Source: Sporomusa silvacetica DSM 10669
GTDB taxonomy: Bacteria > Bacillota > Negativicutes > Sporomusales > Sporomusaceae
Length of the DNA: 32,000 nt
Direction: 5' to 3'
Assembly: GCF_002257705.2 (NCBI RefSeq)
Contig: NZ_CP155573.1
Span: 5,037,814 to 5,069,813, forward strand
Shown here: positions 1-32,000 of the stretch, one piece after another
Position numbering within the stretch: position 1 is the stretch's first letter
How the letters are laid out: each line of letters opens with the position of its first letter
Position numbers and translations under genes: made by a program
The notes under the pieces: model-generated
What the model saw: only the letters and a program-made list of their open reading frames with translations
The model's database searches: none
Told to the model about the DNA's origin: nothing

Positions 1-850
1 ATTGACCATGCTTATCCAGCAAAAATTCTACTGTTCCTGCCCCCTGATAATTTACCGCTTTAGCGGCCAGTACGGCAACTTGCCCCATCTGCTGGCGCAA
101 TCTCTCATCCAGTGCAGCTGACGGAGCTTCTTCCACCAGCTTTTGATGACGGCGCTGAATGGAGCAATCCCGTTCGCCCAGATAGACGACATTGCCGTAG
201 CCATCTGCCATAATCTGCATTTCAATATGGCGTGGCTCTTCTAAATATTTTTCCAAATACACACCGGGGTCGCCAAAAATAACTGCTACTTCTTTTTGGG
301 CCTGGTGAATAGCTTGGCCTAAATCCGCAGCATTGGCAGCTACCCGCATGCCTTTGCCGCCACCACCGGCGGTCGCCTTGACGATCACTGGATAGCCAAT
401 TGTCTCAGCCACAGCGACGGCCGCTTCTATTTCTTCAATAATACCCTCCGTACCCGGGATAATGGGAACACCTGCCTGCTTCATGGTATCCCTGGCTGCG
501 GCTTTTGCTCCCATTCTCCTAATAGCTTCCGGACTGGGGCCAATAAAGGTTATTCCACAAACACTACAAGCTTCGGCAAATTCCGCATTCTCAGCTAAAA
601 AACCATAGCCCGGATGAATGGCATCAGTCTGGGTAGCGGCAGCCACCGCAAGCAAACTAGCTACATTTAAATAGCTCTGCCTGGCAGCAGCAGGTCCGAT
701 GCAATACGCTTCATCGGCTAGCTTGACATGCAGCGCTTGCGCATCAGCTTCCGAATAAACAGCGACAGTAGCAATTCCCATTTCACGACAGGCCCTAATA
801 ATTCGGACAGCAATTTCACCCCGGTTAGCAATCAACACTTTTTTGAACAT
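1..850 (-). CDS. accC: Biotin carboxylase (AccC-type ATP-grasp), first ~283 codons; the 3' end runs off the left edge of the window
   Basis: Absent from the ORF track because it is open at the window edge. Hand translation of the minus strand from ATG 850-848 (GGAG 7 nt upstream) gives [53 protein letters not shown] ... [11 protein letters not shown] ... [14 protein letters not shown]. These are the canonical biotin carboxylase N-terminus and glycine-rich ATP loop. Confidence 0.9.
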
Positions 851-901
851 TTGTTTTCTCCTTTATTCCTATACCTGATCTTGTTTGCTAAACCGGGGAT
901 A

Positions 902-1354
902 CTATGGTTTTATCAAAAACAGCGGCTGGCCATACTCCACGAAATCTCCGTCTTTCACCAATACTTTCACAACTTCTCCTATTACGTCTGCAGATACCTC
1001 ATTAAATAATTTCATGGCTTCCAGGATACACACAACAGTACCTGCCTCTACCCTGTCACCAATAGTTACAAACGGCGCTGCACCGGGCTCAGGGGTAGCA
1101 TAAAAGGTCCCGACAGTCGGCGAAAGAATTTCGCAAAATGCCGTTTCACCAGCTACCGCTACCGTTTCCACCGATTCCCGCAAAGCATTACCAGGCGAGG
1201 CCGGCACAGTAGCAGGCTGCACTTGCGTCATGTCAGGATTTTTTGTAATGACTAGCTTCGCACCTTGATTATTCCATTCCAAGTGACCAATCGACGATTG
1301 ATCCACGGCCTTAATTAATTCTTTTATTTCATCAATGGTAAACATGAATTTCAC
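902..1354 (-). CDS. accB: Biotin carboxyl carrier protein (BCCP, AccB-like)
   Basis: 150-aa ORF. The C-terminal biotinyl domain carries the EAMKL biotin-attachment motif (VCILEAMKLFNEV), preceded by a Pro/Ala-rich linker. It lies directly upstream of accC (51-nt gap). Confidence 0.85.
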   Translation of the reverse strand: MKFMFTIDEIKELIKAVDQSSIGHLEWNNQGAKLVITKNPDMTQVQPATVPASPGNALRESVETVAVAGETAFCEILSPTVGTFYATPEPGAAPFVTIGDRVEAGTVVCILEAMKLFNEVSADVIGEVVKVLVKDGDFVEYGQPLFLIKP

Positions 1355-1403
1355 TCCTCAATCATTCTTACCGTTACTGCGCATCCAAGCAAATACAATA
1401 GAG

Positions 1404-2411
1404 TTAAACTAGCCGTAAGGCAATGGCTTGTTTGAGGTGCTGCAAATATTCTTCCCGTTCAAGATAAAGCTGCTCTGCCTCTTTTAGCGATATTTCCTGA
1501 AACGAAATTTGATCTCCTGGTCTGGTCTGAGCGATAATAGCGACATCTACTGCTGCAACTTGAGCTATTTTGGGATAACCCCCAGCGGTTTGCCTATCTG
1601 CCAGCAAAACAATCGGGTTGCCATCAGGCGGCACCTGGATAGTACCCAGTGCAACTGACTCAGAAATCATTTCCAGCGGTTCGCTTAACGCCATCACCGG
1701 ACCTGATAAACGGTAACCCATCCGGTCGGACTGGGCAGTAACCTGAAAAGGGCGACAAAAAAATTGCGCCTTACTTTCTGCTGTAAAATGTTCATATTGA
1801 CTACCACGGGTAATGCGTATTTGAATAGGCTGAGTAGGCTTGGGGATGTTACCCTTTGCCACATACCAAGCCGTAGCAGCAAAAGCATGGTCCTGCAGCT
1901 TAACAGCTAATTGTTTAATTAACCGGTCGGCCGGCCCTGACAGGGAATTTCGCAAAGGAAGCACATCCCCTTGCTGCAACGCCCGCCCGTGAAAGCCGCC
2001 AAGTCCTGCCCGCAAATAGGTGCTTTTGCTACCCATTACTGCCGGAATGTCATAGCCACCGGCCACAGCCAAATATGAGCGGCAGCCAGGCTTACACCCT
2101 TTAAAATCAAGCACACTGCCTTGCTTCACATAAACTGGCCGCCACATGGGCACTGCTGCGCCATTAATGGTCGGCGCCATATTGCCGCCGGTTATGGCCA
2201 GCAGCATATCCTGCTCCAGCCGCAGTGACGGCCCCATCAGTGTCATCTCTAGTACGCCTTCGTCTTCTTCATTGCCAACCAGAATATTGGCTACGCGCAG
2301 TGCGTAGGAATCCATGGCTCCGCTTACAATAACGCCATACTTTTGGAAGCCGTATCTACCCTGATCTTGAATACTTGAAAGCAGGCCGGGACGTAGCACA
2401 GTCATACTCAT
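1404..2411 (-). CDS. pxpC: 5-oxoprolinase subunit C / KipA-type (allophanate hydrolase subunit 2 family), copy 1
   Basis: 335-aa ORF with an N-terminus typical of the family (VLRPGLLSSIQDQGRYGFQKYGV..SGAMD). It overlaps the preceding pxpB by 4 nt (ATGA). Confidence 0.85.
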   Translation of the reverse strand: MSMTVLRPGLLSSIQDQGRYGFQKYGVIVSGAMDSYALRVANILVGNEEDEGVLEMTLMGPSLRLEQDMLLAITGGNMAPTINGAAVPMWRPVYVKQGSVLDFKGCKPGCRSYLAVAGGYDIPAVMGSKSTYLRAGLGGFHGRALQQGDVLPLRNSLSGPADRLIKQLAVKLQDHAFAATAWYVAKGNIPKPTQPIQIRITRGSQYEHFTAESKAQFFCRPFQVTAQSDRMGYRLSGPVMALSEPLEMISESVALGTIQVPPDGNPIVLLADRQTAGGYPKIAQVAAVDVAIIAQTRPGDQISFQEISLKEAEQLYLEREEYLQHLKQAIALRLV

Positions 2412-3166
2412 GATCTTGCCCCCTCATATTCGCCATACTCGGCCAAAGGAATGGGCCGGAAGCGGATGAGATCCCCTGCTTGTAAAAGACTGGGGCATTC
2501 GTCCTGGGGACGGAACAAGGGGAGTGGAGTGCGGCCAATCAACTGCCAGCCGCCAGGGGTTGTGATAGGATAGACACCGGTTTGCATCCCGGCAATTCCT
2601 ACAGAACCTGCCGGAATTTCCAGACGCGGTGACGGCCGCCGGGGTGTGGCTATTTTTTCGGACATGCCGCCAAGATAAGGAAATCCAGGGGCGAATCCGA
2701 TCATATACACTAGATACTGCCCCTGACTATGGATTTCAATTACTTCTTCCATTGTAAGGTTATTATGCTCTGCCACATAAGCAAGATCCGGGCCGTACTC
2801 TCCACCATAGCAGACAGGAATTTCCACCGTTCTAGGCATCGTGACTACACTATTGTCTAATTTACTCAGTACTTTTACCAATAAGTCAGCAAGAATTTGA
2901 TAAGCCAGCGGTTCTAATTGCAGGTCAAACTGCCGTTCGCACAACCGCTTTACCTGCACCGGGTTAAAAAACACGGTAACGCTGGAGTAAGCCGATACAT
3001 ATTCTAACATTCCCGGCAAGGGCTGCCGGTCCAGATAATCGGCTAATGCCTTTACTTTCTTATTTGTCTTAGGATTAATGCCTTTACCGAATTCCACCAT
3101 CAGAGCCGCTTCACCGACAGGCAGCAGTTGGTATTCAGGAACAGTACGCTCTGTTTGTTGCTTCAC
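2408..3166 (-). CDS. pxpB: 5-oxoprolinase subunit B / KipI-type (allophanate hydrolase subunit 1 family), copy 1
   Basis: 252-aa ORF with the family motifs VYMIGFAPGFPYLGG and GSVGIAG.QTGVYP. GTG start at 3166 with GAGGTGG 6 nt upstream. Confidence 0.85.
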   Translation of the reverse strand: MKQQTERTVPEYQLLPVGEAALMVEFGKGINPKTNKKVKALADYLDRQPLPGMLEYVSAYSSVTVFFNPVQVKRLCERQFDLQLEPLAYQILADLLVKVLSKLDNSVVTMPRTVEIPVCYGGEYGPDLAYVAEHNNLTMEEVIEIHSQGQYLVYMIGFAPGFPYLGGMSEKIATPRRPSPRLEIPAGSVGIAGMQTGVYPITTPGGWQLIGRTPLPLFRPQDECPSLLQAGDLIRFRPIPLAEYGEYEGARS

Positions 3167-3216
3167 GAGTATCCACCTCTGTGTCTCTTGCTATATATAA
3201 TGTGTTAGAACGTTGC

Positions 3217-4014
3217 TTATAACACACTGAACTTTTCATCCCGCACATCGGTAATGAACATATGCCCGGGAGCATGGGTAATCATCAGCTCCGGCTTTAT
3301 CTGCATAGCTACGGCTTGCGGCGTAACTCCACAGGCCCAAAACACGGGAACTTCTCCTGCTTTAATAGTAACACGATCACCAAAATCTGGCTTGTCAATA
3401 TCTTTTATCCCAATACTGGCCGGATTGCCAATATGAATAGGCGCACCATGAACTGACGGAAACCGCGACGTTATTTGAACAGCCCGCACAACATCCTTCT
3501 CGGGTATTGGCCGCATACTCACCACTACCGGGCCTTCAAAGCGGCCTGCTTGTACACAGGGAATATTGGTCTTATACATGGCCACATTGCAGTTCTCTTC
3601 AATATGACGCACGGGAATACCGCTATTCATCAACGGATGTTCAAACGTGAAGCTGCAGCCGATAAGAAAAGCAACCATATCGTCTTCCCAGTAGGTAAGA
3701 ATATCTGTTACTTCGTCTACCAATTCGCCCTGCCGGTAAATCCGGTACTTAGGAATATCTGTGCGGATATCCGCAGTGGGAGCCACCAGCCTGGGCACCG
3801 GCGAACCGGCCTCGGTGACATCAAGCACCGGACAGGGTTTCGGATTCCGCTGACAAAACAAAAGAAAATCAAAAGCAATATCCTTTTTTAAGATGGCCAG
3901 ATTGGCCTGAGTAAACCCCTGGGCCATACCGGAAGTAGGTTTAGTCCACTCGCCGCGTCGAATCATGGCACGTACTTCAGCTGGACTCATGTTTGCAAAC
4001 TCACTCATTTTCAT
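3217..4014 (-). CDS. DUF1445 / UPF0317 putative hydro-lyase (YcsI-like; D-glutamate cyclase domain family)
   Basis: 265-aa ORF. GFTQANLAILKKDIAFDFLLFCQRNPKPCPVLD matches the conserved core of the YcsI/UPF0317 family as I remember it. SD spacing favours the second ATG (4008) as the start. Confidence 0.75.
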   Translation of the reverse strand: MKMSEFANMSPAEVRAMIRRGEWTKPTSGMAQGFTQANLAILKKDIAFDFLLFCQRNPKPCPVLDVTEAGSPVPRLVAPTADIRTDIPKYRIYRQGELVDEVTDILTYWEDDMVAFLIGCSFTFEHPLMNSGIPVRHIEENCNVAMYKTNIPCVQAGRFEGPVVVSMRPIPEKDVVRAVQITSRFPSVHGAPIHIGNPASIGIKDIDKPDFGDRVTIKAGEVPVFWACGVTPQAVAMQIKPELMITHAPGHMFITDVRDEKFSVL

Positions 4015-4037
4015 CCCTCTTTTTTGTCCTATTGTTA

Positions 4038-4802
4038 CTACTTATCGCCCATAGCCTTGACAGCAATCCCGCCGTTAAGGAGATATTCCCTTATCTTCCG
4101 GGCAAATTCCAGCGCATGTTTGCCATCACCATGAATACATACCGTATCGGCCTTGACGGCAATATCCCGCCCTTGTTGCGATAATACCTTGCCTTCCTTA
4201 ATCATGCGGACAACCTGCTGCACGGCTTCTTCCTGATTGGTAATCAGCGCATCCGGTTGTTTGCGCGAGGTTAACGAACCGTCATGCTGATACGTACGGT
4301 CTGCAAATACCTCATGAGCTACCTGCAGACCAATTTTTTCTCCGGCAGCGACTAGTTCACTACCGGCAAGACCAAACAGAATTAAACCGGGATCTACCTT
4401 ATAAACAGCTTCGGCAATAGCTGCTGACAGCGGTTTGCTTTTGGCCGCCATATTATAAAAAGCGCCGTGTGGCTTAACATGCTGCATGCTTGCGCCTTCA
4501 GCTTTAACAAAAGCTGCTAATGCACCAAGCTGATACACTACCAGGTCATACGCCTCCTGGGGCGAAATATCCATTTGTCTCCGGCCAAAACCAGCCAAAT
4601 CCGGCAAGCCGGGATGAGCACCAATCGCTACGTCATTTTTCAAGGCAAGCATGACTGTTTTGCGCATAACCGCCGGATCACCGGCGTGAAAGCCGCAGGC
4701 AATATTTGCCGAGGTTACAAACGGCAGAATCTCTTCGTCCACGCCTAGTTTGTAAGCGCCAAAGCTCTCTCCCAAATCACAGTTTAAGTCAACTCGGTAC
4801 AT
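4038..4802 (-). CDS. pxpA: 5-oxoprolinase subunit A (LamB/YcsF family)
   Basis: 254-aa ORF. The N-terminus [20 protein letters not shown] and the motif ACGFHAGDP are diagnostic of LamB/YcsF. Confidence 0.9.
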
Positions 4803-4874
4803 AACAATATACCTCCAACCTATTTTTCGGGTAAATATTATAATTTCTGCTAAAGCTATTTATTTGCCTCTAAT

Positions 4875-6098
4875 TTACAAGAAGAGTTTTGGCAATTCCT
4901 TAATCAACGTATAGGCACCCATGTAGGACATCACAACAACCACTAGACCACCGAAAATCGTCATCCACAACGGATGTTTATAGTCGCCAACAATCTTTTT
5001 CATATAGGCACCAACTAAAATGGTGGCAAGTGTAATCGGCAGAATGAGTCCGTTAAGCGCCCCTACCAGCACCAGTACCTTAACCGGGCGACCTACAATG
5101 GCAAATATTAAAGTAGATGCTAAGATAAACCCAATAATCATCAGTTTTTCATTTTTGGCAACAGTGGTACTGAAGGTTTTGATAAAGGAAACCGAGGTAT
5201 ACGCAGCCCCAATAACCGAGGTAATGGCTGCTGCCCACATGACAATGCCAAACACTTTATAACCCGCCTCGCCTGCTGCCAGCTTAAATACCGAAGCTGG
5301 TGGATTAGCCGGATCAATCGCAAGACCTTGAGCAACAATACCAAGAGCTGCCAAAAATAATACAACTCGCATAATTGCTGTAACCAATATACCGGAAATC
5401 GAGCTTTTTGTTACTTCCGGTAAAGCCTCTACTCCACAGATGCCCGCATCCAGCAGGCGATGCCCGCCGGCAAAGGTAATGTAGCCGCCTACAGTACCGC
5501 CAACCAAGGTAATGATGGCAAACATATCGATTTTGTCAGGCATAATACTTTTCACCACAGCCTCGCCCACCGGTGGCGCTGAGGCAAAGGCCACATAGAC
5601 TGTTAGGCCAATCATAACAAAGCCTGCAAACTGAGCAAACCGGTCCATAGCCTTTCCCGCTTCTTTTACAAGGAAAATCCCGATACCAATTACTGCACTA
5701 ATAATTGCGCCCGTCACCGGTGTTACGCCCAAAATTACATTTAATCCCAAACCCGCTCCGGCAATATTTCCAATATTAAAAGCAAGACCACCTAGTACAA
5801 TCAACAGGGCTACAAGATAACCCAGTCCTGGAAAAACCATATTCGCAATATCCTGACCACGTTTCTCCGAGACCGCAATAATTCTCCAGACATTCAACTG
5901 TGCGCCAACATCCAAAGCAATAGACATTAAAATAACAAAACCAAAACTTGCTGCTAACTGTTGGGTAAATACCGTTGTTTGCGTTAAGAAGCCTGGTCCG
6001 ATAGCCGATGTCGCCATCAAAAAAGCGGCCCCTAGCAACACTTCCCAATTTGTTTTTACCTTCTTATTACCCGGATTTACGTTCTTTACTGGTTCCAC
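4875..6098 (-). CDS. NRAMP-family membrane transporter (YcsG-like)
   Basis: 407-aa polytopic membrane ORF. LMATSAIGPGFLTQTT is an NRAMP-type first-TM motif. GTG start at 6098 with a G-rich SD. It is the first gene of the pxp cluster, as ycsG is in Bacillus subtilis. Confidence 0.8.
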   Translation of the reverse strand: MEPVKNVNPGNKKVKTNWEVLLGAAFLMATSAIGPGFLTQTTVFTQQLAASFGFVILMSIALDVGAQLNVWRIIAVSEKRGQDIANMVFPGLGYLVALLIVLGGLAFNIGNIAGAGLGLNVILGVTPVTGAIISAVIGIGIFLVKEAGKAMDRFAQFAGFVMIGLTVYVAFASAPPVGEAVVKSIMPDKIDMFAIITLVGGTVGGYITFAGGHRLLDAGICGVEALPEVTKSSISGILVTAIMRVVLFLAALGIVAQGLAIDPANPPASVFKLAAGEAGYKVFGIVMWAAAITSVIGAAYTSVSFIKTFSTTVAKNEKLMIIGFILASTLIFAIVGRPVKVLVLVGALNGLILPITLATILVGAYMKKIVGDYKHPLWMTIFGGLVVVVMSYMGAYTLIKELPKLFL

Positions 6099-6138
6099 AA
6101 TAATCCCCCCTAGTTTTTGTACTTACCCCTATTTCGGC

Positions 6139-6187
6139 AACAAAAAAGGCGCTACAAACAAAGTTAGTCTTTGTCTGAAGCGCCTTT
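6139..6187 (-). terminator. Rho-independent terminator (minus strand) between pxpC copy 2 and the NRAMP gene
   Basis: Minus-strand reading: AAAGGCGCU (6187-6179), an internally paired loop, then AGCGCCUUU (6153-6145) followed by UUUUGUUG. 9-bp GC-rich stem with a U-tract. Confidence 0.6.
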
Positions 6188-6213
6188 GCTTCCTGCGAAA
6201 TTTGGTTTTTCCT

Positions 6214-6242
6214 ATCATAACACCGAACTAACCGGATGTAAA
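6214..6242 (-). promoter_or_regulatory. Candidate sigma-A promoter TTTACA-N17-TATGAT (minus strand), located upstream of the 6139-6187 terminator
   Basis: The reverse complement of 6214-6242 is TTTACAtccggttagttcggtgtTATGAT. Hexamer match only, with no experimental support. Confidence 0.35.
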
Positions 6243-6288
6243 ATTGAAAAATTAAATAGGGGCATTCGATTTTCCTAAAAGCTATTTT

Positions 6289-7230
6289 TTATGTTCTCAA
6301 TGCTGTGGCAATAGTCTGATACAATTGCTGTTCTGCGTGGAGTGCACCAATTGCTTCCGCTTCACTAACACAGCAAAATCGTATACTATCACCTGTCTTT
6401 GTCTGCGCGACCTTGGACAAATCGCTCCGAACCACATAGCCAAGCTTAGCAAATCCACCGGTAGTCTGGTGATCAGCCAGCATAATAAACGGCATACCAT
6501 GCGAAGCAATCTGAATAGAGCCCTGATACACAGCATCAGAGATAATATCTGCTTTACTGACAGGTAAAATCCGGGAGCCTGTCAATCGGTAACCAACCCT
6601 GTCAGCTTGCTTGGTAACTTTATATGGTTTAGCGAAAAAGGTAGCGATTGCTTCCTCAGAAAACATATCCTGCTGTGGCCCGAGCATCACTCTGATCAAA
6701 ACCTTGTCGCCATAGGACGGAATATAGTCACTGGCAAGTGACTGTGGTCTAGCAGCACCTTCCCCTGCCGGTCCAACATACAGGACATCGCCCTGTCGCA
6801 GCGTTCTCCCCTCATAGCCCCCAACGCCTGCTTTAACACAAGTAGACCGGCTGCCCAGCACCAGGGGAACATCGATTCCCCCCTGCACCGCCAAATAAGC
6901 CCGATAGCCGGTGACAGCCTCTCCAAATTGGACCTCTCCGTTCCTGGGCACAAGAAAAGCCGACCAATTGGGAGCAGCAACACCATTTACCGTTACCTGC
7001 ATATCTGCGCCGCCAACAGCCACCAATCGCTCCTCATCAAACTTAAGCACCGCGCCCAAAGAGGTCATTTCCAGCACGGCCGCCTGTACCTCATTACCTG
7101 CCAGTAAGTTGACTATGCGCCCGGCATACCGGTCCATCACCCCGGCTGTCGGCATACCGTAAGCCTGGTAGCCCCAGCGGCCCTCATCCTGTACTGTTGT
7201 AAAGAAACCTTGTTGAATAACAGTAATCAC
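6289..7230 (-). CDS. pxpC: PxpC/KipA-type protein, copy 2 (diverged paralogue)
   Basis: 313-aa ORF with the same architecture as 1404-2411 (VIQQGFFTTVQDEGRWGYQAYGMPTAGVMD). By eye it is only moderately identical to copy 1. GTG start overlaps the stop of the upstream gene by 1 nt. Confidence 0.8.
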   Translation of the reverse strand: MITVIQQGFFTTVQDEGRWGYQAYGMPTAGVMDRYAGRIVNLLAGNEVQAAVLEMTSLGAVLKFDEERLVAVGGADMQVTVNGVAAPNWSAFLVPRNGEVQFGEAVTGYRAYLAVQGGIDVPLVLGSRSTCVKAGVGGYEGRTLRQGDVLYVGPAGEGAARPQSLASDYIPSYGDKVLIRVMLGPQQDMFSEEAIATFFAKPYKVTKQADRVGYRLTGSRILPVSKADIISDAVYQGSIQIASHGMPFIMLADHQTTGGFAKLGYVVRSDLSKVAQTKTGDSIRFCCVSEAEAIGALHAEQQLYQTIATALRT

Positions 7231-7985
7231 TACTCATCACTCTCACTGCCCTGACAAATTCGCGGAACATAAGTGCCTGCTGCCACTTCGCGGCGTATCA
7301 CAAAATACTCTTCCACGGTTATCGCATAAAACTGCAGATAGTCCCCGGGAGAAAATAAAAAAGGCTGACTGTTCTTAGGATTAAAGGCCTTGACCGGCGT
7401 ACGCCCAATCAGCCACCATTCTCCCGGACTTTCCACAGGATAAAGGCCTGTCTGACTGCCGCCAATCCCCACCGAGCCGGCCGGCACCTTAGCACGCGGC
7501 TTCTCCTGCCGTGGCACCGCAAGCTGCTCAGCCAACCCGCCCAAATAAGGAAACCCCGGAGTAAAACCCAGCATATACACCAAATAGGGGGTTGCGGTAT
7601 GAATACTGATAACCTCTGTTGCCGTCAGCCTGGTATAGCGTGCCACATATTCCAAATCAGGTCCCAGCACCCCCCCGTAACAAACCGGCACATAGACCGT
7701 CTTGGCCTCTGTAAACTGACTGCTTTGGGGATTCAGTTCGCATAGCATTTGGCTGATAAACCCGGATAAATCTTGCCTGGTTATTACCAAAGGATCAAAA
7801 TACACCATAACAGTCCGGTAGGTGGGCACCACCTCAATAACACCAGGAAGCAAACTGCTGGTAAGCAGTCCGGCAAGCTGTTGCACCATCCTGTTAATAG
7901 CAGGCGAAATGCCTGTATCAAATTCGATTACCAACCCATACTCACCCGCAACAAGCAGTCTGACACCAGACAACCATTTATTCAT
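7230..7985 (-). CDS. pxpB: PxpB/KipI-type protein, copy 2 (diverged paralogue)
   Basis: The ORF-track frame is 7230-7991. GGAGG at 7996-7992 sits 6 nt before ATG 7985, so MNKWLSG... is the likely start. Family motifs: VYMLGFTPGFPYLGG and GSVGIGGSQTGLYP. Confidence 0.8.
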   Translation of the reverse strand: MNKWLSGVRLLVAGEYGLVIEFDTGISPAINRMVQQLAGLLTSSLLPGVIEVVPTYRTVMVYFDPLVITRQDLSGFISQMLCELNPQSSQFTEAKTVYVPVCYGGVLGPDLEYVARYTRLTATEVISIHTATPYLVYMLGFTPGFPYLGGLAEQLAVPRQEKPRAKVPAGSVGIGGSQTGLYPVESPGEWWLIGRTPVKAFNPKNSQPFLFSPGDYLQFYAITVEEYFVIRREVAAGTYVPRICQGSESDE

Positions 7986-8030
7986 AAGCAACCTCCACTG
8001 GTTTTTGGACCTTCTCAGTTGGCAAGAAAC

Positions 8031-8918
8031 TCACTTCAATAACCTCTCCTGAACAAGCTTACTGAAGGCTTGAATAGTAGAAGAAAGCCGTTTATCCTTG
8101 TGGTAGGCAAGATATGCATTGATCTGGAATTCCGGTCCTAACCAGGGCAAAGCCACTAAGGTACCTGCCGTAAGTTCATTTTGGACTGCCGCCTGGGGCA
8201 GGATAGTCAGCCCGATATTGCTCATAACAAATTGCTTAATAACCTCAATCTGGCATATTTCCAGCACATTTCCCGGCTGGACAGCCGCTTTTTCCATACT
8301 TTCTTCCAATAAAGTCCGATAGCTACTACCAGAATCGGGAAAGATCAGTGTTTGCCCGCCCAGGTCGCTTACCTGCACCCCGGCAAACCTGCTGAAAGCA
8401 TGGTTGGGTGAGGCGGTTAAAACCACAGGCTCCGGCCATAACAATTTACTGACTAAGTCAGGCTCCTGTATTTTCTCTTCCAGGAAAAAAGCCATATCCA
8501 TCATATTTTTTCGCAGCATATTGTGAAAATCACTGGAAATACCTAGCTTCACCTTCAATTCCACCTCAGGATATACGGCAGCATATTCCTTAAGCAAATC
8601 CTTCAACCGGTATACACAGAGCGATTCCGGCATACCAATGATAATCGGGCCTCGCGGTATCGAAAAATCATCAAGCACATTTTTAGCTTCCTCGGCCAGT
8701 TTGGTAATACGCTCTGCATAATCATAGAGCCGTTCACCATCACCGGTAAGCATTAGCTGATGACCAAACCGTTCAAACAAAACAGTGTTCAATTCTTTTT
8801 CCAAAAGCTGAATATGCGTTGTTGCTGTAGACTGAGTATAGCCAAGAAATTGCGCAGCCTGCGAAAAATTACCAAACTTAACAATACTCATAAACGTCTT
8901 TAATTGTCGTATTTCCAA
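8031..8918 (-). CDS. LysR-family transcriptional regulator
   Basis: The ORF-track frame is 8031-8927. With TTG 8918 (GGAG 8 nt upstream) the N-terminus reads MEIRQLKTFMSIVKFGNFSQAAQFLGYTQSTATTHIQLLE, the canonical LysR HTH. It is co-oriented with, and 39 nt upstream of, pxpB copy 2. Confidence 0.85.
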   Translation of the reverse strand: MEIRQLKTFMSIVKFGNFSQAAQFLGYTQSTATTHIQLLEKELNTVLFERFGHQLMLTGDGERLYDYAERITKLAEEAKNVLDDFSIPRGPIIIGMPESLCVYRLKDLLKEYAAVYPEVELKVKLGISSDFHNMLRKNMMDMAFFLEEKIQEPDLVSKLLWPEPVVLTASPNHAFSRFAGVQVSDLGGQTLIFPDSGSSYRTLLEESMEKAAVQPGNVLEICQIEVIKQFVMSNIGLTILPQAAVQNELTAGTLVALPWLGPEFQINAYLAYHKDKRLSSTIQAFSKLVQERLLK

Positions 8919-8972
8919 AAATACCACTCCAAAACAAGCTACTTTGTCTATATTATACTCGCTTTAACGCTT

Positions 8973-9000
8973 TCGACCACTTTTTTAAAAAAGTGGCCGA
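8973..9000 (-). terminator. Palindromic hairpin downstream of the I42 inhibitor gene
   Basis: TCGACCACTTTTTTAAAAAAGTGGCCGA contains the 20-nt perfect palindrome CCACTTTTTTAAAAAAGTGG. The A/T runs are internal, so terminator function is uncertain. Confidence 0.4.
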
Positions 9001-9098
9001 AACTCACTTGATCCTTCTAATGAGCTCGGCCATTTTGTTCCCATATTAGTACTTTCCCAGAATATATAGGTTTAGTTCTATACTGACAGTTCCATTAG

Positions 9099-9572
9099 CT
9101 ACTTGGTCTCCTGAACTGTCACCGCGATTGCCAGTGTCTTGGTTGCCAGTTTTCCCGCTTCCCAAGGCCGAGCAAAGCTAAAGCGGATGGTTTCTGTTCC
9201 CAACTCATCGCCCGCCTTCAGTATATAAGTATCACGCACCGGTCCGCCACACAGGTTCTTATCAGCTGACAACGGTTGGGAATCAGCTATTTGTGATGCT
9301 CTGACCAGCATAGGTTCTCCCTCTAGTTTCCACGAATAACCAGTTCCAGCTGCAGAAAGCAGTTCCACCCGGAACACTTCGCCTGGCTGGAGAGCAAGCG
9401 CCATGTCAACAACTCCCTGACCCAAACTGTCCGCCTGTACTGTCAGCTTAACAGACTCTTCCCGGTAAGCCATACCTTCCGCCGACACACTACCAGCAAA
9501 CAATAAAGGCAATACCATCATTACGAGTAACAGTTTAGCTAGCAGTTTCTTTGAAAAATCCCCCACAAACAT
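9099..9572 (-). CDS. Secreted chagasin-family (MEROPS I42) cysteine-peptidase inhibitor
   Basis: 157-aa ORF with an N-terminal signal peptide (LLLVMMVLPLLFAGSVSA/EG). Three loops match the chagasin/ICP signature as I remember it: AGTGYSW (NPTTGxxW-like), CGGPVRDTY (GxGG-like) and ARPWE (RPW). Confidence 0.6.
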   Translation of the reverse strand: MFVGDFSKKLLAKLLLVMMVLPLLFAGSVSAEGMAYREESVKLTVQADSLGQGVVDMALALQPGEVFRVELLSAAGTGYSWKLEGEPMLVRASQIADSQPLSADKNLCGGPVRDTYILKAGDELGTETIRFSFARPWEAGKLATKTLAIAVTVQETK

Positions 9573-9781
9573 CTTCCTCCCTAAATTCTATACTATTTTG
9601 AAAAACAGTTACCCTACGGCAAATTTAATCTGACCTGTACCATCCTTATAATAATAATCAATTGGTACCAGTTTCTCCGTGCTATATAAATTTTCCTGCT
9701 AGATTTTGTATAATCACAGGGCGTGAAAATGGTTTGCAAATCGAATCTATTGTTGAACTCAGATTTTTTTCTAAATAGGTA

Positions 9782-9809
9782 TTGTATTTCCTATTCTTTG
9801 TGTTATAAT
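9782..9809 (+). promoter_or_regulatory. Candidate promoter of the rubrerythrin gene (TTGTAT-N16-TATAAT with extended -10 TG)
   Basis: TTGTAT at 9782-9787, TG at 9801-9802 and TATAAT at 9804-9809, about 40 nt upstream of ATG 9849. Confidence 0.4.
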
Positions 9810-9816
9810 TATCCTA

Positions 9817-9831
9817 TAATAATAATTATTG
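9817..9831. promoter_or_regulatory. 7-1-7 inverted repeat TAATAAT-A-ATTATTG, a Fur/PerR-family-like operator
   Basis: Lies between the -10 element and the SD of the rubrerythrin gene. 6 of 7 half-site positions are complementary, and it resembles the PerR box TTATAATnATTATAA. Confidence 0.3.
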
Positions 9832-9848
9832 TTTGTGGAGGTAGATTT

Positions 9849-10397
9849 ATGAAAAAGTTTGTATGTACTATCTGTGGCTATGTTCACGAGGGCGACTTTG
9901 CTCCTGACGCTTGTCCCCAGTGCAACGCACCTGCTACTAAGTTTGTCGAACAGTCCGCTGCTGGTTTGAATTGGGCTGATGAGCATAGAATCGGCGTAGC
10001 CGCTGGCGTAGATACCCAAATCCTCGAAGGTCTGAAACTGAATTTTATGGGAGAGTGCACCGAAGTCGGCATGTATCTGGCAATGAGCCGCCAAGCTGAC
10101 CGCGAGGGTTACCCCGAGGTAGCTGAGGCATATAAGCGCATTGCCTTTGAAGAAGCCGAGCACGCCGCAAAATTTGCCGAATTGCTGGGTGAAGTCGTAA
10201 ACCCTTCTACCCAAAAGAACCTTGAACTCCGGGTAGAAGCTGAATATGGTGCCTGTCAAGGCAAACTGACTATCGCCAAAAAAGCTAAAGAACTTGGCTT
10301 GGATGCCATTCATGATACTGTTCATGAAATGTGCAAAGATGAAGCACGTCATGGCGCCGCCTTTAAGGGGTTACTAGATAGATATTTCGGGAAGTAG
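9849..10397 (+). CDS. rbr: Rubrerythrin with an N-terminal rubredoxin-like domain ('reverse' rubrerythrin)
   Basis: The ORF-track frame starts at GTG 9723, but GGAGG plus 7 nt precedes ATG 9849. [28 protein letters not shown] is a CxxC...CxxC rubredoxin knuckle. It is followed by a ferritin-like di-iron domain ([17 protein letters not shown]). Confidence 0.9.
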
Positions 10398-10410
10398 TAT
10401 TTGAAAACAA

Positions 10411-10448
10411 AAACACCTACGAGTCCATCAAACGACTCGTAGGTGTTT
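10411..10448. terminator. Bidirectional rho-independent terminator between the convergent rbr and dapA genes
   Basis: AAACACCTACGAGTC (10411-10425) pairs perfectly with GACTCGTAGGTGTTT (10434-10448), with an 8-nt loop. An A-run lies upstream and TTTTCTCTTC downstream. Confidence 0.75.
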
Positions 10449-10461
10449 TCTCTTCTAACTT

Positions 10462-11343
10462 CTACTTAATCAAGCCGTAAGCTTTCATTTCGCTACGGAG
10501 AAGTTCCAGGTTATGGTCCTCAAGCTCTGTTAACGGCATGCGGCATTGACCGGCCGTAAAGCCCAGCAGATTCACAGCTGCTTTAACCGGGATAGGGTTT
10601 ACTTCACTAAATAAGGCTTTTATGAGATTCAGTGTCTGAAGCTGCAACTTGATAGCACCCTTACAATCTCCCTGCAAGAATTTCGCAACCATATTGTGGG
10701 TATCCTGCGGGATAATATTAGCCATTACAGAAATTACACCTTGACCACCTAATGACAGTACAGGCAAAACACTATTGTCATCACCGGAATACACAGAGAA
10801 GTCCTCACCACACAAATTTACTACATCACCAACTTGACCGAGATTACATTCCTTAACGGCAATAATATTTTCGATTTTAGCTAATGCTTTTATCGTCTCA
10901 GGATTTATGTTCAAATTAGTTCTGCTCGGCACATTATATAATATTATTGGTATCTTAACACTATCAGCAATAAGCTTAAAATGCTTATATAAGCCCTTTT
11001 GTGTAGCTTTGTTATAGTAAGGAGTCACAGATAATAGTCCGTCAGCGCCCACTGCTTCAGCTGCTTTCGATAATTCTATGGCATGGCGGGTATCATTACT
11101 TCCCGTGCCGGCAATAACCGGTACGCGCTTGTTGACTGTTTCTACCGCAAACTTAATAGTAGCAATATGCTCATCATCTGGCATGGTGGAGGCTTCGCCC
11201 GTAGTAGCACAGATTACAATAGCATCTGTGCCGCTTTGGATTTGAAACTCAATTAGCTTTGCTAATGATTGATAATCAACACCATTGTCAGTAAATGGAG
11301 TTACAATAGCTACTGCAGACCCAGTAAATAATGGTTTTCTCAT
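10462..11343 (-). CDS. dapA: 4-hydroxy-tetrahydrodipicolinate synthase
   Basis: 293-aa ORF with the DapA motifs GTTGE, TPYYNK, YNVPSRT and the Schiff-base lysine context IIAVKE. SD AAGGGTGG lies upstream. Confidence 0.9.
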   Translation of the reverse strand: MRKPLFTGSAVAIVTPFTDNGVDYQSLAKLIEFQIQSGTDAIVICATTGEASTMPDDEHIATIKFAVETVNKRVPVIAGTGSNDTRHAIELSKAAEAVGADGLLSVTPYYNKATQKGLYKHFKLIADSVKIPIILYNVPSRTNLNINPETIKALAKIENIIAVKECNLGQVGDVVNLCGEDFSVYSGDDNSVLPVLSLGGQGVISVMANIIPQDTHNMVAKFLQGDCKGAIKLQLQTLNLIKALFSEVNPIPVKAAVNLLGFTAGQCRMPLTELEDHNLELLRSEMKAYGLIK

Positions 11344-11651
11344 AAGTTAACCACCCTTTATTCGTATTTGGTACTTCAAGTTATTAATACTATGATTATA
11401 TCCTATAAAACAACCAATTTCTATATAGATATCGCTCAAGCCGCTTTCTTTCTTAACAAAAATGCGTTCACGCAGTGACCCAAGTTTGCCTTATATACAT
11501 AAAAACAGCACCTAACAAATACAGTTGTCCTTATTTTATATATGACTAACATTATTCCCATTTCCGGGATGTGTCTTGCACTGTTTTTTACATGAATCAA
11601 TCACTTGGCCACAGCTGACCGGAACCGCATGTCATCTTTCCACCCCAAAAC

Positions 11652-11680
11652 AAAAAAGACTACATCTGGTAGTCTTTTTT
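11652..11680 (-). terminator. Rho-independent terminator downstream of the OMP gene
   Basis: AAAAAAGACTAC-ATCTG-GTAGTCTTTTTT, with the stem flanked by A6/T6. It starts 9 nt after the OMP stop codon. Confidence 0.7.
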
Positions 11681-11688
11681 GTTTCATC

Positions 11689-12309
11689 CTAATTAAATTT
11701 ATAGTTTGCACCAAAGCCAATGCCATCGGCTTTGATCCCCAAATCCTTATTGTCAAAGCTACGATACCCTGTATCAAGTGTGATGTTGTTGCCTACGTCG
11801 TAAGTGAGACCAGCTTTCCAGTCCTGCACGTTTTCAGAACGAATGTAAGAGGCGTAGCTGCCCACCTTGTTGGTAATAGCGCCTTTATACGCAATACCAC
11901 CAAACATTTCATTTGTGGAAATCGAGTCGCTGTTGGCTTTAAGTTCAGATTTTACATTACCTACAGAAACGGCAACATTTTTATTTAATTTATATTGCAG
12001 GCCAATTTCGGTTGAATTGAGACTCAGATTATTGTAATAGCCATTACTTGCTGAATAGAAGTTTTTGGACTCAGAATTCAGGTAGTCACCAGTAACAGCA
12101 AACTTGTCATTGAGGCCATAGGCTCCTTGAAAATTATTATTTTTTAAAGTTCCCAGATCGCCAAGTGTTCCCACACTTGTCTCTAAATTATTATAGGAAT
12201 AGCCTATTTGCCCTTGTCCTACGGCTACATCCATGCCTGGTACACTTGCAAAAGCAGTGCCGGCAAGGGTTAGAGAAGCAAGCACTGTTGATAGAATTAG
12301 TTTTTTCAT
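11689..12309 (-). CDS. Small outer-membrane beta-barrel protein (OMP_b-brl / OmpW-like class)
   Basis: 206-aa ORF with signal peptide MKKLILSTVLASLTLAGTAFA. It shows alternating aromatic/Gly-rich amphipathic strands and the C-terminal signature GFGANYKFN. A strong SD (GAGGAGGAAG) precedes the start. Confidence 0.65.
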   Translation of the reverse strand: MKKLILSTVLASLTLAGTAFASVPGMDVAVGQGQIGYSYNNLETSVGTLGDLGTLKNNNFQGAYGLNDKFAVTGDYLNSESKNFYSASNGYYNNLSLNSTEIGLQYKLNKNVAVSVGNVKSELKANSDSISTNEMFGGIAYKGAITNKVGSYASYIRSENVQDWKAGLTYDVGNNITLDTGYRSFDNKDLGIKADGIGFGANYKFN

Positions 12310-12625
12310 TGATACTCTTCCTCCTCAAGTTATATATAATTAGTAGTTATGGTAACTTGCTATACCTGTAGTATACTGTCCATTTTTTTGTTTTTATTTA
12401 GAACCTTGCGCTGAACTATGTGGAATTTCATGGATATTGTCAAAGAACTCCAGCCGACAGAGCAAATAATGTAAATCCCCAACACATACAAAAAACGAGA
12501 GCAGCCCCAAGAGCCGAATCACTTCACTTTCATGAGTGACTATCTCTTTAGACACACCCTCGTCTGTTTCTACTAATTTGGTGATTTTACGGATATCGGC
12601 TATACAGCCTTTATTGAATGATATA

Positions 12626-13267
12626 TTATGATTCTATATTTTTGTTGACAGTTTCAGGCCCCATAGCCAAAGCCAATAAAGTAATTACACCTAAAATACA
12701 CATATACACCACAATAGGCCACCAATGTCCACTCCAACTATATAGCGCAGTGCAAATAAACGGAGCCACTCCACCGGCAAGTATGGAGCCTAATTCACGA
12801 GAAAAAGCAAATCCAGATAAGCGAAAATCTGTATCAAATAATTCTGCATACCAGGAAGCCTGTGGCGTAATCATTGCTGGATAGGCTATCCCCAATCCTA
12901 CAATAAATCCCAGAATTATCGCCAAAACAGAGCCTGTGCCAACAATCATGAAAAAAGGAACAAGCCAAAGCATTGACAAGATAGTTCCACCAATATAAAC
13001 AGGCTTACGTCCAATTTTATCAGAAAGCATGCCATAAATGGGCATAGATATTAGTTGTGTCGCAGAAGCAATAATAACTCCCCATAACGCTGTAGACTTG
13101 GGTAGCCCTAGTCCGGTTACGAGATATGCCATAATGAAAACCGGATAGAAGTAGGCAAATCCATTCTCGCCCATGCGTGTGCCAATGACAATAAGAACTT
13201 CACGCGGATGACGCTTAATAGCTGAAAAAATACCAACATGTTTACCACTCTGTTCACGAGCAGCTTT
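12626..13267 (-). pseudogene. MFS transporter (metabolite:H+ symporter, MHS-like), C-terminal part, cut off by the IS3 insertion
   Basis: The frame stays open above the ORF-track ATG (13174) up to the IS junction: K-AAREQSGKHVGIFSAIKRHPREVLIVIGTRMGENGFAYF... GMLSDKIGRKP is the MFS loop 8-9 motif. The frame continues exactly from fragment 14483-14657 once the IS and one TSD copy are removed. Confidence 0.8.
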
Positions 13268-13341
13268 TGGATCGGCTACACTAAACTAGACAGAATTAAT
13301 AAGGTCATGTAAAACTATAAGAAAAGAAAAGGGAGATTTAC

Positions 13342-13629
13342 ATGACGGACAGACGAGCTAAAAGACAATTTACCAATCAATTCAAGCAACAAATGGTCCA
13401 ACTTTACAATAGCGGAAAATCCCGTTCAGAAATTGTCAAGGAATATGATCTAACCCCTTCCGCATTCGACAAGTGGGTTAGCCGAATCAATGCTACTGGA
13501 TCAGCAAAAGAATGTGATAATCGTACTCCGGAAGAAATAGAGTTAATCAAGCTTCGTAAAGAAAATCAGAAATTGAAGATGGAAAATGATATTTTAAAGC
13601 AAGCAGCGCTGATATTGGCACAAAAATAA
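13342..13629 (+). CDS. IS3-family transposase OrfA (HTH plus leucine zipper)
   Basis: 95-aa ORF. FKQQMVQLYNSGKSRSEIVKEYDLTPSAFDKWV is the HTH, and LRKENQKLKMENDILKQA is the leucine zipper typical of IS3 OrfA. The A5 run at 13622-13626 just before the TAA is the likely -1 slip site. Confidence 0.9.
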   Translation: MTDRRAKRQFTNQFKQQMVQLYNSGKSRSEIVKEYDLTPSAFDKWVSRINATGSAKECDNRTPEEIELIKLRKENQKLKMENDILKQAALILAQK

Positions 13630-13670
13630 TTGTAATCCGGCAAAATGCTCATAGATATTCTATATCAGCG

Positions 13671-14453
13671 ATGTGTAAATGCTTAAATATTGCCCGAAGT
13701 ACCTATTATTACGAGACAATTGGCAAGCCGGATGAAAATGATTTAGAAACAAAAATTGACTGGATTTTTCATGAGAATCACGATGTCTACGGAACAAGAA
13801 AGATCAAAAAAGAGCTGCAAAAATTAGACTATCAAGTTTCTCGTCGCCGTATCGGAAGAATCATGAAAAAGAACGGATTAGTCTCAAAATATACAGTTGC
13901 ACAATTTAAGCCTCATAAGCAGAAATGTAATGAAGAGCCTGTTAAAAATGAACTGAGACGGCAATTTACCGGACAAGCTCCCTATGCAGTAGTTGTCAGT
14001 GATTTAACGTATGTTCGGGTAAATTACAAATGGAACTACGTATGTATTCTTGTAGATTTGTTTAATCGAGAAATTATCGGCTATAGTGCCGGAATTCATA
14101 AAGATGCGCAATTAGTATATGATGCATTTGCAACAGTAAAGACGGATCTGAGAAACATTCAGATGTTTCATTCAGACCGGGGCAGTGAGTTTAAAAACGA
14201 ACTGCTTGATGAGGTGATTTCCACTTTTGAAATCAAACGTTCTCTTAGCATGAAGGGCTACCCTTATGATAATGCAGTGGCAGAGGCAACCTTTAAGATC
14301 TTCAAAACCGAATTTGTGTATGGGCGAAACTTCGATAGCTTATATCATTTACGCCATGAACTAGCCCGGTACATTGACTGGTTTAACAATATTAGAATTC
14401 ATGGTTCTCTCAATTACTTAACGCCAGTTCAAGTTCGACAATTGACCTTATAA
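13671..14453 (+). CDS. IS3-family transposase OrfB (DDE/rve catalytic domain), probably made as an OrfAB fusion by -1 frameshift
   Basis: The -1 frame is open from 13590, overlapping the end of orfA. The DDE triad contexts are VVSDLTY, FHSDRGSEF and YDNAVAEATF. The N-terminal YSISAMCKCLNIARSTYYY is the HTH_21-like motif. Confidence 0.9.
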   Translation: MCKCLNIARSTYYYETIGKPDENDLETKIDWIFHENHDVYGTRKIKKELQKLDYQVSRRRIGRIMKKNGLVSKYTVAQFKPHKQKCNEEPVKNELRRQFTGQAPYAVVVSDLTYVRVNYKWNYVCILVDLFNREIIGYSAGIHKDAQLVYDAFATVKTDLRNIQMFHSDRGSEFKNELLDEVISTFEIKRSLSMKGYPYDNAVAEATFKIFKTEFVYGRNFDSLYHLRHELARYIDWFNNIRIHGSLNYLTPVQVRQLTL

Positions 14454-14482
14454 ATATTGTCCGACTAAGTGTTGACAATCCA

Positions 14483-14741
14483 CTTTTGCTTTTTCAAAAG
14501 CTGGCGGCTCAACAATATGACGCCGAACAAAATAACCAACTACTACACAAACTGCACCAAAAATAAATGGGAGTCGCCATCCCCATTCCACAAAAAGATT
14601 GTCTCCCATTATAGATAGGCATGAAAAGAATACTACATTTGCCAAAAGTATCCTCTGTCATGTTGCCTACCCTCCCCGGAGTTGCCAATACAGCGCGCAA
14701 TTCCCTTTACATAAAATTTCTGAAAGTTCTTTTTTCTCCAT
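14483..14741 (-). pseudogene. MFS transporter pseudogene, 5' remnant (mid-protein segment plus a possible residual start codon region)
   Basis: 14657-14483 reads QRILLANVVFFSCLSIMGDNLFVEWGWRLPFIFGAVCVVVGYFVRRHIVEPPAFEKAK, the MHS TM6/loop region. An in-frame TGA lies at 14660-14658. ATG 14741 opens a 24-codon frame, MEKKELSEILCKGIARCIGNSGEG*, whose IGN resembles the MHS N-terminal IGNxxEWYDF. About 170 codons between the two pieces are missing. The N-terminal assignment is tentative. Confidence 0.5.
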
Positions 14742-14756
14742 CACAGCTGTGTCTTC

Positions 14757-14804
14757 CTGCTTGAAATAAGAAAAGACTTGGCTTGTGCCAAGTCCTTTAG
14801 GACG
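14757..14804. repeat. Copy A of a ~49-bp direct repeat (partner at 20189-20237)
   Basis: CTGCTTGAAATAAGAAAAGACTTGGCTTGTGCCAAGTCCTTTAGGACG matches copy B at 44 of 49 aligned positions, in the same orientation. Confidence 0.75.
14766..14794 (-). terminator. Rho-independent terminator of cstA (inside repeat copy A)
   Basis: Minus-strand reading is GACUUGGC-ACAA-GCCAAGUC followed by UUUUCUUAUUU. It lies about 85 nt after the cstA stop. Confidence 0.6.
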
Positions 14805-14877
14805 GCCAACTTGTGATTGGCTTACTTGTCAGTGTGCTCAACATCTGGCTGTTTAATGATCAGTTCTTCAAATAAAC

Positions 14878-16659
14878 TTATCTTTTTACCGCCTCATTTT
14901 GAATAAACCTAGACCATTTAAAGCTCGAGTCAACCACCGTTATGATGACAGCCAAAATCATCAAGGCCATCAGGATTGCATTTGTCAGCATTCCCTTAGG
15001 TAGATAGGTATTAAAGATAGACATACTCCCGGCCGTGACTGTAGTAACAAACAAAAAAGTCATTGGCACAAAAGTAACAAGTGCATAGCTTATGCTTTTG
15101 GTCTGTTTTAGGATGATAGTTGTGCCAATACACAGGGCAAGCGTTGCCAGCAATTGATTAGCTACTCCGAAGATAGGCCATATTGTCGATATATTTCCGC
15201 CATAAAGCAGATAACCCCAAATAAATGATACCAGTCCGCCAGTGATAATAACGCCCGGCCACCAGTTGACCTGCTCAAAGGGTTTATAAACCTTACCAAA
15301 TAAGTCTTGGACAATATACCGTGCCACCCTTGTACCGGCATCAATTGTTGTCAAAATAAATAAGGCTTCAAACATGATGGCAAATTGATACCAATAGGTC
15401 ATCAAATGCTGTAAGCCGGGAATACCGGCAAAGATAGCCGCCATCCCCACAGCCAGAGACACGGCCCCACCCGGCCTGTGGGCTACATCTTCACCGACCA
15501 TCGCTGACAAATGGGGTAAATCTACGATGGTATACCCTTGGGAGGCAAGACTGGGAAAGACGGCGGCCGAAGTATTTATGGCAAAATAATCACCAGGCTG
15601 CAATGAGGTGGCCGCAATCAGTGCCATAACCCCAACAAAACATTCAGTCAGCATAGCTCCGTACCCAATCATTAGGATGTCTCCCTCATTATCCACCAAC
15701 TTAGGTGTAGTGCCTGAACCAATTAGAGCATGGAAACCAGAGACAGCACCGCAAGCAATGGTAATCATCAGAAAGGGCCACACCGGACCGGCAATAATCG
15801 GTCCGCCACCATTAGTAAACACAGTAAATGCCGGCATCTGAATCTCAGGTCTTACAATAAATATTCCTAAAGCCAGACCAGCGATAGTTCCAATTTTCAA
15901 ATAGGAACTGAGGTAATCGCGTGGTGCCAGCAGGAACCAGACTGGTAACGTTGCTGCAACAAAGCCGTACGCCGGCAACAGAAGTTTCAATTGCGTATCA
16001 GAAAAGGTAAATAGGGATGCCCAGGCAGAAGCTTTAATAACCGGTCCAAGGACTACCCCCAGCAAGATAAGAATAGTACCAATAAATGAGGCTTCACCAA
16101 TATGTCCTGGGCGGAGATAACGCATGTATATTCCAATAAACATGGCAATCGGAATAGTTGCTGCAACAGTAAAGGTGCCCCAGGCATTATTAAATAGAGC
16201 ATTTACAATAACAATTGCCAGCCCCGCCATTGTCATAAGAATAATAACAAGAACAGCAAAGCTTGCGGCTGCCCCCGTCGTTTTTCCAACCTCATCTTTA
16301 GCGATTTCAGCAAGCGACCGTCCCTTGTGGCGAATTGACGCAAAAAGTACTACCATATCATGAACACCGCCGGCGAGAACGGCCCCGATCAGCAGCCAAA
16401 GAAACCCGGGTGCATAACCATACTGAGCAGCTAAGGTGGGACCAACAAGCGGCCCTGCACCGGCAATGGCTGCAAAATGATGTCCAAATACCACCCATTT
16501 GTTGGTAGGAATGTAGTCACGGCCATCATTGAGTTCATGCGCCGGTGTTTCACGACTTGGATTAATTGCTAAAATTTTCGCTGCAATAAAACAGCCGTAA
16601 AACCGATATGCCAGGACAAGCACCAAAGCAGTGATAATAATCAATGTTAATGCATTCAT
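14878..16659 (-). CDS. cstA: Carbon starvation protein A family transporter (CstA/BtsT-type peptide/pyruvate transporter)
   Basis: 593-aa polytopic ORF with a conserved CstA N-terminal region (YRFYG.FIA.K.L, VVFGHHFAAIAGAGPLVGP). SD GGAGGAAC lies upstream. Confidence 0.9.
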   Translation of the reverse strand: MNALTLIIITALVLVLAYRFYGCFIAAKILAINPSRETPAHELNDGRDYIPTNKWVVFGHHFAAIAGAGPLVGPTLAAQYGYAPGFLWLLIGAVLAGGVHDMVVLFASIRHKGRSLAEIAKDEVGKTTGAAASFAVLVIILMTMAGLAIVIVNALFNNAWGTFTVAATIPIAMFIGIYMRYLRPGHIGEASFIGTILILLGVVLGPVIKASAWASLFTFSDTQLKLLLPAYGFVAATLPVWFLLAPRDYLSSYLKIGTIAGLALGIFIVRPEIQMPAFTVFTNGGGPIIAGPVWPFLMITIACGAVSGFHALIGSGTTPKLVDNEGDILMIGYGAMLTECFVGVMALIAATSLQPGDYFAINTSAAVFPSLASQGYTIVDLPHLSAMVGEDVAHRPGGAVSLAVGMAAIFAGIPGLQHLMTYWYQFAIMFEALFILTTIDAGTRVARYIVQDLFGKVYKPFEQVNWWPGVIITGGLVSFIWGYLLYGGNISTIWPIFGVANQLLATLALCIGTTIILKQTKSISYALVTFVPMTFLFVTTVTAGSMSIFNTYLPKGMLTNAILMALMILAVIITVVDSSFKWSRFIQNEAVKR

Positions 16660-16676
16660 ACTAACTGTTCCTCCAA

Positions 16677-16943
16677 CTATTTTGATTTATGGCCAGATAT
16701 GGGCCATGCACCGCCACCAAAAAAAGAGTCCGCTTCGCGGTTGATACTGCGATACGGGTCTGTTTCATGTACTATCGCATTTGTTGGGCATACTTCAGTG
16801 CATAGTCCACAGCCTTTACAGACAGTATCATTTATACCATATTTTTCCTCTGTCGCGTAGATGGCTCCTTCTGGGCACACCTCCACACAGCGATTACATC
16901 GTTCACATTTATTAGTAATAAAGTATCTGATTAACTCTGCCAT
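16677..16943 (-). CDS. 2x[4Fe-4S] ferredoxin-type protein with a Gly-rich C-terminal tail
   Basis: Two CxxCxxCxxxCP motifs (CERCNRCVEVCP and CKGCGLCTEVCP). The ORF-track start is 16979, but GGAGGG at 16956-16951 is 7 nt from ATG 16943 (MAELIRY...). The stop is 17 nt before the cstA start. Confidence 0.85.
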   Translation of the reverse strand: MAELIRYFITNKCERCNRCVEVCPEGAIYATEEKYGINDTVCKGCGLCTEVCPTNAIVHETDPYRSINREADSFFGGGAWPISGHKSK

Positions 16944-17049
16944 AAACATCCCTCCCTCTTTGCCATTAGCATGATACAAAATTACTATCTATATTCAGGT
17001 ATCAGGTTCTATTCCGCTATTTTCATTAGGCTGCATTTAGGTTTACAAA

Positions 17050-17100
17050 GATGAAATCGGCTTAATTCCTTGCGTAGCAAAGAATTAAGCCGATTTCATC
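17050..17100 (-). terminator. 19-bp perfect inverted repeat hairpin downstream of the 989-aa gene
   Basis: GATGAAATCGGCTTAATTC (17050-17068) and GAATTAAGCCGATTTCATC (17082-17100) flank a 13-nt loop. On the minus strand it is followed only by CUUUGU, a weak U-tract. Confidence 0.55.
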
Positions 17101-17128
17101 GTTAATAGCGCTAAAGTTAACAAACGCA

Positions 17129-20098
17129 TTATCGTGCTCTTCTCAGAGTGGTTTTGAAAGCAGTAGTTATATTACTATGTGCCTTGGGATTACGAGTACG
17201 CAACTTCTCCAGCCAGTATATCAGTTTGGTATGACTCTCTTGTTTTCCCGCCAGCCAAACCAGCAAACGGCTAAACCCAAACTCATATACATCAACTTTA
17301 ACATATACCGCCAAGAGCTTAAATAACGTGCGATCAGAATGATTGGCAATTACTTTTTCCACAGCTTCTTCGGCCAATATCTCGCGTACATAGCTATGCT
17401 CACTCAGCCTTAACATGGCATAAAACCAGGTAATACACTGTTCTTCGTCAGCTAAATAGCCATTTAGCAGCTGGACCTCTAGTTTTTTTAAAAACAGCCC
17501 CTGTAGATAAGCCGCTTGCACCTCTTTAAACCGCTGTTCACCTTCAAGCGAGTTAAGTACAAACTCCAGTTTTGGGCAAAATGCCTGTTGGTCAAAATTC
17601 CAAACGTGACAAACAATCTGATTATTAATAACATCGTACATCCAAATCTCACCAAAGCGCAGATAGCTATCTTGTTTACGCTGTGCATCGTACATTATTG
17701 TTTTATACTCTTCCAGATCACCAGTATACCATTCTTTAATCATCTCTTGAGCAATGCTTTTGGCGTCTTCATCTTCTATTTGGAAATAGCTCCTGAGCGC
17801 CAGTTCTTCCTGCTGGTTAGAGTAGCGAAAAACCGGCAAACTTTGTTCTGTACGCCTGAGGTTATCAACCAGTTGCTTACAGGTATCAATTAATTCATAC
17901 TGCGCATTTACGGCGATCACAACTGCTCCATTGCGGGGGGTGGCAGCAAACAGGCCGCTAAGAACTACTTTCCGCCCTTTATCAGTCAGTTCGTAGTTCT
18001 TAGCGCCACCAACCTCACATTCACTCAGCAAATGGCAGCGGACAAGTTCGCTAAGGTAATAGCTGACAGCGACCTCTTCCACTCGTAATAAACCAACAAT
18101 ACCTTGTTGACTACACAGCTCAGCCAGGCCGCAGGAAATACACTTCATAATAAACTCTTCGATGAGGTTATAGCGCCTGTATCCGTCAAGCCGAAACTCT
18201 ACTGCTATAACAGCAACAGGCAGTTGCCATTCTCGTGTCTCTAATACTACCATTCCGGCTTGCTCAGCGACTATACGCTGAGCGATATTCTCAATTTCTA
18301 AGGATTTTTTTCCTAAAAGCGTTTCCGCCGGGGTTACTCCACTTACTATGTCAGTCATGCCTACATTACATTCAGGCTGGTACTGAGCTTTCTGTATCCG
18401 GTTTATCCATTCCTCCGCCAGCAAAACCCTTATTTTGTTATCAGGGCTTACGCTCTCTGCCAAATGTGCTGTACTTGTTTTGATTCTTGAAGAAATGATA
18501 TCTTGCTCGCATACTAATTTCTCCAGTTTACCACAAGCTACCGTTATTACATCTTCCAATTCGGTCAGACGCTGGCGGCTTTCCTGCAATCTATTTGTAT
18601 TGTCTGTCCTTTGTTTCTCAATATTGTCAACTTGTCTTGAGAGATCTTCTAACCTATTTTGCTGTTCTCTCTGGCGGGGCACTACCATTATGTCGTTTTC
18701 CTGCAATAAACCCTGCCGCTCAGCAAGCGCAGACTTCTGCTGTTGCAACTTGTATTGAGCCTGCTCCAGCGTGTGCTCAATTTTTCCTAAACTTTGTTGC
18801 AACTCAAGCACATCATTAACGGGATTGGGGTCCATTTTCGCTTTAATGTCTTGTGTTTCCTTACGGGAGCTTAGCAGTTGTTTTGTTAAAGCCGCTAATT
18901 CCTCTTGGCACTGGTTATAGGCATGTTCTATTGAATGTCCGCAATCCAGAAGCTGCCGGTAGCAAGCCTCATAAATCCGTTGCGTTAGATGACGGCATTC
19001 CAGCAAAACCTTATCAATTTCGGCAATTGTTTGTTCACGAAGAACAGCGGGCGAATCTGCCCGTTCTTCCATCGACTTAGCCTTTATAAGCAAATCCAAT
19101 AACGTTTTTTTCCACTGCGTACACAGGCCGAGTTTAGCCAATATTCCCGGTGGCGTAACCCATAATAGGTCATTAATTTCTTGGCGTAAGTGACTGATAG
19201 TTTGATAATTAACCACCACATCCTGTGTGTCTGACTGAAGATCACTTGTCGTCAAACCATAGTCCTTCGCCGTATCATTTAGAACGTAAGATAATTCACG
19301 TAATTGGGTTATTTTTTCAAACGCCGTAGATTTAAGATCATATTGTCGTTGCTTAATGATATTGATTAGCTCCAACAAACGACTAATATCCTGATTCAAA
19401 AAGTGATTTATTGGCGCTTGTTCCTGACACGCCACCTGCTGCACGACAGCTACAAACTCAGTAAGGTCTTGGTTGTACTGTGCGACAGCAATAATTTGCT
19501 CCTCACGCTTACCACTTAATAATACATAAGCATCTTGTTTGTGCTCGATAAGCAGTGACAAGGCTTTAACCAGGTTTGTCTTTTCCGCTTCGATACGCTG
19601 CAACTCAAATTCCCGGGTAATTACAGTTGCTTGAAGCTTTTCATTTTGCTGTTCCAAGTCAGCCAGTTCGGATAAATAGGTTAACTGTACAGTCACGTCT
19701 TCCCTTTTCGCCAGGTTTTGGGCAATGACAGCTTCTGTCTCATATTGAGCCGCAAACAACCGGTCTTCTTCCTCATCAGCAGGCGCCGGCCTTCGCAGAC
19801 TAGTTTTCTGCTCGCTCACTATTTTCTGATACTCTGCTTGCAGAGCTTCATGCCGTGCTTTTAAAGCCTCACTGTCGCGCTGAATTTCATGCTCAAATTG
19901 AGCTAAATCCCGCCATTGTTCATCATAGCCGGTAATCTCATCTGCGCTAACAGTACATTCTGCTTGTATTTCATCCTGCCGTTTCGTGAGACTGGCTAGC
20001 TCCAGCCGCATGCTAGCGGTTTCTTCCTGTTTTTTTTGCAGCTCAAGCAAGTCCTGCTGGCACCAAATAGCTATTTGGCTTAGATTTAAGGGTGCCAT
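17129..20098 (-). CDS. Hypothetical 989-aa protein: long N-terminal coiled coil, central winged-helix-like module and an unassigned C-terminal domain
   Basis: Uninterrupted 2.97-kb ORF. The first ~560 aa are Q/E/L/K-rich and heptad-like. There is no Walker A motif, signal peptide or TM segment. I recognise no family. Confidence 0.7.
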   Translation of the reverse strand: MAPLNLSQIAIWCQQDLLELQKKQEETASMRLELASLTKRQDEIQAECTVSADEITGYDEQWRDLAQFEHEIQRDSEALKARHEALQAEYQKIVSEQKTSLRRPAPADEEEDRLFAAQYETEAVIAQNLAKREDVTVQLTYLSELADLEQQNEKLQATVITREFELQRIEAEKTNLVKALSLLIEHKQDAYVLLSGKREEQIIAVAQYNQDLTEFVAVVQQVACQEQAPINHFLNQDISRLLELINIIKQRQYDLKSTAFEKITQLRELSYVLNDTAKDYGLTTSDLQSDTQDVVVNYQTISHLRQEINDLLWVTPPGILAKLGLCTQWKKTLLDLLIKAKSMEERADSPAVLREQTIAEIDKVLLECRHLTQRIYEACYRQLLDCGHSIEHAYNQCQEELAALTKQLLSSRKETQDIKAKMDPNPVNDVLELQQSLGKIEHTLEQAQYKLQQQKSALAERQGLLQENDIMVVPRQREQQNRLEDLSRQVDNIEKQRTDNTNRLQESRQRLTELEDVITVACGKLEKLVCEQDIISSRIKTSTAHLAESVSPDNKIRVLLAEEWINRIQKAQYQPECNVGMTDIVSGVTPAETLLGKKSLEIENIAQRIVAEQAGMVVLETREWQLPVAVIAVEFRLDGYRRYNLIEEFIMKCISCGLAELCSQQGIVGLLRVEEVAVSYYLSELVRCHLLSECEVGGAKNYELTDKGRKVVLSGLFAATPRNGAVVIAVNAQYELIDTCKQLVDNLRRTEQSLPVFRYSNQQEELALRSYFQIEDEDAKSIAQEMIKEWYTGDLEEYKTIMYDAQRKQDSYLRFGEIWMYDVINNQIVCHVWNFDQQAFCPKLEFVLNSLEGEQRFKEVQAAYLQGLFLKKLEVQLLNGYLADEEQCITWFYAMLRLSEHSYVREILAEEAVEKVIANHSDRTLFKLLAVYVKVDVYEFGFSRLLVWLAGKQESHTKLIYWLEKLRTRNPKAHSNITTAFKTTLRRAR

Positions 20099-20115
20099 TC
20101 TATCTTTTTACTCAT
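20086..20115 (-). CDS. 9-codon leader mini-ORF (MSKKIEWHP) overlapping the start of the 989-aa ORF
   Basis: GGAGG at 20127-20123 is 7 nt from ATG 20115-20113, and the stop TAA is at 20088-20086. The ATG of the large ORF (20098-20096) lies inside it in another frame and has no SD of its own. Confidence 0.25.
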   Translation of the reverse strand: MSKKIEWHP

Positions 20116-20188
20116 GTAACTGCCTCCAGTAAAACATCTCTTACTATGTATATATTTTACACAAAGCTACAGGCTTCTCCTTCCAAGG

Positions 20189-20237
20189 CTGCTTAAAATA
20201 AGATAAGACTAAGGCTTCTGCCAAGTCCTTTAGGACG
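20189..20237. repeat. Copy B of the ~49-bp direct repeat (partner at 14757-14804)
   Basis: CTGCTTAAAATAAGATAAGACTAAGGCTTCTGCCAAGTCCTTTAGGACG; see copy A. Confidence 0.75.
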
Positions 20238-20249
20238 CCGGCAGAAGCC
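20213..20249 (-). terminator. Terminator-like hairpin overlapping repeat copy B
   Basis: GGCTTCTGCC (20213-20222) pairs perfectly with GGCAGAAGCC (20240-20249) and encloses the mini-hairpin GTCC-TTTA-GGAC. On the minus strand it is followed by UUAGUCUUAUCUUAUUUU. Confidence 0.45.
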
Positions 20250-20310
20250 GCCTGTGCCCTTTAGGGGTATAGTCGTTCAATCCATGGAGAGTTAACCTTT
20301 CCATCTGGAC

Positions 20311-20340
20311 AAAAAAAATTCTAGATTATCTAGAATTTTT
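20311..20340 (-). terminator. Rho-independent terminator after the TGA-containing small gene
   Basis: AATTCTAGA-TTA-TCTAGAATT is a perfect 9-bp stem flanked by A8 and T5. On the minus strand the hairpin is followed by U8. It starts 10 nt after the TAA at 20353-20351. Confidence 0.75.
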
Positions 20341-20350
20341 CGATTCCCTA

Positions 20351-20647
20351 TTAGCCCACAACAGCAACCAACCTTTTATAGAATAGCAGCTTTGCTAATT
20401 TTACAATAACAGTTTGAAAGTTAGCTGGCACGTTGTCAGCATAAAAGATAGTTATATCATCTACCGTCAACTTATAGTAAATTTGAATTTTTTCCGGATC
20501 TATTCCCAGTCGCACGGACGGGAGTTTGGCCTCTTGGCCACCTCCTCAGCAACTGCCAGGACGCCTGGCAACAGTAAGAGTAATAGCCTTATCCTTATTT
20601 TTTTTCATTATATAATCGCGGGCTGCTGGCTCAATAATTATATTCAC
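20351..20647 (-). CDS. Probable small selenoprotein (98 aa, Sec at residue 34 in a G-S-C-U-G-G-G loop), HesB/IscA-like; absent from the ORF track because of the in-frame TGA
   Basis: Hand translation gives (GTG)MNIIIEPAARDYIMKKNKDKAITLTVARRPGSC-TGA-GGGQEAKLPSVRLGIDPEKIQIYYKLTVDDITIFYADNVPANFQTVIVKLAKLLFYKRLVAVVG-TAA. The only stop in 99 codons is TGA 20548-20546. The GTG start overlaps the tatA stop (GTGA), with AAGGTGG 10 nt upstream; the alternative start is ATG 20608. Stem-loops follow the TGA, and a strong terminator follows the TAA. Confidence 0.6.
20505..20545 (-). promoter_or_regulatory. Candidate SECIS region (two stem-loops immediately 3' of the in-frame UGA)
   Basis: Hairpin 1 is GGAG-GU-GGCC AAGA GGCC-AAA-CUCC (20545-20521). 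Hairpin 2 is CCCGUC CGUGC GAC(U)GGG (20522-20505), with a GU-containing loop about 30 nt from the UGA and a bulged U. Folded by eye only. Confidence 0.35.
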
Positions 20648-20850
20648 TTTGTTTGTTCCACCTTCTTTTCTACCGGCTCAGCCTTGATAGTGATCGTTTC
20701 GTCCTTCGCCCCCTCACCGGAAAGGGCCCGCCGAAGCTCCGTCATCCCTTTACCAAGAGCCTTACCTGCTTCTGGTAACTTACCTGGTCCAAATACAAGC
20801 AGAGCAATAACTAGTATTACGCTTAGTTCAGGCATACTTAGATTAAACAT
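20644..20850 (-). CDS. tatA: Twin-arginine translocase subunit TatA/E
   Basis: 68-aa ORF. MFNLSMPELSVILVIALLVFGPGKLPEAGKALGKGM is the canonical TatA TM helix, FGP hinge and amphipathic helix. Confidence 0.85.
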   Translation of the reverse strand: MFNLSMPELSVILVIALLVFGPGKLPEAGKALGKGMTELRRALSGEGAKDETITIKAEPVEKKVEQTK

Positions 20851-21237
20851 AGTTCCACATCCCTTTTATTATTTCTTACCAGTCAGGTCCTATTATGAAC
20901 TGTGTATTCAAACAATGGGATAATCAACCGTAAGCTCTGCAGCTACCTTTCCATTAAGCCGGTCTTCCACATTTTGAATTATACAAAACGCTTCATTGCA
21001 GGGTGCATTTTTTTAAAATAAATTCATAGAGTACTTCCTCTCTCACTATCCTAAGCATGCGCGGCAATAACAAAATTTATAAGATTTGAAATGCAAATTA
21101 ATTAACGCCTACACCTCTCTGCAAATATTAACTATTACTATTATATTATTCCTATCAAAACATGAAATTCCTGCTATGATGTGCGAGATTCGGCAAAAAA
21201 TTTCACCCGTGACTTGTTCACACATAAACAATCCTTT

Positions 21238-21999
21238 TTAGGATTGTCCTACCGGACAAAGCTTTAAGCAGTTAAAACACATATACTGATTTCCTAAATA
21301 AGCTGCTTGTCTCAACCGGGCATATTGCTCACTCATAAGCAGCTTTTTTTGTTCTTCCGGCGAACTACCTAACCGCTGCAGCTGAAAACCAATATCAGCG
21401 CCCAAACCATAGGGCTGTGAATGACCTAAGCATTTCATTACATCGGTTTTCCCTTCGTCATCCAACGCTCTTGCCGGGCAATTTTCCACACAAAGATTAC
21501 AATGAATACAAAAATCTTGTTCACATTTTGGCGATGGTTGCAAGGGAAGATTCGTAATAATACTCGTATAGTGAACCCGTGTCCCAAACCGGGGATGAAT
21601 AACAAGATTATGGCGACCAAACGTTCCTAAGCCAGCGGCAACGGCTGCATGACGCTGGGAAAAATCTGCTATCGCCGGCCTGTCACTATGAATTTCGAAG
21701 GGGTAGGATATGGGTATCGTAGCAACCTGCGCACCGTATTTACGCTCCAAAAAACGGGCAATCTGGTAACTCGAGAACCTTGAAAATGAACCCAAATCTA
21801 AATAGCCATTCAAGGCAGCACTCATACTTGGGCTTTCGCAGCTTGACAAAACTTTAAATGCCAACACAATAAGGGATTTTGCAGCAGGCAGAAATTTTGT
21901 GATTTCGTAGGACTTGGGGCTGTGATAATCCTCGACACAGGCGAAACCAACGTCATCTACTCCTAACTCCAGAATATAATTTTTGATTTGTTTCTCCAT
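21238..21999 (-). CDS. 4Fe-4S cluster protein of the epoxyqueuosine reductase (QueG) / reductive-dehalogenase-like class, short form
   Basis: 253-aa ORF with CIHCNLCVENCP plus a second cluster CFNCLKLCP. The N-terminal VGFA...AKSLIVLAF resembles the QueG DUF1730 region. It is shorter than canonical QueG, so the function is uncertain. Confidence 0.5.
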   Translation of the reverse strand: MEKQIKNYILELGVDDVGFACVEDYHSPKSYEITKFLPAAKSLIVLAFKVLSSCESPSMSAALNGYLDLGSFSRFSSYQIARFLERKYGAQVATIPISYPFEIHSDRPAIADFSQRHAAVAAGLGTFGRHNLVIHPRFGTRVHYTSIITNLPLQPSPKCEQDFCIHCNLCVENCPARALDDEGKTDVMKCLGHSQPYGLGADIGFQLQRLGSSPEEQKKLLMSEQYARLRQAAYLGNQYMCFNCLKLCPVGQS

Positions 22000-22052
22000 T
22001 ACATTTCACTCCTTATTAATTTTATGTGTACATACACCAATATCGCGAAAAT

Positions 22053-22496
22053 TTATGGTACTAGCGCTTCTAGTTTTGAAATCAAATAGTTAAACTGTTC
22101 TACCTCTGTATCTCCCAAATATTCCTGCAGTGATGCCTGCGCTTCGTCCCATAATGTCGTCGCGGTACTTAATGCAGATTTTCCAGCCTCGGTAAGCATT
22201 ACTTGCCTCGAACGAGGGTCCTCGCCAATATTGATTTTTATGAAACCCATTTCACTGAGCGGCTTCATATTGCGGTTCAGAGTAGTTCTGTCAATGCGCA
22301 TAAATTTAGCCAGTTCACTGATTGTAACCGGCTCTACCTGCTCAAGATGCCTCAATAGCGAATACTGTGTAATTTTAATTCCGCTTGGTGCCAAAACCTT
22401 TTCATATAATTCGGTCACCGCCCGTGAAGCCCGCCGTATATTAAGACATAGGCACGGGCTGGGAATCTTAGGATAGCATCCAGCAATATGTTTCAT
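22053..22496 (-). CDS. MarR-family transcriptional regulator
   Basis: The ORF-track frame extends to 22649, but AAGGTG plus 8 nt precedes ATG 22496 (MKHIAG...). The winged-helix core is ITQYSLLRHLEQVEPVTISELAKFMRIDRTTLNRNMKPLSEMGFI. It lies 53 nt upstream of the QueG-like gene. Confidence 0.85.
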   Translation of the reverse strand: MKHIAGCYPKIPSPCLCLNIRRASRAVTELYEKVLAPSGIKITQYSLLRHLEQVEPVTISELAKFMRIDRTTLNRNMKPLSEMGFIKINIGEDPRSRQVMLTEAGKSALSTATTLWDEAQASLQEYLGDTEVEQFNYLISKLEALVP

Positions 22497-22773
22497 TGCA
22501 CTAACACCTTTCAAATGTCGCGAGTTAAGTGTATACACACATATATTATTACTTATTATAGTATAACCTAATACCTGTTGTGTCAATACTTCCATCCAGC
22601 GCTTTGGGGACCAGTCGATAATATATTGTACAATAAATTTATGATGCACAGCAAAAAATTCCGGAGGTACTTTGGCATCAATTGTAAAATATTACTATAT
22701 CTCCTATTCACGCGAATTTTTTACTATTTCAATTACCCAATTATTCAAATATACACAAAATGGAGGATACTTT

Positions 22774-24750
22774 ATGAACATCAGAAAAAAGCTAACCTTA
22801 TTACTATTGCTAGCCAGTGCATTACCACTACTTATTTTTATCGGTATTAACTTGAACAATTCTATACAACTTGCGCAAGTAACAGCTATGTCGGAGAATT
22901 CAAAACGAGCGGAAATTGTTCAAGAGAAAGTAAATAGCTTTATTGATAAAAATATGTATGGTGTGAAAGTACTGGCGACAAATCCTACTATTAGTTCCTA
23001 CGCTGCTCATGACCCTAAAGAGATTAAGTCTATTATTGTTGATGCCGCAAAGATATACACAGATTTTAATCCTATGGTCGTTACTAATTCTACCGGAACG
23101 CAAGTCGCAAGGATTGATAATGCACCACTGACAAATGTCGCCGACCGTAATTTTTTCAAATTGGCCATGCAGGGACAAGCAGAAGTAATCTCAGAAATTC
23201 TTGTCAGTAAAGACAATGGGCACCTTATCGCTGTACTGGCTGCGCCAATAAAAGATGCCGTGAGTGGTAATGTAACAGGTGTTATCCAAGGAACAGTTGA
23301 ACTTTCCGTGCTAAATGAATTTGTAAAGAGTCTATCTAGTGATACTGTTACTGTCTATATCCTGGATCGGGATGGAAAACTCCTGGCTCATCCCACGAAA
23401 AATCTTCAGAAACCGGAAGAACGTATTGACTTAACCAATTACAGCTTTGTAAAGAATGGTTTGTCAGGACAGAGTGGCGCTGAAGAAGTTATCATGGATG
23501 AGAAAAAGATGCTGGTAAGCTATATTAAAGATGAAAAATCAGGTTGGCTGATCTGTACAGAAGTTCCTGACAGTGTTGTGAGTGCTCACAGCCTAACAGC
23601 GGCTACGAAACAATCTCTTGTTGGTTTGATTTTGATCATACTAACAGGTGCAGCAGCTTATGTACTTTCTACTATCGCCACAAAGCCAATTCTCTCCCTA
23701 GTATCTGCTGCCAATCGTATTGCCGAAGGTGATTTAACAGTTAAAAAGCTGACAGTAACATCAACAGATGAACTAGGTTTATTGGCGGAAGCTTTCAATA
23801 CTATGGTTATTAACCTAACTCAGCTCATCCGTAAGATACAGGGAAATGCTGAACTGGTTGCAGCTTCCTCGGAACAACTCAATGCAAGTTCTGAACAATC
23901 CGCGCAAGCTGCTAATCAAGTAGCTGCATCCATAACTGAAGTAGCGCAAGGCGCAGATAAACAGCGGGTTGTAGTTGATTCAGCTTCTACCATAGTGACA
24001 CAAATGTCTGCGAATATTAGTCTTGTAGCTGCTAATGCTAATGCAGTTTCAGAGCAGTCAGCACTAACCGCGGAAACTGCCCAAGAGGGTGGCAAGGCAA
24101 TACAAAATGCTGTCAAACATATGTCTGAGCTTGAAACAACTGTAAACTCGTCCGCAAAGGTAGTAATTGAACTGGGAGAACGTTCTAAGGAAATTGGGCA
24201 GATTGTAAATACGATTTCCGGTATAGCCGGTCAAACCAATCTACTCGCTCTGAACGCCGCTATTGAAGCTGCACGGGCTGGCGAACAAGGCCGTGGTTTC
24301 GCTGTTGTTGCTGAAGAAGTCCGGAAGTTGGCTGAACAGTCCCAAGTTGCTGCAAAACAGATTGAAGATCTGATTAGAGCCATTCAAAACGAGACCGATA
24401 AAGCAGTGCAGGCTATGGATGACGGCACTAGTAAGGCTAAAATTGGTACAAGCGTAGTAAATGAAGCAGGTATTGCGTTCCAAAAGATAGTTGGCATGAT
24501 TGCCGAACTTTCACATCAAGTCAGTGAAATATCAGTTGCTATTCAAAATACTGAGAACGGTAGCCAGCAAATTGTGTCGGCAGTCAGAAATATCGCAGCT
24601 TTGACAAACGCAGTAACCGGTGAAACACAAACAGTATCTGCAGCTACTGAGGAACAATCAGCAGCCATGCAGGAAATTGCTTCTTCAAGCCAAAGCCTTA
24701 GCAAAATGGCTTCAGAACTGCAAGAAGCCATTGATAAATTTCATACCTAA
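22774..24750 (+). CDS. Methyl-accepting chemotaxis protein (dCache-type periplasmic sensor, HAMP, MA signalling domain)
   Basis: The ORF-track frame starts at 22672, but GGAGGA plus 6 nt precedes ATG 22774 ([22 protein letters not shown]1). TM2 is near [17 protein letters not shown], and the HAMP region is [17 protein letters not shown]. The highly conserved MCP hairpin is [37 protein letters not shown]. Confidence 0.9.
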
Positions 24751-24769
24751 GCAAAACAAACAAATAACC

Positions 24770-24814
24770 AAAAACAAGCCACAACTCACAAATTTGGAGT
24801 TGTGGCTTGTTTTT
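24770..24814. terminator. Bidirectional rho-independent terminator between the convergent MCP and amidohydrolase-like genes
   Basis: AAAAACAAGCCACAACTC (24770-24787) pairs perfectly with GAGTTGTGGCTTGTTTTT (24797-24814), with a 9-nt loop. Confidence 0.8.
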
Positions 24815-24820
24815 GACAAC

Positions 24821-25519
24821 CTACCTGCTGGCTAATTCTTTGATACTTGCCACCAAAGCTCCAAGCAGACGGTGAAACCCTTGCGGGTTTTGTGCGGGCA
24901 CCCGATATTGCTTGTTAATTTCTACCTGCACAGCGGGAATTCTCAGTTCACGGGCTACATAATTAGTTATCGTATTAAGACCAGTTGCGGCAAAATGTTC
25001 CTTGGATATTTTGCCTAACCCGAACTCCCGAAAATTATGCTCTAAAATTTCTACCAGCTTAGGCTTAGCTAAGAGAGTTTTCCCATAATTTGTGCCAAAG
25101 TCTACATCGAATTCCTGCTCACGTGCTGCACCGTGGATGTCTAGTACGAACTTCACCTTTTCCCGGTTACAAATATCGGCAATTCTTTCTTTGTAGATGC
25201 AGGGGGTATCCATGTTAGGATCGCCGCCATAAAGCTTAGTTGTTGCAATCGCATGACAACCTGTCAATTTGCTTAAGAGGTATACAATAGAGCCTGTGAA
25301 CTGATCTGACATCTTGATTTTTTTTTGCCGATAATGCCTAACAGCATGCGGTGCCGACACCAAAACAGGTAGTTTCCCCAGGGAAATCCAGAACGGTTCT
25401 TCCTGCTTGGGGTTAACGCTTTTATCGGTCTTATAGAAATGCACTCTTTCTATACTCACTGCTTCTTCATTACTACGTGCCCGGTTAAACTCTTGCAGAA
25501 TATCTTCTTGTTGTCCCAA
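24821..25519 (-). CDS. N-formylglutamate amidohydrolase (FGase) family protein
   Basis: 232-aa ORF. The contexts LVSAPHAVRH and FVLDIHG are consistent with the FGase-fold metal-binding residues as I remember them. TTG start with GGGGGT 8 nt upstream. Confidence 0.45.
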   Translation of the reverse strand: MGQQEDILQEFNRARSNEEAVSIERVHFYKTDKSVNPKQEEPFWISLGKLPVLVSAPHAVRHYRQKKIKMSDQFTGSIVYLLSKLTGCHAIATTKLYGGDPNMDTPCIYKERIADICNREKVKFVLDIHGAAREQEFDVDFGTNYGKTLLAKPKLVEILEHNFREFGLGKISKEHFAATGLNTITNYVARELRIPAVQVEINKQYRVPAQNPQGFHRLLGALVASIKELASR

Positions 25520-25577
25520 ATAAATTAACCCCCGGTTTCATTGTTGATCGATAAGTGAATAAATTTGTGTAGCTGCT

Positions 25578-27812
25578 TTATCGCTTAAATTTAACAAAAA
25601 CTGTTGTTCCCTGCGTTGAACTCCGGATACCTAATTCCGCATTATGTCGCTCTGCAATGCGATAGCAAACCGGTAACCCCAAGCCAGTACCATTTTCCTT
25701 GGTCGTTACGAAGGGTTTACCCAATTGATTCAAAATTTCATCAGGTATGCCTGGTCCATTGTCTTGCACTTCAAGGAAGATTGCATCACTACTGCAATAG
25801 GTTTTAATCCTAACATGACCATTGGGTGCCATCGCCTCCATCGCATTTCGCAGTAGGTTTAAGAGTAGCTGCCGCACTTCACTCGGATCAAACTCGTTAT
25901 CCGGAGTATCGCCTTTTTCGACAATAACATTATGTCCCAACCGAAGTGCATCAGCCTGAATCAAGGGGAACATGGTATCGATTATAGCATTTAGGCTCCC
26001 GCGTTGCCTAACAATCGCCTTATTCTTAGCCAGCGACAGAAATTCACTAATGATAGTGTTGGCTCGATCCAATTCTTCGATCATGGTACTCAACTGGTCC
26101 TTATAATTAGCAAATTCTGTCCGTTTTTGGAATAACTGCAAGTATCCCCGAACTGTGGTCATGGGGTTGCGAATCTCATGACCAATACTGGCTGCCATTT
26201 CGCCGACAAGGTTGAGACGGTCCAATCGCTGCATTTCGGCCTCTAGTTTCTTTTCCTTAGTTATATCTTGAGCTACACCGATCCGACATATTTCCCCCTG
26301 CAGATGGATGAGTGCATTTGATAGTAGTATTGTAACAATGCTGCCGGCTTTTGTTCGCAACCGTAATTCGCAATTAGGGACTTCCTCTTTTGTGGCTAAG
26401 TCTTCTTTTAGAGTTTCTAGTTTCTTGTCATCTTCTACCCACAAATTCAATTCCTGAGCCGTGTGCCCCCTCACTTCATCCCGCGTGTACCCAATAACAT
26501 CCAGAAACCGCTGATTCACCTCGACAAATTTATCATCAGTCATTCTAACGATAACTACCATCGCACTCTTACTGTGGAAGGTTTTGTGAAACAGTTCTTC
26601 TGACTGACGCAAGGCTTCATCAGCTTGCTTGCGGTTTGTAATGTCCGTGAAAATCAAAGCAAACTGGTTTCCTTTGTGCAGCGAGTAAGCATAAATACTA
26701 TACCACCGGTGTAGGTTTCTGTTATACTGCTCAAAATGCATCGGCTGACCAGTACGTATCACCTCGGCATATCGCGCTATCGCCACTGCACCGAATGCCG
26801 GAAATAATCCTCTATATCCTTGTCCCAGAATTTTATCCCGCGATAACCGTATCAGTTTTTCATAGCCAGGATTGATATCAAGCACCACTGCATCGACCGG
26901 TTGTCCGCAATTGTCATAAATCAGCTCGTAGAGCCCAAAGCCTTCGCCCATCGACTCAAATAAAGACCTGTACCGTTCTTCACTTGTCCGCAGCGCATAT
27001 TCCATTTGCTTTTGTTCTGAGATATTTTTCGTACTTACCAAGAAAAATTCGACCTGTCCCAATTCATCTATCTCTGGCACAATATGGACCTGATAATATC
27101 TGCTTTCGCCATGCACAGAAAAAAGGTGCATATCATATTCTACGCCCCGGCCTGTCCGCAATACTTCTTCGAATTTAGATTGGTCAGGGGAAAAAACAGT
27201 CGCAGCAGTAATTCCTAACTCCCTTACCGCTGTTGGGTTGGCATAGATACAACGAAACTGCCTGTCAAAGCGGCTAAACGCAAGTGGCATACTCTCAAGC
27301 AACATCCGGATTTGCAACTCTCGCCGGAGTAGTTTTGCCTTGATCGCCTTCTCTTCTGTGACGTCACGCCAAGTAACTGCAATCTCATCATTCAGTTTGA
27401 TGGCATTCATATCAAAAATTCGGGTAGGAGAAGAATGGTTTTCATTAGCGTTAACTGGTACACATAGGTTTATTTGTTCTCCGGTCTCAATCACGTGGCA
27501 AAACGCTTCGAATTGCTCTGCTGATTTAGGCAGGGGAAATAACTCCAGCATCGTCTGGTCGCGAAATTCGTCTTGAGTAATACCAGTGTCCCGGCAAGCC
27601 GCCGCATTAACATATTGGTGGACAAAATCTGTAATTTGCCCTGCAGCATCGCGCTTAGCCTGTAGCAAAGCAAAACCAGCTGTCATCGTATCGCAATATC
27701 TTTGGAAACGTTCCTCACTTGTTTGAGCACTTTGTGCTTCTAGCTGGTTGACGGGCATAACTAGAGACGTTTGCTTCGCTATTTTTACCTGATTCAGCTC
27801 GCTGAGTTTCAT
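25578..27812 (-). CDS. Cytoplasmic multi-PAS sensor histidine kinase (sporulation KinA-like class), no adjacent response regulator
   Basis: The ORF-track start is 27848, but GGAGGTG plus 6 nt precedes ATG 27812. There are several PAS-like repeats (e.g. SEERYRSLFESMGEGFGLYE and SEELFHKTFHSKSAMVVI). The H-box is ASIGHEIRNPMTTVRGYLQLF. The N and G boxes are LLNLLRNAMEA and DNGPGIP...GTGLGL. Confidence 0.85.
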   Translation of the reverse strand: MKLSELNQVKIAKQTSLVMPVNQLEAQSAQTSEERFQRYCDTMTAGFALLQAKRDAAGQITDFVHQYVNAAACRDTGITQDEFRDQTMLELFPLPKSAEQFEAFCHVIETGEQINLCVPVNANENHSSPTRIFDMNAIKLNDEIAVTWRDVTEEKAIKAKLLRRELQIRMLLESMPLAFSRFDRQFRCIYANPTAVRELGITAATVFSPDQSKFEEVLRTGRGVEYDMHLFSVHGESRYYQVHIVPEIDELGQVEFFLVSTKNISEQKQMEYALRTSEERYRSLFESMGEGFGLYELIYDNCGQPVDAVVLDINPGYEKLIRLSRDKILGQGYRGLFPAFGAVAIARYAEVIRTGQPMHFEQYNRNLHRWYSIYAYSLHKGNQFALIFTDITNRKQADEALRQSEELFHKTFHSKSAMVVIVRMTDDKFVEVNQRFLDVIGYTRDEVRGHTAQELNLWVEDDKKLETLKEDLATKEEVPNCELRLRTKAGSIVTILLSNALIHLQGEICRIGVAQDITKEKKLEAEMQRLDRLNLVGEMAASIGHEIRNPMTTVRGYLQLFQKRTEFANYKDQLSTMIEELDRANTIISEFLSLAKNKAIVRQRGSLNAIIDTMFPLIQADALRLGHNVIVEKGDTPDNEFDPSEVRQLLLNLLRNAMEAMAPNGHVRIKTYCSSDAIFLEVQDNGPGIPDEILNQLGKPFVTTKENGTGLGLPVCYRIAERHNAELGIRSSTQGTTVFVKFKR

Positions 27813-27916
27813 ACGGCACACCTCCGCTATTCCGCAAGCATTTTCCATAATAGCCTATATTTGGTACATATTATTATTTTTTCGACATCAGCCTTTGTTT
27901 TCCTGCTTTCCTCTCC

Positions 27917-29662
27917 CTAATCAATTATCTCTAATCCATCAAACTGCATGTTGTAGTACTTAGCGTATAGACCATTCTGGGCCAGCAGCGTTTGGTGGTT
28001 GCCGCATTCTTGTATCTGCCCGTCGTTGATTACGATGATTTCGTCCGCATGACGAATGGTGCTCAGGCGATGAGCGATAATAATTGTTGTCCTCTGCTTG
28101 GCCAGTTCTTCCAAAGCGGCTTGAATATGTCGTTCGCTCTCGTTATCAAGAGCTGAAGTCGCTTCGTCCAAAATCAAAATCGGCGGATTTTTAAGGAAAA
28201 CACGAGCAATCGCGACACGCTGCTTTTGACCACCGGACAGACGAATGCCCCGCTCACCAACATAGGTATCATAGCCCTCTTCTAGGCTAGCGATAAAATC
28301 GTGAATATTAGCTTTTTGCGCAGCTGCGATAACCTCTTCTTCAGTCGCGTCCGGCCGACCGTAAGCAATATTATCCCGTATGCTGCCAGCAAATAAATAC
28401 ACATCCTGCTGCACAATGCCAATGGCATTGCGCAAAGAGGTAATCGTCAGGTCACGCACATCCTGGCCCTCAATCAAAATCATGCCTGCTGTCACATCAT
28501 AGAAACGCGGCAGCAAGGAACAGATTGTTGTTTTACCACCACCGGACGGGCCAACAAGCGCGATGGTTTTTCCGGCTTCAACCGTAAAATCAACCTGATT
28601 AAGCACATCATTGTTCCCCTCATAAGCAAAGGAAACCTGGCGGTACTCGATGCCTCCTTTTACGTTGGTAAGGGGAGTAGCCGCTTCTTTGTCCACAATT
28701 TCCGGCTGTGTTTGTAACACCTCAGCGAACCGTTTAAACCCGGCATAACCTTTTTGAAATTGCTCGGTAAAGTTGAGCAACACATCCAGCGGATTGATGA
28801 AAATAGCAATATAAAGTGCATAAACCGCCAGGTCAGTGGCCTCTAACTGACCTTTTCCTATGAAATAGCCGCCGCTTACCAGCACCACTACATACAGCAA
28901 ACCTTCCAATAACCCGTTACCGGCGTAGAAACTCCCCATGATTTTGTACACGCTTTCTTTCGATTCGAGAAATTCGAGATTGCCGCGGCGAAATTTTTTC
29001 TGTTCGATCTCTTCATTGGCAAATGACTTAATCACGCGAATACCGGCAAGGCTATCCTGCACGAGGGCATTGACAGTGGCAATCCGTTTACGGTTTTCCA
29101 AAAAGAGTATTTTCATGCGCTTATTCTTGTAGTAGCTGAAAATAGTCATACTCACCGCGATACTAAATAAGATCAGCGTCATCGGTATATTAATCATCAG
29201 CAACAAAATGAAGGAACCGATCAGTTTGAGACAAGAGATGAAAATATTTTCCGGGCCGTGGTGAGCTAATTCAGAGATGTCAAATAGATCAGACACCAGT
29301 TTAGACATCATCTCGCCGGTATTGTTCTTATCATAATAGGAAAAAGAAAGGCGCTGTAGGTGATCAAACAGATCTTGCCGCATATCGCTTTCCATCCTCG
29401 CACCCATCACATGCCCCCAAGTCGTAATGTAATATTGACAGGCATAACGGACGCCGTATAAGAGCATCATCCCTGCACCGACATAGCCGATAATGGCAAT
29501 AAACTCCCTTGTTTGCGCGATTAATAAATTTTTTGTCAGGTAATTGAGCACCTGCGGAAAAACCAGATCAATGGCCGAGACAATAATAGCACAAGCCATA
29601 TCAATATAAAAAAGCCGCCGATACGGCTTATAATAATGCAAAAAACCAGCAAGAATAGACAT
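27917..29662 (-). CDS. ABC transporter, fused permease/ATPase (type I exporter, MsbA/multidrug-like)
   Basis: Six-TM N-half. Walker A is GPSGGGKTT, the signature is LSGGQKQRVAIAR and Walker B is ILILDEATSALD. The ORF-track start is GTG 29671; GAGGTG is 6 nt from ATG 29662. Confidence 0.9.
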   Translation of the reverse strand: MSILAGFLHYYKPYRRLFYIDMACAIIVSAIDLVFPQVLNYLTKNLLIAQTREFIAIIGYVGAGMMLLYGVRYACQYYITTWGHVMGARMESDMRQDLFDHLQRLSFSYYDKNNTGEMMSKLVSDLFDISELAHHGPENIFISCLKLIGSFILLLMINIPMTLILFSIAVSMTIFSYYKNKRMKILFLENRKRIATVNALVQDSLAGIRVIKSFANEEIEQKKFRRGNLEFLESKESVYKIMGSFYAGNGLLEGLLYVVVLVSGGYFIGKGQLEATDLAVYALYIAIFINPLDVLLNFTEQFQKGYAGFKRFAEVLQTQPEIVDKEAATPLTNVKGGIEYRQVSFAYEGNNDVLNQVDFTVEAGKTIALVGPSGGGKTTICSLLPRFYDVTAGMILIEGQDVRDLTITSLRNAIGIVQQDVYLFAGSIRDNIAYGRPDATEEEVIAAAQKANIHDFIASLEEGYDTYVGERGIRLSGGQKQRVAIARVFLKNPPILILDEATSALDNESERHIQAALEELAKQRTTIIIAHRLSTIRHADEIIVINDGQIQECGNHQTLLAQNGLYAKYYNMQFDGLEIID

Positions 29663-29677
29663 CAGCAACACCTCTCC

Positions 29678-31126
29678 CTATGGAAAAATATTCACTTTCT
29701 TTATCGTATGCACTTTCCCTTTTATCTTCGTATGCAAGAGTGCCTCCATTACAAGATCCCCTTTTCCCCCAAGAATCTCAACATAGGAACAAGTATCCTG
29801 AATATCGATAATGCCGGTATCTGCTGCACTAACTCCGGCAATATTCGTAATGGCGCCAAGTATATCGCCAGGTCTCATTTTTGTCTTTTTCCCGGCATTG
29901 ATCCGAATCCTAGTTATATTTTTATTTAAATTGTCACTTTTATCGCTTTTATAATTAGGCATAGCCTTATTTTTATCAAAAATCAGCTTGCCGCTTTCAG
30001 CTGCTTCGACTGTCGGAGTTTCTTGCCGCGGTATCTGATAATCAATATATTGCTCTATCTCCGCTAACGAACTGCGTTCATCCGGAGTTACGAACGTAAT
30101 TGCCATACCTTCCTTTCCAGCCCGCCCAGTCCTGCCAATTCGATGAACATAGCTTTCATTATCTACAGGTATATCATAATTGATAACAAGAGCGATACCA
30201 TCGACGTGAATACCTCTTGCTGCCACATCAGTAGCAATCAGTAATGAAAACTCGCCTCTCTTAAAGCTTTGCATTGCCTGTAACCGCTCCCTTTGTTCCA
30301 TGCCACCATGCAAGCTGCCACAGTGAACTCCTTCCTTTTTCATTTTGTCAAATAGCATTTCTACTCTTTCTCTGGTGTTACAAAATACCAGACAACTATC
30401 TGGTCGCTTCGTATAAATTATTTTCAGCGCAAGGTTGATTTTTTCACTATCTTGGACCTCATAACATGCCTGCTGAATCAACTCGGCAGGAGGAATTTCT
30501 GAATCGACTTCAATCTTTACCGGATTACGCAGATATTGATTGCAGATTTCCTGAATTTTGTCCGGCATAGTTGCCGAAAATACCATAGTTACCCTATTAA
30601 TTGGCAACATTTTTACTATTGCTTCGACCTGGTCGATAAAGCCCATGTCCAGCATTTTATCTGCTTCATCGATAATAAGGTATTTGAGCTCGTCCAGATT
30701 AACATTTTTTCTTACAATGTGGTCAAATGTTCTCCCCGGTGTACCGACGATAACATGTACCCTTTGTTTCAACTCTCTTTTTTGTGCTTCCATAGGTTGT
30801 CTACCGAAAAGAGCCACACATCTTATTTTTTTAAACCTGCCAATGTTAGCGATATCCTGTTTTAATTGTACCGCCAATTCTCTGGTTGGCGTAAGAACAA
30901 GTGCCTGGGGGTACCTTTGTTCCACTTCTATTTTTTCGCAAACCGGAATGGCAAAAGCAGCTGTCTTGCCGCTGCCTGTCTGGGATCTTACTATAACATC
31001 CGTATCGGCAAGAGCTAAGGGTATTACCTGTTGCTGAACCTCAGTAAGTGTTTCAAACCCTAAATCTTCTAGCGCTTGCACGATTTCTTGGCTAAACTTG
31101 CATTTATCAAAACCGTTATTATCCAT
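29678..31126 (-). CDS. dbpA: DEAD-box ATP-dependent RNA helicase with a C-terminal DbpA/YxiN-type RNA-binding domain
   Basis: The Q-motif context is FETLTEVQ and motif I is SQTGSGKT. The remaining helicase motifs are DEAD (IIDEADKM), SAT and HRIGRTGRAG. The C-terminal RIRINAGKKTKMRPGDILGAI...GIIDI...SYVEI is the DbpA RBD. Confidence 0.85.
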   Translation of the reverse strand: MDNNGFDKCKFSQEIVQALEDLGFETLTEVQQQVIPLALADTDVIVRSQTGSGKTAAFAIPVCEKIEVEQRYPQALVLTPTRELAVQLKQDIANIGRFKKIRCVALFGRQPMEAQKRELKQRVHVIVGTPGRTFDHIVRKNVNLDELKYLIIDEADKMLDMGFIDQVEAIVKMLPINRVTMVFSATMPDKIQEICNQYLRNPVKIEVDSEIPPAELIQQACYEVQDSEKINLALKIIYTKRPDSCLVFCNTRERVEMLFDKMKKEGVHCGSLHGGMEQRERLQAMQSFKRGEFSLLIATDVAARGIHVDGIALVINYDIPVDNESYVHRIGRTGRAGKEGMAITFVTPDERSSLAEIEQYIDYQIPRQETPTVEAAESGKLIFDKNKAMPNYKSDKSDNLNKNITRIRINAGKKTKMRPGDILGAITNIAGVSAADTGIIDIQDTCSYVEILGGKGDLVMEALLHTKIKGKVHTIKKVNIFP

Positions 31127-32000
31127 TATCTAACCTCATTTTTTCCCAAACTCCGGTAATGGCCTTACTATGCTTTTGCCTCAGCCATTCACCAATATCT
31201 TTACCTTTTAATTCGGCAGGGACAACATCCTGCACCAGATTCAGGAGTGCCTTAAACGGGCCCAAAGCCGGAATATGTAATTTTATTGCCTGTGAAATGA
31301 TATCAAATTCCTCTACAGTCAACGAACCACGCCTCAGAGTATCAATTGCGGCTACAATTTTTTCCGGTTCAGGGACCTCCAGCAATGTCATAATTTTACT
31401 GGCAGTTACAGACGCAGTAAGCCAGTCACCAGGCAACGTCATGCGGCTATTCCAGTGGTATAGACTTTGGTGGTCCATCACAAGGCTCAAACTGGCAAAC
31501 CTTAGCTTTGGACTTGACGTAGCTTTTGCCACCGAATCCAGGCGATCCATTGCAATAGCAAATTGGTCTGCGGGTAAGTCCGCTATTTCTTCAAACACAC
31601 GTGGCAGTAAATTGCTCTGAACCAAAACCTTAAAAAAACGTGCCGGGGCCGGAGCGTCGTTCAAGACCTTTGTCAATTCGGTAAGCACCCGTTCAGCAGG
31701 CTCGCCGCCAAGTTCATCAGCAGCGCCACTTGCAAGAATCAGTGTCTCATCATCGATGGCGAAATCTAAGCGCGCCGCTTGTCCTGCAAGCCGTAAGGCA
31801 CGTATGGGATCATCAACAAAATGCTGACTAGTGGCACGAAGTATCTTGTTTTTAATATCCTGGATTCCATGGAAAGGATCAATCATTTCTCCAGTCAAAC
31901 TATCTACGGCAATGGAATTCACAGTTGTATCACGCCGAAATAGGTCTTCTTCAATGGTTATCTTAGGGTTTGATGCAATCTTGAAACCTTTGTAGCCGCT
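31119..32000 (-). CDS. cca: CCA-adding enzyme / poly(A) polymerase family tRNA nucleotidyltransferase, C-terminal ~293 codons (5' end beyond the right edge)
   Basis: The frame is open from 32000: SGYKGFKIASNPKITIEEDLFRRDTTVNSIAVD...DPFHGIQDIKNKILRATS..FVDDPIRALRLAGQAARL. This contains the RRD(F)T(I)N and EDPxRxLR motifs of class II nucleotidyltransferases. The ORF-track start (GTG 31922) is internal. The stop overlaps the dbpA start by 8 nt. Confidence 0.7.
   Translation of the reverse strand, partial: SGYKGFKIASNPKITIEEDLFRRDTTVNSIAVDSLTGEMIDPFHGIQDIKNKILRATSQHFVDDPIRALRLAGQAARLDFAIDDETLILASGAADELGGEPAERVLTELTKVLNDAPAPARFFKVLVQSNLLPRVFEEIADLPADQFAIAMDRLDSVAKATSSPKLRFASLSLVMDHQSLYHWNSRMTLPGDWLTASVTASKIMTLLEVPEPEKIVAAIDTLRRGSLTVEEFDIISQAIKLHIPALGPFKALLNLVQDVVPAELKGKDIGEWLRQKHSKAITGVWEKMRLDNG

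What the first reader, a model, noticed from the sequence alone, without database searches (positions are those of the whole stretch)
17129..20098. 989-aa orphan protein: ~560-aa coiled coil, winged-helix-like module and unassigned C-domain, with no enzymatic motif
This is the largest ORF in the window and the only one I cannot place in a family. Residues ~1-560 are heptad-like and Q/E/L/K-rich, for example LELQKKQEETASMRLELASLTKRQDEIQ, LEQAQYKLQQQKSALAERQGLLQEN and QNRLEDLSRQVDNIEKQRTDNTNRLQESRQRLTELED. Residues ~640-720 (YNLIEEFIMKCISCGLAELCSQQGIVGLLRVEEVAVSYYLSELVRCHLLSECEVGGAKNYELTDKGRKVV) look like a MarR/ScpB-style winged helix. The last ~270 aa carry no motif I recognise. There is no Walker A (GxxxxGK[ST]), signal peptide or TM segment, so it is not an SMC/Rad50/MukB-type ATPase. 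The shape (long coiled coil plus wHTH) still recalls condensin accessory proteins and some anti-phage sensor scaffolds. The gene is monocistronic and bounded by strong hairpins on both sides (17050-17100 and 20213-20249). It lies inside the segment bracketed by the 49-bp direct repeats, 2.6 kb from an IS3 copy. By eye it looks more AT-rich than the flanking metabolic genes, but I did not compute this. It is the best candidate here for an undescribed function, though nothing in the sequence proves a role.
Basis: partly seen in the sequence, partly recalled or inferred. Interest (0 to 1): 0.6.

Follow-up and report, generated by a model that had tools for sequence, protein, structure and literature searches.

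The report
Catalytically dead Mokosh defence-gene fusion
The 989-residue "orphan" is a real gene confined to Sporomusa that descends from a two-gene anti-phage system (Mokosh type I); it has lost its helicase motor and its nuclease domain, and selection keeps only the coiled-coil, winged-helix and helical scaffold parts.

Summary
The ORF is real: minus strand, 20098..17129, 989 aa. It has no Walker A, HKD motif or TM segment. The winged helix is confirmed (residues 641-716). The protein is not an orphan.

Sporomusa relatives occur as adjacent gene pairs and as fusions. The N-gene matches PADLOC MkoA (E 6e-14). The C-gene matches MkoB (E 3e-13 to 5e-12).

Bacillus, Clostridium, Alicyclobacillus and Exiguobacterium relatives are canonical MkoA+MkoB pairs. 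Their MkoA carries a 400-490-aa E/K/Q/L-rich insert at the same site in the first RecA domain.

The window protein is that insert, plus a remnant of the Walker B strand, read through into MkoB's winged helix, beta domain and C-terminal helical bundle.

- All Sporomusa copies have lost the P-loop glycine, the Walker B glutamate, the second RecA domain and the PLD histidine.
- The window lineage has also deleted the whole PLD core, in frame. This happened at least twice in the genus, probably three times.

dN/dS is 0.27 (interval 0.21-0.35), against 0.05-0.16 for neighbouring genes. The gene is therefore maintained but relaxed.

The "49-bp bracketing repeats" are copies of a REP-like element present about 211 times in the genome. 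The gene is not AT-rich.

Most likely function: a non-enzymatic scaffold or binder. This is inferred, not shown. Novelty: a new variant of a known kind.

The parts
17129..20098 (-). 989-aa ORF (P0001), stop codon included: a fused, catalytically dead MkoA-MkoB derivative.
   Evidence: It is the only copy in its own genome.
19424..20098 (-). Residues 1-225: E/Q/L/A-rich, P/G-poor helical arm. It is homologous to the start of the insert that follows the P-loop segment in the Sporomusa MkoA-like proteins.
   Evidence: Alignment A5; composition and heptad scan; omega about 0.27.
18839..19423 (-). Residues 226-420: the best-conserved part of the N-half, less charged. It is the inferred apex or globular helical region of the folded-back insert.
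   Evidence: Invariant columns in A5; lowest omega, 0.13-0.22; lower heptad score. The fold-back topology is an inference.
18386..18838 (-). Residues 421-571: second coiled-coil arm, with the strongest heptad signal.
   Evidence: The weak compositional SMC hit, TIGR02169 at residues 388-550, lies here. Omega 0.36-0.50.
18305..18385 (-). Residues 572-598: remnant of the MkoA Walker B strand. NVGMTDIV stands where canonical proteins have DVVIIDEV. The sequence then reads through into the MkoB-like part, so this is the fusion joint.
   Evidence: Alignments.
18179..18304 (-). Residues 599-640: N-terminal helix and long beta hairpin of the MkoB-like module (ETREWxLPVAV motif).
   Evidence: AF2 model; invariant columns.
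17951..18178 (-). Residues 641-716: MarR-type winged helix, net charge -1.
   Evidence: This is also the site of the weak PADLOC MkoB hit, E 1e-4.
17576..17950 (-). Residues 717-841: beta-rich middle domain shared with MkoB (NAQYE, FRY, GEIWxYD and CxVWxF motifs).
   Evidence: No separate fold match was obtained, and the domain was barely tested.
17465..17575 (-). Residues 842-878: one continuous long helix carrying the in-frame deletion junction (Y864|L865, about 17506/17507). About 170 aa of PLD core are missing here.
   Evidence: Alignment A1; comparison of the models.
17132..17464 (-). Residues 879-989: C-terminal helical bundle, conserved across the whole Sporomusa clade and present in canonical MkoB.
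17053..17097 (-). Terminator-like hairpin about 30 nt after the stop codon.
20086..20127 (-). GGAGG Shine-Dalgarno (20123-20127) and a 9-codon mini-ORF (20115..20086). The mini-ORF overlaps, out of frame, the SD-less ATG of the main ORF. The region is conserved in two sister species.
20205..20255 (-). REP-like hairpin element, one of about 211 genomic copies. It is inserted upstream only in this genome and is not part of the gene.

Best explanation
SHOWN: the gene descends from a type I Mokosh anti-phage pair, mkoA (a Upf1-like SF1 helicase) followed by mkoB (a PLD nuclease). In the Sporomusa lineage both partners lost their catalytic residues. The helicase kept only its first RecA domain with its long coiled-coil insert.

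In the window's lineage three further changes followed. The P-loop segment was lost. The stop codon between the two genes was lost. The dead PLD core was cut out in frame.

What remains is the coiled-coil insert, a Walker B strand remnant, and MkoB's hairpin, winged helix, beta domain and C-terminal helical bundle. The protein therefore has none of the conserved residues these domains need to hydrolyse ATP or to cleave nucleic acid by the PLD mechanism.

INFERRED: because the reading frame and these non-catalytic parts stay under purifying selection, the protein most likely works without catalysis. It would act as an elongated coiled-coil scaffold, probably self-associating. Its MkoB-derived head would bind whatever the ancestral complex docked on (a protein or a nucleic acid) and would act by binding or sequestering it.
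For: ANCESTRY
- Relatives exist as split pairs and as fusions in 9 of 15 other genomes of the genus.
- N-genes match PADLOC MkoA (6e-14, 1e-12) and Pfam AAA_11. C-genes match MkoB (3e-13, 5e-12, 1.4e-11) and the PLD end of MkoC (8e-7).
- A profile of the C-module finds 575 relatives, and 36 of 37 sampled are MkoB.
- The nearest intact relatives sit directly downstream of 1222-1337-aa MkoA genes (PADLOC 2e-113; AAA_11 plus AAA_12). These carry a 400-490-aa insert at the same site.

LOSS OF CATALYSIS
- GPPGTGKT has become GxPxVDKT or similar.
- DVVIIDEV has become DVVITDMV, and NVGMTDIV in the window.
- The proteins stop before motif III.
- The HKD histidine is replaced in every long form, and the domain is absent in the window.

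SELECTION
- Omega is 0.27, bootstrap interval 0.21-0.35.
- The ORF is intact in species with saturated dS.
- There are three different in-frame deletion junctions, and every one keeps the C-terminal bundle.
- The tree places the short forms in at least two separate positions.
- About 130 nt upstream, including the SD and mini-ORF, are conserved.
- The AF2 model of the remainder is confident: pLDDT 93, with the excision healed into one helix.
Against: - No function was tested, and no binding partner or ligand is known.
- Omega is 2-5 times that of neighbouring genes.
- The family is patchy within the genus: it is missing from 6 of 15 genomes, 5 of which are at least 99% complete.
- Domains keep being lost and the start codon has no SD of its own. 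All of these points also fit slow decay.
- The winged helix is not basic (net -1) and the whole protein is acidic (net -37), so DNA binding is not implied.
- The window sequence alone matches PADLOC MkoB only at E 1e-4, in the promiscuous winged-helix region. The assignment therefore rests on transitive homology through 42-55% identical relatives.
- The coiled-coil insert shows no sequence similarity to the inserts of canonical MkoA.
Confidence: 0.55

Rival explanations
1. A functionless relic of a dead Mokosh system that is decaying slowly. On this view the open frame and omega below 1 reflect residual or past constraint, not a present role.
For: - Every catalytic feature is gone.
- Deletions recur.
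- Omega is raised relative to neighbours.
- The distribution within the genus is patchy.
- One relative (G006) has the two parts in one frame, separated by a single TGA.
- The start codon has no SD.
Against: - About 990 codons stay open in at least four species, including a pair with dS above 2.
- The bootstrap interval for omega excludes 1.
- All three deletions are in frame and keep the C-terminal bundle.
- The upstream control region is conserved.
- The remaining domains are predicted to fold confidently.
Confidence: 0.25
2. It is still a working defence component. The scaffold would sense phage infection and signal to, or recruit, an effector encoded elsewhere in the genome.
For: - It has defence ancestry.
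- The genus-level patchiness and faster evolution than neighbouring genes are typical of immune genes.
- Nuclease-NTPase systems work as protein complexes (10.1101/2025.07.10.664194).
Against: - Its own genome has no canonical MkoA helicase or MkoB PLD.
- No partner gene is conserved next to the fused forms.
- In canonical Mokosh, mutations in the ATP-binding site or in the PLD site abolish defence (10.1101/2022.05.11.491447).
Confidence: 0.12
3. One reading: an SMC/condensin-accessory-like or chromatin protein (coiled coil plus a ScpB/MarR-type winged helix), unrelated to defence systems.
For: - Weak compositional hits to SMC (TIGR02169, E 1.2e-5) and to Sso10a (E 0.033).
- The winged-helix fold is confirmed.
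Against: - The SMC and JetC hits fall only in coiled-coil regions and far below the family cut-offs.
- Homology to MkoA/MkoB explains the whole length.
- The winged helix is acidic to neutral.
- The family is confined to one genus.
Confidence: 0.03
4. An enzyme with an unrecognised active site in the beta domain or the C-terminal bundle.
For: These two domains gave no separate fold assignment. They hold the most invariant residues in the protein.
Against: No profile or fold hit points to any enzyme. The same domains exist in canonical MkoB beside a real catalytic PLD domain.
Confidence: 0.05

Closest known systems
Type I Mokosh anti-phage system (MkoA SF1/Upf1-like helicase plus MkoB PLD nuclease; Millman et al., preprint 10.1101/2022.05.11.491447)
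   Same: - Split relatives have the same gene order and adjacency.
- The N-gene is homologous to the MkoA RecA1 domain, with an insert at the same site.
- The C-part is homologous to MkoB's winged helix, beta domain and C-terminal helical domain.
- Long relatives keep the PLD fold.
   Different: - There is no Walker A, no Walker B glutamate, no RecA2 domain and no kinase domain.
- The PLD histidine is lost in the whole clade, and the PLD core is deleted in the window protein.
- The two genes are fused in MkoA-to-MkoB order.
- In canonical Mokosh both catalytic activities are required for defence.
Type II Mokosh (MkoC): a single polypeptide with an N-terminal helicase and a C-terminal PLD
   Same: It is one polypeptide with the helicase-derived part first and the PLD-protein-derived part second. 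Long relatives match the PLD end of MkoC (8e-7; 30 of 37 relatives).
   Different: The fusion here arose independently within Sporomusa, from a split type I pair. It lacks both catalytic domains.
Pseudo-PLD scaffolds (FAM83 DUF1669) and TrmB/TrmBL2 (a winged helix joined to a larger C-terminal domain)
   Different: This is structural resemblance only, with no sequence relationship shown. The window protein has lost this domain altogether.
MarR-family winged-helix regulators
   Different: There are no MarR dimerisation helices around it, and no Pfam MarR match. Its charge is acidic to neutral. It is embedded in a 989-aa protein.

Membership tests
Mokosh type I, MkoA component | Walker A / motif I (GxxxxGK[ST]) of an SF1 helicase | tested here: not met
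   P0001 has no such motif, and no remnant lies upstream of the ORF. Split relatives carry GxPxVDKT, NSPAVMNK or PPGTDKA in place of GPPGTGKT.
Mokosh type I, MkoA component | Walker B / motif II (DExx) | tested here: not met
   The remnant NVGMTDIV (around residues 578-585) aligns to the canonical DVVIIDEV, and the glutamate is lost. All split Sporomusa forms have lost it too.
Mokosh type I, MkoA component | Second RecA domain (Pfam AAA_12) and motifs III-VI | tested here: not met
   Sporomusa N-genes end at ..LVG, just before GDHxQLPP. Canonical neighbours have AAA_12 at E 1e-43 to 1e-49.
Mokosh type I, MkoA component | Serine/threonine kinase domain in the helicase gene (Millman et al.) | tested here: not met
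   No kinase match was found in P0001 or its relatives. None was seen by Pfam in the nearest canonical MkoA either.
Mokosh type I, MkoA component | Sequence homology to the MkoA RecA1 domain, with an insert at the same position | tested here: met
   For the split relatives: PADLOC MkoA 6e-14 and 1e-12, Pfam AAA_11, and two-segment matches to canonical MkoA. P0001 residues 1-598 align along the insert and the Walker B remnant of these relatives.
Mokosh type I, MkoB component | PLD-fold nuclease domain with an HxKx4D..GSxN motif | tested here: not met
   The domain is absent from P0001: about 170 aa are deleted at Y864|L865. Long relatives keep the fold but have lost the His and GSxN. Canonical relatives keep GNHHNKE..VD..GSFNWLSYRGDY.
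Mokosh type I, MkoB component | Homology of the non-catalytic parts (N-terminal hairpin, winged helix, beta domain, C-terminal helical domain) | tested here: met
   The profile A2, which includes the window sequence, finds 575 relatives, and 36 of 37 sampled match PADLOC MkoB, best 4.5e-37. The window sequence alone reaches only E 1e-4.
Mokosh (any type) | Protection against phage infection | not testable with these tools
   This needs plaque assays. The published systems require the ATPase and PLD sites.
SMC/Rad50/MukB-type coiled-coil ATPases | ABC-type ATPase head (Walker A and B, signature motif) flanking the coiled coil | tested here: not met
   No such motifs are present. The SMC and JetC hits are coiled-coil only: 23 bits against a cut-off of 729.
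MarR-family transcription regulators | Winged helix flanked by dimerising helices; Pfam MarR match | tested here: inconclusive
   The winged-helix fold matches. There is no Pfam MarR hit and the surrounding architecture differs. DNA binding was not tested.

The most novel reading that the evidence does not exclude
A defence system has been turned into a pseudo-enzyme. Selection keeps the non-catalytic skeleton of a Mokosh complex (the helicase's coiled-coil insert fused to the nuclease's docking domains) for a new, binding-only role in Sporomusa. It discards the dead PLD domain repeatedly. The new role might be as a decoy or sequestering sensor, or as a structural or regulatory protein. Such a protein would also mark which parts of Mokosh mediate assembly or target recognition, as distinct from catalysis.
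Probability: 0.35. Interest if true: 0.6.

Novelty: new variant of a known kind. Interest (0 to 1): 0.45.

Why it matters
It removes an "orphan" from the list by giving it a documented origin. It also offers a natural dissection of type I Mokosh, a common defence system whose mechanism and complex are still unsolved: the type I proteins could not be purified in 10.1101/2025.07.10.664194.

The Sporomusa series runs in steps, from a split dead pair, to a fusion, to a PLD-less fusion. It shows which modules survive without catalysis:
- the coiled-coil insert of MkoA;
- the winged-helix and beta head of MkoB;
- the C-terminal helical bundle of MkoB.

These modules are therefore candidates for the assembly or sensing surfaces. 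The series also shows that MkoA of this subfamily carries a 400-490-aa insert in RecA1.

If the relic has a new function, it would be a bacterial case of an immune pseudo-enzyme. If it has none, it is a well-resolved example of how defence genes decay.

For annotation, these genes should be named degenerate MkoA/MkoB-like and should not be counted as active Mokosh.

Tried and rejected
- Pfam and NCBIfam scans of P0001 gave only sub-threshold hits: OKR_DC_1_N, CRR7, SMC coiled coil and Sso10a.
- A word-index search for longer relatives (1732-4945 aa) found none.
- A PDB sequence search with the C-module profile found nothing below E 0.1.
- Foldseek and VIA searches with the window C-module model matched only the winged helix. 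The beta domain and the helical bundle remain without a fold assignment, but they were barely tested because one domain filled the hit list.
- An HMM of the Sporomusa insert found no similarity to canonical MkoA inserts, so only position, length and composition are shared.
- tblastn for a P-loop remnant upstream of the ORF found nothing.
- The ESM Atlas feature search of residues 1-595 scored at most 0.76, which is chance level, and the Atlas holds no model.
- tblastn against the plasmid and phage collections found no match.
- A programmed -1 frameshift from the mini-ORF was considered. It was set aside because the semi-slippery T-AAA-AAG in this genome is AAG-AAG in the sister species.
Neighbourhoods were therefore taken from the genome search, the fetch from genomes and the search for related loci instead.
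- The first search for related loci attempt, with A4, failed for lack of a conserved stretch. It was repeated with A7.
- Both structure-prediction jobs went to the C-modules, so the N-half (residues 1-595) was not modelled. The heptad scan used for it is home-made and crude.
Full report
**1. The observation**

The 989-codon ORF lies on the minus strand, 20098..17129. P0001 contains no GxxxxGK[ST], no GK[ST] at all and no HxKx4D. Its most hydrophobic 19-residue window scores 1.42, so no membrane segment is predicted.

Pfam and NCBIfam give nothing above threshold. The SMC hit is 23 bits against a cut-off of 729, falls at residues 388-550, and is a coiled-coil composition match.

My crude heptad scan exceeds the 95th percentile of shuffles only in patches: 141-160, 381-440 and 461-520. 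Residues 226-420 are less charged and are the most conserved part of the N-half. "A 560-aa coiled coil" is therefore too simple. Two helical arms around a conserved middle part fits better.

The gene's GC is 0.438, against 0.441 for the window, so it is not AT-rich.

Both flanking hairpins are real. The 49-bp repeats exist, but their core occurs 211 times in the genome (reversed control 0), with strand tracking the replichore. They are REP-like elements, not the borders of a mobile segment. The upstream copy is an insertion found only in this genome.

**2. Relatives and architecture**

The word-index search found close full-length relatives (83-89% identical), named only as Sporomusa hypothetical proteins. 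It also found three longer relatives (1123-1179 aa) and two shorter "helicase / AAA domain" proteins with Pfam AAA_11.

In whole genomes the family occurs in 9 of 15 other genomes of the genus. It was found in none of 4 other genera of the family. In a 201-genome sample of the class, strong matches occur only in this genus. The window's genome has a single copy.

Three architectures exist:

| Architecture | Sizes | Genomes or proteins |
|---|---|---|
| Adjacent gene pairs | 609-745 aa, then 404-566 aa | G005, G008, G006 |
| Long fusions | 1056-1179 aa | G011, G013, P0006, P0008 |
| Short fusions lacking about 170 aa | 986-1013 aa | window, G009, G007, G004 |

**3. Identity**

- PADLOC assigns the N-genes to MkoA (6e-14, 1e-12).
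- It assigns the C-genes and long fusions to MkoB (3e-13, 5e-12, 1.4e-11, 2e-9) and to the PLD end of MkoC (8e-7).
- A profile of five C-modules, including the window's, finds 575 proteins at E <= 1e-3 among 1.84 billion representatives.
- Of 37 aligned members, 36 match MkoB (best 4.5e-37) and 30 match MkoC.
- The exception is the window fragment itself. On its own it reaches only E 1e-4, in the winged-helix region. That region is promiscuous, because the MkoB model also hits the MarR gene in this window.
- The window's membership therefore rests on its 42-55% identity to the long forms.
- Loci of the nearest intact relatives (Alicyclobacillus, Bacillus cereus, two Clostridium, Exiguobacterium) all show a 1222-1337-aa gene directly upstream.
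- That upstream gene is MkoA (PADLOC about 1e-110; AAA_11 split in two, plus AAA_12). The downstream gene is MkoB with PLDc_2.
- This matches the published definition of type I Mokosh: a helicase gene and a PLD gene (10.1101/2022.05.11.491447).

**4. Where the N-half comes from**

The Sporomusa N-genes match canonical MkoA in two segments, the P-loop region and the Walker B region. These segments are separated in both by 400-500 residues. The canonical inserts are E/K/Q/L-rich and poor in P and G. They have no detectable sequence similarity to the Sporomusa insert.

P0001 residues 1-571 align along the Sporomusa insert. Residues 572-598 align to the Walker B strand. The sequence then continues into the N-terminus of the C-gene.

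In G006 the two genes are in one frame, separated by a single TGA. Loss of a stop codon is therefore enough to make the fusion.

The P-loop segment is absent from P0001 and leaves no trace upstream. G004 and G011 keep a vestige of the region just after it.

**5. Loss of catalysis**

| Feature | Canonical | Sporomusa clade | Source |
|---|---|---|---|
| Walker A | GPPGTGKTT | GLPKVDKTT, GSPEVDKTT, NSPAVMNKAE, PPGTDKAI; segment absent in the window | |
| Walker B | DVVIIDEV | DVVITDMV, DVIISDVV, NVIVTDIV, DVIITDNV; NVGMTDIV in the window | |
| Motif III onward, RecA2 | present (GDHxQLPP, AAA_12) | proteins end before it | |
| PLD motif | GNHHNKE..VD..GSFNWLSYRGDY | His replaced by A, R, D, E or S, and GSxN lost, in every long form | |

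In the window protein this whole domain is missing. The AF2 model of residues 595-989 (pLDDT 93, pTM 0.71) shows the following elements:
- an N-terminal helix and a long hairpin;
- a winged helix;
- a beta domain;
- one uninterrupted long helix across the junction Y864|L865;
- a helical bundle.

Published Mokosh systems lose defence when either the ATP-binding site or the PLD site is mutated. The PLD histidine forms the covalent intermediate (10.1101/2025.07.10.664194).

**6. Evolution**

A maximum-likelihood tree of C-modules gives these results:
- The Sporomusa clade is monophyletic (100/100).
- The window's short-fusion group (100/100) is sister to the long fusion P0006 (93/93).
- Both sit inside a 98/98 clade with other long fusions.
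- The other short forms (G004/P0015, G008/P0017, P0016) lie outside that clade.

The deletion junctions differ in the three groups whose junctions were aligned (the window clade, G004 and G008), and two of them keep small remnants. The PLD core was therefore removed in frame at least twice, and probably three times. Each time the C-terminal bundle was kept.

| Comparison | dN/dS | Source |
|---|---|---|
| Window vs its two closest species | 0.27-0.28 (bootstrap 0.21-0.35) | |
| Lowest part, residues 226-420 | 0.13-0.22 | |
| Highest part, the second arm | 0.36-0.50 | |
| Window vs G004, where dS is saturated | 0.19 | |
| Neighbouring genes | 0.05-0.16 | |
| Spurious plus-strand ORF 20414-20923 | 0.87 | |

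The locus is syntenic in the three closest species. Flanking proteins there are 92-98% identical, against 85-86% for this gene. The roughly 130 nt upstream, including GGAGG and a 9-codon mini-ORF that overlaps the SD-less start, are conserved.

**7. Mechanism**

Shown:
- the ancestry;
- the absence of every catalytic determinant;
- confident folding of the remainder;
- purifying but relaxed selection.

Inferred:
- The insert must leave and re-enter one RecA domain in the ancestor. It therefore probably folds back as an antiparallel hairpin, with residues 226-420 at its tip.
- The parts that survive are the non-catalytic surfaces of a nuclease-NTPase complex. Such systems generally work as complexes.
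- The protein most likely acts by binding rather than by catalysis.

What it binds is unknown. The winged helix is acidic to neutral here and across MkoB, so I do not claim DNA binding. Slow decay without function remains a serious rival (0.25).

**8. Comparison and novelty**

The protein works like nothing that has been characterised. By descent it is a Mokosh type I derivative, but it fails every catalytic membership criterion. It should not be annotated as an active Mokosh.

I found no description of catalytically dead or PLD-less Mokosh derivatives in the papers searched. That is a limited search.

Verdict: a new variant of a known kind, of moderate interest.

Noticed in passing
window 14757-14806 and 20190-20255; own genome, e.g. 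G000:C1:1314642-1315024: A REP-like hairpin element with core TGCCAAGTCCTTTAGGACG occurs about 211 times in the genome (99 forward, 112 reverse; reversed control 0). Its strand follows the replichore. Some copies form tandem arrays at 91-bp spacing.
   Followed up: partly
window 20086-20127 (-): A strong SD (GGAGG) serves a 9-codon mini-ORF (MSKKIEWHP) that overlaps, out of frame, the SD-less ATG of the 989-aa gene. The arrangement is conserved in two sister species, which suggests translational coupling or reinitiation.
   Followed up: partly
window 20414-20923 (+): This 169-codon ORF has dN/dS 0.87 against its counterpart in G009 and no Pfam match. It is probably not a gene.
   Followed up: partly
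L027 (G006) 8636-12151 (+): In this Sporomusa genome the MkoA-like and MkoB-like ORFs are in the same frame, separated by a single TGA. This could be a recent split, a recent fusion in waiting, or read-through. Sporomusa uses selenocysteine, but no SECIS element was looked for.
   Followed up: no
L042:2958-6971, L040:100-3768, L043:3151-6945, L044:3077-6988, L045:3162-6905: Canonical type I MkoA proteins of Bacillus, Alicyclobacillus, Clostridium and Exiguobacterium carry a 400-490-aa E/K/Q/L-rich insert between the Walker A and Walker B segments. By Pfam, the three scanned (L042, L040, L044) show no kinase domain.
   Followed up: partly
window 12626-14453: An IS3-family element (orfA 13342-13629, orfB 13671-14453) lies next to a truncated MFS transporter ORF (12626-13174). 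This stretch and the OMP gene at 11689-12309 have no counterpart in the sister genomes, so this side of the locus is variable.
   Followed up: partly
window 17045-17105 (-): A 24-bp near-perfect stem (-37.1 kcal/mol, z -11.6) lies between the gene and the ferredoxin-cstA pair. Its U-tract is weak, so it may be more than a simple terminator.
   Followed up: no

Follow-up and report, generated by a model that had tools for sequence, protein, structure and literature searches.

A putative selenoprotein gene of the CC/Se motif family, interrupted by an in-frame UGA, at the end of tatA in Sporomusa silvacetica

The region downstream of tatA in the 32-kb stretch of Sporomusa silvacetica DNA analyzed here (the window) raises the question of whether two short reading frames separated by a UGA codon are unrelated fragments or the halves of one gene. 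The open reading frames listed for this region comprise 20546..20647 (a stub of 33 aa), 20351..20515 (a piece of 54 aa), and, on the opposite (plus) strand, 20414..20923 (169 aa). The original prediction was that the two pieces form a real gene split by a single UGA that encodes selenocysteine (Sec). The evidence presented below strongly favors that view: the locus very probably is a functional, unannotated selenoprotein gene that specifies the Cys-Sec form of the CC/Se motif family (NF041239/PF28096).

Reading frame and family assignment

Translation of the minus strand from 20647 to 20351 gives VNIIIEPAARDYIMKKNKDKAITLTVARRPGSC*GGGQEAKLPSVRLGIDPEKIQIYYKLTVDDITIFYADNVPANFQTVIVKLAKLLFYKRLVAVVG*, in which the only TGA (20548-20546) directly follows Cys33 and the frame closes with TAA at 20353-20351. 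This is the one continuous frame, interrupted only by that TGA, that had been predicted. Two start codons had been proposed, GTG at 20647 and ATG at 20608. Homologues are collinear with the window protein from its first codon, and because their N-terminal M-N-I-I-I-E-P begins at exactly the GTG, the alignment identifies GTG 20647 as the true start. The same alignment rules out ATG 20608.

The start codon (20647-20645) shares the sequence GTGA with the tatA stop codon, TGA 20646-20644. This overlap, as well as the Shine-Dalgarno-like AAGGTGG upstream of it (Table 1), had been predicted, and both are present in the sequence. The same tatA junction occurs in locus L006, which also has GTGA, and in L010, which has ATGA instead; AAGGTGG is kept in L010 and reads AAGGCGG in L006. 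In the sequences compared, the overlap with tatA is thus restricted to the window and the two relatives nearest to it and does not characterize the family. The 4-nt overlap suggests that translation of the gene may be coupled to that of tatA. Reassignment of TGA (genetic code 4 or 25) is ruled out, because tatA itself stops at TGA, which shows that TGA is a normal stop codon in this genome. The antisense 169-aa frame was rejected as a gene; it had no NCBIfam family match at an E value of ≤0.01 and it lies opposite two supported genes.

A terminator-like hairpin begins 10 nt past the TAA, and the 58-nt stretch 20352-20295 folds at -16 kcal/mol. The folding agrees with the terminator predicted at 20311-20340. 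A consensus terminator scan did not detect it at 20341-20311 because the stem contains fewer than three G-C pairs, and Rfam gave a weak resemblance to a terminator-like sRNA and nothing more.

Table 1. Features of the locus (window coordinates)
Feature	Position	Strand	Description and basis
Selenoprotein gene (putative)	20351..20647	-	98 codons plus TAA, GTG start; translation, NF041239, collinear homologues
tatA	20644..20850	-	PF02416, 63.8 bits; TIGR01411, 56.2 bits (cutoff 53.9)
Shine-Dalgarno-like AAGGTGG	20658..20664	-	Inside the end of tatA, 10 nt upstream of GTG; read from sequence
In-frame UGA, predicted Sec residue 34	20546..20548	-	After Cys33 in loop G-S-C-U-G-G-G; conserved TGA column, aligned Cys
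Hairpin 1	20521..20545	-	Directly after UGA; GGAG-G-UGGCC-AAGA-GGCCA-AA-CUCC; folds at -14.1 kcal/mol
Hairpin 2, best SECIS candidate	20505..20522	-	CCCGUC-CGUGC-GAC(U)GGG = CCCGUCCGUGCGACUGGG; codons (L)PSVRLG
Intrinsic-terminator-like hairpin	20311..20341	-	13-bp A/U-rich stem 20341-20313, UAA loop, U tail to 20311

When the TGA was read as Cys or Sec, the protein scored 53.1 bits against NF041239, for which the cutoff is 40, with residues 1 to 94 covering positions 1 to 87 of the 91 in the profile. Each half of the protein alone scored about 20 bits. Two relatives gave similar values, 52.4 bits for L007 and 55.7 bits for the Cys homologue P0001. NF041239 is the NCBIfam model "CC/Se motif family (seleno)protein" (Moor_selen_rel), with PF28096 (CC_Se_fam) as its Pfam counterpart. 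Precomputed PF28096 matches exist on homologues that are 66 to 70% identical to the window protein and on the 54-aa P0003, which is identical to the window's C-terminal fragment. A Pfam scan of the window protein itself returned PF01521 as its sole match, below threshold, possibly because PF28096 is not part of the Pfam copy scanned. The loop G-S-C-U-G-G-G in the window has the features that distinguish the CC/Se motif: a Cys-Cys or Cys-Sec loop after R-P-G, with Sec and Cys alternating in one column. A Cys-Cys/Cys-Sec-motif (seleno)protein, which had been offered as an alternative guess, proved to be the correct assignment.

UGA column, candidate SECIS element, and decoding

Thirteen distinct homologous genes have a TGA in the identical column (the window, L006, L010, L011, L001, L012, L013, L015/16, L018, L007, L008, L014, and L017). 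Four genome loci and two metagenome loci in this sample came from a locus search with narrower alignments, and the others were reached through truncated fragments from a representative search, which returned many 31- to 35-aa N-terminal stubs ending in PGSC or PGSV as well as 51- to 68-aa C-terminal pieces. On either side of the TGA, and as far as each contig extends, the frames of these genes are open, with no other stop codon or frameshift. The scattered stops that would mark a decaying gene were not seen; there is a single shared TGA column. The residue pair is C-U in 9 of the 13 sampled Sec forms, V-U in 3 (L007, L008, and L014, as V-U-K), and S-U in 1 (L017), and six of these forms additionally have U-x-x-x-C.

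Some full-length matches that span both sides of the TGA carry Cys at the aligned position, as expected for a Sec/Cys column. Examples are P0001 (codon TGT) and P0004 (I-C-K). A C-C motif is found in P0001, P0005, P0012, P0015, P0016, and P0072, and in one subclade C-C is replaced by H-N-H or H-D-H. The dN/dS ratio stays below 1 upstream (0.06 to 0.35) as well as downstream (0.25 to 0.41) of the TGA. Together with the HMM match of the joined halves and the conserved TGA column, these ratios uphold the view that the UGA splits a real gene.

Two stem-loops had been predicted 3' of the UGA, at 20545-20521 and 20522-20505, the second of them SECIS-like, and both do fold. Published criteria for bacterial SECIS elements are a small apical loop with G-U, a G at loop base 1 or 2, a bulged U, a spacing of 16 to 37 nt, and a minimum free energy of ≤-7.5 kcal/mol (PMC13188914). 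Hairpin 2 agrees with these criteria: its stem of 6 bp contains a bulged U and is capped by a CGUGC loop, its distance from the UGA is 29 nt, and together with one flanking pair it folds at -8.1 kcal/mol. It is unique within the 32-kb window. A hairpin is present at the position of hairpin 1 in all homologues, yet in two registers and with variable loops, and in the window hairpin 1 departs from the criteria in its spacing and loop G. Its role may be that of a spacer or of a lower helix. The pattern exceeds what chance would give, with a z score of -2.0 for the fold of an 81-nt segment that includes the TGA, and the decisive evidence is comparative.

The hairpin 2 block is constrained at the nucleotide level. 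Outside the block, in the nine full-length Sec forms, all 14 amino acid-invariant columns with degenerate codons vary synonymously. Inside it, Ser, Val, and Arg each use one codon, and the Pro and Leu codons change solely in L017, where they change jointly in a compensatory replacement of G-C by A-U that keeps the pair. The third base of the Gly codon, which is just outside the stem, varies. Hairpin 2 was paired in 66 of 66 cells. Synonymous sites are thus frozen in the Sec forms. The forms with Cys at the Sec column differ among themselves: the Cys-Cys form L019 keeps the peptide P-S-V-R-L-G with codons (CCG TCT GTA AGG CTG GGC) that abolish hairpin 2, the Cys-Cys form L020 has a weakened hairpin 2, and the Anaerospora Cys form has it intact. 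Because the Anaerospora form retains the hairpin, nucleotide conservation alone is no proof of SECIS function there.

Hairpin 2 is the best candidate among competing SECIS folds. The CUCC/CCC bases can pair either in the outer stem of hairpin 1 or in hairpin 2, and because of this competition the pairs of hairpin 2 reach a probability of only 0.1 to 0.2 in the thermodynamic ensemble calculated for the window sequence. The covariation in hairpin 2 comes from one sequence, and the observed value was reached by 45 of 500 shuffles. RNAalifold, applied to six sequences, gave a third structure, a long helix that lacks covariation. This rival helix, in which the Gly codons GGNGGNGG pair with CCCGUCC, excludes hairpin 2 and is paired in 83% of cells. 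The G-to-A change in L017 improves the rival helix too, and explicit pair counts do not separate the two folds. Rfam searches of the whole window at the gathering threshold, and of 20300-20700 at an E value of ≤10, gave chance lncRNA and sRNA matches and no bacterial SECIS.

Capacity for Sec decoding is supported at the genus level. Sporomusa sphaeroides carries selAB, and its fdhF and grd genes are Sec-containing (PMC12456013); Sec genes have been annotated by hand in S. sphaeroides and S. ovata (PMC11385720). No sel genes lie within the 32-kb window, and a tRNA scan found no tRNA-Sec there. The literature on Sec machinery in S. silvacetica specifically yielded a reference-list citation and nothing beyond it.

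These observations are consistent with the following scheme. The gene would be co-transcribed with tatA and translated from the GTG that overlaps the tatA stop. As in established bacterial decoding, the UGA would be read as Sec by SelB carrying Sec-tRNA(Sec), with SelB probably recruited by an in-frame SECIS, for which hairpin 2 is the best candidate. The product would be a cytoplasmic single-domain protein of 98 residues.

It is very improbable that the UGA is instead read through without Sec, whether by near-cognate insertion of Trp or Cys or by hairpin-stimulated leaky termination, to yield a Cys- or Trp-type family member with regulated expression. Stable hairpins directly 3' of a stop codon can promote read-through, the support for Sec machinery is at the genus level, and W is recorded at the Sec column of two public proteins, P0002 and P0053. 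However, those W calls are translated TGA codons, not TGG. The column alternates between TGA and Cys codons only, the pattern classically seen where Sec and Cys replace each other. In addition, curators list the family among the selenoproteins (NF041239; PMC13188914), the genus Sporomusa decodes Sec, and hairpin 2 has the properties of a bacterial SECIS. It is scarcely credible that the locus is a decaying pseudogene or two unrelated small frames, with the TGA a true stop that leaves a 33-aa stub, a 54-aa piece, or nothing: although gene callers take this view in public records (54-aa "hypothetical proteins") and the adjacent tatA uses TGA as a normal stop, 13 diverged genes share the stop column with no other lesion in any of them, CC forms align Cys to it, dN/dS is below 1 on either side, the family HMM cutoff is passed only with the halves joined, and the SECIS-like hairpin is constrained at the nucleotide level.

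Public annotation of the selenoprotein gene consists of 54-aa C-terminal fragments only, in S. silvacetica and Sporomusa sp. KB1 (P0003 and P0088), which is the truncation that had been anticipated for gene callers unaware of Sec. Because the family is already catalogued and the public record holds only the last 54 residues, our result corrects an annotation and reveals no new kind of system. At least two Sporomusa genome records hold only the fragment, and some entries in public protein sets show a false Trp where Sec belongs. Selenoproteins as small as this one are still systematically missed.

Predicted fold and possible function

The original prediction also likened the protein to HesB/IscA carriers, a likeness that holds for the modeled fold but not for the sequence. 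The structure modeled with AF2 (pLDDT, 90.2; pTM, 0.80) was that of P0001, which shares 67% identity with the window protein. In a Foldseek search of this model against the PDB, the top 11 matches were all of the IscA/SufA/HesB type, with E values of 1.7e-4 to 4.9e-2 (1x0g and 2d2a with two chains each, 1r94, 9a4q_B, 2apn, 1s98, 2p2e, 2k4z, and 1nwb); 9a4q_B (ODPA-YneR) and 2k4z (DsrR) are included by our own assignment to the IscA/HesB fold, as distinct from their hit titles. Against IscA/SufA/HesB structures such as 1x0g, 2d2a, 1r94, and 1s98, the Foldseek probability was 1.0, with a TM score of about 0.5 to 0.6.

At the sequence level there was no significant similarity. PF01521 scored 12.6 bits against a gathering score of 26.3 (E = 0.16), over the N-terminal 45 residues only; hhalign of the family profile with Escherichia coli IscA gave a probability of 0.3%; and a PDB sequence search with the family profile returned nothing at an E value of ≤10. 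A-type carriers have three ligand cysteines, which include a C-terminal C-x-C pair. That pair is absent from the window protein, whose C terminus (KLLFYKRLVAVVG) has no Cys and in which Cys and Sec occur solely at residues 33 and 34. In IscA the cluster site is completed by a C-terminal C-G-C pair; because the CC/Se protein lacks this pair, IscA-style cluster binding is impossible for it. The predicted fold places Cys33 and Sec34 in the flexible, Gly-rich loop that connects strands 2 and 3. Judging from the order of secondary structure elements, this is presumably the position of the first ligand Cys in known IscA structures.

Neither the NCBIfam name nor the table in the 2026 review (PMC13188914) gives a function for the family. 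Gene context is heterogeneous: tatA in the window, VTT/DedA and methyltransferase genes at the V-U loci, a chemoreceptor gene at L011, and a two-component system at L012. The neighbors of family members include HMA P-type ATPases, FeoAB, ArsR, GDT1, FTR1, RND/CzcB-like pumps, ArsP permeases, and thioredoxins. These neighbors and the His-x-His variant subclade suggest that the Cys33-Sec34 loop could bind or transfer soft metal(loid)s, acting alongside metal uptake and efflux systems, a reading to which we give slightly less than an even chance.

The main alternative is that Sec decoding is kept and the Cys-Sec pair is a redox center, cycling through a selenenylsulfide in a small thiol/selenol oxidoreductase or acting as a persulfide/perselenide carrier. 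Adjacent Cys-Sec and U-x-x-x-C are typical of redox selenoproteins, thioredoxin genes adjoin L017 and L023, and just downstream of L022 are a CoA-disulfide-reductase/rhodanese-like gene and a polysulfide-reductase-like operon. We nevertheless consider a redox center rather unlikely. The H-N-H/H-D-H subclade is not redox active, the V-U form L007 and the S-U form L017 show that the preceding Cys is dispensable, and L007 lacks a downstream Cys too. Furthermore, the fold is that of metal and cluster carriers, not a thioredoxin-like one, and the most informative neighbors are metal transporters and ArsR regulators.

A more elaborate version of the metal(loid) reading combines these features, and as a whole it is doubtful. 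The protein would be a Sec-using metallochaperone or metal(loid) buffer with an IscA-like fold that has dispensed with the C-terminal ligands, and its partners would be P-type ATPases, RND/Czc systems, ArsP, and FeoB. Sec itself would be the essential ligand, as suggested by the V-U and S-U forms that lack a neighboring Cys and by the His-x-His sister clade. The 18-nt SECIS would be unusually rigid, a "fossil" after Sec-to-Cys conversion in Anaerospora, and possibly part of a switch between mutually exclusive helices.

The IscA-type fold, the flexible Cys-Sec loop, the sister clade with His variants, and the recurrent metal-transport neighbors provide experimental starting points that make a metal-binding role directly testable. 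In addition, the near-invariant 18-nt hairpin, for which nature supplies Cys-form controls and a single compensatory variant, makes this gene a clean model for SelB recognition of SECIS elements in Negativicutes.

Comparison with known systems

The HesB-like selenoprotein family TIGR01911 is a family of small HesB-fold proteins of anaerobes in which Sec replaces a ligand Cys. The window protein resembles it in being a small protein with a predicted HesB fold and Sec in place of a ligand Cys. An NCBIfam scan at an E value of ≤10 returned NF041239 and a spurious 16-residue methanobactin match but not TIGR01911, and therefore, provided that the release included TIGR01911, the two families are separate.

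The CC/Se motif family was first predicted as a selenoprotein family in Moorella thermoacetica and is listed in the 2026 review, which gives its motif as CxxU (PMC13188914). The window protein agrees with this family in its full-length HMM match, in its length (about 91 to 107 aa in the family), and in having a Sec/Cys column in a Gly-rich loop after strand 2; Sec and Cys-Cys members both exist. It differs in that the sampled Sec forms have C-U, V-U, or S-U rather than CxxU, in that the window copy is joined to the end of tatA by GTGA, and in that it is publicly without selenoprotein annotation.

Like the SECIS elements of E. coli fdhF and the bSECISearch consensus, the candidate element is a hairpin that lies in frame shortly 3' of the UGA and has a small G-U apical loop. 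Hairpin 2 differs in carrying its bulged U on the 3' strand of the stem and in being separated from the UGA by a second hairpin, which is variable. The spacing is either 29 or 35 nt, as set by a two-codon insertion. Furthermore, the 18-nt core is unusually invariant among genes whose proteins are about 40 to 60% identical. The CC/Se family was already known; what is new is the missed gene, the existence of variants with V-Sec and S-Sec, and the unusual degree to which the candidate SECIS is conserved.

The gene frame and its surroundings

Translation of the minus strand downstream of tatA gave the continuous frame of the original prediction, interrupted by a single TGA after a Cys codon. That ORF calling hides this gene was also correct: in the mechanical ORF list the region is covered by nothing more than a 33-aa stub and a 54-aa piece, plus an antisense ORF of 169 aa that has no NCBIfam match at an E value of ≤0.01. 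Public records for Sporomusa silvacetica (P0003) and Sporomusa sp. KB1 (P0088) contain only a 54-aa C-terminal fragment. P0003 is identical to the window product except for its start residue, which marks the window as S. silvacetica or a very close relative; thus, the gene was truncated by annotation, as had been anticipated.

Taking the TGA as Cys gave a 98-aa product that matched the NCBIfam model NF041239, "CC/Se motif family (seleno)protein," at 53.1 bits over residues 1-94 (curated cutoff, 40 bits), whereas the separate halves scored 20.7 and 20.2 bits. This HMM comparison, which covers both sides of the TGA, bears out the earlier guess of a Cys-Cys/Cys-Sec-motif (seleno)protein family. 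Among the closest full-length homologues are P0001 from Anaerospora hongkongensis (67-70% identity), which has Cys-Cys at the motif, and P0002 (66% identity). Both carry a precomputed Pfam PF28096 (CC_Se_fam) assignment.

Coordinates of features in the window and at homologous loci
Feature	Location	Strand	Remarks
CC/Se-family selenoprotein gene	20647..20351	-	Translation: 98 sense codons, one internal TGA
In-frame TGA	20548-20546	-	Directly 3' of Cys33 codon
TAA end of frame	20353-20351	-	
Hairpin 1	20545-20521	-	Directly after UGA
Hairpin 2	20522-20505	-	18 nt; SECIS candidate
Hairpin and U tail after TAA	20341-20311		Folding: 13-bp A/U-rich stem
989-aa protein	17129-20098	-	No Pfam domain; weak SMC-like coiled-coil match only
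4Fe-4S protein	21238-21999	-	253 aa
MarR regulator	22053-22649		Upstream of 4Fe-4S protein gene
rve-type IS transposase	13671-14453	+	HTH_21, rve, and rve_2
MFS transporter fragment	12626-13174	-	182 aa
224-aa ORF	9723-10397	+	
193-aa ORF	9771-10352	-	
CC form, A. hongkongensis	L003/L009 6001-6297		TGT at Sec column
S-U-V-G-G-C member and neighbors	L017 1814-4756		
His-subclade member P0085	L022 5001-5306		

The gene upstream is tatA (PF02416, 63.8 bits; TIGR01411, 56.2 bits with a cutoff of 53.9 bits). Its TGA stop shares GTGA with the GTG at 20647, and AAGGTGG lies 10 nt upstream of that start, both as originally described. A 4-nt overlap with tatA is also found at loci L006 (GTGA) and L010 (ATGA); the remaining homologues have their own GGAGG-type Shine-Dalgarno sequences and unrelated genes upstream. 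Translational coupling to tatA is plausible in the lineage of the window but is not a family-wide property. Inspection of the selenoprotein revealed no signal or twin-arginine motif.

The 989-aa protein is 86-89% conserved in L006 and L010, where its gene also lies directly downstream of the selenoprotein gene. The 4Fe-4S protein encoded just upstream of tatA resembles QueG and reductive-dehalogenase Fe-S domains, far under the cutoffs (57 versus 200 bits and 51.7 versus 160 bits). Elsewhere in the window, the MFS gene beside the transposase looks truncated, probably by IS insertion, and the 224-aa and 193-aa ORFs overlap almost completely on opposite strands.

The TGA as a recoded codon

TGA occupies one alignment column across 13 distinct genes, the window gene included. 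The residue before Sec is Cys (C-U) in the window, L006 (Sporomusa sp. KB1), L010, L011, L001, L012, L013, L015/16, and L018; Val (V-U) in L007 (S. malonica), L008 (a Sporomusa MAG), and L014; and Ser (S-U) in L017. Wherever the contig continues, both flanks are in an intact frame. Cys stands at the Sec column in the Cys-Cys (CC) forms and in P0004, whose S-I-C-K-G-G sequence corresponds to that of the V-U-K-G-G group. On the 5' side of the TGA dN/dS is 0.06-0.35, and on the 3' side it is 0.25-0.41 (dS, ~0.4-2); thus, both halves are translated in the selenoprotein frame. Genome-wide reassignment of TGA is ruled out because tatA itself ends in TGA, and pseudogene decay is rejected on the basis of the shared column, the intact frames, the aligned Cys, and the dN/dS values on both flanks. 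The comparison indicates that the TGA is a recoded codon.

At 50% identity, an exhaustive profile search yielded just 68 representatives. Many of them are 31-35-aa stubs ending in ...PGSC or ...PGSV or 51-68-aa C-terminal pieces, the typical look of split Sec genes. No sel genes lie within the 32-kb window; for Sporomusa species, selAB is documented, as are fdhF and grd genes that contain Sec (PMC12456013; PMC11385720).

In public metagenome protein sets, P0002 (L001) and P0053 (L018) show Trp at the Sec column, which results from translating their contigs with TGA as Trp; the DNA reads TGA in both. The other "W" forms (P0045, P0049, P0054, P0055, P0069, and P0071) may be the same artifact. 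The start codons of the V-U type and related genes at L007, L008, L012, and L014 are preceded, at a distance of ~35-45 nt, by a common motif, TTGTTATACTG, possibly an operator or an extended -10 promoter.

A candidate SECIS element

In hairpin 2 (CCCGUCCGUGCGACUGGG, a single occurrence in the window), the 6-bp stem carries a bulged U and is capped by the loop CGUGC at a spacing of 29 nt from the UGA; with one flanking pair, the folding energy is -8.1 kcal/mol. This hairpin conforms to all bSECIS criteria quoted in a 2026 review (PMC13188914), whereas hairpin 1, found in all homologues in two registers with variable loops, in the window departs from those for spacing and loop G.

The strongest evidence comes from synonymous sites in nine full-length Sec forms. 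Outside the 18-nt block, codons vary in each of the 14 columns in which the amino acid is invariant and has degenerate codons; inside it, Ser, Val, and Arg each have one codon. The Pro and Leu codons are altered in L017 only (CCG to CCA and CUG to UUG). A G-C pair thereby becomes A-U, and the fold with both substitutions is more stable than that with either one alone. Directly beyond the stem, the third position of the Gly codon is free to vary, and the base preceding the stem is C throughout, despite a switch between Leu (CUC) and Tyr (UAC). Natural controls agree with the SECIS reading: the CC form L019 keeps P-S-V-R-L-G with codons CCG TCT GTA AGG CTG GGC that destroy hairpin 2, and the hairpin is weakened in L020. 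The A. hongkongensis CC form retains the hairpin base for base, as if Sec had been converted to Cys recently and the SECIS left behind as a "fossil."

The covariation is one event, its value being reached in 45 of 500 shuffles. The L017 change also improves a rival long helix between the Gly codons and CCCGUCC (83% paired), which is mutually exclusive with hairpin 2; in the ensemble, hairpin 1 is a further competitor of hairpin 2. The codon comparison demonstrates an RNA-level constraint on the 18-nt block, supporting the original SECIS candidate, and we infer that hairpin 2 is the SelB-binding hairpin.

Fold, possible function, and relation to known families

The proposed likeness to HesB/IscA proteins stood for fold but not for sequence membership. 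P0001 was modeled with AF2 from a family alignment of 23 sequences; the model was confident (pLDDT, 90.2; pTM, 0.80) and scored lower only in the motif loop (residues 31-40; pLDDT, 62). Its top 11 Foldseek matches in the PDB were all of HesB/IscA/SufA type (TM, ~0.46-0.61): 1x0g and 2d2a (two chains each), 1r94, 2apn, 1s98, 2p2e, 1nwb, and 9a4q_B and 2k4z, which we take to have this fold. However, PF01521 scored 12.6 bits where 26.3 are needed, hhalign against Escherichia coli IscA gave 0.3% probability, the family profile found no PDB sequence, and the selenoprotein lacks the C-terminal Cys pair of A-type carriers. Therefore, the protein is predicted to be built on an IscA-like scaffold but is not an A-type carrier.

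Family members lie near HMA P-type ATPases (L001, L003, and L015), FeoAB (L003, L013, and L016), ArsR regulators (L003, L015, and L023), GDT1 (L003 and L017), FTR1 (L020), and ArsP permeases with thioredoxin (L023). At L022 the family gene begins 3 nt after an RND pump gene with a CzcB-like adaptor. Other contexts (VTT/DedA with a methyltransferase, a chemoreceptor, a two-component system, and tatA) are uninformative. In a His subclade that NCBI still names CC/Se family and that matches NF041239 (41.9 bits), C-C is replaced by H-N-H or H-D-H (I-H-N-H-G/T-H-D-H-G in P0085, P0077, P0080-P0084, P0087, and P0011). A Cys-Sec pair could form a selenenylsulfide redox centre, a reading we consider rather unlikely: C-U forms have such a pair, but Cys33 is dispensable in V-U and S-U forms. 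In L017, the S-U member is flanked by a thioredoxin gene on one side and a pair of radical SAM/SPASM genes on the other, a context unlike the metal-transport neighborhoods elsewhere. The neighbors, His subclade, fold, flexible Gly-rich loop, and dispensable Cys33 lead us to favor, tentatively, a soft metal(loid)-binding or transfer site.

The original finding was correct and well reasoned. The gene adds a new, unannotated member to a selenoprotein family that had already been catalogued and is not a new kind of system; the NF041239 family is among the known prokaryotic selenoproteins and was first predicted in Moorella thermoacetica (PMC13188914). That review gives the motif as CxxU, whereas the forms found here are C-U, V-U, and S-U. 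These variants are modestly new, as are the nearly invariant SECIS and its natural controls, the connection to IscA at the level of the fold, and the metal-related neighborhoods.
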